DNA of 50,020 bases from Acidimicrobiia bacterium (GCA_041576165.1 JBFGLM010000035.1:1-50020), one strand, 5' to 3'. Shown: positions 1 through 50,020, counted from the first letter of the stretch. A program made the numbers and translations. Notes: generated by a model not told the origin, from the letters alone.

Positions 1-2
1 GG

Positions 3-227
3 CAGGGTCCCACAGAAGCCCTTGCGGACTGCGGCTACACGGAAGGCGCCGAAGGTGAAGCCCCAGCCGAAGGTGAAGCCCCAGCCGAAGGTGAAGCCCC
101 AGCCGAAGGTGAAGCCCCAGCCGAAGGTGAAGCCCCAGCCGAAGGTGAAGCCCCAGCCGAAGGTGAAGCCCCGGCCGAAGACACCAGCCAGGACGAGCCG
201 GAAGCGCTCGCAAACACCTCCTCCTGA
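3..227 (+). CDS. 3' end of a protein with an acidic (AEGEAP)7 tail (partial, starts upstream of window)
   Basis: Frame 3 reads QGPTEALADCGYTEG(AEGEAP)7AEDTSQDEPEALANTSS to TGA at 225-227; not in ORF track. Confidence 0.7.
   Translation, partial: QGPTEALADCGYTEGAEGEAPAEGEAPAEGEAPAEGEAPAEGEAPAEGEAPAEGEAPAEDTSQDEPEALANTSS
48..173 (+). repeat. 18-bp tandem repeat GCCGAAGGTGAAGCCCCA x7
   Basis: Seven near-perfect copies; only the last base of copy 7 differs. Confidence 0.97.
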
Positions 228-344
228 CGTTCGAAAAAAAATTCGAACAAATCCTCAAGGAACGCTCACGTGGCGACGATGGACTCGTAAGAGCGAGTTC
301 GCTCGTTTTGACAGGACGAGGGGAACGAGGCGGTACATCGTCCA

Positions 345-455
345 ATCACCTGGGCACGTTCAAGTCCAAGGTGTTAGGAAAGCCTCCCAGCCCGCCCCTA
401 CGATGGGCTGCCAACTTCCCTTCTAGGCGAAGCCCCCTGGCCAGGGGGCTTCGCC
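345..455 (+). ncRNA. Candidate small RNA with three hairpins and CU-rich single-stranded segments
   Basis: Hairpins CACCTGGGC/GTCCAAGGTG, CAGCCC/GGGCTG and a terminal palindrome; TTGACA at 308-313; no credible ORF. Confidence 0.4.
426..455. terminator. Perfect 30-bp palindrome, probable intrinsic terminator
   Basis: GGCGAAGCCCCCTGG/CCAGGGGGCTTCGCC. Confidence 0.75.
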
Positions 456-630
456 GCGTGCGGGTTTCCGGCATGGCGCGCCCGTGCCACCCAGGGATGG
501 CTACCGAGCTCGGGCGGACGAGTGCTTCCTCGATCCGGGCGGCTGCAAACTCGAAATAGCTTCATGAGCGCAGCATTGGTGCGCTCCGACCCGGAGGGCG
601 AACGACGTACAAGCCGCCTATCGTCACACC

Positions 631-726
631 ATGCGGCCCGGCACAACGCTTGTTGTACTCGTCCTCTTGGCGGTGATCACGCTTGCCGGAGTGGTACTCG
701 TCGTCCAGCTCCTCGGCCAGCAGTGA
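631..726 (+). CDS. 31-aa single-pass membrane micro-protein
   Basis: MRPGTTLVVLVLLAVITLAGVVLVVQLLGQQ*; one clean hydrophobic helix; not in ORF track. Confidence 0.55.
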   Translation: MRPGTTLVVLVLLAVITLAGVVLVVQLLGQQ

Positions 727-1540
727 TCACCACGCCGGTCAGCGACGCCAGGCCCAGTTCGTCCGCTGCGTTCCCCTCCCGGATGGCCACAGCCAGCAAC
801 CCCGACGAATCCACATGCACGAGCGCCTGACCCGGCTCGACCTCCCCGTAGGTGAGCACCCAGGGGACCTGATGTTCGACGGTCCCGATGCGGATGTTCA
901 TATCGCTGCCAGGTGTCAGCCCGAGGCCGGCAACGTCGTCCGGCCCCACGTTCATCTGGGCGTTGCCGAAGCGGTCGATCCACCACACCTGACCGGTAAC
1001 GGCCTCCGGTTGTATGTCACAGAGAGGAAGCAGAAGCGGAGTCAAGGTGTCCGGCGCCACAATCGGCCCCAGCTCGGCTAGAGACGCCTCACCTGATGCA
1101 ATCACCGCCGCTGCCGGCCCGAAGACATCTCTCCCGTGAAAGGTGGCACCCTCGGTCGGGAGCATGACGTCAGGATTCTCTATGCTCACCACCTGCATGG
1201 CTCCCCCGACCAGTGACACGGCCGGCGATAGGACACCGTTGTCCGGCCCGACGAAGTAGCCCCAGGGGGTTTCTGCCGCAATCGCGCGACGTTGGGTACC
1301 GACGCCCGGATCGATCACCGCCAACGCCACCCCGCCCGGCATGTACTGGATGCTGCGCATCAGCGCCAGCGCACCGGCCATGATGTTGCCCGGGTCGATC
1401 TCGTGAGTGAGGTCGATCACTGCGCTGGCGGGCGAGATCTTGGCAATGACGCCGTGCACGACGCCGACGAATTCATCTTTCAGGCCGAAGTCGGACAGGA
1501 AGATGATCGGAAGAGCCCGTCCGTCGTTCACGGGGCCCAC
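677..1540 (-). CDS. SAM hydroxide adenosyltransferase / chlorinase-fluorinase (DUF62) family
   Basis: Motifs FLSDFG, DLTHEI, AVIDPGVGTQR, GPDNG, TFHGRDVF, IDRFGN. Confidence 0.93.
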   Translation of the reverse strand: MGPVNDGRALPIIFLSDFGLKDEFVGVVHGVIAKISPASAVIDLTHEIDPGNIMAGALALMRSIQYMPGGVALAVIDPGVGTQRRAIAAETPWGYFVGPDNGVLSPAVSLVGGAMQVVSIENPDVMLPTEGATFHGRDVFGPAAAVIASGEASLAELGPIVAPDTLTPLLLPLCDIQPEAVTGQVWWIDRFGNAQMNVGPDDVAGLGLTPGSDMNIRIGTVEHQVPWVLTYGEVEPGQALVHVDSSGLLAVAIREGNAADELGLASLTGVVITAGRGAGRRVPLRQA

Positions 1541-1692
1541 TCCCGAGACAGCCGGACGGCCTGGGCGTCATATGACCGACATGGTTGCGATTGGATGTGT
1601 GCTCCTGACGACGCGTCGACCGTGTCGACGCCAGCATAGAAGCGGGTGCCGAGGCCATTTCCGAGAATGCGCGCCCGTCTCGGTAGCATTGG

Positions 1693-2580
1693 ATGGTGCC
1701 TACAGCGCTTGAGCAATCGGTAGTGGACTCCATCCAACGCGGCGGCGTCGTGATGCTGATCGGCGCGCCCGACACCGGCAAGTCCACGCTGGCCCGCATG
1801 ATCCTCGAAGCGGCCGCGACCGCCGGACAAACTGTCGCCTATGTGGACGGAGATCTTGGACAGACCACGGTGGGTCCCCCGACCTGCGTCGGGCTGAAGT
1901 GGATCAGATCTCGCAACGACCTTGCGACGCTCGCAACGGCAGACGCGCTTCGCTTCGTTGGCAGCATCACGCCCGATCGGTTCAGGCTGCAGCAGGTGAT
2001 CGGGGTGGCGTCGCTGGTCGACCAGGCCCGAGCGGATGCCGATCTCATAGTGATCGACACGACCGGAGCGATATCAGGTGTGGTCGGTCAGACGTTGAAA
2101 TACCACAAGACCGAACTTTGCCGTCCTGATTCGATTCTGGCGCTCCAGCGGGGGAGCGAGTTGGAGCCGATAATCGGGATGCTCGAACGGTTCTTCACAG
2201 TCAGCGTGACCACGCTTCCGGTTCACCCCGACGTGTTACCCGTTTCGCCGGAGGAACGTACTGCGCAGCGGGCGCTGCGGTTCGCCGCGGCGATGGGCGA
2301 CCGCCGCCAGAAATGGCGGGTCCGGCCAACGGTCTTTGCTCCGTCGCTGCCGACGGGACTGGATCTTTCCCGGCTCCATAACATGCTGGTTGGCGTGCAC
2401 GACGGTGATGGCCGATGCCTGGGATTGGGTGTGCTCGAGTACGACGACGGCGCGCTACGGGTCGTGACGTCGGTGGGGGAGGGAATGAAAGGGTTGCGGC
2501 TCGGCTCTGTCGTGCTCGATTGCGAAACGTGGCGGACCACGACAGTGAATCTGCAGGAGATCATGTTTGGCCTGGAGTGA
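1693..2580 (+). CDS. Clp1/Grc3/Nol9-family polynucleotide 5'-kinase
   Basis: Walker A GAPDTGKST, DGDLGQTTVGPP and IDTTG motifs typical of the Clp1 family. Confidence 0.85.
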   Translation: MVPTALEQSVVDSIQRGGVVMLIGAPDTGKSTLARMILEAAATAGQTVAYVDGDLGQTTVGPPTCVGLKWIRSRNDLATLATADALRFVGSITPDRFRLQQVIGVASLVDQARADADLIVIDTTGAISGVVGQTLKYHKTELCRPDSILALQRGSELEPIIGMLERFFTVSVTTLPVHPDVLPVSPEERTAQRALRFAAAMGDRRQKWRVRPTVFAPSLPTGLDLSRLHNMLVGVHDGDGRCLGLGVLEYDDGALRVVTSVGEGMKGLRLGSVVLDCETWRTTTVNLQEIMFGLE

Positions 2581-2677
2581 GCGGGTCTTCCGGCCGTGGT
2601 CAGAAGACCCGTGCCTACCCAACCAGTGTCATGTCAGCTCGGGAGGTCCCTGCCGTGACGTGCAGGACGTGGCATGC

Positions 2678-2771
2678 AGCAACAGCAGCCCGACGCACCT
2701 TCCTCCTGAAGCGACCCGCACTTCCCCTTACAGGTAGCTCCCGATTCCAGCGCCTCGGGCTGCTGTTGCTC
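2678..2771 (-). ncRNA. Candidate ~95-nt structured RNA closed by a perfect 16-bp stem
   Basis: AGCAACAGCAGCCCGA (2678-2693) pairs with TCGGGCTGCTGTTGCT (2755-2770); starts just after a consensus promoter. Confidence 0.55.
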
Positions 2772-2776
2772 CTAGG

Positions 2777-2805
2777 ACCATATGCCACCCGCCAATCGGA
2801 GTCAA
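2777..2805 (-). promoter_or_regulatory. Sigma70/HrdB-type promoter TTGACT-17-TATGGT, overlapped by inverted repeat TCGGAGT-N7-ACTCCGA (2796-2816)
   Basis: -35 at 2805-2800, -10 at 2782-2777, exact 17-nt spacer. Confidence 0.7.
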
Positions 2806-2868
2806 TACTACTCCGAACTATCTTTGAGCAGCGCTAAATAGCGTTGATCAAGGCCGGAATTGAGGGAG

Positions 2869-2943
2869 TTGTCCACAATCCGACGGTTTCCACGGGGTAA
2901 TCCACAGAATCCACAGGGGGTTGTGCACAACCGCTGTAGACAA
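2869..2943. promoter_or_regulatory. Cluster of DnaA-box-like 9-mers
   Basis: TTGTCCACA 2869, TAATCCACA 2898, GAATCCACA 2907, TTGTGCACA 2921, TTGTCTACA (minus strand) 2935-2943. Confidence 0.65.
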
Positions 2944-2971
2944 GTTTCTGGGGAGGTGGTCTTTCGCGACC

Positions 2972-3397
2972 TCAGTGCGTGGTGAATCCGACACGGATAA
3001 GTGGTCGGAAGGCGATTTCGACCAGTTGGTACACCTCAGCGAGGATGCCCTCCAGCTCGTCCTCCGTCACACGATCGAGCGGAGTTCGGCCGCGCAGGAA
3101 AATGTCTCCATGGCGATCGATCGCGAAGTGCACCCGACGGGAATCGAAGTTGCGGAACAGGCACTGACGATAGGCCTCGTCCCGGTTCGCAGGCGGCGCG
3201 GGCAGGACATACGCCTCCGTGGCCAACGTCAGATCACCCACTTCAAACCAGATCGTCGTGAAATCCCGGGTTCGCTGGGCCACCCGCACTGCGATGCGGC
3301 CATCCAGCACTTCGGTGTAGACGACGTCGCTGTCCGGATCGGCGACCCATTGCTGAGCTACCCGGTTGACCAAACCAAAGTGTGGGTCACTGCCCAC
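2972..3397 (-). CDS. YbjN-like (T3SS chaperone-fold) protein
   Basis: Typical mshA-downstream gene; WFEVGDLTLATEAYVLPAP; GTG start at 3397 overlaps mshA stop. Confidence 0.8.
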   Translation of the reverse strand: MGSDPHFGLVNRVAQQWVADPDSDVVYTEVLDGRIAVRVAQRTRDFTTIWFEVGDLTLATEAYVLPAPPANRDEAYRQCLFRNFDSRRVHFAIDRHGDIFLRGRTPLDRVTEDELEGILAEVYQLVEIAFRPLIRVGFTTH

Positions 3398-4628
3398 GAC
3401 CGGTAATCCCGCTGTACAGCTCGAGCAAGCGGGTGGCGGTCGCCTCCCATGAGAAACGCTCCGCATGCTCGACGGCTCCGGAGGAGAGCCGGCGGGCCAG
3501 TTCGGCGTCGGTCAGGATGCGCAGCGCGGCGGCGGCATGATCGTCGGGATCCCAGCCGTCGACCAGCACGCCCGACACTCCATCCGCAACTACATGCGCC
3601 AGCCCTCCCACTCGGGCGGCGACGACCGGCAGGCCGGTGGCTTGCGCCTCGGCTGCGACGAGACCGAAGGACTCGCTCCGGGACGGTACGAGGATCACGT
3701 CTGCCGCCTGGTAGAACGTCGGGAGCCGCCCGTGATCTTGCGCAGGCCAGAACCGCACACGATCGCCCAGGTCGGCCGCTTCAACCGAATGCCGGAGCTT
3801 CTCGAGCTCCTCGCTGCCGAGGGGACCGCTCGGGCCACCAACGACTACGAATGTGGCGTCCCCAATCTCCTTCGAGATTCGGTGGAACGCCTCCAGCGCG
3901 ACGTCGACTCCTTTCAGGGGCTGGATCCGGCCCACGAACAACACCACGGGCGCTTCGCCGGAAATACCCAAGGCGCGCCGAGCCTCATGCTGGGAACCTG
4001 GTTTGAAGAGGTCGTGGTCGATCCCCGGAGGATTCAGGCAGAGCCGGGATGGATCGGCTCCATAATGCTCCAGAAGTTCCTCGGCCTCGCGCTCGGTCGA
4101 CGCAATCACACAGTCTGACGAAGAGATCACCTCCTGTTCGGCTGCGATGCGGATGAGGGACGAAGGGGGTTCGTCGTCACGGCGGTTGGCGTTCTTGACT
4201 CGCCCCAGTGTGTGAAAGGAATTCGCCAGTGGGAGCGACAGCGCCTTCTTGATCAAGAGGGCGGCCCAGCCCGACAACCAGTAATGACTGTGCACGAGGT
4301 CGAACTGCGTCCCCCGGGCCGCGATCCAGTCGATGACACCTTCTGCAAAATCTGCCACCCAGCCGGGCAACGCCGCCACGGGCAGTTGAATGGGGGGTCC
4401 GGCGTCGATGTGAACCACCGGGTAGCCACCAGCCGCCGTCTCCTCAGACAGCTGGGCCCGGTCGGTGCGGCGGGTGAAGACCACGACGTCGACACCGCTG
4501 CCCTGCATGGTGGCGGCGAGTTCGTCGATATACACGTTCATGCCCCCAGCGTCTCCAACCCCAGGCCGCAGCAGCGGCGACGTATGGAGCGACAGGTAGG
4601 CCACCCGGCATATCTCGCCCTCTTGCAT
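3387..4628 (-). CDS. mshA: D-inositol-3-phosphate glycosyltransferase (mycothiol synthesis)
   Basis: SLHTSPL..PGVGDAGGMNVY, HSHYWLSG, GRIQPLKG, SESFGLVA.EAQA. Confidence 0.9.
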   Translation of the reverse strand: MQEGEICRVAYLSLHTSPLLRPGVGDAGGMNVYIDELAATMQGSGVDVVVFTRRTDRAQLSEETAAGGYPVVHIDAGPPIQLPVAALPGWVADFAEGVIDWIAARGTQFDLVHSHYWLSGWAALLIKKALSLPLANSFHTLGRVKNANRRDDEPPSSLIRIAAEQEVISSSDCVIASTEREAEELLEHYGADPSRLCLNPPGIDHDLFKPGSQHEARRALGISGEAPVVLFVGRIQPLKGVDVALEAFHRISKEIGDATFVVVGGPSGPLGSEELEKLRHSVEAADLGDRVRFWPAQDHGRLPTFYQAADVILVPSRSESFGLVAAEAQATGLPVVAARVGGLAHVVADGVSGVLVDGWDPDDHAAAALRILTDAELARRLSSGAVEHAERFSWEATATRLLELYSGITGRGQ

Positions 4629-5543
4629 TCAGGATCGCCCCTCCAGCGCGTACAGCTCTCGCGGAGCTGCACCCAGCCGGAATTTGTAGTGTTCGTCACC
4701 CTTCAGGAAATCGAAGACCTTCAGGCCCTCTGCGATCGCCTGCTCCACCAGCAGGGATACGAGAACCACCCCGGGCGACGCCTCCCTGGCTGCAGTGTCG
4801 AAAGCCGAGTTGTAGAGGTAGTAGCCGCTCGCATCCGACCAGGCAATCGCGGCCGCCACCATTTCGTCTCCGGCACCGAACAGGCCGTCGATGCGCCAGC
4901 CGGGATCGGAAGCCAGGCCCGCAAAAAACTCGGCCATGGCACTCGTCATGAATGAACCCTTCTCGCCGGGCGACATGCGGTGCATGGCGATGAACCGGTC
5001 GAGTGCGTCCCCATCGTTGCCGGAGGTGACGATCCGTGGTTCGCCGAGCGCCTGCTCGAACCGGCGCCGCTTGCGACGGGTCTCGTGCCGTTCCTTCTTG
5101 CCGATGGCCATCAAATATTCGTCAAACGTGGCCGGGAGGTGGACCACCGCCGATACGGTGTGCGGCGATCGCTGCGTAGATATGCCCAGATCTCCCAGGG
5201 CACGTTCTAGCGCATCGGCTGCTTCGACCGGCACTGAGTCGAACCGGAACGGGGTCCCTGCTCCGGTTTCGCACAGCATCTTGGCGATAGCCCCGGCCCC
5301 AGTGCCGACCGGGGACCGATAGTCGACTACGTCCTCGTGCCCGAGGAAACTCAGCTGGCCGTGCTGGATCTGGAGCGCGGCCGCCCCGTCGCCTGATGCA
5401 ATCAACAGCTCCGCTTCCTCACCATGCCATGCGCGACGGTGTTCCCACAGGGTCCGGAGGAACTCAGGAGTGGCAAATGGGCCGGTTCGAGGGGCGATCG
5501 GAGCGCCTTCGAGCAGCGCCCAATCCGCACTGGAAGTGGTCAT
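4629..5543 (-). CDS. GNAT N-acetyltransferase, CelD/BcsL-like
   Basis: YYLYNSAFD, SPGVVL, FDFLKGDEHYKFRLG; ATG at 5543 overlaps asparaginase stop. Confidence 0.85.
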   Translation of the reverse strand: MTTSSADWALLEGAPIAPRTGPFATPEFLRTLWEHRRAWHGEEAELLIASGDGAAALQIQHGQLSFLGHEDVVDYRSPVGTGAGAIAKMLCETGAGTPFRFDSVPVEAADALERALGDLGISTQRSPHTVSAVVHLPATFDEYLMAIGKKERHETRRKRRRFEQALGEPRIVTSGNDGDALDRFIAMHRMSPGEKGSFMTSAMAEFFAGLASDPGWRIDGLFGAGDEMVAAAIAWSDASGYYLYNSAFDTAAREASPGVVLVSLLVEQAIAEGLKVFDFLKGDEHYKFRLGAAPRELYALEGRS

Positions 5544-6502
5544 GCCAGCCCTACCGTAGCTTCTATACGACCAACCGGAATCCCACCGCCCAGAATCACG
5601 GACTCCAGCTCCGTCTGCAAACGGTCCGATGTCCCGGACGCGCGGAGCCCGAAGTGGGCCATGACGGCGCCGGCGACCGGTCCCAACGCCCGCACGGCGC
5701 CGTCCCACGACTTGATGCATACGCCCATACCGCGCCGGGTGGAAATCCCGAGAAGTCCTTCGGCGCCTAGCTTGGCGGACGTCTCGGTCCACCGCGCCAG
5801 CGCAACCGGGCTGGCCCGATGGTCGGCGGTGAGCGCCGCGAACCGGTGCATGGCCGTCCAGGTTTCACGCAAGGCCGGCTGCGAGCCGAGGCGGGCGTAG
5901 CCAACCGCTACTGCGGCCGTCGAGACCGCCCAGACGGGAGCACCGCACCCATCGACGCCCGGGCCGGCAGGCGTGGCGCCCAACACCTGGGCGAGCTCGG
6001 CCCGAATCGCTTCCTGCAGCGGATGCTGCGGATCGGTGTAGTGGGCGACGTCCCAGCCCTGGGCCACGCATGCACGGAGCATCGCTGCGTGCTTGCCGGA
6101 ACAGTTGTGCCACACCGACCGGGGCCGGCTATGACCGGCCCGGATGAGGCGCAGGCTGGCCGGTTCCGCCAGCGGCCAGGCGGGAGGACAACGCAATGCC
6201 CGGGTGGTGAGGCCTGCGTCGCGCAGCATCGCCTCCACGATGGCGATGTGTGCCGGGCTACCGCCGTGGCTGGCGGACGCGACGGCCATCCACTCTGGCG
6301 CCAGCGCCGCACCCAGCCGTTGGGCGACCGCAGCCTGAAAGGGTTTGGCGACAGAGCGCATGAAATACGGACGCTCGATGTCGCCCTGGTGGGCCAGCAG
6401 CTTCCCATCGGCATCGCACACGGCGATCGCTCCGTGATGTAGGGCTTCCGTTCGGGACGACCGGATGATGCGGGCGATCACATCCGCGTTCCCGGCAGCC
6501 AC
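5540..6502 (-). CDS. L-asparaginase II family protein
   Basis: RSVAKPFQA, ASHGG, HNCSGKH, GVDGCGAP, KLGAEG motifs. Confidence 0.9.
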   Translation of the reverse strand: MAAGNADVIARIIRSSRTEALHHGAIAVCDADGKLLAHQGDIERPYFMRSVAKPFQAAVAQRLGAALAPEWMAVASASHGGSPAHIAIVEAMLRDAGLTTRALRCPPAWPLAEPASLRLIRAGHSRPRSVWHNCSGKHAAMLRACVAQGWDVAHYTDPQHPLQEAIRAELAQVLGATPAGPGVDGCGAPVWAVSTAAVAVGYARLGSQPALRETWTAMHRFAALTADHRASPVALARWTETSAKLGAEGLLGISTRRGMGVCIKSWDGAVRALGPVAGAVMAHFGLRASGTSDRLQTELESVILGGGIPVGRIEATVGLA

Positions 6503-6522
6503 GTTGATCTCGTCGGACAGCT

Positions 6523-7071
6523 TCAGTCTTCGAAGAGGCCGCTGCCGTCGGCCGTGCCGTCCTCGTAGCGACGGAGGATCTCGGCCTGGATGGCGTCAAA
6601 GGCCTGCTGGGCAGCCCGGCGATTGTCGGAAACCTCGCGTTCCGTCTCGGCGAGGGTGGTTTGAATGCTGCTCAGCTCGTCATCATCTAGTTGCGGCAGC
6701 CGGGCGAGGAAGTCGTCCTCCAGCACGCGATCAATGGACCGGCGGCGGTCCTCCGGCAGCTCGGGCGCCAGCATGGACGGCAAGCGTCCGGCCTGGCCGC
6801 CACTGGGCGACTCGCCGGCCGCAAGGATCTCGGGGAGCGCCTCCATCAACGAGCGGCTTTCATCCCCGCTCCGCCGGCGCAGCTCGAACGCAAGCAGGTC
6901 CATTCGACCGTGGAGCAGGCGGCGGTAGTACGACCACTCCGTCTCAACCTGATCTGCCAGCTCGCGACGCTGGCGGAGCACGTCCAGGTCCAGCTCTCCG
7001 AGACCGGACACAAACTCGGGATCCCTGATGATGTCGATCCGACGACGGTTCTCGCTGTGCACTAGGTCCAT
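6523..7071 (-). CDS. rsiG: RsiG (AmfC) c-di-GMP-binding anti-sigma factor
   Basis: RRIDIIRDPEF N-terminus; motifs ETEWSYYRRLLHGRMD and EREVSDNRRAAQQAFD (ExxxSxxRxxxQxxxD type). Confidence 0.85.
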   Translation of the reverse strand: MDLVHSENRRRIDIIRDPEFVSGLGELDLDVLRQRRELADQVETEWSYYRRLLHGRMDLLAFELRRRSGDESRSLMEALPEILAAGESPSGGQAGRLPSMLAPELPEDRRRSIDRVLEDDFLARLPQLDDDELSSIQTTLAETEREVSDNRRAAQQAFDAIQAEILRRYEDGTADGSGLFED

Positions 7072-7073
7072 TA

Positions 7074-8183
7074 TCACCCGCAAGCTCTCGACAATGTGGG
7101 GTACGGATTCACCGGTGACGACGAGCGCCCTCCCGGGTGAATCTGGAAGTGTAGATGAGGCGCACCGCCCCGGGCGTTACCGCTGTCGCCGTTGTAGGCG
7201 ATCTCCTGACCCCGGACCACCCGCTGGCCGCTGCCCAGTCCCGGAGCGTACCCGCTCAAGTGCGCGTAGTAGAACGCGACCCCGTAATCCGCAGTCAGCC
7301 ACAGGATGGTGCCACCCAGGCCGCCGCTCCGCAGTGAGACGACCCCGTCGGCGACCGCAAACACCTTCTGCCCGTATGAGGCGAAAACATCGGTGCCTTT
7401 GTGGGTCCGGCCGCCCGACCGAGGAAAGCCCCAGTCGTTGATGAAGGACACGGCGTGGTTGGCCATGGGGCAGATGAAGCCCGGGGTCACATCCGACGAG
7501 ATCCCTCCGGCGGCTCCCCGGCGACGCGCTTCCTGCAGCGCGCGCTGGCGAGCCAGCTCGGCCTGGCGGAGGTTGTAGAGGCGCTGGCACTCGCCCTCCA
7601 GCTCCTGGTAGGTCGAGCTGGCCACGGCCGCCGCCTCCTCGAGCCGGGCCGCGACATCCGCGGCCTCGATCTCCAGGTCGAGCAGCTGCTGCTCCTTCAA
7701 CTCGAGCTCGGCCCGCATAGCCTCCATGTCCTCCCGCAGCGCCGCCAGGGTGTCGGCCGAAGCCAGGTCGCCGGCGGTGACCGCTTCGAGCAGCTGCTGG
7801 CCCGCCATGATCTCGTCGACGCTCTGCACACCAAACACCAGGTCGGTGATCTGGGTGCCGCCGCTCATGTACACCTCGATGGCCCGATCGATGACCCGAT
7901 CCCGGATATCGTTGGTGGTCGCCTCCCGATCCGAGATCTGATCGCGCAAGCGCAGCTCCAGATACGCGGTTTCTTCTCGCTCCCCGATGATCTCGGCATA
8001 CCGAGCCTGAGCATCGTCGCGAACCTGGCGCGCCTCACGGAGCCTCTGGAGCGCATCCTTCGAGTCAGCGCAGGCGGCGTCGACCTGGGACTGGGGAATG
8101 GACGCGGCCGGGGCGGCGACGACCGTCGACCATATCAGTACCAGTGGAAGGGCGAGCGCGAGAGGACGCCAGAGTATGCGCAT
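7074..8183 (-). CDS. Secreted coiled-coil M23 peptidoglycan endopeptidase
   Basis: Signal peptide from MRILWR; coiled coil; HKGTD, YAHL and HLH Zn motifs. Confidence 0.9.
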   Translation of the reverse strand: MRILWRPLALALPLVLIWSTVVAAPAASIPQSQVDAACADSKDALQRLREARQVRDDAQARYAEIIGEREETAYLELRLRDQISDREATTNDIRDRVIDRAIEVYMSGGTQITDLVFGVQSVDEIMAGQQLLEAVTAGDLASADTLAALREDMEAMRAELELKEQQLLDLEIEAADVAARLEEAAAVASSTYQELEGECQRLYNLRQAELARQRALQEARRRGAAGGISSDVTPGFICPMANHAVSFINDWGFPRSGGRTHKGTDVFASYGQKVFAVADGVVSLRSGGLGGTILWLTADYGVAFYYAHLSGYAPGLGSGQRVVRGQEIAYNGDSGNARGGAPHLHFQIHPGGRSSSPVNPYPTLSRACG

Positions 8184-8268
8184 TGACCCAGGAGGGTACT
8201 TAGAGCGGTCCGCAAACGCCAGACAAACCGGCCGGGGCGTCATCGGCGTTCTGCCGCTGCAAGGGAAA

Positions 8269-9261
8269 TCATCCGACCAGGCGCAAGAAGGGGAAGAAGA
8301 TCGCGGCAGCCAGCACCGGGCCGTCGAGCACTGCAAACGTGCCGGCGGCCCGTTCCGCCAGGTAAACCTCGCCCGTCCGGAATGCGGCCCCGATGCCCCG
8401 GCCGGAGATCAACGCAATGGCCACCACAATGCCGGTGAGGAACCACGCAATGAGATCGAAGGAGTTCAGAGCAGCCACCCCTACTGCCACGGCAACGGCG
8501 ACCACGGCCCCGGCCGTGAATGGATCAACCACCGGACGGCACATGGCTCCCACCACCCACGTGACCAAGGTCGATGCCGCCGCCATTGCGACAAATGCCG
8601 CAACCTTGTCATCGCCGGCGGTGGAGAGGCGGGCCAGGGTCAGAGAAGATGTGGCACCCGCCGCAATGAGAGCCGCCAGCACCGTCGCGCACATCGATGT
8701 GAGGTTGCGGGCTTCCGGCCGTAGCACCACCCAGCCCAGCACTGCCACGACAGCGAAGGCCATTGCTATGCCGGCCCCACCTGCTCCCATGCCGGTTGCG
8801 GCCAGGGCGCCCATCAACCCGGCGGCGAGAATCGGCCAAGGATCGATGATCTCTCCGCTCGCCCCGCTCTGGACGCTGATATCGGCCGCCCACAGCCCAA
8901 CCAGACCCACCAGCAAGGCCACCATCAACGACACCGTGTCGAGCAACAGGTTGGCCGCGAGCAGGATGATCACGGCCACTGCCACGATGGCCGGCTCATA
9001 CCCGGAGGCTGCGCCGTAGGTCTGGGCGCCGCCGGACACCGGCGGGATCAGTGCGATCTCGTCGGATGCGGCCACCGGGCGGGATGGGTCGGCCTCGTCG
9101 CCATTGACCCACACCTTGGCGTGGGCCAGCCCCTCACCGAAGCGAGCTCCAAAACGGTCCGTCAGCTGAGCGAGGGCGTCCGCCACCGTGGCGGCGTCCA
9201 CCTCGAGGCGACCCGTTCCTGCCATCTCCCTGAGATTGGCGAACAGCCGGACCTGCGCCAT
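8269..9261 (-). CDS. MoaD/ThiS ubiquitin-like domain fused to a multi-TM domain
   Basis: MAQVRLFANLRE...DEIALIPPVSGG followed by ~250 aa of hydrophobic helices; RBS AGGAGAGAG. Confidence 0.85.
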   Translation of the reverse strand: MAQVRLFANLREMAGTGRLEVDAATVADALAQLTDRFGARFGEGLAHAKVWVNGDEADPSRPVAASDEIALIPPVSGGAQTYGAASGYEPAIVAVAVIILLAANLLLDTVSLMVALLVGLVGLWAADISVQSGASGEIIDPWPILAAGLMGALAATGMGAGGAGIAMAFAVVAVLGWVVLRPEARNLTSMCATVLAALIAAGATSSLTLARLSTAGDDKVAAFVAMAAASTLVTWVVGAMCRPVVDPFTAGAVVAVAVAVGVAALNSFDLIAWFLTGIVVAIALISGRGIGAAFRTGEVYLAERAAGTFAVLDGPVLAAAIFFPFLRLVG

Positions 9262-9376
9262 CTCTCTCCTTAGCAACGACGACGCCAGCGTACCCGCCCG
9301 GGGCCCCAGAACCCGCGCATCCGCCAAGGGCCGCGGGCCTCGGGCGCACTCGGCAGCTGCTGGGGCGAACGACAGG

Positions 9377-10480
9377 TCAGAGGTTGCCGCGGGCCGCCTG
9401 GTCGCGCTCGATGGCCTCGAACAATGCCTTGAAGTTGCCTTCACCGAACCCGATGGCACCCCGCCGCTCGATGAACTCGAAGAACACCGTGGGACGGTCC
9501 TGCAGCATGCGGGTGAATATCTGTAACAGATGTCCGCCGTCGTCCTCGTCGGCCAGGATATTGAGGGCTTTCAGATCCTCCGGATCTGCGTCGAGATCGG
9601 GGATGCGGATCATGAGATCCTGGTAGTAGGTGTCGGGAACTTTCATCATCATGAGGCCGCGCCCGGTCACGTCGCGCACGGTGCCCACCAGGTTGTCGCA
9701 GGCGATGGCGAGGTGTTGCACACCGGCCGTGCCGTAGAAGTCGAGGTACTCCTCGATCTGCGACTTACGCCGTCCTTCGGCTGGCTCGTTGATCGGCATC
9801 TTGATCACACCGTCGCCGTCCCACACGACCTTGGACATGAGGGCCGAATACTCGGTGCTAATCGCTTCATCGTCGAAATGCCGCAACAGCACAAACCCAA
9901 ACACCTGCTCGTAGAAATCGACCCAGCGGTTCATCTCGCCCAGCGGGACGTTTCCGACGACGTGATCGATGCGGGTGAAGCCGGCGGGCATTGCGACGGT
10001 GTCCTCCCACACCTCGAAATCCGGCGGGGGCCATGCACCGTCGGACTGGACGAAGGTGTGGAGCGTCTCCCCGTACGTATGGATAGCGGCCAGCGTGACC
10101 GACCCGTTCCGACCCTCCACCACGGTGGGCTTGTGGGCCGGCTGCGCGCCCCGTTCGAGGGCCAGGTCAAACGCAACCTCGGCGTCGGGGACCGCGAATG
10201 CCACGTCATGGACTCCGGGCCCGTGCTCCAGGACGTGACGTGAGATCTCATGGCCGGGCGACAGGGCGCCGGAGATGATGAACCGAACGTCGTTCTGCTG
10301 GAGCGCATACGACACGTGGTCGCGCACTCCGGTTTCGGGGCCGCGGTACCCGACGATTGCGTAGCCCATGAGCGCTCGGAAGAACTGCGCGCTCTGGTAG
10401 GCATTGCCCACCCAGAATTCGACGTGCGAGAAACCCTTGATTGGGAAGTCGTTCTTGTGGGCTGCGACTGCGTCAGACAT
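9377..10480 (-). CDS. hppD: 4-hydroxyphenylpyruvate dioxygenase
   Basis: IDHVVGNV, SQIEEYL..Y...GVQHLA, LLQIFT, FFEFIER.G..GFGEGNFKALFEAIE. Confidence 0.96.
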   Translation of the reverse strand: MSDAVAAHKNDFPIKGFSHVEFWVGNAYQSAQFFRALMGYAIVGYRGPETGVRDHVSYALQQNDVRFIISGALSPGHEISRHVLEHGPGVHDVAFAVPDAEVAFDLALERGAQPAHKPTVVEGRNGSVTLAAIHTYGETLHTFVQSDGAWPPPDFEVWEDTVAMPAGFTRIDHVVGNVPLGEMNRWVDFYEQVFGFVLLRHFDDEAISTEYSALMSKVVWDGDGVIKMPINEPAEGRRKSQIEEYLDFYGTAGVQHLAIACDNLVGTVRDVTGRGLMMMKVPDTYYQDLMIRIPDLDADPEDLKALNILADEDDGGHLLQIFTRMLQDRPTVFFEFIERRGAIGFGEGNFKALFEAIERDQAARGNL

Positions 10481-10505
10481 CGGAACCTCCGTTCGGCACG
10501 ATCCG

Positions 10506-10544
10506 GTGAATATCCGGCATGTGAATATCCTAGTGATATATCAC
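10506..10544. promoter_or_regulatory. Probable GntR operator between divergent hppD and gntR
   Basis: Palindrome GTGATATATCAC 10533-10544; direct repeat GTGAATATCC at 10506 and 10521. Confidence 0.6.
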
Positions 10545-10599
10545 AGATCTGCGGCCTGGTGTACCAGGCGCAGCATCGCCCCCACTAGCCTTTTGGCAC

Positions 10600-11292
10600 A
10601 TGACCGCTGCACCCGACCCGCGGATGTCGCTGACAGAGCTGGCCTATGCGCAGCTCAAGCAAGAGATCCTCCGATCCGAGCTGAAACCCGGATCGATCGT
10701 GATCGAGGCCGAGCTGGCTGAGCGGTTTGGATTCTCGAAGACCCCGATCCGCGAAGCTCTGCGGCTGCTGGTGCAGGACGGCTGGATCGAGGTGTTGCCC
10801 CGACGGGGGTATCTGGTCCGGCCGATCGGGCTGGACGACCTGCGCCAGATCTACGAGTTCCGCAGCTTGCTGGAACGCTCGATCATCCGCCTGGCAGCAC
10901 CGGCGATCGACCATGCCGTCATCGCCGCCTTGCGAGATGACATCGCGGCCCAGGCACGGGCGGGCGACTCCATCGAGGAGTCGATCCAGGCGTCACATCG
11001 CTTTCACACTCGCCTGGCGTATCTGACCTCGAACGACCGGATCGTTCGCACCCTCGAATCACTCCTGGATGAGGTGGAACGGCTGCTGAGGATGCTGCCC
11101 CAGCTAGTCAGCGTGATGACGAGCAACGAAGAGATCGAGGCGCATAGCGACCTCGTCGACGCACTCGAGGTAGGTGACACCGAACAGGCGGTGCGGTTGA
11201 TGGACAGCCACCTCCGCCAGATCGGCCGCACCCTCCTCGAGGCGTTAGGCGGGCTGGGCGGTCGTCCGGCCACGGATGCTGCCGCGGGGTGA
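10600..11292 (+). CDS. GntR (FCD) family transcriptional regulator
   Basis: LAERFGFSKTPIREAL HTH; FH...H...H FCD pattern. Confidence 0.93.
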   Translation: MTAAPDPRMSLTELAYAQLKQEILRSELKPGSIVIEAELAERFGFSKTPIREALRLLVQDGWIEVLPRRGYLVRPIGLDDLRQIYEFRSLLERSIIRLAAPAIDHAVIAALRDDIAAQARAGDSIEESIQASHRFHTRLAYLTSNDRIVRTLESLLDEVERLLRMLPQLVSVMTSNEEIEAHSDLVDALEVGDTEQAVRLMDSHLRQIGRTLLEALGGLGGRPATDAAAG

Positions 11293-11295
11293 CGC

Positions 11296-11961
11296 TCAGT
11301 CAATCGAGGTTGGCGCACGTCCGACTGTGCCCCCGTCGGTGCGCTGGCGCACCGTCACCAATCCCTGATAGGCGATGTCGGACAACCAGACGAAGAGGCC
11401 GGCGACGGCTGGGATCAGGACCAGGATCAGGACGACCACGGGCGTCGACATTTGCTCCCATTGCGGGAAGACCACAGCACCGATCAGCACCGGCAGTACG
11501 GCCCGTACAGCCCAGCGCGCCGGGTGCTCAGCCGGGATGGCAATTCCCCAACCCAAACCCAGCCCGGCCATGGCCGCGCCACTGAACCCGCTGATGTGAA
11601 ACAGCAAGGCCAGCAAACCGCCCAGCGTGATGCCGGTCAGACCCCTCACCACCGACTGCTGGGTGGTAGAGGCGTATGCCGCGGACCATACGCTCACTCC
11701 GAACGCAGCCGGAGCCACGATCCAGAAGACGACCGACACCGGCGTAGCGACGTCGGCAATGACGAATGTGCGGGATCCATAGTCGGCCAGGTAGATGATG
11801 CCATGCACGGCAAGCGCGACCCCGGCGGCCAGCAACATCAGGACGGCGGCTGCCAGCCCCCCGACGTATGCCCATACCACCCCGACCCATACCGCGCGTC
11901 GAACCGACTCACGGGTTGGCTCCCAAAACCAACTCGCTCTATCCAAGGTTCGCTCCGTCAT
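11296..11961 (-). CDS. Hypothetical multi-pass membrane protein
   Basis: About six hydrophobic segments; ATG at 11961 with GGGAG RBS. Confidence 0.75.
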   Translation of the reverse strand: MTERTLDRASWFWEPTRESVRRAVWVGVVWAYVGGLAAAVLMLLAAGVALAVHGIIYLADYGSRTFVIADVATPVSVVFWIVAPAAFGVSVWSAAYASTTQQSVVRGLTGITLGGLLALLFHISGFSGAAMAGLGLGWGIAIPAEHPARWAVRAVLPVLIGAVVFPQWEQMSTPVVVLILVLIPAVAGLFVWLSDIAYQGLVTVRQRTDGGTVGRAPTSID

Positions 11962-12103
11962 CTTGCTCCCACCAGACAAACGCCGCCGGCGCCGATTCCG
12001 TGCCCGATCTTCGCAGAAGATGCCCGCATGGTGGAAATAGGAAAGTCAGGTCCCCGGGCCAGTCCCAACGCGGCCGGCCGGCTCCTCAGCGGAGGTACGG
12101 GTA

Positions 12104-12676
12104 TCAGGTCAGAGTCGGTGCAACAACTGCGAACACGACCGCCAACATCATCATCGAGGGGACAACCGCGGTGACCACCGCCACCTGGGTCTCCGGGACG
12201 TGTAGCGCCCACAACACACGGGCAGCCAGGGCAAAACTCCAAATCGCCCCGATAGCCAGCCCGACTCCGGGGATGAGGCCCAGGCTGAGTGGCACCACGG
12301 TGAATCCGGCGGCCCGGAACAACGCGATGAAGCGGCCGGTACCTTCGAAGGCCTTCCCGATCAGCCACAGACCGGCCGCGTATACGACCAGGCCCACCCC
12401 AGCCGCCACGAAATTACGGATCGCCCATTCGACCGGATCCGAGATCACCCCTCGAATCGAGGCCGTCATGACTGCGAAAAACACGAGCGGCAATGTCTGA
12501 TCGGTCGCGCGAGGGTCGGAGCCGATGAGGCGGATGGCGTCGGCGTCGCCCTTCAGGACTGACAGCATTCGATGAGCAAGCGCGACGGACAATGCGACTC
12601 CCTGCAGCGGGACCTCCCGATCAGACCATCGGCCACTCCGTGCAACGCCTTGAGCATCCCTGAGCAAGGACGTCAC
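12104..12676 (-). CDS. Yip1-like membrane protein (start uncertain, possibly 12568)
   Basis: W.IGKAFEGTG.F..LFRAAGF..VP pattern; several TM helices. Confidence 0.7.
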   Translation of the reverse strand: MTSLLRDAQGVARSGRWSDREVPLQGVALSVALAHRMLSVLKGDADAIRLIGSDPRATDQTLPLVFFAVMTASIRGVISDPVEWAIRNFVAAGVGLVVYAAGLWLIGKAFEGTGRFIALFRAAGFTVVPLSLGLIPGVGLAIGAIWSFALAARVLWALHVPETQVAVVTAVVPSMMMLAVVFAVVAPTLT

Positions 12677-12807
12677 GCAATGAACTCGACGATGGGCACC
12701 GGGAACCTACGCAAACGCGGCGCCTCTCGGCCGGTCACCGGTTCCGGATCGCTGAACGTGAACGAGAAACGGCCGCGTCCCGGCATCGATCAGATGGAGA
12801 CCGCCGC

Positions 12808-13506
12808 TCACTCCGAGGGAGGAACCACGACCTCCCCGGTGCCGTCGCTGTTCAGCCTGACCGGCAGCTGATTGCCTGCGGCCATTATGGCGACGGTCGG
12901 GTTCTCTTCGAGCCAGTCTGAGTGATAGGTGTGCCGGACACCGTCGACCTTGCGTACCGCTACCACCCGGTATTGAAAACGTCCCTTGTCGTCCGGGCCA
13001 CGCGGTTGGACGTGGGAGAACGTTGCTGACACGGTCTCGGTCCCGCGATCGAGAAACGCCGGACGGGGCGGTTTATCCGCCTTGCGGGGGCGCCGGAAAC
13101 TTCGCACCACGACGAACCCGACGATGAACAAGCCGACGGTGCCGATGGCCATCATGACCGCAGGCAGCATCCACAGAGCCGCGAAGGTGTCCTCTATCGC
13201 ATCCTGGGGGTTGCTCGGGTCGTAGAGCACGTCGATCGGGGTGTCGCGCCCCGGCCGGCTGTTGGAGGTGACGGAGGAGCGGAACTGGTACGCATCGCCG
13301 TCACGCGTGGTGTAACGGATGATGGCCGTGAACTCGAGGTCGCCGCCGCCGGCCGCGCTCTGGTCGACCTCTGCGACCACCCCTTCAACCCGGACGTAGT
13401 TGTCCACGATGCTCTGGGACTCCAGCGCGGTTCCAACACCGGCGACGAGCAGCAACAGAAACACACCGCCAAAGAACAATGCGACGATACGCCCGACGAG
13501 TCTCAC
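12808..13506 (-). CDS. DUF3592-like membrane protein
   Basis: TM - EGVV...IRY...G..Y.F...VLYDPSNP..A - TM. Confidence 0.8.
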   Translation of the reverse strand: MRLVGRIVALFFGGVFLLLLVAGVGTALESQSIVDNYVRVEGVVAEVDQSAAGGGDLEFTAIIRYTTRDGDAYQFRSSVTSNSRPGRDTPIDVLYDPSNPQDAIEDTFAALWMLPAVMMAIGTVGLFIVGFVVVRSFRRPRKADKPPRPAFLDRGTETVSATFSHVQPRGPDDKGRFQYRVVAVRKVDGVRHTYHSDWLEENPTVAIMAAGNQLPVRLNSDGTGEVVVPPSE

Positions 13507-13624
13507 CTATGCCTCGCTCTTGTCCGGGTGGGCAATCCAGAGCCCGAATACAGTTTCGGCGGGGACTCCGCGTAGCTACACCCAATTAGCCGGTGACATG
13601 CCATGGCCGTGCTGTCGCACTAGG

Positions 13625-15064
13625 TCACCAGCTCGTATCGATCGGCCGGCCTTCGGCGTAGCCCGCCATGGTCTGCACCCCTACCGTTGCCCGCTCGTGC
13701 AGCTCATCGACGGTGCTCGCACCGGCGTACGAGCACGCAGACCGGACACCCGACACGATGCCGTCCAGAATGTCTTCGACGCTGGGAGTTACCGGATCGA
13801 GGTACATCCGCGACTCGGAGATGCCCTCTTCGAACATCTCTTTGCGAACTCGATCGTATGCACTCTCGGATTGGGACCGGTTCACGACCGCCCGCTTCGA
13901 CGCCATCCCGTAGTTCTCTTTGTACAGCCTCCCGTCCCGATCCCGCAACGTATCGGCGGCCGACTCGTAGGTCCCGGCGAACCAGGAGCCGATCATGACG
14001 TTGGCAGCCCCGGCCGCCAGCGCCAGCGCCACATCGCGGGGATGGCGCACGCCCCCGTCGGCCCAGACGTGGCGACCACGCGCCCGAGCGGCCGCGGCGC
14101 ATTCGAGCACCGTCGAGAACTGCGGCCGGCCGACACCGGTCATCATCCGGGTGGTGCACATGGCCCCCGGCCCAACCCCCACCTTGATGACGTCTGCGCC
14201 GGCGTCGATGAGATCGTTCACTCCGGAGGCGGTCACCACGTTGCCGGCAATGACCGGATGGTCCGAGGTGACAGACCGCACCGCCTTCAGGGCGTCCAGC
14301 ATCTTCTGCTGATGTCCGTGCGCAGTGTCGACCACGATCAAATCCACCCCGACTTCGACCAATCCCGCCGTCTTCGCCGCCACATTGCCGTTCACTCCGA
14401 TCGCCGCGGCCACCAGCAGCCGACCTTCCTGATCGAGCGCCGGCTGGTAGAGGCTGGCGCGAACGGCCGCCCGGTCCGTGATGATGCCGCGCAGCCGGCC
14501 ATGGTGATCGACCACGGGCGCGAGGTGCACGCGCCGCTCTGTGAGGTTTTCGAACATCATCTCGGGTGACAGGGACGCATCGAGCACGATCGGATGCGGC
14601 GTCATCACGCTGCTCAATGGCGAGAAACGGTCGACCCGGGCTCCATCGGCCTCAGTGAAGATTCCCACCGGCTGCGAGTCCTCGTCGACGATCACCACTG
14701 CGCCGTGGGCCCGTTTGTGGATGAGATCCATGGCCGAATTGATCGTGTCGGACGGATGTAGGACGATCGCGGTGTCGAAGACCAGGTCGGCAGCTTTGAC
14801 CGCGGCCGTCATGTCGGCGATCGCTTTCAGTTCGACGTCCTGGGGGAATACGGCGACACCGCCGCGGCGGGCAACCGTCTCCGCCATCCGGCGGCCCGCC
14901 ACCGCCGTCATGTTGGCCACCACCACCGGAATCGTCGTTCCCAGCCCGTCCGGCGTCCGCAGATCGACCTCCATACGAGATGTGACGTCGGCGAAGCCCG
15001 GAACCAGAAACACATCGGAATAGGTCAGGTCGAACGGCTGGCCAGCATCGTTGAGAAATCGCAT
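13625..15064 (-). CDS. guaB1: GuaB1 IMPDH-related protein (GMP reductase type) with CBS pair
   Basis: MRFLN...DLTYSDVF, VVANMTAVAGRRMAET, KVGVGPGAMCTTRMMTGVGRPQF. Confidence 0.93.
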   Translation of the reverse strand: MRFLNDAGQPFDLTYSDVFLVPGFADVTSRMEVDLRTPDGLGTTIPVVVANMTAVAGRRMAETVARRGGVAVFPQDVELKAIADMTAAVKAADLVFDTAIVLHPSDTINSAMDLIHKRAHGAVVIVDEDSQPVGIFTEADGARVDRFSPLSSVMTPHPIVLDASLSPEMMFENLTERRVHLAPVVDHHGRLRGIITDRAAVRASLYQPALDQEGRLLVAAAIGVNGNVAAKTAGLVEVGVDLIVVDTAHGHQQKMLDALKAVRSVTSDHPVIAGNVVTASGVNDLIDAGADVIKVGVGPGAMCTTRMMTGVGRPQFSTVLECAAAARARGRHVWADGGVRHPRDVALALAAGAANVMIGSWFAGTYESAADTLRDRDGRLYKENYGMASKRAVVNRSQSESAYDRVRKEMFEEGISESRMYLDPVTPSVEDILDGIVSGVRSACSYAGASTVDELHERATVGVQTMAGYAEGRPIDTSW

Positions 15065-15127
15065 CGTCAGACCTCCGCCTCCAAGTATCGCAGGGTTGGC
15101 GATCTGGAGAATCGAGCCGAAGGTCCT

Positions 15128-16954
15128 TCAGGTGTCACGGATGGCCACCCGGGAAACGACCGGCAGATGGCTACTCGAGGACTGGTCGACCACCCGAGCG
15201 CCGGCCGGACGCAGATCTTGGGAGATGAGGATGTAGTCGAGCTGGACTGTGGCGAGATCCGCGGGCCACGTCAACGGCGTGCTGTCGGGAACAGCCAGCG
15301 TCACGTCGAACATTCCTGCGTTGAGAAGTGTGGCGATCGGCTCGACGTCGGGCGGGCTGTCGAACGATCCGGCCAGGACCGTGCGAGGCTGGACACCCCA
15401 GATGTCGACGAGGGCCATCCCCACGTCGGGCGCCGGCGCGTCGGGGCCGACCGCATCCACCGCCAGTATTCGTAGCGCCCGGTCCTCCTCGCCCACCGTC
15501 AGCTCGATGACCTTCGCCACGCCGTCGATCGTGCGGTCGGCCACGCCGGCTGGCGCCACTGACAACCCGGCCGCCGCTCCTTCGCCATGCTCACTGCCCA
15601 CCCATTCGAGGGTGAATCCGGTGCGGCGCTGCAGGTACATCACGAGGTCAGCCGCTCCGTCCCGAATCCGGCCGCGGGCTACCTCCTGAATCGCCACCAC
15701 GTCCGCGTCAAGGTCGATGAGGATCTGGGCCGCGGCTTCCGGATCGAACAATCCATCGTCCGAAAACCCCCGCTCGAGATTGAACGTCGCAACCAGCAAC
15801 TCGCCGGCCGGTGGCGGTTCCAACAGGCGAGGCCCGCCCACCAGCGCCGAGCCCACCCCGATCACGACCGCTCCAAGGGCGAATACGGCAGCCAGTGGGG
15901 CGGTGCCCGAGGGGCCGGGGTTGTGCCGCAGCGACAGCCCCGCTACCGCCAGCAAGACGAGTCCGGTGCCCGCAATGACCTGGCTTGGTTCCAGGCTCCA
16001 CGTCGCTTGAGCCTCCCGCGCCACGACCGGCAGTATCGCGAGGGCGGGTACCGATCCCGTCGCCCACTGCAGCCGCTCCGGCGGTGCGGAAGAATCGCGC
16101 TCGAGCGCACCGATCAGCGCCACACCGCTGGAGGCGGCGAGCACGGCTACCAGCACTGCGCCCCACGCCCCGCTAGCTGTACCCAGCAGTAGGGTCGCGG
16201 CCAGCGCGATGACGGCAGCTACGACCGGCTGCGAGGCAGACCGCCCGGGAGTCTCCCAGATCAGCGCTGCGGCTACGCCCAGCGCCGGAGCCCCGACCGC
16301 CAGCCAGGCGGCACCGTCCGACAACACCGCCACCCATCCCGAGTTGGCCACGGCCATCACATGGAAGGCAACCCAGGCACCGATCATTGCCACCGCCACC
16401 GCCGGCACGCGCGCCGGCGGGCGGGTCGCCATCGTGAGCTGGCTCTCCACGGAGCTCGCCCCGACCATTGCGGCGCCTACTCCTAGTAGGGCGACCACCG
16501 GAAGCCATCCCCGCCACCACGGGAGCGGCAGGCTGGCCAGCGCGGCGAGGAGGGCAATGTCGGCCGCCGCCCCCAACAGCAGGCCGAGGCCAACCGTTCG
16601 CCCGCCATACGTGACCGCGTTGGCCGCGACCAACGCGCCGAACAGCCCCAGCAGTGCCGCGGCTGCGATCATCTGGCCGATGAACGTGGGTGAGGGATCG
16701 AGCAGTTGCATGGCGACCCGGACACCTGCCACGACCCCGGTCAATGCCAGCACGATGGCCCGATCGGCACGCTCCACGAGAGGTAGCGATACCAGCGCCA
16801 CCACGAAGACGATCAGCGCGCCGACGATCCGCAAGGACACGCTGCGAGAGCCCAGCGTGACGAGGACGCGGATCGCGTCGAACACGAAGACGGCCCCAGG
16901 CGCGAGGACCAGCATCGGAAGAACCGGCGTCCGCCGCGGGCCGCTACCGAGCAT
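15128..16954 (-). CDS. Multi-TM protein with C-terminal endonuclease/exonuclease/phosphatase-like domain
   Basis: About 12 TM helices, then ATFNL, DVVAIQEV, LDYIL, SHLPV. Confidence 0.8.
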   Translation of the reverse strand: MLGSGPRRTPVLPMLVLAPGAVFVFDAIRVLVTLGSRSVSLRIVGALIVFVVALVSLPLVERADRAIVLALTGVVAGVRVAMQLLDPSPTFIGQMIAAAALLGLFGALVAANAVTYGGRTVGLGLLLGAAADIALLAALASLPLPWWRGWLPVVALLGVGAAMVGASSVESQLTMATRPPARVPAVAVAMIGAWVAFHVMAVANSGWVAVLSDGAAWLAVGAPALGVAAALIWETPGRSASQPVVAAVIALAATLLLGTASGAWGAVLVAVLAASSGVALIGALERDSSAPPERLQWATGSVPALAILPVVAREAQATWSLEPSQVIAGTGLVLLAVAGLSLRHNPGPSGTAPLAAVFALGAVVIGVGSALVGGPRLLEPPPAGELLVATFNLERGFSDDGLFDPEAAAQILIDLDADVVAIQEVARGRIRDGAADLVMYLQRRTGFTLEWVGSEHGEGAAAGLSVAPAGVADRTIDGVAKVIELTVGEEDRALRILAVDAVGPDAPAPDVGMALVDIWGVQPRTVLAGSFDSPPDVEPIATLLNAGMFDVTLAVPDSTPLTWPADLATVQLDYILISQDLRPAGARVVDQSSSSHLPVVSRVAIRDT

Positions 16955-16993
16955 CAGATGAGCGTACTGCGCGTGACCTAGACCGCCGTACGG

Positions 16994-17773
16994 TCAACTG
17001 TTGCCGGAATCGATCAGCCGGGCGGCAGCGAGTTCCTCTGCCCGGCGCCGCCGGGACCGGGCAATGATGAACACCAGCGCCGCCACCACCACGCCGACGA
17101 CGACCGCCACACCGACGACGGAAGTAACCGACGGGCCCGAACCGGCGTCCGACACAGCGGTCAGAACCCGGGTGGTGTCACTCGATGTGATCTGCCAGAC
17201 CAGCGTCGACTCATCGATTGAGTCGGCATTGTGTTCGACGATCTCGCCGGGGAGGGTGACGATGAAACGTATCGTGAAGATCGTATCGATCACTCCGGCC
17301 AGGTCGAGGCCGGCGACCTCTTGACCGGACAGCGCATCCAATCCCTCGGCCATCTGGCTGAGGTCGGCCTGGAATCGGAACAGGTCGCCATCCCGGCTCA
17401 GGCCCAGGGTGCGGAATGTCTCGGGGAGAGCGAGCTCGGACTCCGCCAGCTGCTGATCGAATTCGTCGACTCGTATGCCGAGATCCGCGAAATCGGAGAA
17501 CTCGGTCGACACCCGAACGCCTTGAAAGACCCCGTCGGTGAAATCCGTGACCGTCCACGACGGAGGCACTTCCCCGAGCTGATCCGAGAAGTTCAGAAAC
17601 TGCTGGCCGCCTTGCTCCTCGAGCGCTTCGCGCAGCTCGTCGTCGAGGGACAGTTCGATCGAGAAGGTGCCCGACTCGTCGTCGCGCACGCTCAGATTCG
17701 AATCGAAACGAGCCTCACAGCCCGCCAGCAGAACGACGGTGAGCAGGACTGGAACCACGAACCGAGGTGACAT
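16994..17773 (-). CDS. LppM/DUF3153-like lipoprotein with C-terminal TM anchor
   Basis: Lipobox LAGC; VTLPGEIVEHNAD...LVW; C-terminal TM plus basic tail. Confidence 0.8.
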   Translation of the reverse strand: MSPRFVVPVLLTVVLLAGCEARFDSNLSVRDDESGTFSIELSLDDELREALEEQGGQQFLNFSDQLGEVPPSWTVTDFTDGVFQGVRVSTEFSDFADLGIRVDEFDQQLAESELALPETFRTLGLSRDGDLFRFQADLSQMAEGLDALSGQEVAGLDLAGVIDTIFTIRFIVTLPGEIVEHNADSIDESTLVWQITSSDTTRVLTAVSDAGSGPSVTSVVGVAVVVGVVVAALVFIIARSRRRRAEELAAARLIDSGNS

Positions 17774-17834
17774 TTGGTGTCCGTTGGTAGTGAACGGCGC
17801 CACGTTACCGCCGCACGCTGATTAGTCGTTCCGA

Positions 17835-18947
17835 TCAGCGAGGCAACGCCTGAAAGAAGCGAATGCGGATTCCGTCCGGATCGGCCAGCTCGAAGGAGCG
17901 TGTGTTGTCCGGACCTTCGGAAATCCCCCCGACGTCCAGGCCCCGGTCATTCAGCCGCTTGGCCGTGTGCTCGACATCATCGACCATGAAGCTCAACTCG
18001 ACGCCGCGGGGCGATTCTCCGCCGTTGCCGACGAGTTCGAGGATCCGTCCATCGGCGGCCTCGAGCAGACAGCCGGGCGGGTGCTCGGACCCGTCCGGTG
18101 TCTTGATGCGGCGGAAACGCAGCGCTCCCTCGTAGAACTCTTGGCTTCGGGCGAGGTTTGTCACCGCCAGCACCGTACGCATCTGCCGGATCCGATCCGC
18201 CGACGGATGGTCCTCGCCGGCGATGACGGCCTGGGCTTGCTCGATCGTGAAGCGTCCCTCGGTGACCTCGCGTCCAACCACGACGCCGGCCAGATACCGA
18301 TCCCCGCTGCGCAGATTCTTGAGCGCCTGCAGATCGTCGAGATGCCGCACGCCGCCGGCGGCGATGATCGGTTCGTCCACATAGCCGAGCGCCTCTTCGA
18401 GGATTTCGAAGCTGGGCGGTTCATTCAGCGTGTCGCGGCGCCCTTCGGCGATGAAAAAGCCCCAGACGCCGGCCGACGACATCTCAACGAGAACTTCCTC
18501 CAGGTGGCGTCCGCTGTTGGCCGTCCATCCGCGGATCAGCACCTGCTCGTCTGAGACAACGTCGAGTGACACGATGATCCGGTCCGGATACTCCCGACAC
18601 AAATGCCAGACCATGTTCTGGTGCTCGATGGCCGCCGTCCCCATCACGATGCGCCAGGCGCCTGCCCGAATCAGCCGCTCGGCCTCCATCTCGGAGCGAA
18701 TCCCGCCGCCCACCACCACCGGAACATCGACGTCACGGAGGATTTGGTCGATGAGCCCGCGGTTGCGGTAGTCGCCGTTGGCGGCCGCGTCCAGGTCAAC
18801 GATGTGAAGGTAGTCGGCACCTTTCTCGATCCAGCCCTTGGCCCGCGCCAGCGGGTCGGCGTCGAGGGCTGTTACGGCCGAGAGGTCGCCGCGGTCGAGA
18901 CGGACGGCGCGGCCGCCCAGGATGTTGACGCGCGCATACAGCTCCAT
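17835..18947 (-). CDS. HisA-like TIM barrel fused to a VOC/glyoxalase domain
   Basis: LHIVDLDAA, VGGGIRS, GTAA, SLDV, AGGV, then LAVTNLARSQEFY...ADPDG. Confidence 0.85.
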   Translation of the reverse strand: MELYARVNILGGRAVRLDRGDLSAVTALDADPLARAKGWIEKGADYLHIVDLDAAANGDYRNRGLIDQILRDVDVPVVVGGGIRSEMEAERLIRAGAWRIVMGTAAIEHQNMVWHLCREYPDRIIVSLDVVSDEQVLIRGWTANSGRHLEEVLVEMSSAGVWGFFIAEGRRDTLNEPPSFEILEEALGYVDEPIIAAGGVRHLDDLQALKNLRSGDRYLAGVVVGREVTEGRFTIEQAQAVIAGEDHPSADRIRQMRTVLAVTNLARSQEFYEGALRFRRIKTPDGSEHPPGCLLEAADGRILELVGNGGESPRGVELSFMVDDVEHTAKRLNDRGLDVGGISEGPDNTRSFELADPDGIRIRFFQALPR

Positions 18948-18987
18948 ATGTGCACTAACTATCGCACGCAGACGCACGGCGCGCCGG

Positions 18988-20436
18988 TCAGAATCCGGGC
19001 GGGCGGCCCGGGCCGCCGAGCACCGGCGCCGCCAGGCGGGCAAACTGGATCGGCGTTCGGTCTTCCAAATAGGGCCCAATCGCCTGAAACCCCACCGGCA
19101 GGCCCGAGCGGCCCAACCCGGATGGAATCGCCGTTGCCGGGAGCAGCGGAAGGGTTGCAATCCCGGCCCAGAACAGGGCATCCCAGTAGTCCCGTTCCAC
19201 GCCGTCCACCGGCAGCGTGCGAGACGCTTTCGGCGAGTGATCATGCTCGAAGGCGGTCGTCGGGGTGGCGGGGCAAAGCAGGAGGTCGACTTCTCGGAAC
19301 CAGGCGGCCCATTGCAGCCTGATTCGCTGCCGTCGCTCGTTGACCGCCAGCCAGTGCCGATGTCGCTGGCTGACGCCCCGGATGAGCATGGCAGCACGGC
19401 CTGCGTCGGACGGATCCAGCTCATCGAGCCTTCGGTCGTAATCCTCCCGTAGTTTGCGGGGATAGCTCATCGCCTCCTGGCCGTACAGCAGCTGGAGGTA
19501 CAATCGATGAGCCGCGGCCAGGTCGATGTCGGGCAGCGCCCGGACGACACGTACGCCAGCCCGGGCCAGATCGTCGACCGTGTCGGACATCACATCGCCC
19601 ACCTCTGACGACACCCGGGCCAACGGCGAATCGACCAGCACAGCGACCCGAAACTGGTTCAGCCGGCTGTGCCGGGGCTCGGGCAAAACGAGCCTCCAGG
19701 CAGTGGCATCCCATCCATCCGGCCCGGCAATGACCGACAGACCCACATCCAGATCCTCGGCGGCGATCGCCAGCGGACCCCCAACCGCCAGGTCGGCCAC
19801 CGAGCGCTGGCCCGGCGGCCCGGGGACATGTCCCCGGAGCGGAACCACGCCCCACGACGGTTTGTGCCCGTACACCCCGCACATGGCAGCCGGGTGGCGG
19901 ATCGACCCGCCGATGTCCGACCCCATTTCGATAGATGTGAACCCGGCTGCCACGGCGGCGGCGGACCCTCCGGAAGAGCCGCCCGGTGCTCTCGCTCTGT
20001 CCCACGGGTTGCAGGTCGTTCCGTACACATCGTTGTAGGTCTGTAGGTCGTCTGCCATGTAGGGGGTGTTGGTCTTGCCGTAGATCACCGCACCCGCCCG
20101 TCGCAGCCGCTCGACGATCACGGCATCACCGTCGGCAACGTGGCCGGTCATCTCCGGCGCCCCGGCGGTGGTGGGTGTTCCCTCGACCGAGTAACACTCC
20201 TTGACGGTCATGGGCACCCCGTGGAGCGGGCCCAGCTCGCCCCCAGCGCGCACCTGCGCGTCGGCTACGTCGGCCTCTGCCCGGGCGGCCTCGTCCCGCC
20301 GCACGACGACTGCGTTGAGCTGTGGGTCAAAGCGGTCCACTCGGTCGAGAGCGGCGTCCAGCAGCGCCCGGGCAGACACTTGGCCGGCCGCGACAGCGGC
20401 CGCCTGCTGGTAGACCGGTACGTAGCTGAGATTCAC
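18988..20436 (-). CDS. Amidase (amidase-signature family)
   Basis: GPLHGVPMTVKE, GGSSGGSAAAVAAG, GSDIGGSIR; GTG start with GGAGG RBS. Confidence 0.92.
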   Translation of the reverse strand: MNLSYVPVYQQAAAVAAGQVSARALLDAALDRVDRFDPQLNAVVVRRDEAARAEADVADAQVRAGGELGPLHGVPMTVKECYSVEGTPTTAGAPEMTGHVADGDAVIVERLRRAGAVIYGKTNTPYMADDLQTYNDVYGTTCNPWDRARAPGGSSGGSAAAVAAGFTSIEMGSDIGGSIRHPAAMCGVYGHKPSWGVVPLRGHVPGPPGQRSVADLAVGGPLAIAAEDLDVGLSVIAGPDGWDATAWRLVLPEPRHSRLNQFRVAVLVDSPLARVSSEVGDVMSDTVDDLARAGVRVVRALPDIDLAAAHRLYLQLLYGQEAMSYPRKLREDYDRRLDELDPSDAGRAAMLIRGVSQRHRHWLAVNERRQRIRLQWAAWFREVDLLLCPATPTTAFEHDHSPKASRTLPVDGVERDYWDALFWAGIATLPLLPATAIPSGLGRSGLPVGFQAIGPYLEDRTPIQFARLAAPVLGGPGRPPGF

Positions 20437-20564
20437 GCCGAATCCTCCACTGCTGATTGTGCCAGGCATGGCTCAGCCGGTGGGAGATCCCTGCGCAGGA
20501 GGCAACCGAGCGCTCCGGACAAAAGGTCCACACGAGCGGCGCGAAATGTGCTTTGCTAGCCGAA

Positions 20565-20659
20565 GAGAGAGAAGCTCGATGGTCGAACTGTCCCGTCCAG
20601 GAGGCGTATCTCGGGCTCCGGCCGGAGAGTGAAAAGCGGCAGCATCGAGCCTCTTTCTC
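20565..20659. other. Intergenic long stem (15/17 match) enclosing 61 nt
   Basis: GAGAGAGAAGCTCGATG ... CATCGAGCCTCTTTCTC. Confidence 0.5.
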
Positions 20660-20728
20660 GCGTGCCGGCCTCGGGGTTCCGCTGCTCGCCACGCGCCGAT
20701 CACGTGGCAGGCTGCGGTCGGGCCGTCA

Positions 20729-20776
20729 TCTCATTCCGGATTCGTCTCAATCCGGATTCGTCTCATTCCGGATTCG
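20729..20776. repeat. 16-bp tandem repeat x3 spanning the OmpA gene stop
   Basis: TCTCATTCCGGATTCG / TCTCAATCCGGATTCG / TCTCATTCCGGATTCG. Confidence 0.9.
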
Positions 20777-22136
20777 TCGAGAACGCAAAGTCGAGTCTCC
20801 GGTTGAGGGCCCGTCCCTCTTCGGTGTTGTTGGGGGCGATCGGACGAGTTTCGCCGAAACCGACGGCGCTGATTCGCGCTTCCGGTATCCCCAGCCCGCT
20901 CAGTGTCTCGGCTCCGGCATTGGCCCGCCGTTGCGACAGCCGTTGATTGTGCTGCGTCGAACCGGACGAATCGGTGTGCCCCTCGATGACAACGCCGAGA
21001 GCCGGATTGCGCAAAAGCACCCCCGCCGCGGTCTGAAGCAGGACCTTCAGCTCGGGGGTGAGCTCGGCGCTGTTGTAGGCGAAAGTGGCCCCTCCCCGCA
21101 ACGCACCGGTGATCTGGTCGCCATCCACCTCCAAGGTCCAGTTCGGGATCGGGGCAAACTGCGTGAAGAGAAGCGGCGCGCGGAAAACCGTGAATGCCCG
21201 TTCGATGTCCGCGTCGACGACCAGGTTGTTGGTCACGTTTCCTGCGCCGTACACATCAGCTGCGGCATCGACGATTGCGGCCACGACGTCGTCACCGGGC
21301 AGCCGGCCGTCCAGAATGATGTGCCCGTCGTCGGCCCGGAATCGGTAGTAGGGCGCACCGGCTCCGCTGACCTCCAGCTCGTCCACCAGAGCCATCGACG
21401 TGCCCAACGCCTGGGCGAGCGCTCCGGTCAACCGGGCTTGGTGAGCGTCGGTCCGGGCTTCGCCTGAGATGACCGCCCCGTCCCCCACAATCGTGAGCTC
21501 TGCGGTTCCGACGATGGGAAGCACGGCGATCGCACCGGCCACCCGGCTCTCCCATTCTGTAGCCTCGACCCCCACTGCCACGGTCAGCTGGTTGTCCACG
21601 AATGGGGCATACACGAGGGAGATCATCTGGGCGACTGCCTCAGCGGCGGCAGGGGACGACACAGCCCCGCTGATCGTCAGCGTGCCGTCCTGCAGAACGG
21701 CGTGTACACGAGGCTCCTCCGCCGCCGCAACGGATGTTGTGGTCGTAGTGGACGGGGCCGAGGTCGCTGTCGTCGGTACGGTCGTCGCCGGCGTGGTGGT
21801 ACTGGAAGCGGCGGTGGTGGCGGGCACCGCGGGCCCGGTCTGAGCTGCCGTCGTCGCGGGTGACAAGGCGTCAGTCCCCAGAGTCGTCGCGGTCGACATG
21901 AAATCGACCCGCCGGACTCCCCCGACTCCATACAACGCTTCTTCGATCATATCGGGGTCGAGGCCGCCCGTCTTCTCAACGAGCGCATCACGGCCTTCGA
22001 TCGTGAGCACCACACCGTCCATGGCGGCGGCCGCTAGCGTGGTGCGGGCCTTGTTGGAGAGTGCGGCCTCATTCGATGCGACCATCCACCAGACGGCGAA
22101 GGGCAGCAACAACACGATCCATCCTGCGCGTGGCAT
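20763..22136 (-). CDS. OmpA-like peptidoglycan-binding protein with BON-like repeats (ArfA/Rv0899-like)
   Basis: IEGHTDSSG...NQRLSQRRA, GFGETRPIAPN.TEEGRALNRR; N-terminal TM and Thr-rich linker. Confidence 0.9.
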   Translation of the reverse strand: MPRAGWIVLLLPFAVWWMVASNEAALSNKARTTLAAAAMDGVVLTIEGRDALVEKTGGLDPDMIEEALYGVGGVRRVDFMSTATTLGTDALSPATTAAQTGPAVPATTAASSTTTPATTVPTTATSAPSTTTTTSVAAAEEPRVHAVLQDGTLTISGAVSSPAAAEAVAQMISLVYAPFVDNQLTVAVGVEATEWESRVAGAIAVLPIVGTAELTIVGDGAVISGEARTDAHQARLTGALAQALGTSMALVDELEVSGAGAPYYRFRADDGHIILDGRLPGDDVVAAIVDAAADVYGAGNVTNNLVVDADIERAFTVFRAPLLFTQFAPIPNWTLEVDGDQITGALRGGATFAYNSAELTPELKVLLQTAAGVLLRNPALGVVIEGHTDSSGSTQHNQRLSQRRANAGAETLSGLGIPEARISAVGFGETRPIAPNNTEEGRALNRRLDFAFSTNPE

Positions 22137-22139
22137 CGG

Positions 22140-23678
22140 TCAGTCTTCGGACCGGGCCCGGAGGGCGTCTAGCTTCTGCTGGAGCTGGTTGAGGGTGTCG
22201 TCGAGCAGATCATCGGCCTGGCTGCGCGCGCTGTGGGCTCGGGCCTCCTCCGTCTGCGCGGCCTCTTCCGCCAGCTCACGAGCCCGCTCAGCCTCATCCT
22301 TCGCTCGGAGTGCCTGCTCGCGCTGCTCGAGGGCAGCTTGGCGGGCCGCCTCGGCGGCCGCCCGCTCCCGTTCAGCCTGGGCGACGCTTTCAGATGCCTC
22401 GGCCAGCTGTGCTTCGGTCTCCCGCCGTGCTTGTTCAGCGGCGCTCAGCTCCTCGCGGGTGCTCTCCCGCTGACTCTCAACGGCCTGTACCTCGGCCCGT
22501 AGTTCAGCGAGCCTCACTTCCAAGTCCTCTGCTTCGGACTCTTGAGCGGTGAGGCGCCCGCGCACGTCGCCCAACGACCGCTGTGCTGCGTCCACCGCAG
22601 CGAGCGCGGTATCCCGCGCCGCCACCGCCGAGTCCCGTTTGGCGGTCGCTTCTGCAATCTCGACGACCAGCCCTTCCAGCTCGGTCCGGGCCTCAGCGAT
22701 CCATTGCTTCTCGGTCCGCGTCGTCTCGGTTTCCTCCAGCAGTTCCTTCAGCGCCGCCTGAGCCGTAGTCCGCTCCGCTGCCAGCCGTTCTAGGTCCGCC
22801 TGAGCCGATGCGAGTTCTTCCTTCGCCCGATCAACCTCGGCGAGCGCCTCATCTCGTAGTCGCTGCGCCTCGGCCAGCGCCGCCTGCCCCTCGGCGAGGG
22901 CCGCCTTGCCCTCAGTCAACGCCGCTTCCACCTCGGCCTGCTGTTCTTGAGCCATGCGCAGCTCTGACTGGGCGGCATCCGCGCGCATTCGCACCGCCTC
23001 GAACGACTCGAGCTGGTGACGAGCGACCTCGAGCTTGGCGTTCGCATGTTCGAGGCGCAGCTCGGCGGCGTAGCGGGCGTCGGCCAGTTGCGCGATTTCG
23101 TCATCTGCCGAGACTGCGGCGCTGAACCGGATGGCTGCCGCTTCCCGGGCGTGGCGGGCCTCCTCCACCCGCCTGCGATCGTCGGCTAGGTCGGCTTCGA
23201 GCGCGGCAAACTTGGCTTTGGCTGTGTCCAGCTCGGAGTCGAATGCCATGGCTACGCGTTCGGCGGCCTCTTCCACCTCCGCTCTTGTCTGCTCCAATCG
23301 AGCGGATCGTTCTTTGACCTCTGCGTTCGCCTGCTCGAGCTCGGCTTCGGCCGAATCGCGCTCTACCTGTTTCTTCTCCAGCTTCGTAACGATCTCCGCC
23401 AGCTCAGCTTCAGCCAGGCCCACCGCCTCTTCGGCGGCGTTGACCTCGGCCAGCCGTTCCCCAGCCTCAGTTGCGGAAGTCCGGTCGGACTCCGACGCTT
23501 CGTCGACTGCCTGCGGCTCACCCCCCGTTGTGACCGTAGGTGTTCCGCCTGCTGGCGGATTGCCTATGACGACCTCGGTTGCCCGTCGTGCGGTGAGCCG
23601 GCCCACAACGAACCCAGCGACTGAGGCCGCGATCAGTAGTACTGCCGCTTCGAGGGCGGCATACAGTACCCCGCGCAT
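22140..23678 (-). CDS. Membrane-anchored long coiled-coil protein, probably co-transcribed with the OmpA gene
   Basis: N-terminal TM then ~430 aa of A/E/R-rich heptads; stop 3 bp before OmpA start. Confidence 0.8.
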   Translation of the reverse strand: MRGVLYAALEAAVLLIAASVAGFVVGRLTARRATEVVIGNPPAGGTPTVTTGGEPQAVDEASESDRTSATEAGERLAEVNAAEEAVGLAEAELAEIVTKLEKKQVERDSAEAELEQANAEVKERSARLEQTRAEVEEAAERVAMAFDSELDTAKAKFAALEADLADDRRRVEEARHAREAAAIRFSAAVSADDEIAQLADARYAAELRLEHANAKLEVARHQLESFEAVRMRADAAQSELRMAQEQQAEVEAALTEGKAALAEGQAALAEAQRLRDEALAEVDRAKEELASAQADLERLAAERTTAQAALKELLEETETTRTEKQWIAEARTELEGLVVEIAEATAKRDSAVAARDTALAAVDAAQRSLGDVRGRLTAQESEAEDLEVRLAELRAEVQAVESQRESTREELSAAEQARRETEAQLAEASESVAQAERERAAAEAARQAALEQREQALRAKDEAERARELAEEAAQTEEARAHSARSQADDLLDDTLNQLQQKLDALRARSED

Positions 23679-23792
23679 TTGCTCTCCCAGCCTTTGTCGT
23701 CCCCCCGCCTCTTACGGTACATGGACGCGGCGGCGTACGTCGCTCCAGAACTGACATAATTTGGACCAAGTTTGAGCCGGGTGGAGGGCCGG

Positions 23793-25181
23793 TCAGCTCC
23801 CGGTCGGCGGCAATGCCCATGGATCAGCCACGCGGACCCGACCGCTGAGCGGCAGGCGCAAGACAAACTCGGTCCGCCCCCCTTGGCGCACGTAGCCGAT
23901 TGACCCCCCCATCAGGTCGGCGAGGCGGCGGGCAATCGAGAGTCCGAGGCCCACGCTTCCGATCGTGATAGGGGCGTCACCTTTATGGACGAACCGCTCG
24001 AACAGACGGTCAATCAGATGATCCGGAACACCATCGCCGTCGTCTGACACCGTGAGCCGGTACACGTCTCCTTCTACCACTCCGATGACGGCAACGTCGG
24101 GACCGCCGTGTTTGCTGGCGTTCGATATCAAGTTGCGGAGGATCTGCCTCAGCCGGAGACGGTCGGCGTGCAACCTGGCAGCCTCCAAGTCGGTGCGGAC
24201 CTTCTGATCAGCCAGCTTGGCAGCGACGAGCACCGACTCGAGCTCGGCGATCGGATCCACGGGCTCCAGCCGAATGCTCAGCGAGTCCTGGTCGTCGCGG
24301 GCGGCGGTGATCAGGTCGTCAACCATGCGGGACAACTCGTTGGCCTCCGCGGCGATGACGGACGACATCTCACGCAGCTCACCAACATCGAGCGTTGCGT
24401 CCATGGCGGCGGTCTGGGCGAAGCCGACGATTCCGGTCAGCGGGGTGCGAAGCTCGTGCGACAGGTTGGCGATCAGCTCGTCTTTGGCGAGGACCAGTGC
24501 ACGCTCGTGCTCGAGAGCGTCGCGCAGGCGACGTCGGCGCTGGGCCCGTTTGATCGCCGTCCGGTATGCCAGCACGGCAGCAAATGGGAGCAGGAAAGCC
24601 ACCACGATCCGAGCCGCGCCGGCGACCCGACCGGCCGAGTCCCTCGCCAGTTCGATGTCCGCCAGAACTGCCTGGCGGGTCCCGGCGAGAACGGTTGCGA
24701 GCGCGGCGTAATCCGGCTCCAGATTCTCTGCGATCAGCCGATCCGCCTGGGAGCGGTCGGGACCGACCAGATCGTCGAGGATGGCTCGGGCCGTCTCGAC
24801 CAGATCTCCCGTCGTCGCGGTCGCGGTTGAAGCCGGGTCCACCTCTACCAGCGCCGCAACGCGACGTTCCAGCTCATCCAGCGCATCCCGGCCTCCGGCA
24901 ACGGCCTGCTGGAGATCCTCTTCGGTGGCAGACCCTGCCGACTCCGCTTGCGCTATCACGAAGGCGAGCGCCACGCGGTTCCTTACCGTGGCCGCGGCGG
25001 ACAGCGCAGACTCGGCCCGCAACCCCACCGTGCCCTGGGTGGCGATGTCCTCGACGCCCTGGGCATTCGAGAACCAGGTGGCGGCAACGATCATGACTAT
25101 GAGGAACAATGTGGGCAGCACCACGCCGGAGGCGCGGGCCCACTGCAATGGGGAACGCGCTGAGTCGGACAGGGCGCTCAC
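23793..25181 (-). CDS. Orphan sensor histidine kinase (2 TM, HisKA, HATPase)
   Basis: [33 protein letters not shown]. Confidence 0.93.
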   Translation of the reverse strand: MSALSDSARSPLQWARASGVVLPTLFLIVMIVAATWFSNAQGVEDIATQGTVGLRAESALSAAATVRNRVALAFVIAQAESAGSATEEDLQQAVAGGRDALDELERRVAALVEVDPASTATATTGDLVETARAILDDLVGPDRSQADRLIAENLEPDYAALATVLAGTRQAVLADIELARDSAGRVAGAARIVVAFLLPFAAVLAYRTAIKRAQRRRRLRDALEHERALVLAKDELIANLSHELRTPLTGIVGFAQTAAMDATLDVGELREMSSVIAAEANELSRMVDDLITAARDDQDSLSIRLEPVDPIAELESVLVAAKLADQKVRTDLEAARLHADRLRLRQILRNLISNASKHGGPDVAVIGVVEGDVYRLTVSDDGDGVPDHLIDRLFERFVHKGDAPITIGSVGLGLSIARRLADLMGGSIGYVRQGGRTEFVLRLPLSGRVRVADPWALPPTGS

Positions 25182-26521
25182 TCGTCGCCTCCGCTCACGA
25201 GACGCCGTTCCGCGGTGACAGTCAGCAGACCCACAATGAGGCCGGCGGCGGCCGCCGGCAGGCTGATCCCCTGGCCGGTCCTGAAGATCGCACGGACGAG
25301 GACGTCGGCTATCACCACGGGTGACAGGGCAACACGGGCCGCCCCATCCGGCAGGACCAACTCGACGACAGTTATGACCTCGCCGACCGGACTCGACCCG
25401 TGGTCCCGGACATCTGGCAACGGCGGGGGCAGACCCTCCAACGGCTGCGCCGCGACGTCGTTGAGCGGCTCGGCGATTTCGATGATCTGGCGGGTGGTGC
25501 CAGCACCGAGCCGGCCGGTGGGTGAGGCGGTCCCGTCCGAGATCTCGACGACCCCGGCCGGGTCTTCGGGATCTGGCAGCTCGGAGCCTCCGACTGGCTC
25601 GTCAGATGGGTTCGGAAGTTCGGAGTTCCCGACCGGCTGGGTCGTCGAAGGCACCGGCGTGCCGGCCGCAGCCGGCGTGGTGGTCGCGGGCGCCGTCGAT
25701 CTCGGAGTCGACGTGGTCGTGATGGTCGTGGGAGCAGCGGTCGAGGTGGTCGTTGGGGCGGTCGTCGTCGATGTCGTTGTGGCCTGACTGGTCGACGTAG
25801 TTGTCGGGGGCGTGGTTGTCGTCGAGGCGGGCGGCGCCGTGGACGTCGTGGTTGTTGGAGGCGTGGTGGTAGTGGTCGTCGTGCCTTCACCGCCCATGAC
25901 GATCAGCCGGCTCTGATAGGCGGCGGCGTTGTAGGCGATCCGCATGTCACCGTCCGACGCACCATCGACGGTGACGCGGACCACCAGCTTGCGCCCCGCT
26001 CCGAACTGGTGATCGACCTGCCCGAACCCGAAGGTCACAGTGGCCCACGATCCGCCCGTCGACCAGGGCTGACGGCTGACCGAGGCGCTCGAGATCGTTG
26101 AACAGCTCTTCAGGTTGGACTTGCAGTCCTGCAGATAGGCGTTGAGCCGGCCGCCTGCGGTCGATGAGAAGTCGGCCATCGCAGCGGTGAGGACCAGCGA
26201 GGCGGCGCCCTGCAAGGGGATGATGTTCTGGCTGCCCGACCAGAGCTGATGTTTGGTGGGATCCGTCTCGCCGGATCCACCTGAAGTCCGCAGCAGGAGC
26301 AAACCCAAATCCTCGTCGCGATGCGGATCGAGGTTCACCAAGGCACCGGTCGGGGCGGCTGTGTCAAAGCCCGCCCTGGGGACGCCGGCGGCATTGAGAT
26401 AGGCGACGTCGCTGGTCTGGGCCAACGCACCCAGCGGCAGCGCCAGCATCAACGTGACGGAGCATGCCAAGCCGCGGCGGAACCACCGACCCTCCCGGGG
26501 ATTTCCAGCCGCGTTACCCAT
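25178..26521 (-). CDS. Secreted/surface protein: signal peptide, beta domain, Thr-rich linker, C-terminal membrane domain
   Basis: LALPLGALA-Q signal; poly-Thr linker; hydrophobic C-terminus; 4-bp overlap with HK start. Confidence 0.8.
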   Translation of the reverse strand: MGNAAGNPREGRWFRRGLACSVTLMLALPLGALAQTSDVAYLNAAGVPRAGFDTAAPTGALVNLDPHRDEDLGLLLLRTSGGSGETDPTKHQLWSGSQNIIPLQGAASLVLTAAMADFSSTAGGRLNAYLQDCKSNLKSCSTISSASVSRQPWSTGGSWATVTFGFGQVDHQFGAGRKLVVRVTVDGASDGDMRIAYNAAAYQSRLIVMGGEGTTTTTTTPPTTTTSTAPPASTTTTPPTTTSTSQATTTSTTTAPTTTSTAAPTTITTTSTPRSTAPATTTPAAAGTPVPSTTQPVGNSELPNPSDEPVGGSELPDPEDPAGVVEISDGTASPTGRLGAGTTRQIIEIAEPLNDVAAQPLEGLPPPLPDVRDHGSSPVGEVITVVELVLPDGAARVALSPVVIADVLVRAIFRTGQGISLPAAAAGLIVGLLTVTAERRLVSGGDE

Positions 26522-26612
26522 TTGCTTGGTATCGGCATGGGGCCGGCGAAACAACACCGGAGTTTTGTGGTGGCGGCCGGCGCGGCGGATGCCGCAACGC
26601 GCAGTACGCGCG

Positions 26613-26819
26613 TCAGGCGGTACGCGGCAGGTCGGCGTCAGGGGCTGCGGGCATCACAGGCACGACATCTTCCTTGCCGGCCCGGATCGGCCGGCCCGAC
26701 CTGATGGTGACTCCCCCGTGGCTGTCACTGACAGCCAGGAAGACGAAATCACATTCGCGACAGCGGGCCGTGGCCGAAGTGAGTCCCCGCTCGATGTGGA
26801 CGACATGGGTGTGCTCCAT
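26613..26819 (-). CDS. Small hypothetical CxxC protein
   Basis: MEHTH...CREC; fills the gap divergent from 26915. Confidence 0.4.
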   Translation of the reverse strand: MEHTHVVHIERGLTSATARCRECDFVFLAVSDSHGGVTIRSGRPIRAGKEDVVPVMPAAPDADLPRTA

Positions 26820-26914
26820 GTCGATATGAGTCGTCCGGTATGACCGTGCGACTTGAGGACTTTGCGCGTCCGGGATGCTTCACTGGACGCAACGTCTTTT
26901 CTCCGAGGAGCGAG

Positions 26915-27109
26915 ATGGATCACCAGATGGTCGAAGTAACAAGGGTTGGAGACGAGCACCTCTTCCACTGCCCGGCCGACGGCTGCCGCCGCCAGGTTGC
27001 TTTCAACAGGACCGATCTCACCATCACGGTGCTCACCATCGGGGATGTGTTCGCCCGCCACACAGGTTCGACCGCCCCCGACCTGCTGTCGATGGCCATC
27101 ACGAAGTGA
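26915..27109 (+). CDS. Small H-CPxxxC-GD-H protein, copy 1 (putative Zn-binding)
   Basis: GAGGAG RBS; MDHQMV...HCPADGCRR...GDVFARHTGST; paralog at 37479-37679. Confidence 0.8.
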   Translation: MDHQMVEVTRVGDEHLFHCPADGCRRQVAFNRTDLTITVLTIGDVFARHTGSTAPDLLSMAITK

Positions 27110-27115
27110 ACCCGT

Positions 27116-27149
27116 GGAGAAGGGCCGGCGTGGCGGCCGGCCCCTCTCC
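27116..27149. terminator. Bidirectional hairpin between convergent genes
   Basis: GGAGAAGGGCCGGC ... GCCGGCCCCTCTCC. Confidence 0.6.
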
Positions 27150-27173
27150 GAATGTGTCCCCGCGGTGGAGGAC

Positions 27174-27662
27174 TCAATTGCCGTCGGGTTCGTCCGGGTC
27201 TTCGCGAGTTTGGAAGATGTCGCCCTCTGCAAAACCGGCGACCTGCACGACCAACTGCGGAATGGAGGAGTCGACCTTGAAGTCGATCGCAGCCGCCGGG
27301 CGATAGACGACATCGGCGTCGTAGACATCGTCCGGCACCCGGATCCGCGTCTTCCAGCGAACCGTCTGGGTACCCACGTCGACCGAGTCGTAGTTCCTTG
27401 CGGGCACCCGGTGAGCGGGCTGATTGCCCGGCGGGAAGGCATGTTCCCGAGTCGGTCCGAAGGACTCCACCCCGACCCGCACCCGCCACGCACTGTCGCA
27501 AAGTGCGTAGGCCCAGAAATGTGGACCGGTGATCGACCATTCGACCTCGACGTACGAGTCGAGCTCCTCATTGATGATTTGCCGTTCGAGTCCATCGTTG
27601 TCGAGGACACGCATACGAACCTCACCCGTCATCGCAGGATCAGTTGCGAACTGAATAGGCAT
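27174..27662 (-). CDS. Hypothetical cytoplasmic beta-sandwich protein, copy 1
   Basis: MPIQF start; EWxxxG, WRxxVxxESxG, GFAEG..Q shared with 36822-37334. Confidence 0.8.
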   Translation of the reverse strand: MPIQFATDPAMTGEVRMRVLDNDGLERQIINEELDSYVEVEWSITGPHFWAYALCDSAWRVRVGVESFGPTREHAFPPGNQPAHRVPARNYDSVDVGTQTVRWKTRIRVPDDVYDADVVYRPAAAIDFKVDSSIPQLVVQVAGFAEGDIFQTREDPDEPDGN

Positions 27663-27878
27663 CCGGCACAACCCCCTTCTTCTCGTCGGCCGGTAACGGG
27701 GTATGGGATCGACCAGGCCCCGCCCAGATACGCGGAAATCCCGCCCGCTTCCGGTGGTGGGACATACAAGGCGACCATCTTGTAGTCGCCGCTGCACTCC
27801 TCGGGGACAACCGTGGGCCTCCCTAGCCCCGGCCCCGGCCAGCCGCACGCGGTGGCTGCTCCTCCGGCCACGGTCTGC

Positions 27879-29573
27879 TTACGGACCAAACGCCCGGAAC
27901 AGAAATGTCATCGTCTGGTCTCTCGTGAGGTGGTCCTCGGGACAGAACCGGGCGCCCCCGCAGCCCTCTGAGATGCCGGCGGCCGCAATCGCGTTGATCG
28001 CGCCGGCGTGGGTACCGGTCGCGTCGGTGAAAGGCCCATCCGCCAACGGCACCAAGTCCCGGGCCCGGCTGAGGAATGTTGCGATCTGCGCCCGCGTGAC
28101 CGGCCGGTCCGGGCAGAAAAGGTCCGGTTCGCATCCCTGAGTAAGACCGGCTGCCGCGATTGCATTGACTGCGCCGGCGTGGGCCCCGGTCGCGTCGATG
28201 AACGGCCCGTTCGCGATTCCGTTCAGCCCCAAAGTCCTGGCCAGCAATGCGGCCATCTGGGCCCGGGTCAGGGGGTGTCGCGGACAAAACCGATCCTGCG
28301 TGCATCCCTGGGTGACGCCTCGGTCGACAGCCCACCAGATCGCACCTTCATGAACGGTTGTCGCCATGTCGTCGAACGGTTGGATCTGGGCTGCCCGCAG
28401 CCCGGGGACGGGAAACTCGCCGAGGATGATCGTCGGCAGGCCATGGAGGTCGGCGTAGAACAGCAGTTCGTTGCCATTCAAGAAGCGCGGAAAGCGGCCG
28501 CCGTCGGCCGGCATCTCACTGATCTCCAAGGCCGAGACGGCCCGCAGATGTTGGGTCCCGGCGACGTAGACGTTCGGCACTTCACCCGACGTCAGGTTTG
28601 CCACGAGGGCGGTGGTGGTGCTGAACGCAGCCAGTTCGCCGCTTGGGGAAAGTGCGATATCGGCAACGTGTTCGTCGATCCTCGTGCCGTCGTCGGCAAC
28701 CGAAACCAGCTCAACGGGCCCGGGCACACCCGCAGTAACCGAGGTGCGATACATCTCTGCGCAGGGCTCTCCACCGCACCGGTCGACTCCGGCGCCGGGC
28801 AATGTTGTCGCGGTCGAAACAAAGGCGATTTCGACAGTACCGTCCCCGCCGGGGTCGGTCACCTCGACCCGGCCCAATTCGACGGCGGGGCCGAGACCGG
28901 GAAGTGGCGTGACGACCCCGGGGCCCACCAGCTCGACCCCGCTGCCCGTGGCGCGCACGTACCAATTCAAGCTAGGTGATGCCGCCAGAGGCTGGCGTTC
29001 GTCGCGGATGATGACCGCACCCTCCCCGAAGGCACCCGATTGGTGGAAGGTCGCCCATCCGCTACTGAGCTGGTCGGGATCGGTGATCGAGCGGGCCCAC
29101 TGCATCCAAACGGTCTGTCCATCGGCACTGAGGGCCCCGGCGACGAGCGTGGTTTGCTCAGGATCGCCCGGAGGTAGGAGCTGCACGGTGGCGCCCGAGC
29201 TGCGTTGCCGCAGATGGGGTGTGCCCAGCTCGTCGGACAGCAACAGCACGTCACCGTCGGTGGAAATGCCGATCACCCAGGTCAGCGACGCCCCGGCCAG
29301 ATCGACCCGCTCAGTCCGCCCGGTCTCGAAATCGTGCAGCCATGCGAATACTCCCGGGTCCTCCGAGGCCAGCAGGACGCCCCGAGCCGAGATGAACCTT
29401 CCGCCCGGCGCAATCACCAGGCTCGGGTTGGTGGGCGACACGGACAGGGGTTCGCTGTAGGCCACCGGAGCGGTGCTGTAGGCCGTGACGAGGGGCTCAG
29501 GCGCGAGGACGCCCTGCGCGGCCGCTGGCGCGGCCAGGCTGAGGACGAGTACGGCAAGCAGGGCGGAGCGCAT
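27879..29573 (-). CDS. Secreted TolB-like propeller protein with three SLH domains
   Basis: Signal peptide; GIST.DG/ALS.DG repeats; three G..GC...FCP....TR.Q.A repeats. Confidence 0.9.
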   Translation of the reverse strand: MRSALLAVLVLSLAAPAAAQGVLAPEPLVTAYSTAPVAYSEPLSVSPTNPSLVIAPGGRFISARGVLLASEDPGVFAWLHDFETGRTERVDLAGASLTWVIGISTDGDVLLLSDELGTPHLRQRSSGATVQLLPPGDPEQTTLVAGALSADGQTVWMQWARSITDPDQLSSGWATFHQSGAFGEGAVIIRDERQPLAASPSLNWYVRATGSGVELVGPGVVTPLPGLGPAVELGRVEVTDPGGDGTVEIAFVSTATTLPGAGVDRCGGEPCAEMYRTSVTAGVPGPVELVSVADDGTRIDEHVADIALSPSGELAAFSTTTALVANLTSGEVPNVYVAGTQHLRAVSALEISEMPADGGRFPRFLNGNELLFYADLHGLPTIILGEFPVPGLRAAQIQPFDDMATTVHEGAIWWAVDRGVTQGCTQDRFCPRHPLTRAQMAALLARTLGLNGIANGPFIDATGAHAGAVNAIAAAGLTQGCEPDLFCPDRPVTRAQIATFLSRARDLVPLADGPFTDATGTHAGAINAIAAAGISEGCGGARFCPEDHLTRDQTMTFLFRAFGP

Positions 29574-29610
29574 TTGGGGACGCAGGTTAGGACGGCGCTG
29601 CCGGCTAGCC

Positions 29611-29772
29611 GTGACCGAGCGGGGTCTGGACTTCTACGACCGCCTGGTCGACCGGCCACAGGACCGGGCGGCCCAGGTCCATTTCGAAGGGTTCCGCAAT
29701 CGATGGTTCTTCGACCCGGTGTTCGGGCGGGGGTATCCGGACGAGGTGCAGGCCTACTCCGACCGCGGGCGC
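29611..29772 (+). pseudogene. Internally deleted remnant of a GH1 beta-glucosidase
   Basis: GLDFYDRLVD joined directly to AA...EGFRNRWFFDPVFGRGYP, motifs normally far apart in GH1. Confidence 0.7.
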
Positions 29773-29925
29773 ATCCCGAGCGGCCGACGCGCATCTCTGC
29801 ACTATCTAGCGGGCGCAGCAGGGCGGGGTGCCCGTAGACGGCCGACCGCGGCGCTGTAACAGGGAACCGGGCCGGGTTCGGCGAACGTCCAAGCGCCGTA
29901 TTTGGCATCCGTGAAGGGACCGCTG

Positions 29926-30060
29926 ATGTCTGAAGTCACGATCGCTCGCATCTTCCTAGCGATCATCCTGATCCTGGCGCTGCTGGCGGTGGCGAATCCT
30001 TCGGTGTTCGCCGTTGACCCGCCCCCGGCCGACCTGGTGGATGTACGCGTCATCCACTGA
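29926..30060 (+). CDS. 44-aa single-TM micro-protein, copy 1
   Basis: MSEVTIARIFLAIILILALLAVANPSVFAVDPPPADLVDVRVIH*; not in ORF track. Confidence 0.75.
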   Translation: MSEVTIARIFLAIILILALLAVANPSVFAVDPPPADLVDVRVIH

Positions 30061-30094
30061 CACGCCGGGGGTCCGGCCGGCCGGCCGAGCTCCA

Positions 30095-30141
30095 CTGTGA
30101 CAGAACCGTTACACGACGGTGAAGCTGCTGAGAAGTCCGTG
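30095..30141 (+). repeat. Copy A of a 47-bp duplicated regulatory segment with GTGAC-N6-GTTAC box
   Basis: 46/47 identical to 32461-32507. Confidence 0.9.
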
Positions 30142-30187
30142 GCGCACGCTGAACCCCATGGATCGGGAGCACGGAAAGGAGCCGAGC

Positions 30188-30364
30188 ATGAAACCGACCG
30201 ATGGGCTTCGGCCAAGGCAACCGCGCATGTCTGATGTCACCATCGCTCGCATCTTCATTGCCCTTCTCCTCGTCCTGGCGCTGCTGGCCGTGGCGAACCC
30301 TTCGGTCTTCGCCGTCGATCCGCCGCCGGTCGCGGAGCCGGCGGACGTCCGCGTGATCGAGTGA
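30188..30364 (+). CDS. Single-TM micro-protein, copy 2 (alternative start 30227)
   Basis: AAGGAG RBS; ...MSDVTIARIFIALLLVLALLAVANPSVFAVDPPPVAEPADVRVIE*. Confidence 0.75.
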   Translation: MKPTDGLRPRQPRMSDVTIARIFIALLLVLALLAVANPSVFAVDPPPVAEPADVRVIE

Positions 30365-30403
30365 GACGCGCAAAGTGGAGGTCTCGTCGTCCATACTGAG
30401 AAT

Positions 30404-31081
30404 GTGGACGCGCATCTGTTGATCGTCGAGGACGACGCTTCGATCCGCGAAACGACCAAGCTGGGACTGGAAGCAGCCGGGTTCGTCGTTGAAGCGGCCA
30501 TTGATGGCGACGACGGTCTCGCGCGGTTCCGCCGCCACCGGCCCGACCTGGTGGTCCTCGACGTCATGCTGCCCAAGCGCGACGGTCTCGAGGTGTGCCG
30601 GGTCATCCGATCGGAGTCGACAGTCCCCGTGGTGATGCTGACCGCCCGCTCCGGCACGATCGATGTCGTGGTCGGGCTGGAAGCCGGCGCCGACGACTAC
30701 GTCACCAAACCGTTCGAAATGGCCGAGCTGGTCGCCCGGGTGCGGGCGGCCCTGCGGCGGGCCCGGGGTGCCACGGACACCGAGACACTGCGCCTGGGCG
30801 CGGTCGAGATCGATGTGCCGGGACACCGGGCCTTCCGGGACGGCTCCGAGATCGGACTCAGCCCCACCGAATTCCGGCTGCTCGTCGAACTGGCCCGGGC
30901 CCCCGGACGCGCGTTCACCCGCGAGATGTTGCTGGAGAAGGTCTGGGGCTACGACTACCTCGGCGACTCACGGCTCGTCGATGTGGCCGTCCAGCGCCTG
31001 CGGGCGAAGATCGAACCGGATCCCGCCGACCCGCAGCTGATCGAGACCGTTCGCGGCATCGGCTACCGGGCGAGCGGCTGA
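30404..31081 (+). CDS. OmpR-family response regulator (MtrA-like)
   Basis: LDVMLP, GADDYVTKPF, VWGYDYLGDSRLVDV..QRLRAKIE.DP. Confidence 0.95.
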   Translation: MDAHLLIVEDDASIRETTKLGLEAAGFVVEAAIDGDDGLARFRRHRPDLVVLDVMLPKRDGLEVCRVIRSESTVPVVMLTARSGTIDVVVGLEAGADDYVTKPFEMAELVARVRAALRRARGATDTETLRLGAVEIDVPGHRAFRDGSEIGLSPTEFRLLVELARAPGRAFTREMLLEKVWGYDYLGDSRLVDVAVQRLRAKIEPDPADPQLIETVRGIGYRASG

Positions 31082-31082
31082 G

Positions 31083-32534
31083 ATGGCGCAGGGGTTTCGG
31101 GCCCGGCTGACCATCACCATCATCGCTCTGGTCGCGATCAGTGCCGTGGTGCTGGCGGCCACGTCCTACGTCCTCCTGCGCAACTCGCTCCGGGAGAGGG
31201 CGAAGGACGCCGGCGTGGCACAGGCGGAGTTCAATATCGGAGTGCTGGCCTCCCCCGATCAGTTGCCGCCCGGGGCCGATCTGGCAGAGTTCGAACGCAG
31301 CGGACTCGCCGCCCGGTTCCAAACCCGGGGCACGAGCGGCATGTATGTGGATTTTGGGGACGGCAATCCGTTCGCCTCGTCGCTGGAGCTGCTGGAAACC
31401 CCCGATCTGGCGGATCCGGAGCTGGTGGAACTGGTGGGGTCGGGTCAGCTCGGTTGGCAGTTCCTCAAGGTTGGCGCCGACTCACGCTTGCTGGTCGCCG
31501 GTCGCCGGCCGCCGGCCGGACCGGATTTCTACTTCTATTTCGACGCGGCGCCCGTGGACCAGGCGCTCGGGCTGCTTGCGCGCTTTTTGCTGGCCGGTGC
31601 CGGGGCCGTATTGGTCATCGGGGTGCTGGTGGCAGGCACGGTGGCCCGGGGAGTGCTGCGCCCGGTCCGCTCCGCCAGCCAGGCGGCCGGCAGGCTCGCC
31701 CGCGGTGATCTCGGTACCCGCGTCCCGGTGGAGTCGGCAGACGAGTTCGGTCGTTGGGCGGAGTCGTTCAACCACATGGCGGCCGCGCTGGAAGAGAAGG
31801 TGGCCGAGCTGGAGGAGGCCCAGGCCCGGGAGCAACGGTTCGTGGCCGACGTGTCTCACGAGCTGCGCACCCCCCTCACCGCACTGACTACCGAGGCTGC
31901 GTTGCTGGCCGGCCATCTCGACGATCTGCCGCCGGAAGGACGCCGCGCGGCTGAACTACTCACAGCCGACATCGCTCGGCTGCGGCGCCTGGTCGATGAG
32001 CTGCTCGAAGTGTCGCGCCTCGATCGGGCCCCCGAACCGGCCGAACTGTCACCGACGGACCTCCACAAGTTCCTCGCTGCCATCATCCGGGAACGCTTGC
32101 CCGGCGCCCGGGTGACCGGGGAGATCCCCACCGAGCCCCTACTCCTCGACCGCCGGGGGCTGGAACGTGTCTTGGCAAATCTGCTGGATAACGCAGCCGT
32201 CCACGCCCCGGGGGCAACTGTTGAAGTAGAAGTCCGCGCCCAGTCCCACCGGCTCACGATCCTCGTCGACGATGACGGTCCGGGAGTGGCGCCGGAAGAG
32301 CTGGCTCATCTCTTCGACCGTTTCTACAAGTCGGACCGGTCCCGTCAGGGCGGCAGCGGGCTCGGGTTGGCCATCGCTCGCGAGCATGCTCGGCGCCTGG
32401 GCGGCGACCTGGAGGCGCGCCGGCGGGAACCACGTGGTCTGATCTTTGAGCTGTCGCTACCTGTGACCGAACCGTTACACGACGGTGAAGCTGCTGAGAA
32501 GTCCGTGTCGCAAGCTGAACCAGTAGATCAGTAA
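31083..32534 (+). CDS. HAMP sensor histidine kinase (MtrB-like)
   Basis: 2 [30 protein letters not shown]. Confidence 0.95.
   Translation: MAQGFRARLTITIIALVAISAVVLAATSYVLLRNSLRERAKDAGVAQAEFNIGVLASPDQLPPGADLAEFERSGLAARFQTRGTSGMYVDFGDGNPFASSLELLETPDLADPELVELVGSGQLGWQFLKVGADSRLLVAGRRPPAGPDFYFYFDAAPVDQALGLLARFLLAGAGAVLVIGVLVAGTVARGVLRPVRSASQAAGRLARGDLGTRVPVESADEFGRWAESFNHMAAALEEKVAELEEAQAREQRFVADVSHELRTPLTALTTEAALLAGHLDDLPPEGRRAAELLTADIARLRRLVDELLEVSRLDRAPEPAELSPTDLHKFLAAIIRERLPGARVTGEIPTEPLLLDRRGLERVLANLLDNAAVHAPGATVEVEVRAQSHRLTILVDDDGPGVAPEELAHLFDRFYKSDRSRQGGSGLGLAIAREHARRLGGDLEARRREPRGLIFELSLPVTEPLHDGEAAEKSVSQAEPVDQ
32461..32507 (+). repeat. Copy B of the 47-bp regulatory segment, inside the HK 3' end
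   Basis: CTGTGACCGAACCGTTACACGACGGTGAAGCTGCTGAGAAGTCCGTG. Confidence 0.9.
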
Positions 32535-32548
32535 CGCGAAAGGAGTCG

Positions 32549-33967
32549 ATGATGAAACGCCTGATCGTACTGGTAGCGGCACTAGCGATGATCGCGGCGG
32601 CTTGCTCGAGCGACGTCGGCGGCGCCGGCCCGGTCACGACCGCCCCGCCCCAGACGACGGCGACCACTGTGCCACCGGTCGATACCACCCCCACCACGAC
32701 CCCCACGGATGCCGGAGAGCCCACCACGACTCCCAGCACGGCTCCCGCAGCCGAGCAGCTCGTGGATGTATACTTCGTGTACGACTCACAATACGCGGTC
32801 TCGGTGAAGCGCCCGGCCCAGAGCTCGGTCACCTTGGCTCGGGATGCACTCGATGCGTTGATTGCAGGTCCGACCCAAGAGGAACAGCAGGCCGGACTCT
32901 TCAGTGCAATTCCGTCCGACACGTTGCCGCTGGGTGTCGTCATCGAGAAGGGTCTCGCCACCGTCGACCTGTCGCGCGAGTTCGAGGTGGGCGGCGGATC
33001 GACGGCCATGCTCAGCCGCCTGGCCCAGGTGGTGTACACCCTGACCCAGTTCCCGACCGTCGACGGCGTGGCATTCAAATTGGATGGCCAGCCGGTGACC
33101 GTCTTTTCGGGCGAGGGCATCCTCCTGGAGCATCCGGTCGACCGCTCCGACTACATGTCGATCCTGCCGATCGATACGCTGCCAGCGCCGCGCTGGTCAC
33201 AGGCGGACCTGCCCTCGACTGCAGGCGTCCCCGCCGACGAGCTGGGCCGGGTGGTGCTGGTCGAGGACGACGACGTGCTCAACGTCCGCAGCCGGCCCGG
33301 CGTCGACAATCCGATAATCGGCATGCTGGAGCCGGGCGTGGTCGTCCGCCGGACGGGCGAATGGACCAACGTCGGTTCATCGGTGTGGGAGGTCATCGAT
33401 ATCCCCGGCGGGAACGGCTGGGTCAACAGCACGTTCCTAGGAGTAATGGTGGACGAGGCCAACTTTGCGACCGATCCCCGGGTGGACGATCTCCTAGCGC
33501 AGATGTCGGATCTGATGGCCGCTGCCAAGGATCTGTCCCCGATCGCATCGAACCGTGGCATCTACATCGCGCACAACTCGTTTCCCGACCGCTGGACCCC
33601 CGCTGAGCTGGCCACAGCCATGACCGACTCCACTACCTACAAGTGGCCGTCGGCGGCACTGGAGATCGACAGCCCCGAGCTGCCGTCCCGCACCTTCGCG
33701 GATGCGATCGGCAATCGGTTCGTGTCGGCGTTCGAGGACAGCGACCGTCAGCTGGCCCGTAACGAGATCCTGATGGGCGGCAACGGCTTCACGCCTGAGT
33801 ACGCGATCCCGTTCATGCTGAAGGGCTTCAACTACGTGAGCGTCTACGACCCGGGTGACAACCCGGAGTACGGCGGCCTCGACTGGACCGCCTGGTACGT
33901 GTCAATTGACTACGAGAACGGCGAGCCGGTCGTGGTCGGTCTCAGCCTCAACGAGTGGTCGCCGTGA
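32549..33967 (+). CDS. Lipoprotein with GerMN and SH3b-like domains
   Basis: Lipobox AAAC; GerMN ATVDLS...LAQVVYTLTQFPTV; LNVRSRPG...GWV. Confidence 0.9.
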   Translation: MMKRLIVLVAALAMIAAACSSDVGGAGPVTTAPPQTTATTVPPVDTTPTTTPTDAGEPTTTPSTAPAAEQLVDVYFVYDSQYAVSVKRPAQSSVTLARDALDALIAGPTQEEQQAGLFSAIPSDTLPLGVVIEKGLATVDLSREFEVGGGSTAMLSRLAQVVYTLTQFPTVDGVAFKLDGQPVTVFSGEGILLEHPVDRSDYMSILPIDTLPAPRWSQADLPSTAGVPADELGRVVLVEDDDVLNVRSRPGVDNPIIGMLEPGVVVRRTGEWTNVGSSVWEVIDIPGGNGWVNSTFLGVMVDEANFATDPRVDDLLAQMSDLMAAAKDLSPIASNRGIYIAHNSFPDRWTPAELATAMTDSTTYKWPSAALEIDSPELPSRTFADAIGNRFVSAFEDSDRQLARNEILMGGNGFTPEYAIPFMLKGFNYVSVYDPGDNPEYGGLDWTAWYVSIDYENGEPVVVGLSLNEWSP

Positions 33968-33987
33968 ACTCCACGTACTAGGCACAC

Positions 33988-34018
33988 GACCGGGGGCGCT
34001 CGCCGGGCGCCCCCGGTC
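33988..34018 (+). terminator. Hairpin terminator after the lipoprotein gene
   Basis: GACCGGGGGCGC-N7-GCGCCCCCGGTC. Confidence 0.75.
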
Positions 34019-34104
34019 ACCCATGTGCAGTCCACATTGCGCTCAAAACCCCGCGTCATCAACAGGCCGGTTGCCCCTAGCAATACGGAGCCGATTACCA
34101 GATA

Positions 34105-35934
34105 ATGCCCTGGGGGCTGGCGCCGGGGTTTTTTGCGTATCACCAGTCATGCCCCGACGTCTGCTCACGAGGACCAGAGGGGACGACCCAGTGGGTGTGG
34201 TGGTTATCATGCACAGAGCAGCCCGTGCAGGGCCTGGCTGACGGCGTCGCAGTGCTACTTCCCCGCCTGCTGCGACCGCTCCCTGCGGACGGTATTCCCA
34301 CCTCATCCGTGGCACCCGCTCGGTCACCGCTCACACTGATTTCCGCGCGCGAAGGCACGTTCATCGGTGAAGTGCTCGCCCGGCTCATTGCCGACGACGG
34401 CCGCTGGGACAGGTGCTCATGGCTGCGGGAGCCACCCGAGCAGCCGTTCGCCACCGAGCATGCCGTGGTGGACGCGCTCGCCCTGCGACATCAGATCGAT
34501 CGCTCGCGCGAATACAGGCGCATTGACCGCGCTTTTCACGCCTGTCAGGCCGGTTCGGTGCTGGTGATAGAACTGGTCGGACGGTGCTCGGGCGGGCTCG
34601 GCCGCATGATCGCCGGCCTGCGCGACTACGCAGAGCAGTCCGGCACTGCCATCGTTGTCTCTGTCAGCGGCCCGGTTCCGGGTCCACTGCTTCGTGCCTC
34701 AGGTCGGGCCGTTCCGATCGACACCGCGGCGATTGCCCGCGCTGAAGCAGGCGCGGCCGGGCTAGATGCACTGGTGATTGCGCGCGTGCAGAAACTCCTG
34801 CGAGGGCGGGATGCAGTCCTGCATGACCTGGCGGCGGCGCATCACCCGTCTTCCGATGCAATCCGCCTCGCCGCCAGCTCGCATACCGGCCGGGCCTTTC
34901 TGCGCAAAGTCACAGGGCTGCTGCTCGACGAGCACAGTGGGGATGAGCGGGAAGCGATCGAGATGGCAGTCCGGACCGGTTACTGGCATCCCCAGTTTTC
35001 CGCCGGCTCAATCGAGACGGCGGCTTTGCGTCCCTGGCTCGTGCCGCTGGAGCACGATTGGGGGTGGGTCCGCCCGGTCTGGCGGCGCCCGCTCATCGAC
35101 CAGCTCACAAACCCGCGGATCTCACGCAGGGCAGCGGTACCCGATTCTCCGCTCCCGGTCATGGATGAGGTGTGGGATCCGGTGGTCGAGATCCGCCTGC
35201 TGGGCCCGCTCGAGATCCGGGTGGACGGACAATTGGCCGACGGCTTGACCGGACACCTCGGAACGAGCGTGCTTCGCTACCTACTGATGCGGCCAGACCT
35301 GAGCTGCTTTCGCGATCAGCTCCTCGAAACGTTCTGGCCGGATGCGGACCCGGAGCGTGCACGCAATCGGCTGCAAGTTGCCTTGAGTTCGTTCCGGCGG
35401 ACGATTCGCCAGTTCACTGACGTCGAGATAGTGGAATATGTCGACGGCGCCTATCGCCTCAATCGAAATCTCGACCTCAACATCGACGTACGCGAGTTCG
35501 AGCGGCTCGCGGCAATGGGCGCCCGGGCGGCCAAGATGGGTGATACCGAGTCCGCGCTGAAGGCAGACGCGAGTGCGGTCCAGGTGTACCGCGGCGATCT
35601 CTGTCCTGATCTGCCCTACGACGAATGGGCCGTCTTCCCGCGGGAGCGCCTCCGGATGATGTACGGAGACGTGCTTGACCGGCTCGCCCGCCATCAATGG
35701 GGGGTCACCGACCACGACGGTTGCATCACCACCGCCCAGCTGATGTTGGAGCAGGACCCGTGCCGGGAGGACGCTCACCGCCTGTTGATGCGGTGCTACG
35801 CCGAACAGGGCCGCACCCACCAAGCACTACGGCAATTCGACGCCTGTCGTCGGGTTCTCAAGGCGACGCTGGGAGCCAACCCGTCCCGGGACACCGTCGC
35901 CGCCTACCTGGACATACGCGATCAGGGCGGCTGA
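34105..35934 (+). CDS. SARP-family (wHTH + BTAD) activator with degenerate N-terminal NTPase-like region; start uncertain
   Basis: IRLLGPLEIRVDG, RDQLLETFWPD, YRGDL, DPCREDAHRLLMRCY. Confidence 0.9.
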   Translation: MPWGLAPGFFAYHQSCPDVCSRGPEGTTQWVWWLSCTEQPVQGLADGVAVLLPRLLRPLPADGIPTSSVAPARSPLTLISAREGTFIGEVLARLIADDGRWDRCSWLREPPEQPFATEHAVVDALALRHQIDRSREYRRIDRAFHACQAGSVLVIELVGRCSGGLGRMIAGLRDYAEQSGTAIVVSVSGPVPGPLLRASGRAVPIDTAAIARAEAGAAGLDALVIARVQKLLRGRDAVLHDLAAAHHPSSDAIRLAASSHTGRAFLRKVTGLLLDEHSGDEREAIEMAVRTGYWHPQFSAGSIETAALRPWLVPLEHDWGWVRPVWRRPLIDQLTNPRISRRAAVPDSPLPVMDEVWDPVVEIRLLGPLEIRVDGQLADGLTGHLGTSVLRYLLMRPDLSCFRDQLLETFWPDADPERARNRLQVALSSFRRTIRQFTDVEIVEYVDGAYRLNRNLDLNIDVREFERLAAMGARAAKMGDTESALKADASAVQVYRGDLCPDLPYDEWAVFPRERLRMMYGDVLDRLARHQWGVTDHDGCITTAQLMLEQDPCREDAHRLLMRCYAEQGRTHQALRQFDACRRVLKATLGANPSRDTVAAYLDIRDQGG

Positions 35935-35978
35935 TCGCCGCCCTGATCGGTGATTCGGACCCTGACGGGTCCGATGCG

Positions 35979-36800
35979 TCAGCGGGCCTGCGCCATGCTT
36001 TCGACCCTCCGTGCCCCCGGGTTGCCGGGAAGTGGAGCCTCGATCTCAATCGTGAGGTCGAGCCGGTTGATCCCAGGCGCGAGATCGTCCGCCGGGTACT
36101 GCAGTTCCACGAGCTCGCCAGGACGTGCTACCCCCGAGAGCATGCCTATCCGGCGCCACCCTGAAGCGTCGTCGGTGCCGTAAGGACGGCCCGCGAGCGA
36201 CGCCCGGTACTGGAAGGAGCCCGTCTCGCCTGCGTCGATTCCCGACGTGTCCCACCGTCGCGTGATTGATGTCGATGAACCCCCAATCGCCTTCCCGGCA
36301 TCGACTACGACTATGTCGCCTTCGGTGCTGCTGGCGCTGAAGCGGATCAGCTCTTCGAGCTCGGCCCAACCACGCGACTCGGCGGCCGCGAGCGACTCGG
36401 CCGGCAACGGCTGGGCCGGTGCCATCTCGCTGAGGCGCTCATGGATGAACCCGACGATCTGATCACCCGGAATACCCGAGAACGCTTTCTCGCGTCCCGA
36501 GCGCACGTCGACCACGGTGCTTCGCGCGGCACGGCCATCGGGATGGGCCACGACCCTCACGATGTACCGGGCCGACCGTTCGCCATCGACGGTCGTGTCG
36601 GCGGCCGCGTCGTCGGCTCGCTCTCGAGCGAGATCACGAATCTCGCGCAATCGCTTGGCATCGACGTCCTTGATACGTGCAATGGCGTCGAGCGCCATGG
36701 CAAGTCCCACCCATGTGTGTACGCCACTTTCGTGGAGCTTGGCTTCGGTCGCGGGACCGATGCCTTTCAGCTCGTGAAACCGTGCGTCGATCGTCATCAT
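35979..36800 (-). CDS. Helix-hairpin-helix domain protein with C-terminal beta domain
   Basis: ELKGIGPATEAKLHESGV HhH motif; C-terminal LAPGINRL beta-strand pattern. Confidence 0.85.
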   Translation of the reverse strand: MMTIDARFHELKGIGPATEAKLHESGVHTWVGLAMALDAIARIKDVDAKRLREIRDLARERADDAAADTTVDGERSARYIVRVVAHPDGRAARSTVVDVRSGREKAFSGIPGDQIVGFIHERLSEMAPAQPLPAESLAAAESRGWAELEELIRFSASSTEGDIVVVDAGKAIGGSSTSITRRWDTSGIDAGETGSFQYRASLAGRPYGTDDASGWRRIGMLSGVARPGELVELQYPADDLAPGINRLDLTIEIEAPLPGNPGARRVESMAQAR

Positions 36801-36821
36801 GCCCTGCCGATATTGCCGGTA

Positions 36822-37334
36822 CTAGACCGGGCTCTCGACCTGGATGACCGGACCTTCGTAGTAGCCGACAAGATCGAAACCGGGCGTGCCCAGCGTGCTG
36901 TTCAAGAACACCGACATCGCCAGCTTGTAGATCCCGGATGGCGACGTGGCCGGACCACCCGGATTGCCTTCCTGCAGCGTGCCGGCCGGCACCGTCACGT
37001 CGACGGTCCACTTCTGGCAGTTGACGGCCGCCGGGTTGGCTGTGCAGGCCACCGAGGCCGTCTTGGGCAGCTGGGCCGAGCCGATCCGCAATTCCTGCCC
37101 GCCACCGAGCGACTCAGCAAATACCTCGATCCGCCAGTTGTTGCTCAGCGCCGCCAGCCACAGCGGGGTGAGTACGCCATAAACCTCCCACTCGATGGTG
37201 ATCGTGAACGGCTGATTCGGATCCACCACATTGTTCGGCATCGCCGGTGGCGGGAATCCAGCCGGAGCGGTCAGCGCAACCGACGTGATATCCCCTTCCA
37301 GGTAGTTGGGGATGCTCGGATCGAACTGGTGCAT
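36822..37334 (-). CDS. Hypothetical cytoplasmic beta-sandwich protein, copy 2
   Basis: MHQF start; EWEVYG, WRIEVFAESLG, GYYEGPVIQ. Confidence 0.85.
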   Translation of the reverse strand: MHQFDPSIPNYLEGDITSVALTAPAGFPPPAMPNNVVDPNQPFTITIEWEVYGVLTPLWLAALSNNWRIEVFAESLGGGQELRIGSAQLPKTASVACTANPAAVNCQKWTVDVTVPAGTLQEGNPGGPATSPSGIYKLAMSVFLNSTLGTPGFDLVGYYEGPVIQVESPV

Positions 37335-37430
37335 ACATGCCCCCCTTCGGGCTTCGACTTCGGACCCGGTGTGGGCCCGACCTACCAGAAACGTACGACG
37401 GGGCGCTGTGCCGGTGGCTAGACAGGTGCT

Positions 37431-37474
37431 GAGCGCGGCGCCTCAGCGGCGGCTCAGCGGCGGCTAAGCGGCGA
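37431..37474 (-). promoter_or_regulatory. 11-bp-periodic direct repeats, probable SARP binding site
   Basis: GCGGCG at 37435, 37446, 37457, 37468; CTCAGCGGCGG x2 plus CTAAGCGGCGA. Confidence 0.65.
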
Positions 37475-37478
37475 GAAA

Positions 37479-37679
37479 CTACTGAGAGAGACCGGATGAC
37501 AAGTTGATGGGACCGGTGCTGCCGACGTGGCGAGCAAAAAAGTCGCCCCGATCGATCACCACCATACCGCCGCTCCGCTTGAGGACCAGCCGGCGCCGGC
37601 ATTCCGTCTCCGGGCAGGCAAACAGTATCTCCTGGCCGTTATCCGATTCGACGTTGAGGACGTGTACCGCGTCCATCAT
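37479..37679 (-). CDS. Small H-CPxxxC-GD-H protein, copy 2
   Basis: AAGGAG RBS; MMDAVH...ACPETECRR...GDFFARHVGST. Confidence 0.8.
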   Translation of the reverse strand: MMDAVHVLNVESDNGQEILFACPETECRRRLVLKRSGGMVVIDRGDFFARHVGSTGPINLSSGLSQ

Positions 37680-37785
37680 GTGCTCCTTGTTGTTCGAGCA
37701 ATCTGGCTGAATTCGCTTTCCCCAGGTTGCCACGCCTGTGTGACAACCTGACAGATTTCGCGCGGAGCGTGGTATTGGCTCCCGG

Positions 37786-38091
37786 CTAACTTTCCCTACC
37801 CGGAAACCCGAGCGCCAAACCCGCCTGCAGTTCAGTCTCGATACCCGTGACCCGTTCACCTGCACCGAAATCAGCCAATACACTGTATCGGTCCCGCACC
37901 GTGACCAATTGACTGCTCTCTGTGAGATGGGGCTCGTCGGACCCGCTCGACCGTTGCGGAACGGTCCTGGTCGGCGACTCCTTCGTTACACGGTACGGCT
38001 GCTTCCCGATCGGGGTCGAGTTGACCTCCGGGACCGGCCGGGCCGGCGCCCGGGGATCCCCACCGCTCGGCGTAACCTGCGGTCGCCACAA
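37786..38091 (-). CDS. Possible hypothetical protein
   Basis: GGAGG upstream of TTG; no recognisable family. Confidence 0.25.
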   Translation of the reverse strand: MWRPQVTPSGGDPRAPARPVPEVNSTPIGKQPYRVTKESPTRTVPQRSSGSDEPHLTESSQLVTVRDRYSVLADFGAGERVTGIETELQAGLALGFPGRES

Positions 38092-38208
38092 CCCTCATCC
38101 TCCAGTTGAGGTTGAGTCTTGTCGGCTCGGCCGCTGTCCTCATGGGCGTTGGCAACTGTCCCCGCTGCCGTGCCCACCACGCCGCCGATCGTGTTTGGCC
38201 AGACCTAT

Positions 38209-38243
38209 GCGCCGGCTCGGGCCCCCCGAGCCCGGGCCGGCGC
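38209..38243 (-). terminator. Hairpin downstream of the VOC gene
   Basis: GCGCCGGCTCGGG ... CCCGGGCCGGCGC. Confidence 0.55.
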
Positions 38244-38254
38244 AAGCTGTAAAC

Positions 38255-39073
38255 CTACTGGGGCGCGCTGATAACCGAGAATGTCCCGCCTTGGGGATCG
38301 TTGACCACCGAGATCCGTCCGGCCATGGTGTCGAACGCCGGAACGCTGACGTTGCCCCCCAGCTCCGTGAGCTTCTCGAGCGTGGCGTCGGTATCGGCCA
38401 CCCGGAAGTAGAGCATCCAGTGGGCGGGTATCTCGTCCGGCCAGTTTTCGTCCATGGCGATGATGCCGCCGTTGAAGTCGTCATCCATGTCGCCGTCGCC
38501 GTCGACCTTGCTATCGAGGTGGATGGTCCAGTAGTCGACTGGGTTTCCGGCCGCCGGATCGGCCGCCATCTTCTCGATACGCCAGGGCAGGATGGCACCG
38601 AAGAAGGCCCGGGCGGCCTCGACGTCGCGGGTCGCCAGCTCGTTCCAGGCCATGACGTTGTTGCCCCGGAAGGTGTCGGCTCCGCGGTGGGTTCCCGGCT
38701 GCCACAGTCCTACTGCGGCGCCGGTCGGATCGGCGATGAACGCCATCCGGCCGGTGTCCATCACGTCCATGACCGGCACGATCACCTGGGCGCCGTTGGC
38801 GGTTGCGTCTTCGACGACCGCGTCGACGCTGTCGACGTTGATGTAGGAATTCCAGACCGGCGGCATACCTTTCATCATCTCGGATTGCGGGCCGAGCCCG
38901 GCCACCTGTTTGCCGTCTTGCGAGAACAGGGTGTAGATGTAGTTGCCATCTGGATCGTGCTGATCAGCGCCATCCCAACCGAACAAGGCCGAGTAAAAGG
39001 CGGACGCAGCCTGCGGATCCGGTGCTGCGAGGTCGGCCCACGTGAAGAGGCCGTGGGGATACGTATCTGCCAT
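38255..39073 (-). CDS. Two-domain VOC protein (Rv0577/CFP32-like)
   Basis: FTWADL..PD...A.AFY..LFGW; GRMAFIADPTGA; WNELATRD; DPQGG.F. Confidence 0.92.
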   Translation of the reverse strand: MADTYPHGLFTWADLAAPDPQAASAFYSALFGWDGADQHDPDGNYIYTLFSQDGKQVAGLGPQSEMMKGMPPVWNSYINVDSVDAVVEDATANGAQVIVPVMDVMDTGRMAFIADPTGAAVGLWQPGTHRGADTFRGNNVMAWNELATRDVEAARAFFGAILPWRIEKMAADPAAGNPVDYWTIHLDSKVDGDGDMDDDFNGGIIAMDENWPDEIPAHWMLYFRVADTDATLEKLTELGGNVSVPAFDTMAGRISVVNDPQGGTFSVISAPQ

Positions 39074-39243
39074 GCGACGTTCCTTCCATTTCAGCGGTTC
39101 CGACTTGCCCGAAAGCTACACGCCGCAACCGACAGACATGGGCCCCACAGTGAAGGCCTGGTGCGCCGGCCAACCAACCCCTGAAGCACGTTCATCGACA
39201 TCGTGACCTGAAGAATTCGACCGATTCTGCCGAAATAGATCGT

Positions 39244-40653
39244 ATGGCATCCCACGAGGAAGGCCGCTCGAGACTTGACCGGGTCCTCGGAATCACGGTG
39301 CTGACGGGCCTGTCTCTGGTGCTCGTCGTCGGTGTCGTTTTCGCGATCGCCTACGGCAGCCGCAACATCACCAGTCGCGCCACCGACCTCCACACGGCCG
39401 ACGAGAGTCTCCGATCGGCCACGGTGGTCCGAGCGCAGGTCACGCTCGCCACCTACATGGCTTCTGTGGATCAGCGGCTCGGCACGGTGACGCTTGAACC
39501 ACGCGAGTTGTCCCAAGAGGAGGCCGGCCTGGCCCTGGCCGATATGGAAACGGGCGTCGACGAATTGCGGTCGGACGGTGTCGCCGGCCCGGACCTGCTG
39601 GGAGCTGCCAACCGCTTCGGTGCCACCAGTCGCGAAGCGTTGGCTTTCCTCGATGGCGGTGACGTAATGGCTGCCCAGCAGCTGGTCGACACCGAGTTTG
39701 ACGAAGCGTTTCGCGCCCTCGCGGGGCATCTCGTCGGCATGCGCGATCAGTTGGCGGCGGATGTAGAAGCCTCGGACGTGCTGCTCGGCCGGATCGGCAA
39801 CATTGCGCGTTTCCTCGTTGCCTTCTTCATCCCTGCCGCGGTGATTTTGATCTATCGGGAGCTCGTCCGTCGCCGTCAGACAGAGTCCGATCTAGAACGC
39901 CGCCTCGAGTCCGAGCGGCAACTTGCTCGCTACCGAGAGGAATTCATCGCCAACGCTTCGCACGAGCTCCGAACGCCACTCACGGGCATCGTAGGGATGG
40001 CAATGATCGCTGAAGAGGACCGGGCCGTTCGGGAATCTCCGATGCTCAAAGAGCTCGTGCACACGATCATCACCGAGGCCAATGATCTGTCGCGGATGGT
40101 TGAGGATCTCCTCACCACTGCCCGACTCGATGCGGGTGCCCTGAGCTACAGCTTCGAGGACGTGGAGATCGACCGCGAGGTCAACAACGCAGCCGCCAGC
40201 CTCATTCAGGGCGGACTGAATGTCACCATCGACTCTGAACCAGCTCTGATCAGGGCGGACCGCACCCGCATCCGGCAGGTCGTCCGCAACCTGCTCTCAA
40301 ATGCGTACAAGTACGGGGGGCCCAAGGTCCAGGTCACCGGCCGGATCGCCGACATGACATACATCCTCTCCGTGTGCGACGACGGCAAAGGCTTGCCATC
40401 AGAGGTCGAGACCCGACTGTTCCAGCGCTTCGTCCACGCCGACCAGCGTGCCGGCACCATCGACAGTGTCGGCCTCGGACTCTCCATCGTGCACGCTCTC
40501 GTCAATGGGATGGGCGGGGCGGTCACGTATCACCGCCGGCCCGGCGAGACGCGCTTCGACGTGCGTATGCCGCTGGTCGGGGCACTGCTCGATTTCGCCG
40601 GCGTCTCCTCCGATGTTTCGGCCGCGTTCCGGAGCGAGCGTGCCGCGTACTGA
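39244..40653 (+). CDS. Orphan sensor histidine kinase, paralog of 23793-25181
   Basis: [30 protein letters not shown]; shared second-TM motif [10 protein letters not shown]. Confidence 0.93.
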
Positions 40654-43600
40654 CCGTGAAGCCGTCCTTCCTTCTCCGCACTTGACGTCGAGGTTCAACA
40701 GCCTGGCCGTCCGTCTCTCGCTTGCCGGTGTCATGGCGATCCTTGCATTCGTGTTTTCGCTGTCGGCCGACGCCAACCCCGACACCAGCATCCGGGATGA
40801 ATTCGCCGACGCACGCTGGGACGGCGATGACGGCGGTATTGAATGGAGTGGCGGCTGGGCCGAGTCAGAGTCCGACGGGCCGGAGACCGGCTCGATCCAG
40901 ATTGCCGGCAAGGCTGGTGGGCATTGCGCAGCGTCCCCCTGCCTCAGGATCGGCGGCGCCGGCGCGCGCAGCGAATGGATCGAGCGACGGGCCGACCTCA
41001 CCCAAGCGCTCACCGCCCAGCTCCGGTTCACCTGGTCGGTCGACGCGGAGCTGGGCTACTGGTCCGAACGCGTGGCGGCAACGGTGGACATCTCCTCCGA
41101 CGACGGAGGATCCTGGACCACGCTGCACACGTTCCCGGAAGGTCAGTTCGGCCCGGTTGGCGAACTGGCAACCCACGACATCTCGGCATGGGTCGGCAGT
41201 GAAGTCGTACTGCGGATCACGTCCAATGCCGCGCCTGAGCTCGTCGGCTTCTTCTACATCGACGATTTCGAAATCCTCCTCGGCCTGAACGAGCCACCGG
41301 TGGCAGAACCAGACGAGGTGGTAGCGACGGCCGAGTCCCTGAACATTGACGTGCTTGCGAACGACGTCGACCCCGACGGTCACCTGCTGTCGGTGACCGA
41401 GGTTGGGCCTCCGGTCCATGGCACAGTCGAGCTCGGGCCCGACGGATCGATGGTGTATTTCCCACCGCCCAACTGGGAGGGCGAGGACGAGTTCTCATAC
41501 TGGGTGACCGACGGAATCGCCGTGACTGAGGGTGTGGTACGGGTTGCATACGCCGGTGAGCATCCCAACGGCGACGGTGCCGAGTCAGAAACGCAGCCAC
41601 CGGAGGAGCCGGAAGGCAACTCGGTTTCAGCAACCGATTCATCGGCGCCGGACGGCACGGCACCCGTGCCGGAGCCTGATGAGCAAACCGAGGAGGTACC
41701 TGATGGCCCCCTCGCCAAGCAAGTGCCGCCCAAGGTTGCTGATAACGAGTCTTCGCCGGTCGTGATGAACGCACACGAGTGGCGGGTGACCTTGCCTCCG
41801 GAGCCGTTGGGCACCCGGCTCGAATTCGAGCGCAATCTGGGCCACGCCGACGCTGCCCTCGACGCCATGGCCCGTGCCAAGGACTACGCGGTGCTGCTGG
41901 CCGGGGGCGATGCCACGCTCACGCTCGATCACACAGATCAGCAGCATGAGGTTCGGATGAGCTTCGTCGGGAGCGCGAACGACCCACATCTCAGAGGTCT
42001 TGAGGCCTCGCAGACACCGTCGGATGTGCCACGCTTCACGTCCGTAGTTTATGACGACATCTTTCCCGGCATCGACGTCGTTTACTCGGCAGACGGCACG
42101 GAACTCGCATATGACCTCGTCGTGGCTCCCGGTGCCGACCCCACCGACATTGCCGTCGACTTCGCCGGGGGCAATCGGCTCGAGGTCAACCAAGACGGCT
42201 CGTTGCTGCTGGACCGGCGTGGCGGCCGTGATCTCATCGCTACTGCACCGATCTCGTTCCAGACGGTCGATGGAAGCCGGGTCGAGGTGGAGAGCGCCTA
42301 CCTAATCAACGACGATGGCACGCTCGGCTTCGACATCAGCGAATTCGACACTGCGCTCCCGCTCATCATCGACCCGACCTTCAAGTCGGTCGCCACCAAC
42401 TCGACCGGCCAAACGCCCAGCATCACCATTTCCGCGCCGGCGGGGGTGGTCCCCGGTGACGTGCTGATCGCCGCCATTGCCCTTCGTGGAACCGCGTCGG
42501 GAGTCGTTGTCACTGCGCCCGCTGGCTGGAACTTGATCCGGGAGGACGTGCAAGATGGCGAGCAGTCCCAGCACCTCTACTACAAGGTCGCTACCGGCAG
42601 CGAACCGGCCTCCTATCAGTTCACCTACAACCAATCGCGCGAAGCCGCCGGTGCCATTGCCGCCTATAGCGACGTCGACACCACCAACCCCATCGACGCC
42701 CACAGCGGACAGTACAACCCGGGTTCACCGCCCACAGCGCCGTCGATCGCCACGACGGTGGCCGACACCACTGTGCTGGCTGTTTTCGGAATGAGGAACG
42801 GAGGGTCGATCGACCCTCCTGTCGGGATGACCGAACGATGGGACGAACCTGGAGTGATCAGCATCGAAGGCTCCGATGAGGCGTTCGCCGGACCCGGAGC
42901 CACCGGGGCACGCTCGTCGCCAACCTCGACTTCCCCCACGATCGGTCAGCTCATTGCCCTCGCACCGGCTTCAGCGCTCGTCGTCAACTCCACCGGCGAC
43001 ACCGCCGACAACGACCTCTTGGACGGTGTGTGCGACACGGGCGGGACCAACAGCCAGGGAGCGACCGAGTGCACCCTTCGGGCCGCAATCGAGGAAGCGA
43101 ATGCGCTGGCCGGCGCCGACACGATCGAGTTCAACATGCCGGCTACGGAGCCGGGTCACTCCGGTGGCGTGTGGACCATTGCCCCCGGGTCGGCACTGCC
43201 GGGTATTGCAAGCACCATCACCCTCGACGCGTCGACGCAGCCCGGGCATGTTGCCAACAGCACGGTCTTCCCCAACCCGATGGACAGCTCGTTGGCGGTA
43301 CGACTCTCGGGTGCTTCTGCTCCGATCGACACGGGCGGCTTGGCGGTCTTGGCCGGCTCCGTCGGCACTGAGATCCGAGGACTTTCGATCACCGGTTTCA
43401 CGGGCGCGAGCGCAGAGGCAATTGGACTGTCGGGAGCCGTCGACACGGTGATCGGTGGGAACTACCTCGGCGTTGCACCGGACGGCCTGAGCGTCGATGC
43501 CAACAACACGGCCGTTGCCGTCTATGCCAACTCCACCGGCACGATCATCGGCGGGCCGCTTCCCCAAGACCGAAACATGATGTCCGGAAACGTCTATGCC

Positions 43601-46600
43601 GGTGTGTCGGTCGCAGCCGCGACTGCGACCGGCACCGTGATTCAAGGGAACGAGATCGGGGTCGTCGGTGACGGCAGCTTGAGCGGCAACGACATCGGAG
43701 TGATCGCCATTGGTGACTCGACGGGGACCGTCATCGGTGGCGACCAAGCAGGTGAAGGGAACCGCATCGCCGGTTCCGCTTTCCTCGGGGTTCAGATTGG
43801 TTCTGGCGCCAGCTCCACCTCAGCCTCGATCCTGGGCAATCACATCTGGGGAAGCACCGGTCTCGGTATCGACCTCAAGAACCCCAACGGCGTCAATCCC
43901 AACGACCCAGGCGATGGAGACTTGGGTGCGAACGACCTGCTCAACTACCCAGTGATCACCGCCGCCAACGAGTCTGGGGGAACGGTCACCGTCGACTTCG
44001 ATCTGGATGTCCCGGACGGCAACTATCGGGTCGAGTTCTTCACCAACCCGTCCGGTGCCGACGCTTCCGGCTACGGCGAAGGTGAGATCTTCGCCGGCTC
44101 AGTCAACGTATCGGTATCCGGCGGAGTGCCGACTCCGGCTTCTGCAGCATTCTCCGGCTCGGCCGGCGACGTCGTGACTGCCACGGCGACCCAGGGCACG
44201 GCGGCACCTTTCGGCCCGACGTCCGAGTTCTCAGCGGCGTTCACCGTGTCCGCCGCCTTCGTCGTCAACTCCACCGGCGATGCCTCGGACAACAGCATCG
44301 GCGATGGCCTCTGCGATACCGGCGGTACCAACAGCGAACTCAACTCGGAGTGCACGCTGCGGGCCGCCATTGAAGAGGCCAACTTCGCCTCCGATTCCGA
44401 CACGATCGAGTTCAACATGCCGGCGACGGAGCCGGGGCATTCGTTAGGCATCTGGACGATCGTGCCGACGGGGCCGTACGACGACATCATCGAGACAGTG
44501 ACTATCGACGCTACCACCCAACCCGGGTTCCGCGGCGCCCCGATCGTTCAGCTCGACGGAAGCGACCCTGGCGCCGACCTGGCCACCGCCGCCCTCACCC
44601 TCGAAGCCAACAACAGCCTGATCGAGGGATTCATCGTCCACAGCTGGGACGACGAGGGTCTCGAGATCGACGCCTCCACGGGCAGAGGCGACTTCAACAC
44701 ACTGCGCAACAACTGGGTCGGGATCGATGCCTCGGAGACTGCCACCTTCATCGGCGACGCCGGCATCCTCATCACCGTCGGAGCCAACGACAACACCATC
44801 GAAAACAACGTGGTAGGAGGCGCCACCAACTCGGGCATCGTCGTTCGCAACCTCGGCTCCGATGACAACATTGTCATCGGCAACTCCGTCGGCGTCGGGC
44901 CCGACGGGACTTCACCGATCCCCAATGGCCTGCACGGCATCGAGCTCTACGACCAGGTCGCCAACAACCGCATCGGCGGGACCGGGGCGGGCGAACCCAA
45001 CCTCATCGCCAACAACGTCGGGGCTGGCATCGCCCTCAATGCAAATTCGGGTTCCGGCAACGCGATCGTCGAGAACGCGATCTATGCCAATGGCGGGTTG
45101 GGCATCGACATCGGCATCGACGGGTCCACCGCCAACGATGCTGGCGACGGCGACCTGGGTGCCAACGATCTCCTCAACTACCCGGTGATCACCGCCGCCG
45201 TCGATGTCGGCGGGACACTCAATGTCGACTTCGATCTCGATGTGCCTGCCGGCGACTACACGGTCGAGTTCTTCGTCAACCCGGGCGGCGGCGACGGCTC
45301 GGGGTTCGGCGAGGGCGAGAGCCTCGTAAGCGCCTATTCGGTGGTCGGCCACCCTGGCGGGCTGGCCTCTTACGCAACCTCGATCGCCGGTGCGGCCGGT
45401 GAGATCCTCACTGCCACCGCCACCGAGGTGCTGGCGGGCCTAACCCCGAGCTCGACATCGGAGTTTTCGGCCACCTTGACCGCGACGATGCCAGGACCGG
45501 TGCCGGAAGGGCTCTGGCTGTCGACGGTCAACGATGTGGCATCGGCGAGTGGCGCACCAGGCCTCGACTCGTGGTCGGGCGGATCGGCGCTGGTGTTCGG
45601 GGATCCCGGCCTCGCCTTCGAGCCACCGGCCACCACCGGCACATTCTCGCTCCTCGCCGATTTCGACGCCCAAGGACAGGACGGCAACGTCGTGCTGGTC
45701 GGTCTCGATCATGTGCGGGTCGCCACCGATGTCGGAGCTTCTCCCACCGTCAGCGTCTTGCCGGGCGACGTGTTGCTGTCGACAGCCGACAACGAGGTAT
45801 TCGTCAACTGGGACGCCACTACCACCGCCACCGAGGCCAAAGACGTCATCCTCTTCCGCCCCCGCACGCCAGGCGACTACACGTCTGGGACATTCTCCGT
45901 GCTGCTCGACGGCCCACTCGCCTCTGTCAGAGACATGTCGCTCATCGAGGCCGCCACCCTGGTCGGTGACCAGGTGCTCCCGGCAGGCAGCATCCTCCTG
46001 ACCGATGCGAAGATCATCTATCACCTCGATCCGACCGGTGCCGGACCGCTTGTTCCGCCCGGCTCACCCACGGTGCTCGTGAACGGCCCCGATGTCGGCA
46101 TCGACCAGAACATCGTCGGCCTCCACATCATCGACGACGCCATCCGCATCGACGGGGTCGATCTCACCGTCGGCGACCTGCTGGTCTCTCTCGACAACAC
46201 CGATGCCACCACGGGAGACAATGGAATACCCACGGTCCGACAGGACGTCTTCATCCTCGAGCTGACCCGGACGACTGCCGGGCCGGTCGGCGTTGCAGCA
46301 GGTGATGCGACGCTGTTCTTCGACGGGAGCGACGTAGGGCTCAATCTGAATGAGGAAGACGTTCGCGGACTCGCGTTCGTGGGCGGGACTCCGATCAGTG
46401 CCCCGATCATCAACGACGACTCAGTGATCACGAGGCGTAACGATCCGAGCATCGTCGCGCCGTTGGTCAATGACGTCGACCCCAACGGCGACCCGCTGTC
46501 GATCCAGTCCTTCACCCAACCTGCCAACGGCACCGTGGTCGACAACGGCGACGGCACGCTCACGTTCGTGCCCGACTTCGACTTCGCCGGCTCTGACTCC

Positions 46601-49600
46601 TTCACCTACACGGCAATGGACGGTGCCGAGACCGCCGTGGCCACCGTGTTCATCGACGTCCGGACGCAGGAGTTGCGAATCGCTACCCGCGACCCGGTGG
46701 CGGGGAGCGGAACCCCCGGATTGACCACGTGGACCACCGGACAGCTGCTGTCCCTCGGCGACCCGGGTTTTGCTCTCTTCCCGCCGTCCAGCAACGGCAC
46801 GGTCGGCGAGGCCATCAACCTGGACAGATTCGCCTCGGACGGTGATGCCAAGATCGGAGCCGTTCACGAGGTTGCGATCGCTCGGACGATTGGTAGCGGT
46901 CCGACCGCATTCAACCTCGAGCCTCGTGATCAGCTCCTGGTCAGCGACGCGTCGGAGACGTTCTACGGAGACACCACGAGCATCTCGGTTAGCGACTCGG
47001 ATGTGTTCGTGTTCCGACCCGACCGGCCCGGCGACTCGGCCACGTCCGGTGAGTTCTATTTCCTGCTGGATAATCCCGCTGCGGCCGGATCGGTGCGGTC
47101 GATGACGCTGGTCGAGTACGACACGATCGTTGCTGACACCCATTTCACCGCCGGGACCTTCCTGTTCTCGTCATCGTCCGATCCGAAGCGATTCATGTCC
47201 TACACCGCCGACGCCACCGGGTTGGGCACGACGTCCGGCACACTCAACGAGGTCATCGACATGGCCGACGCTGGACTCGGCGGAACCATCGAGGGCATCG
47301 ATCTGATCGAGAGGACGATCACCATCGGGGGTCAGACACTGACTGAGGGGACGCTCCTCGCCACGACCGACGGAGAGACGACGGTGGCGGGTCTTCCAGT
47401 CGAGCGCTGGGACATCTTCTCCATCGACGTGACGCAGACCACGCTGGTTGCGGGAACCACCGCCGCCACTGCCGCCATGCTCTTCGACGGCTCACAGGCG
47501 ATGTTCGATGACAACACGGAGAACTTGTTCGCCATCGATGTGTTCGCGGTCCCTGACGGCGCCGCAGGCAATACACCACCGGTCGCCGTGGACGACGTGG
47601 CGGTGACCACCTCCGCCAAGCCAGTGGTCATCCTGGTCACCAGCAATGACGTCGATGCCGACCTCGATCCATTGACGGTTGGCGCTGTCACCGATGGCGC
47701 CAACGGAACGGTGATCGACAACGGCGACGGCACCGTCACCTACACCAGCTCGCCGACCTTCACCGGCGTCGATGCGTTCGCCTATCGGGTAAGCGACGGC
47801 AACGGCGGCACCGACACGGCCTTCGTCACAGTCACGGTTGACCCCGCGTTCGTCGTCAACTCGACCGGTGACGCCTCCGATAACAACCTCGGGGACGGTC
47901 TCTGCGACACCGGCGGCACCAACAGCCAGGGTGACCCGGAATGCACGCTCCGCGCTGCGATCGAGCAGGCCAACGCCCTCGCTGGAGCCGATGACATCAA
48001 CTTCAGCATCCCCACCTCTGAGCCCGGCTACTCGGCCTTGCCGCTCCGCTACATGATTCAAGTCGGATCGCCGATGGAGCCTTTGGCAACAACGGTCTCC
48101 ATCGATGCCACGACGCAACCCGACTATCCGGGAACCCCCATCATCGAACTGGACGGCTCCACTCTGGCTTCACTGGAAGACGGGCTGACCGTCACCGGAG
48201 ACAACGTCGAGATCCGGGGCCTGGTCATCAACCGCTTCCCGGGCGACGGCATCGGCGTCGACGCCACTGCGGCGGGCACGGTGATCGCTGGTAACTACAT
48301 CGGCACCGATGTCACGGGCCTCGTCGACCTCGGTAACGGGCGGCGGGGTATCGACCTGGTGAGTGGATCAGGACCAACCACGGTCGGCGGCACGGCGATC
48401 GCCGACCGTAACGTGATCTCTGGCAGCCAATCAGACGGTATCGTCATCTGGGGGTCCGACGGCAACACGATCGTCGGTAACTACATCGGCACCGACGCTA
48501 CCGGCAACGCGCTGTTGCCCAATGCGATAGACGGGGTTCGGCTCGGCGGCGGGGCGGACAACAACATCGTGGGCCAAGCCGGCTCCGGCAATGTCATTTC
48601 CGGCAACGGCAACGACGGCGTCGAGATAACCGACAGCTCGACGGGCAACATCCTGCACGGCAACCTGATCGGCCTTGGCGCCAACGGGACAACGATCGTC
48701 GCCAACGGCCGTCACGGAGTCGTGCTGTACAACGGCGCCAACGGCAACTTCATCGGCGGTAGCACCGTGGGCGAAGGCAACGTCATTTCGGCCAATGTCA
48801 CCAACGGTGTGGTGATCGACGGCAACGGTGGAGCGACGACTACGGCAAACGTCTTCTACGGCAACTACATCGGCACGGACGTCGGCGGCACGCTCGACCG
48901 GGGCAATGGTGGCGCAGGCATCTACGTCTTCAACGGAGCGAACAGCAACACCGTGGGCGGGGCAACCGCCGGCCACCGCAACGTGATCTCCGGCAACACC
49001 ACCGACGGCATCTACCTGCAGAACGCCGGCACCACCGGCAACGTGATCAAGGGCAACTACGTCGGCGTCGATGCCACGGGCATCGCCGCTCGCCCAAATG
49101 GCGATCGCGGGGTGCAGATCGAGTCGGGTGCCAACAACACAGTTGTGGGTGGAAGCCTGGCCGGAGAGGGCAACGTGATCTCCGGCAACGGCAACGACGG
49201 GATCATCATCAGCGACGGGGCCATTCCGGGGACCGGCACCACCGGCTCGATCATCGAAGGCAACCTGATCGGGGTCGGCGCTGATGGTGTCACCCCACTG
49301 GGCAACGGCACCAACGGCGTGAGGGTCACCACCGAGGACGGGCATCGCATCGGCGGTACCGCCGCCGGCGCCGGCAACGTCATCGCACACAACGTCACCC
49401 GTGGTGTCGACATCCAGAACGCCAGCGCAGTCAACAACCCCATCCTGGGCAACTCGATCCACTCCAACGCCAACATCGGGATCGACCTCAACGACGATGG
49501 TGTCACCGCCAACGACCCCGGCGACGGCGACAGCGGCGCCAACGACCTGCTCAACTTCCCCGTGCTGACGTCGGCGATCGAGGTTGCCGGCACGATCACG

Positions 49601-50020
49601 ATCGACTTCGATCTCGATGTTCCGGCCGGCGACTACCGGATCGAATTCTTCGCCAACGGCTCGGGCGCGGATCCGAGCGGATTTGGCGAAGGCGAGGCGC
49701 TCGCCGGCTTCTACAACGTCGTTGCCCATCCCGGCGGTACAGCATCGTACACGGCAGCTGTCCCCGGATCCGCCGGCGACATCATCACGGCCACGACCAC
49801 CGCAGACATCGGGGCGACGTATGGGGCGACGTCCGAGTTTTCGGCAGCCTTCACGGCAACGCCGCCAGACACGACCCCGCCGGTGATCACGTTGGTGGGC
49901 GCCGACCCGCAGGTGATCGAGGCCGGCAGCCCATACGTCGAACTCGGCGCCACCGCGTCGGACAACCACGACGGGGATATCTCAGGGTCGATTGTGATTG
50001 ATGCGTCGGCGGTGGACACC
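40640..50020 (+). CDS. Giant secreted adhesin-like protein, at least 3127 aa, 3'-partial
   Basis: GTG 40640 (GGAG RBS; alternative TTG 40682); same frame at checked points 42980, 44261, 45512, 46673, 47852, 49868 and window end; signal peptide, Big_9-type Ig repeats, 3 CSLREA-like (CTLRAAI) modules with beta-helix, DUF5011-like domain at end. Confidence 0.9.

Follow-up and report, generated by a model that had tools for sequence, protein, structure and literature searches.

The minus strand between positions 2678 and 2770 of a 50,020-nucleotide stretch of DNA from an Acidimicrobiia bacterium (GCA_041576165.1, JBFGLM010000035.1:1-50020; hereafter, the window) encodes what, on comparative sequence evidence, is a real and previously undescribed family of small RNAs found in Acidimicrobiia and some other Actinomycetota. 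The original prediction was of a stand-alone, promoter-driven RNA with paired ends that belongs to no recognized family, and it was supported by a conserved promoter, by covariation among relatives, and by the lack of an Rfam match. The GGGGAAG(U) loop at the tip of the hairpin is, across our alignments, its most conserved part and the apparent core of the family. From these patterns we infer that the RNA is transcribed and acts in trans. Our preferred reading, to which we assign a probability of roughly 45%, is an independent gene for an RNA of ~90 nt that would act in trans as an RNP component or as a protein decoy and whose promoter would, in the order to which the organism belongs, be modulated by DnaA.

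A single-copy hairpin with a preferred strand

The features of the predicted RNA are as follows.

2678..2770, minus strand: predicted small RNA, a single extended hairpin of 93 nt (MFE fold, CM R1 score of 76.4 bits, covariation)
Within 2678..2770, minus strand: helices P1, P1b, P2, and P3 plus the apical loop (fold and alignments)
2755..2770, minus strand: 5' strand of the closing stem P1, with the GCCCRAGG block
2678..2693, minus strand: 3' strand of the closing stem P1, with the CCYYGGGC block
2721..2728, minus strand: apical loop AGGGGAAG, with the GGGGAAG(U) core, unpaired in the MFE fold

As had been claimed, the molecule is closed by a perfect stem of 16 bp (P1, 2770-2755 paired with 2693-2678), and its 61-nt interior (2754-2694) holds five GGA triplets in purine tracts. 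Transcription had been predicted to start at about 2771, at the first base of this stem; the placement at the start of the stem stands, but that base is 2770, 7 nt past the -10 hexamer. As features of a family, the stem and the tracts hold in part. About 12 of the 16 pairs are common property, the outer four pairs of P1 being peculiar to this genome while the inner pairs are conserved or covary, and of the five GGA triplets the apical one alone is invariant.

Minus-strand RNA from 2775 to 2670 folds with an MFE of -65.0 kcal/mol (range, about -61.6 to -65), and 68% of its ensemble consists of the MFE structure. The z score is -7.85, and none of 200 shuffled sequences yielded an equally good fold. 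The plus strand reaches -40.8 kcal/mol at best (z, -4.1), leaving a gap of 24 kcal/mol between strands; the fold is strand specific because it makes use of G-U pairs. The shuffles and, above all, conservation with covariation place the element beyond chance. It occurs once in its own assembly, which measures 5.1 Mb and is 96.5% complete and 7.5% contaminated.

Covariation and a conserved anatomy

Covariation in relatives, named with the original prediction as a way to check it, was found in two alignments. The larger has 96 rows, in which 94.0% of cells are standard pairs, against 81.6% in shuffles, and this share drops to 37-50% when the partners are slid by 1-3 columns. Double-sided changes occur in 14 of its 25 pairs, including all five pairs of the middle helix, which covary throughout, and 300 cells carry compensatory changes against a shuffle mean of 107, with the observed score reached by none of 500 shuffles. 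Because the 96-row alignment had been fitted to the model, a hand-picked spread of 55 of the sequences was realigned with MAFFT and subjected to free RNAalifold prediction, which returned the same four helices, with compensatory changes in 10 of 21 pairs. One of the 96 rows, L038, derives from an unpublished genome (G039), and no conclusion hinges on it.

Read upward from its foot, the hairpin consists of P1, with the blocks GCCCRAGG and CCYYGGGC, one pair of which changes from G-C to A-U in 37/96 sequences; a U/U mismatch; P1b, made of a fixed G-U pair (93/96) and a C-G pair; a small purine-rich internal loop; the variable, covarying P2; a second internal loop; and P3, CCGU/GCGG with a fixed U-G pair (94/96), capped by a loop of 9-10 nt that carries GGGGAAG. 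On the opposite strand, both fixed G-U pairs would be C-A and thus cannot form there. Within the paired regions of the 96-row alignment, sequence conservation exceeds what pairing needs.

In this alignment, part of the invariance of the loop and its flanks is circular: a pattern scan in which the loop block and two flanking blocks were obligatory had supplied 59 of the 96 rows, and these rows went into the training of the models. We therefore make the narrower claim for the 40 family and order loci found by CM alone, in all of which (40/40) the loop block is identical. Among distant homologues the loop varies (e.g., GGGGAAGG and GGUGGAAGG), and two loci are without the loop motif.

A promoter at a fixed distance and a changing genomic context

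The features surrounding the hairpin, from the promoter to the neighboring genes, are listed below.

2805-2800, minus strand: -35 hexamer TTGACT (promoter scan)
2782-2777, minus strand: -10 hexamer TATGGT (promoter scan)
2796..2816, no strand assigned: 7-bp inverted repeat over the -35 (from a scan that listed it as terminator-like on the plus strand)
2806..2868, minus strand: A+T-richer spacer from the DnaA-box-like cluster (below) to the -35 (by reading the sequence)
1693..2580, plus strand: Clp1-like P-loop gene, convergent with the RNA (Pfam CLP1_P, 3.3e-30)
2583..2610, no strand assigned: G+C-rich hairpin just 3' of the clp1-like stop codon (8-bp arms, read from the sequence)
2972..3466, minus strand: ybjN-family gene, upstream and co-oriented (Pfam YbjN, 6.9e-10)
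3387..4628, minus strand: mshA-like GT4 glycosyltransferase gene (TIGR03449, 413.9 bits, under the cut-off of 462.5)
4629..5792, minus strand: Acetyltransf_6 (GNAT) gene (profile match)

Scanning of positions 2400-3100 returned one sigma-70-like site, the TTGACT-17-TATGGT promoter of the original prediction, on the minus strand with 9/12 matches, where the shuffled control gave a mean of 0.3 sites. It is kept at a fixed distance from the hairpin: the motif TTGNNN-16..19-TANNNT lies within 56 nt 5' of the stem in 82/94 homologous loci, compared with 1/94 in a control window 100 nt farther upstream. In 74 of the 82 motif-bearing loci, 7-10 nt (mode, 8 nt) separate the end of the -10 from the first paired base. 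The inverted repeat noted over the -35 is present but, by eye, is conserved merely in a few close relatives. The sequence of the A+T-richer spacer is not conserved, and its counterparts in relatives are about 60-100 nt long; it may serve as an UP-like element.

Convergence with a Clp1 gene, also claimed at the outset, agrees with the CLP1_P protein encoded at 1693-2580 on the plus strand. The G+C-rich hairpin beyond its stop codon (2583..2610) is likely a terminator and could stop read-through from both sides; the terminator scan did not list it because no T run follows. Among the family and order loci, an mshA-like gene adjoins the RNA on its upstream side in 39/40 (and in 8/16 more distant loci), ybjN lies between the two in 33/40, and a clp1-like gene is convergent and at most 1.5 kb from the RNA in 25/40. 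We considered and rejected functional coupling to the Clp1-like or the mshA-like neighbor, because the occurrence of the RNA follows that of neither gene. Within the class sample, the Clp1-like gene is restricted to the order (34/36 genomes there versus 0/115 outside it); families in which the CM detected no RNA do have the mshA-like gene, and some RNA-bearing order genomes have no mshA-like match at an E value of 1e-80 (e.g., G038, G061, G030, and G045).

The context of the RNA is not fixed. At locus L046, in a genome of the order, the RNA, boxes, and promoter are inverted in place between the same two neighbors, and six distant homologues sit amid unrelated genes. The genes 3' of the RNA also vary among relatives and include clp1-like (convergent), acyl-CoA carboxylase-like, P5C reductase, and proline dehydrogenase genes. 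The conserved promoter, the inversion at L046, the unrelated contexts, and the varied downstream genes together argue against a role as a 3' untranslated region or a leader. No intrinsic terminator was called by the scan at the hairpin in the window, where the tail, GCUGCAUGCC, has no U run; in many relatives, and in all of the long forms described below, the stem is followed by a U-rich tail. Probably, then, the hairpin also ends its own transcript. An AGTCGC-like motif downstream showed weak enrichment (8 sense versus 2 antisense among 109 loci).

Distribution within and beyond the class

A plain DNA search of 40 relatives matched the inner 45 nt alone, in four genomes, a fifth match being due to chance; the same hairpin and an equally placed promoter are visible in those four relatives. 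CM R1, built from the window and the sequences of four relatives, was run against genomes that include MAGs. Each of the 29 family genomes gave exactly one match (29/29), and at least one was found in 140/151 genomes of the order (106/110 of the high-quality ones). In the class sample, 61/151 genomes matched, with 25/114 outside the order, and several whole families of that 151-genome sample were without an R1 match. In a pattern scan of a genome collection, all R1-confirmed loci belonged to Acidimicrobiia, Candidatus Spongiisociaceae, or unclassified Actinomycetota, and the pattern matches from other phyla had no R1 score. CM R2, built from 96 distinct sequences, matched 13/140 genomes outside the class in a phylum-wide sample.

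For 12 class genomes from CM-negative families, we followed up the region directly downstream of the mshA-like gene. R2 run unfiltered matched 5/12 of these regions at E < 0.01. The 8-mer GGGGAAGT occurred nine times in the sense direction, in 9/12 regions, versus zero times antisense in 18.1 kb, and in 8 of the 9 MFE folds it lay in an apical hairpin loop. These hairpins therefore suggest that some form of the element runs through most of the class. In our best explanation, the rest of the class would carry shorter or diverged forms of the hairpin. A class family with 1.1-Mb genomes yielded the RNA in 0/35 genomes, and the mshA-like gene is missing there as well.

Homologues outside the class are longer, rod-like RNAs of 150-310 nt whose 3' domain is the hairpin. 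They have a strong promoter 60-260 nt upstream of the hairpin, and a GUCCCGAGC/GCUCGGGAC-type helix closes their 5' rod, which in L199 and L202 is capped by another GGGGAAG loop. Six long forms were folded, namely, L196, L199, and L203, together with L198 (G357), L202 (G412), and L207 (G275), the last three from unpublished genomes. The description of the long forms holds on L196, L199, and L203 too.

A cluster of DnaA-box-like sequences upstream of the promoter

Two further features lie between the promoter and ybjN.

2869..2943, minus strand: five DnaA-box-like 9-mers, TTGTCTACA, TTGTGCACA, TGTGGATTC, TGTGGATTA, and TGTGGACAA
2962..2968, minus strand: CGCGAAA motif, at the upstream edge of the conserved module

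The 9-mers were called with what we take to be the DnaA-box consensus. By this standard, 2869-2943 is the sole cluster of at least three boxes within 150 bp in the 5.1-Mb assembly, and it is also the densest box cluster there by a looser pattern. In the order, the module between the upstream gene and the promoter comprises CGCGAAA, five boxes, and 60-100 nt of A+T-richer sequence; in most loci of the order, CGCGAAA keeps its relative position, and a related form is found in homologues outside the class. At least three core hexamers lie upstream of the promoter in 44/94 loci and none in 22/94, the box-free loci including G+C-rich members of the class in which, by eye, the promoter directly follows ybjN.

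In a complete relative (G009), these 9-mers recur around dnaA, where the GC skew switches, and hence are plausibly the DnaA boxes of this lineage. With several position-conserved 9-mers near the lineage consensus, 2869-2943 classes as a predicted DnaA-box cluster. Placement of oriC at the cluster was rejected, since in G009 the skew has the same negative sign to the left and right of the locus and changes sign at dnaA; in five complete relatives, about 11-51% of the genome separates dnaA from the locus. In the literature we found no report linking DnaA boxes to a small-RNA promoter for Actinomycetota. Conserved boxes before such a promoter would connect replication control to RNA-based regulation in a testable way.

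Possible roles of the RNA

We propose that a housekeeping-type promoter would start transcription at the foot of the hairpin. The invariant purine loop, GGGGAAG(U), would be the working part, presented by the covarying stem, while the basal helix GCCCRAGG/CCYYGGGC, with its U/U mismatch and fixed G-U pair, would provide a second recognition surface. The RNA would act in trans, either as the RNA part of an RNP or as a decoy for a protein that recognizes the loop and the basal helix. In the order, DnaA that occupies the boxes, some 65-140 nt 5' of the -35, might modulate its transcription.

Protein binding is favored because the helix sequence is conserved beyond pairing and because the complement of the loop is not enriched, the complementary 9-mer occurring 36 times in the genome against 35 for the control. 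Repeated conserved loops are equally typical of base-pairing small RNAs in Gram-positive bacteria, which counts against a protein partner, and a base-pairing seed is a serious rival to it. The RNA would then be a riboregulator acting in trans, its GGGGAAG(U) seed pairing with C/U-rich mRNA sites (CUUCCCC) or titrating a C-rich small RNA, and in this it would be the counterpart of 6C or RsaE-type RNAs with their C-rich loops. We regard this as possible, if somewhat unlikely. An invariant single-stranded loop on a covarying stem, the doubling of that loop in the long forms, and a promoter of its own with a probable terminator, as in classical small RNAs, all fit such a regulator. However, the 9-mer count is against it (a crude test, which ignores position relative to genes), its own genome holds no 6C RNA, a G-rich seed would be unable to target Shine-Dalgarno regions, and a seed model leaves the strong sequence conservation of the paired basal helix unexplained. 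A special case of protein binding, which we hold to be improbable, is an RNA that binds RNAP as a counterpart of 6S or Ms1. There is no 6S match in 5/5 complete relatives, Ms1 is unreported for the class in the available sections of PMC9130861, an RNAP-bound RNA of ~85 nt (scr0792) is described from Streptomyces coelicolor in those of PMC11077062, and the 150-310-nt homologues outside the class are rod-like. Yet the hairpin has no central bubble resembling an open promoter, its internal loops measuring a few nucleotides; at 90 nt it is half as long as the shortest 6S RNA cited in the available part of PMC11077062; the silence of RF00013 is weak evidence, since the model matched 5/14 controls; and the Ms1 synteny is not seen here.

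The position of the hairpin invites a further alternative, in which it would be a cis-acting 3' element of the mshA-like/ybjN operon, such as a terminator, an mRNA-stabilizing hairpin, or an insulator. It is co-oriented with the mshA-like gene and immediately 3' of it, whether or not ybjN is there too, at the 39/40 and 8/16 loci given above, it adjoins that gene in many class genomes, and U-rich tails follow it in many relatives. A terminator, however, requires neither an invariant loop nor a conserved helix sequence, and a conserved promoter separates the upstream stop codon from the hairpin. The in-place inversion at L046, the six distant loci beside unrelated genes, and the four order genomes named above that carry the RNA without an mshA-like match also oppose it, so that we think this quite improbable. 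An element acting as DNA, i.e., a protein-bound palindrome or a cruciform working with the box cluster as, for example, a secondary origin or a DnaA-titration site, would make sense of the genome's densest DnaA-box-like cluster and an A+T-richer stretch adjoining the hairpin. We give it very little credence, as the structure belongs to one strand (conserved G-U pairs and the 24-kcal/mol gap), GC skew in the complete relative flips at dnaA and not at the locus, and class members retain the hairpin without boxes. The original prediction had also raised a leader that sequesters a ribosome-binding site before a 27-codon GTG frame, and the window does have GGAGGAAGG followed by GTG, as well as a listed open frame of 57 codons (2615-2788) that might instead be a small-protein gene. 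The GTG is not conserved, however, with 89/96 homologues reading GGTT and not GGTG there; the lengths of indels among homologues are not divisible by three, the genomes share no related sequence downstream, and the 57-amino-acid frame has no Pfam match. The leader claim did not survive this comparison, and a coding or leader function of either kind is scarcely credible. Riboswitches and leaders in general were likewise rejected, there being no conserved same-strand gene downstream.

Sea water, sediments, soils, sponges, and activated sludge all harbor abundant Acidimicrobiia. To our knowledge, the class has almost no genetics and no described small RNAs, and its phylum is without Hfq and ProQ and mostly without CsrA. 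A single-copy RNA with a fixed loop, extending from family to class and into other classes, has the signature of a core cellular RNA and not of a niche regulator. The CM of this family could annotate thousands of genomes, and the RNA offers a concrete bait for an RNA-binding protein in a phylum so equipped. A bolder version of the independent trans-acting RNA, which we consider a long shot, would make the hairpin the core of a phylum-level RNP RNA, a "GGGGAAG-loop RNA," that captures a global factor (RNAP or a translation or RNA-decay protein), fills a 6S and Ms1 slot that appears to be vacant in Acidimicrobiia, and is transcribed under the direct control of DnaA in the order. If true, the state of replication initiation would be relayed to a global factor through a small RNA.

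Comparison with known RNA families and DnaA-box clusters

An Rfam search had been suggested as a check on novelty. At the locus (2300-3200), Rfam 15 with E values up to 10 gave chance matches to miRNA-like hairpins alone; over the whole window at the gathering score, no family matched the RNA; and at 13 distant homologous loci, nothing but one tRNA was returned. These results are in line with an unrecognized family. Literature searches, including the loop string in DNA and RNA letters, found no description of the RNA.

The original reading, which did not recognize SRP, 6S, or Ms1 here, agrees with the comparisons that follow. Like the 4.5S SRP RNA (RF00169), it is a single hairpin of ~100 nt, present in one copy per genome and nearly universal in its lineage, with a conserved apical region and conserved noncanonical elements in the stem; the copy in the window even has GUAAGG/GUCAGG-like letters beside the loop, as do the SRP RNAs of relatives. 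Unlike SRP RNA, it has no GNRA tetraloop on the distal stem, and among its homologues the SRP-like CAGG varies at its A. SRP RNA was rejected as an identity, with no match to RF00169 (40-bit threshold) or RF01854 at the locus or in the assembly, and in 21/29 family genomes RF00169 scores over its cut-off away from the R1 match (1.506 Mb and 0.987 Mb in G009). SRP RNA itself is missing from the window's assembly.

With 6S, Ms1, scr0792, and CoRP, RNAs of an abundant type, the RNA shares a rod shape (seen in its long homologues), expression from a promoter (as predicted here), and lineage specificity in actinobacteria, and scr0792, at ~85 nt, is of similar length. According to the available sections of PMC11077062, scr0792 is an RNAP-bound RNA of Streptomyces coelicolor, and the proposal made there is that an abundant RNAP-binding RNA of its own exists in every species, with more lineage-specific ones to be expected. 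The differences lie in the bubble (none here), the synteny, and the CM match, where Ms1, scr0792, and CoRP were compared by description and by Rfam scan. For 6S RNA, RF00013 gave no match, and a 93-nt RNA with internal loops of a few nucleotides contrasts with a rod of ~180 nt with a large central bubble; the model was also silent in all five complete relatives (0/5), but since it matches merely 5/14 control genomes, its silence means little. Ms1 (~300 nt) is described in the available sections of PMC9130861 as having conserved synteny with HAD-IB hydrolase and oxidoreductase genes, and those sections contain no mention of Acidimicrobi-. The RNA described here has mshA-like, YbjN, and Clp1-like neighbors instead, and Ms1 was set aside.

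Several GGA purine tracts, including one in a hairpin loop, and a loop motif that is repeated in the long forms recall CsrB and RsmZ. In those RNAs, many GGA loops are the rule, whereas of the five GGA triplets in the window copy only the apical one is conserved. CsrA itself occurs in 12/151 order genomes, against 140/151 for the RNA; the gene is present in the genome of the window and in 0/18 other family members. Of the protein or small-RNA sponge suggested originally, the CsrA version is thus rejected. The likeness to Y RNAs, which had also been put forward, consists of 5' and 3' ends paired in a long conserved stem and, in the order, an adjacent gene for RNA end processing (Clp1-like). It did not hold, as there is no TROVE (PF05731) gene for Ro60 in the assembly (96.5% complete) and no match to a Y RNA model, and the Clp1-like gene is absent from RNA-bearing class genomes outside the order. 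The 6C RNA (RF01066) is likewise a small actinobacterial RNA with short homopolymer-like loop motifs on conserved hairpins, but it has two hairpins against one here, its loops are C-rich where this one is G-rich, and no match was found at the locus or in the genome.

Both Bacillus subtilis and Escherichia coli have DnaA-regulated promoters and DnaA-titration sites outside oriC. The cluster at 2869-2943 resembles such sites in that five closely spaced, conserved boxes lie upstream of a promoter, far from dnaA and the skew switch. It differs from the known DnaA-box clusters outside oriC in that the predicted boxes here precede a small RNA gene.

Conserved module upstream of the small RNA

The predicted small RNA (window 2678-2770, minus strand) and its promoter belong to a module that also comprises a cluster of DnaA-box-like sites and a CGCGAAA motif. 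The following features of the locus are discussed here:

1693-2580, Clp1-like P-loop gene, mostly convergent with the small RNA
2583-2610, G+C-rich hairpin with 8-bp arms and without a T run, immediately 3′ of the clp1-like stop codon
2869-2943, five DnaA-box-like 9-mers within 75 bp, upstream of the small RNA promoter
2962-2968, CGCGAAA(A) motif, at the upstream boundary of the conserved module

The DnaA-box-like cluster is kept across the order, and a scan of the 5.1-Mb assembly returned no second cluster of such density. An origin of replication at this site was considered and rejected, since the cluster lies away from the GC-skew switch. CGCGAAA(A) recurs at the equivalent position in L007-L046 and, among homologous loci outside the class, in L196, L197, L206, and L207; several order genomes carry an extra copy ~25 nt ahead of the −35 element. 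At L046 (contig C9 of genome G033), the boxes, promoter, and hairpin are flipped in place relative to the usual arrangement, and the inverted module is still flanked by the mshA-like and clp1-like genes.

Downstream sequence and neighboring genes

The hairpin at 2583-2610 is likely a terminator and could serve both convergent units. Past the small RNA hairpin itself, 8 of 109 loci have short tandem repeats (3 to 8 copies, beginning 0 to 32 nt beyond it), with a period of 7 in L011, L037, L043, L046, L065, L085, and L123 and of 8 in L074; the unit sequence is not common to these genomes and differs from one to the next.

The Clp1-like P-loop gene, which no NCBIfam model names, is restricted within the class sample to the window's order (34/36 order genomes and 0/115 others). 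The mshA-like GT4 gene (3387-4628) scored 413.9 bits against TIGR03449, the cutoff of which (462.5) was reached by none of the 151 class genomes; thus the model leaves MshA identity in the class uncertified, though likely. In its longest form, the ybjN frame shares 80 nt (3387-3466) with the end of the mshA-like gene, and the real ybjN start is probably further downstream.

CsrA and SRP RNA in the assembly

A CsrA homologue (89 bits) was found at G000:C82:10255-10407 in the window's own, Acidimicrobiia-type assembly. Just 12 of the 151 order genomes yielded a CsrA match, and the 18 other family members yielded none; the copy here could reflect patchy inheritance or a contaminant contig (assembly contamination, 7.5%). 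SRP RNA (RF00169 and RF01854) had no match anywhere in this assembly and was found in 21 of 29 family genomes, and its absence here is probably an assembly gap.

Long forms outside the class

At L196-L207, the loci from genomes outside the class, the hairpin forms the 3′ domain of longer, rod-like predicted RNAs of 150 to 310 nt. These long forms matched no Rfam family. Each has its own strong predicted promoter, about 60 to 260 nt upstream of the hairpin, their closing helix is of the type GUCCCGAGC/GCUCGGGAC, and two of them carry a second copy of the conserved apical loop, GGGGAAG.
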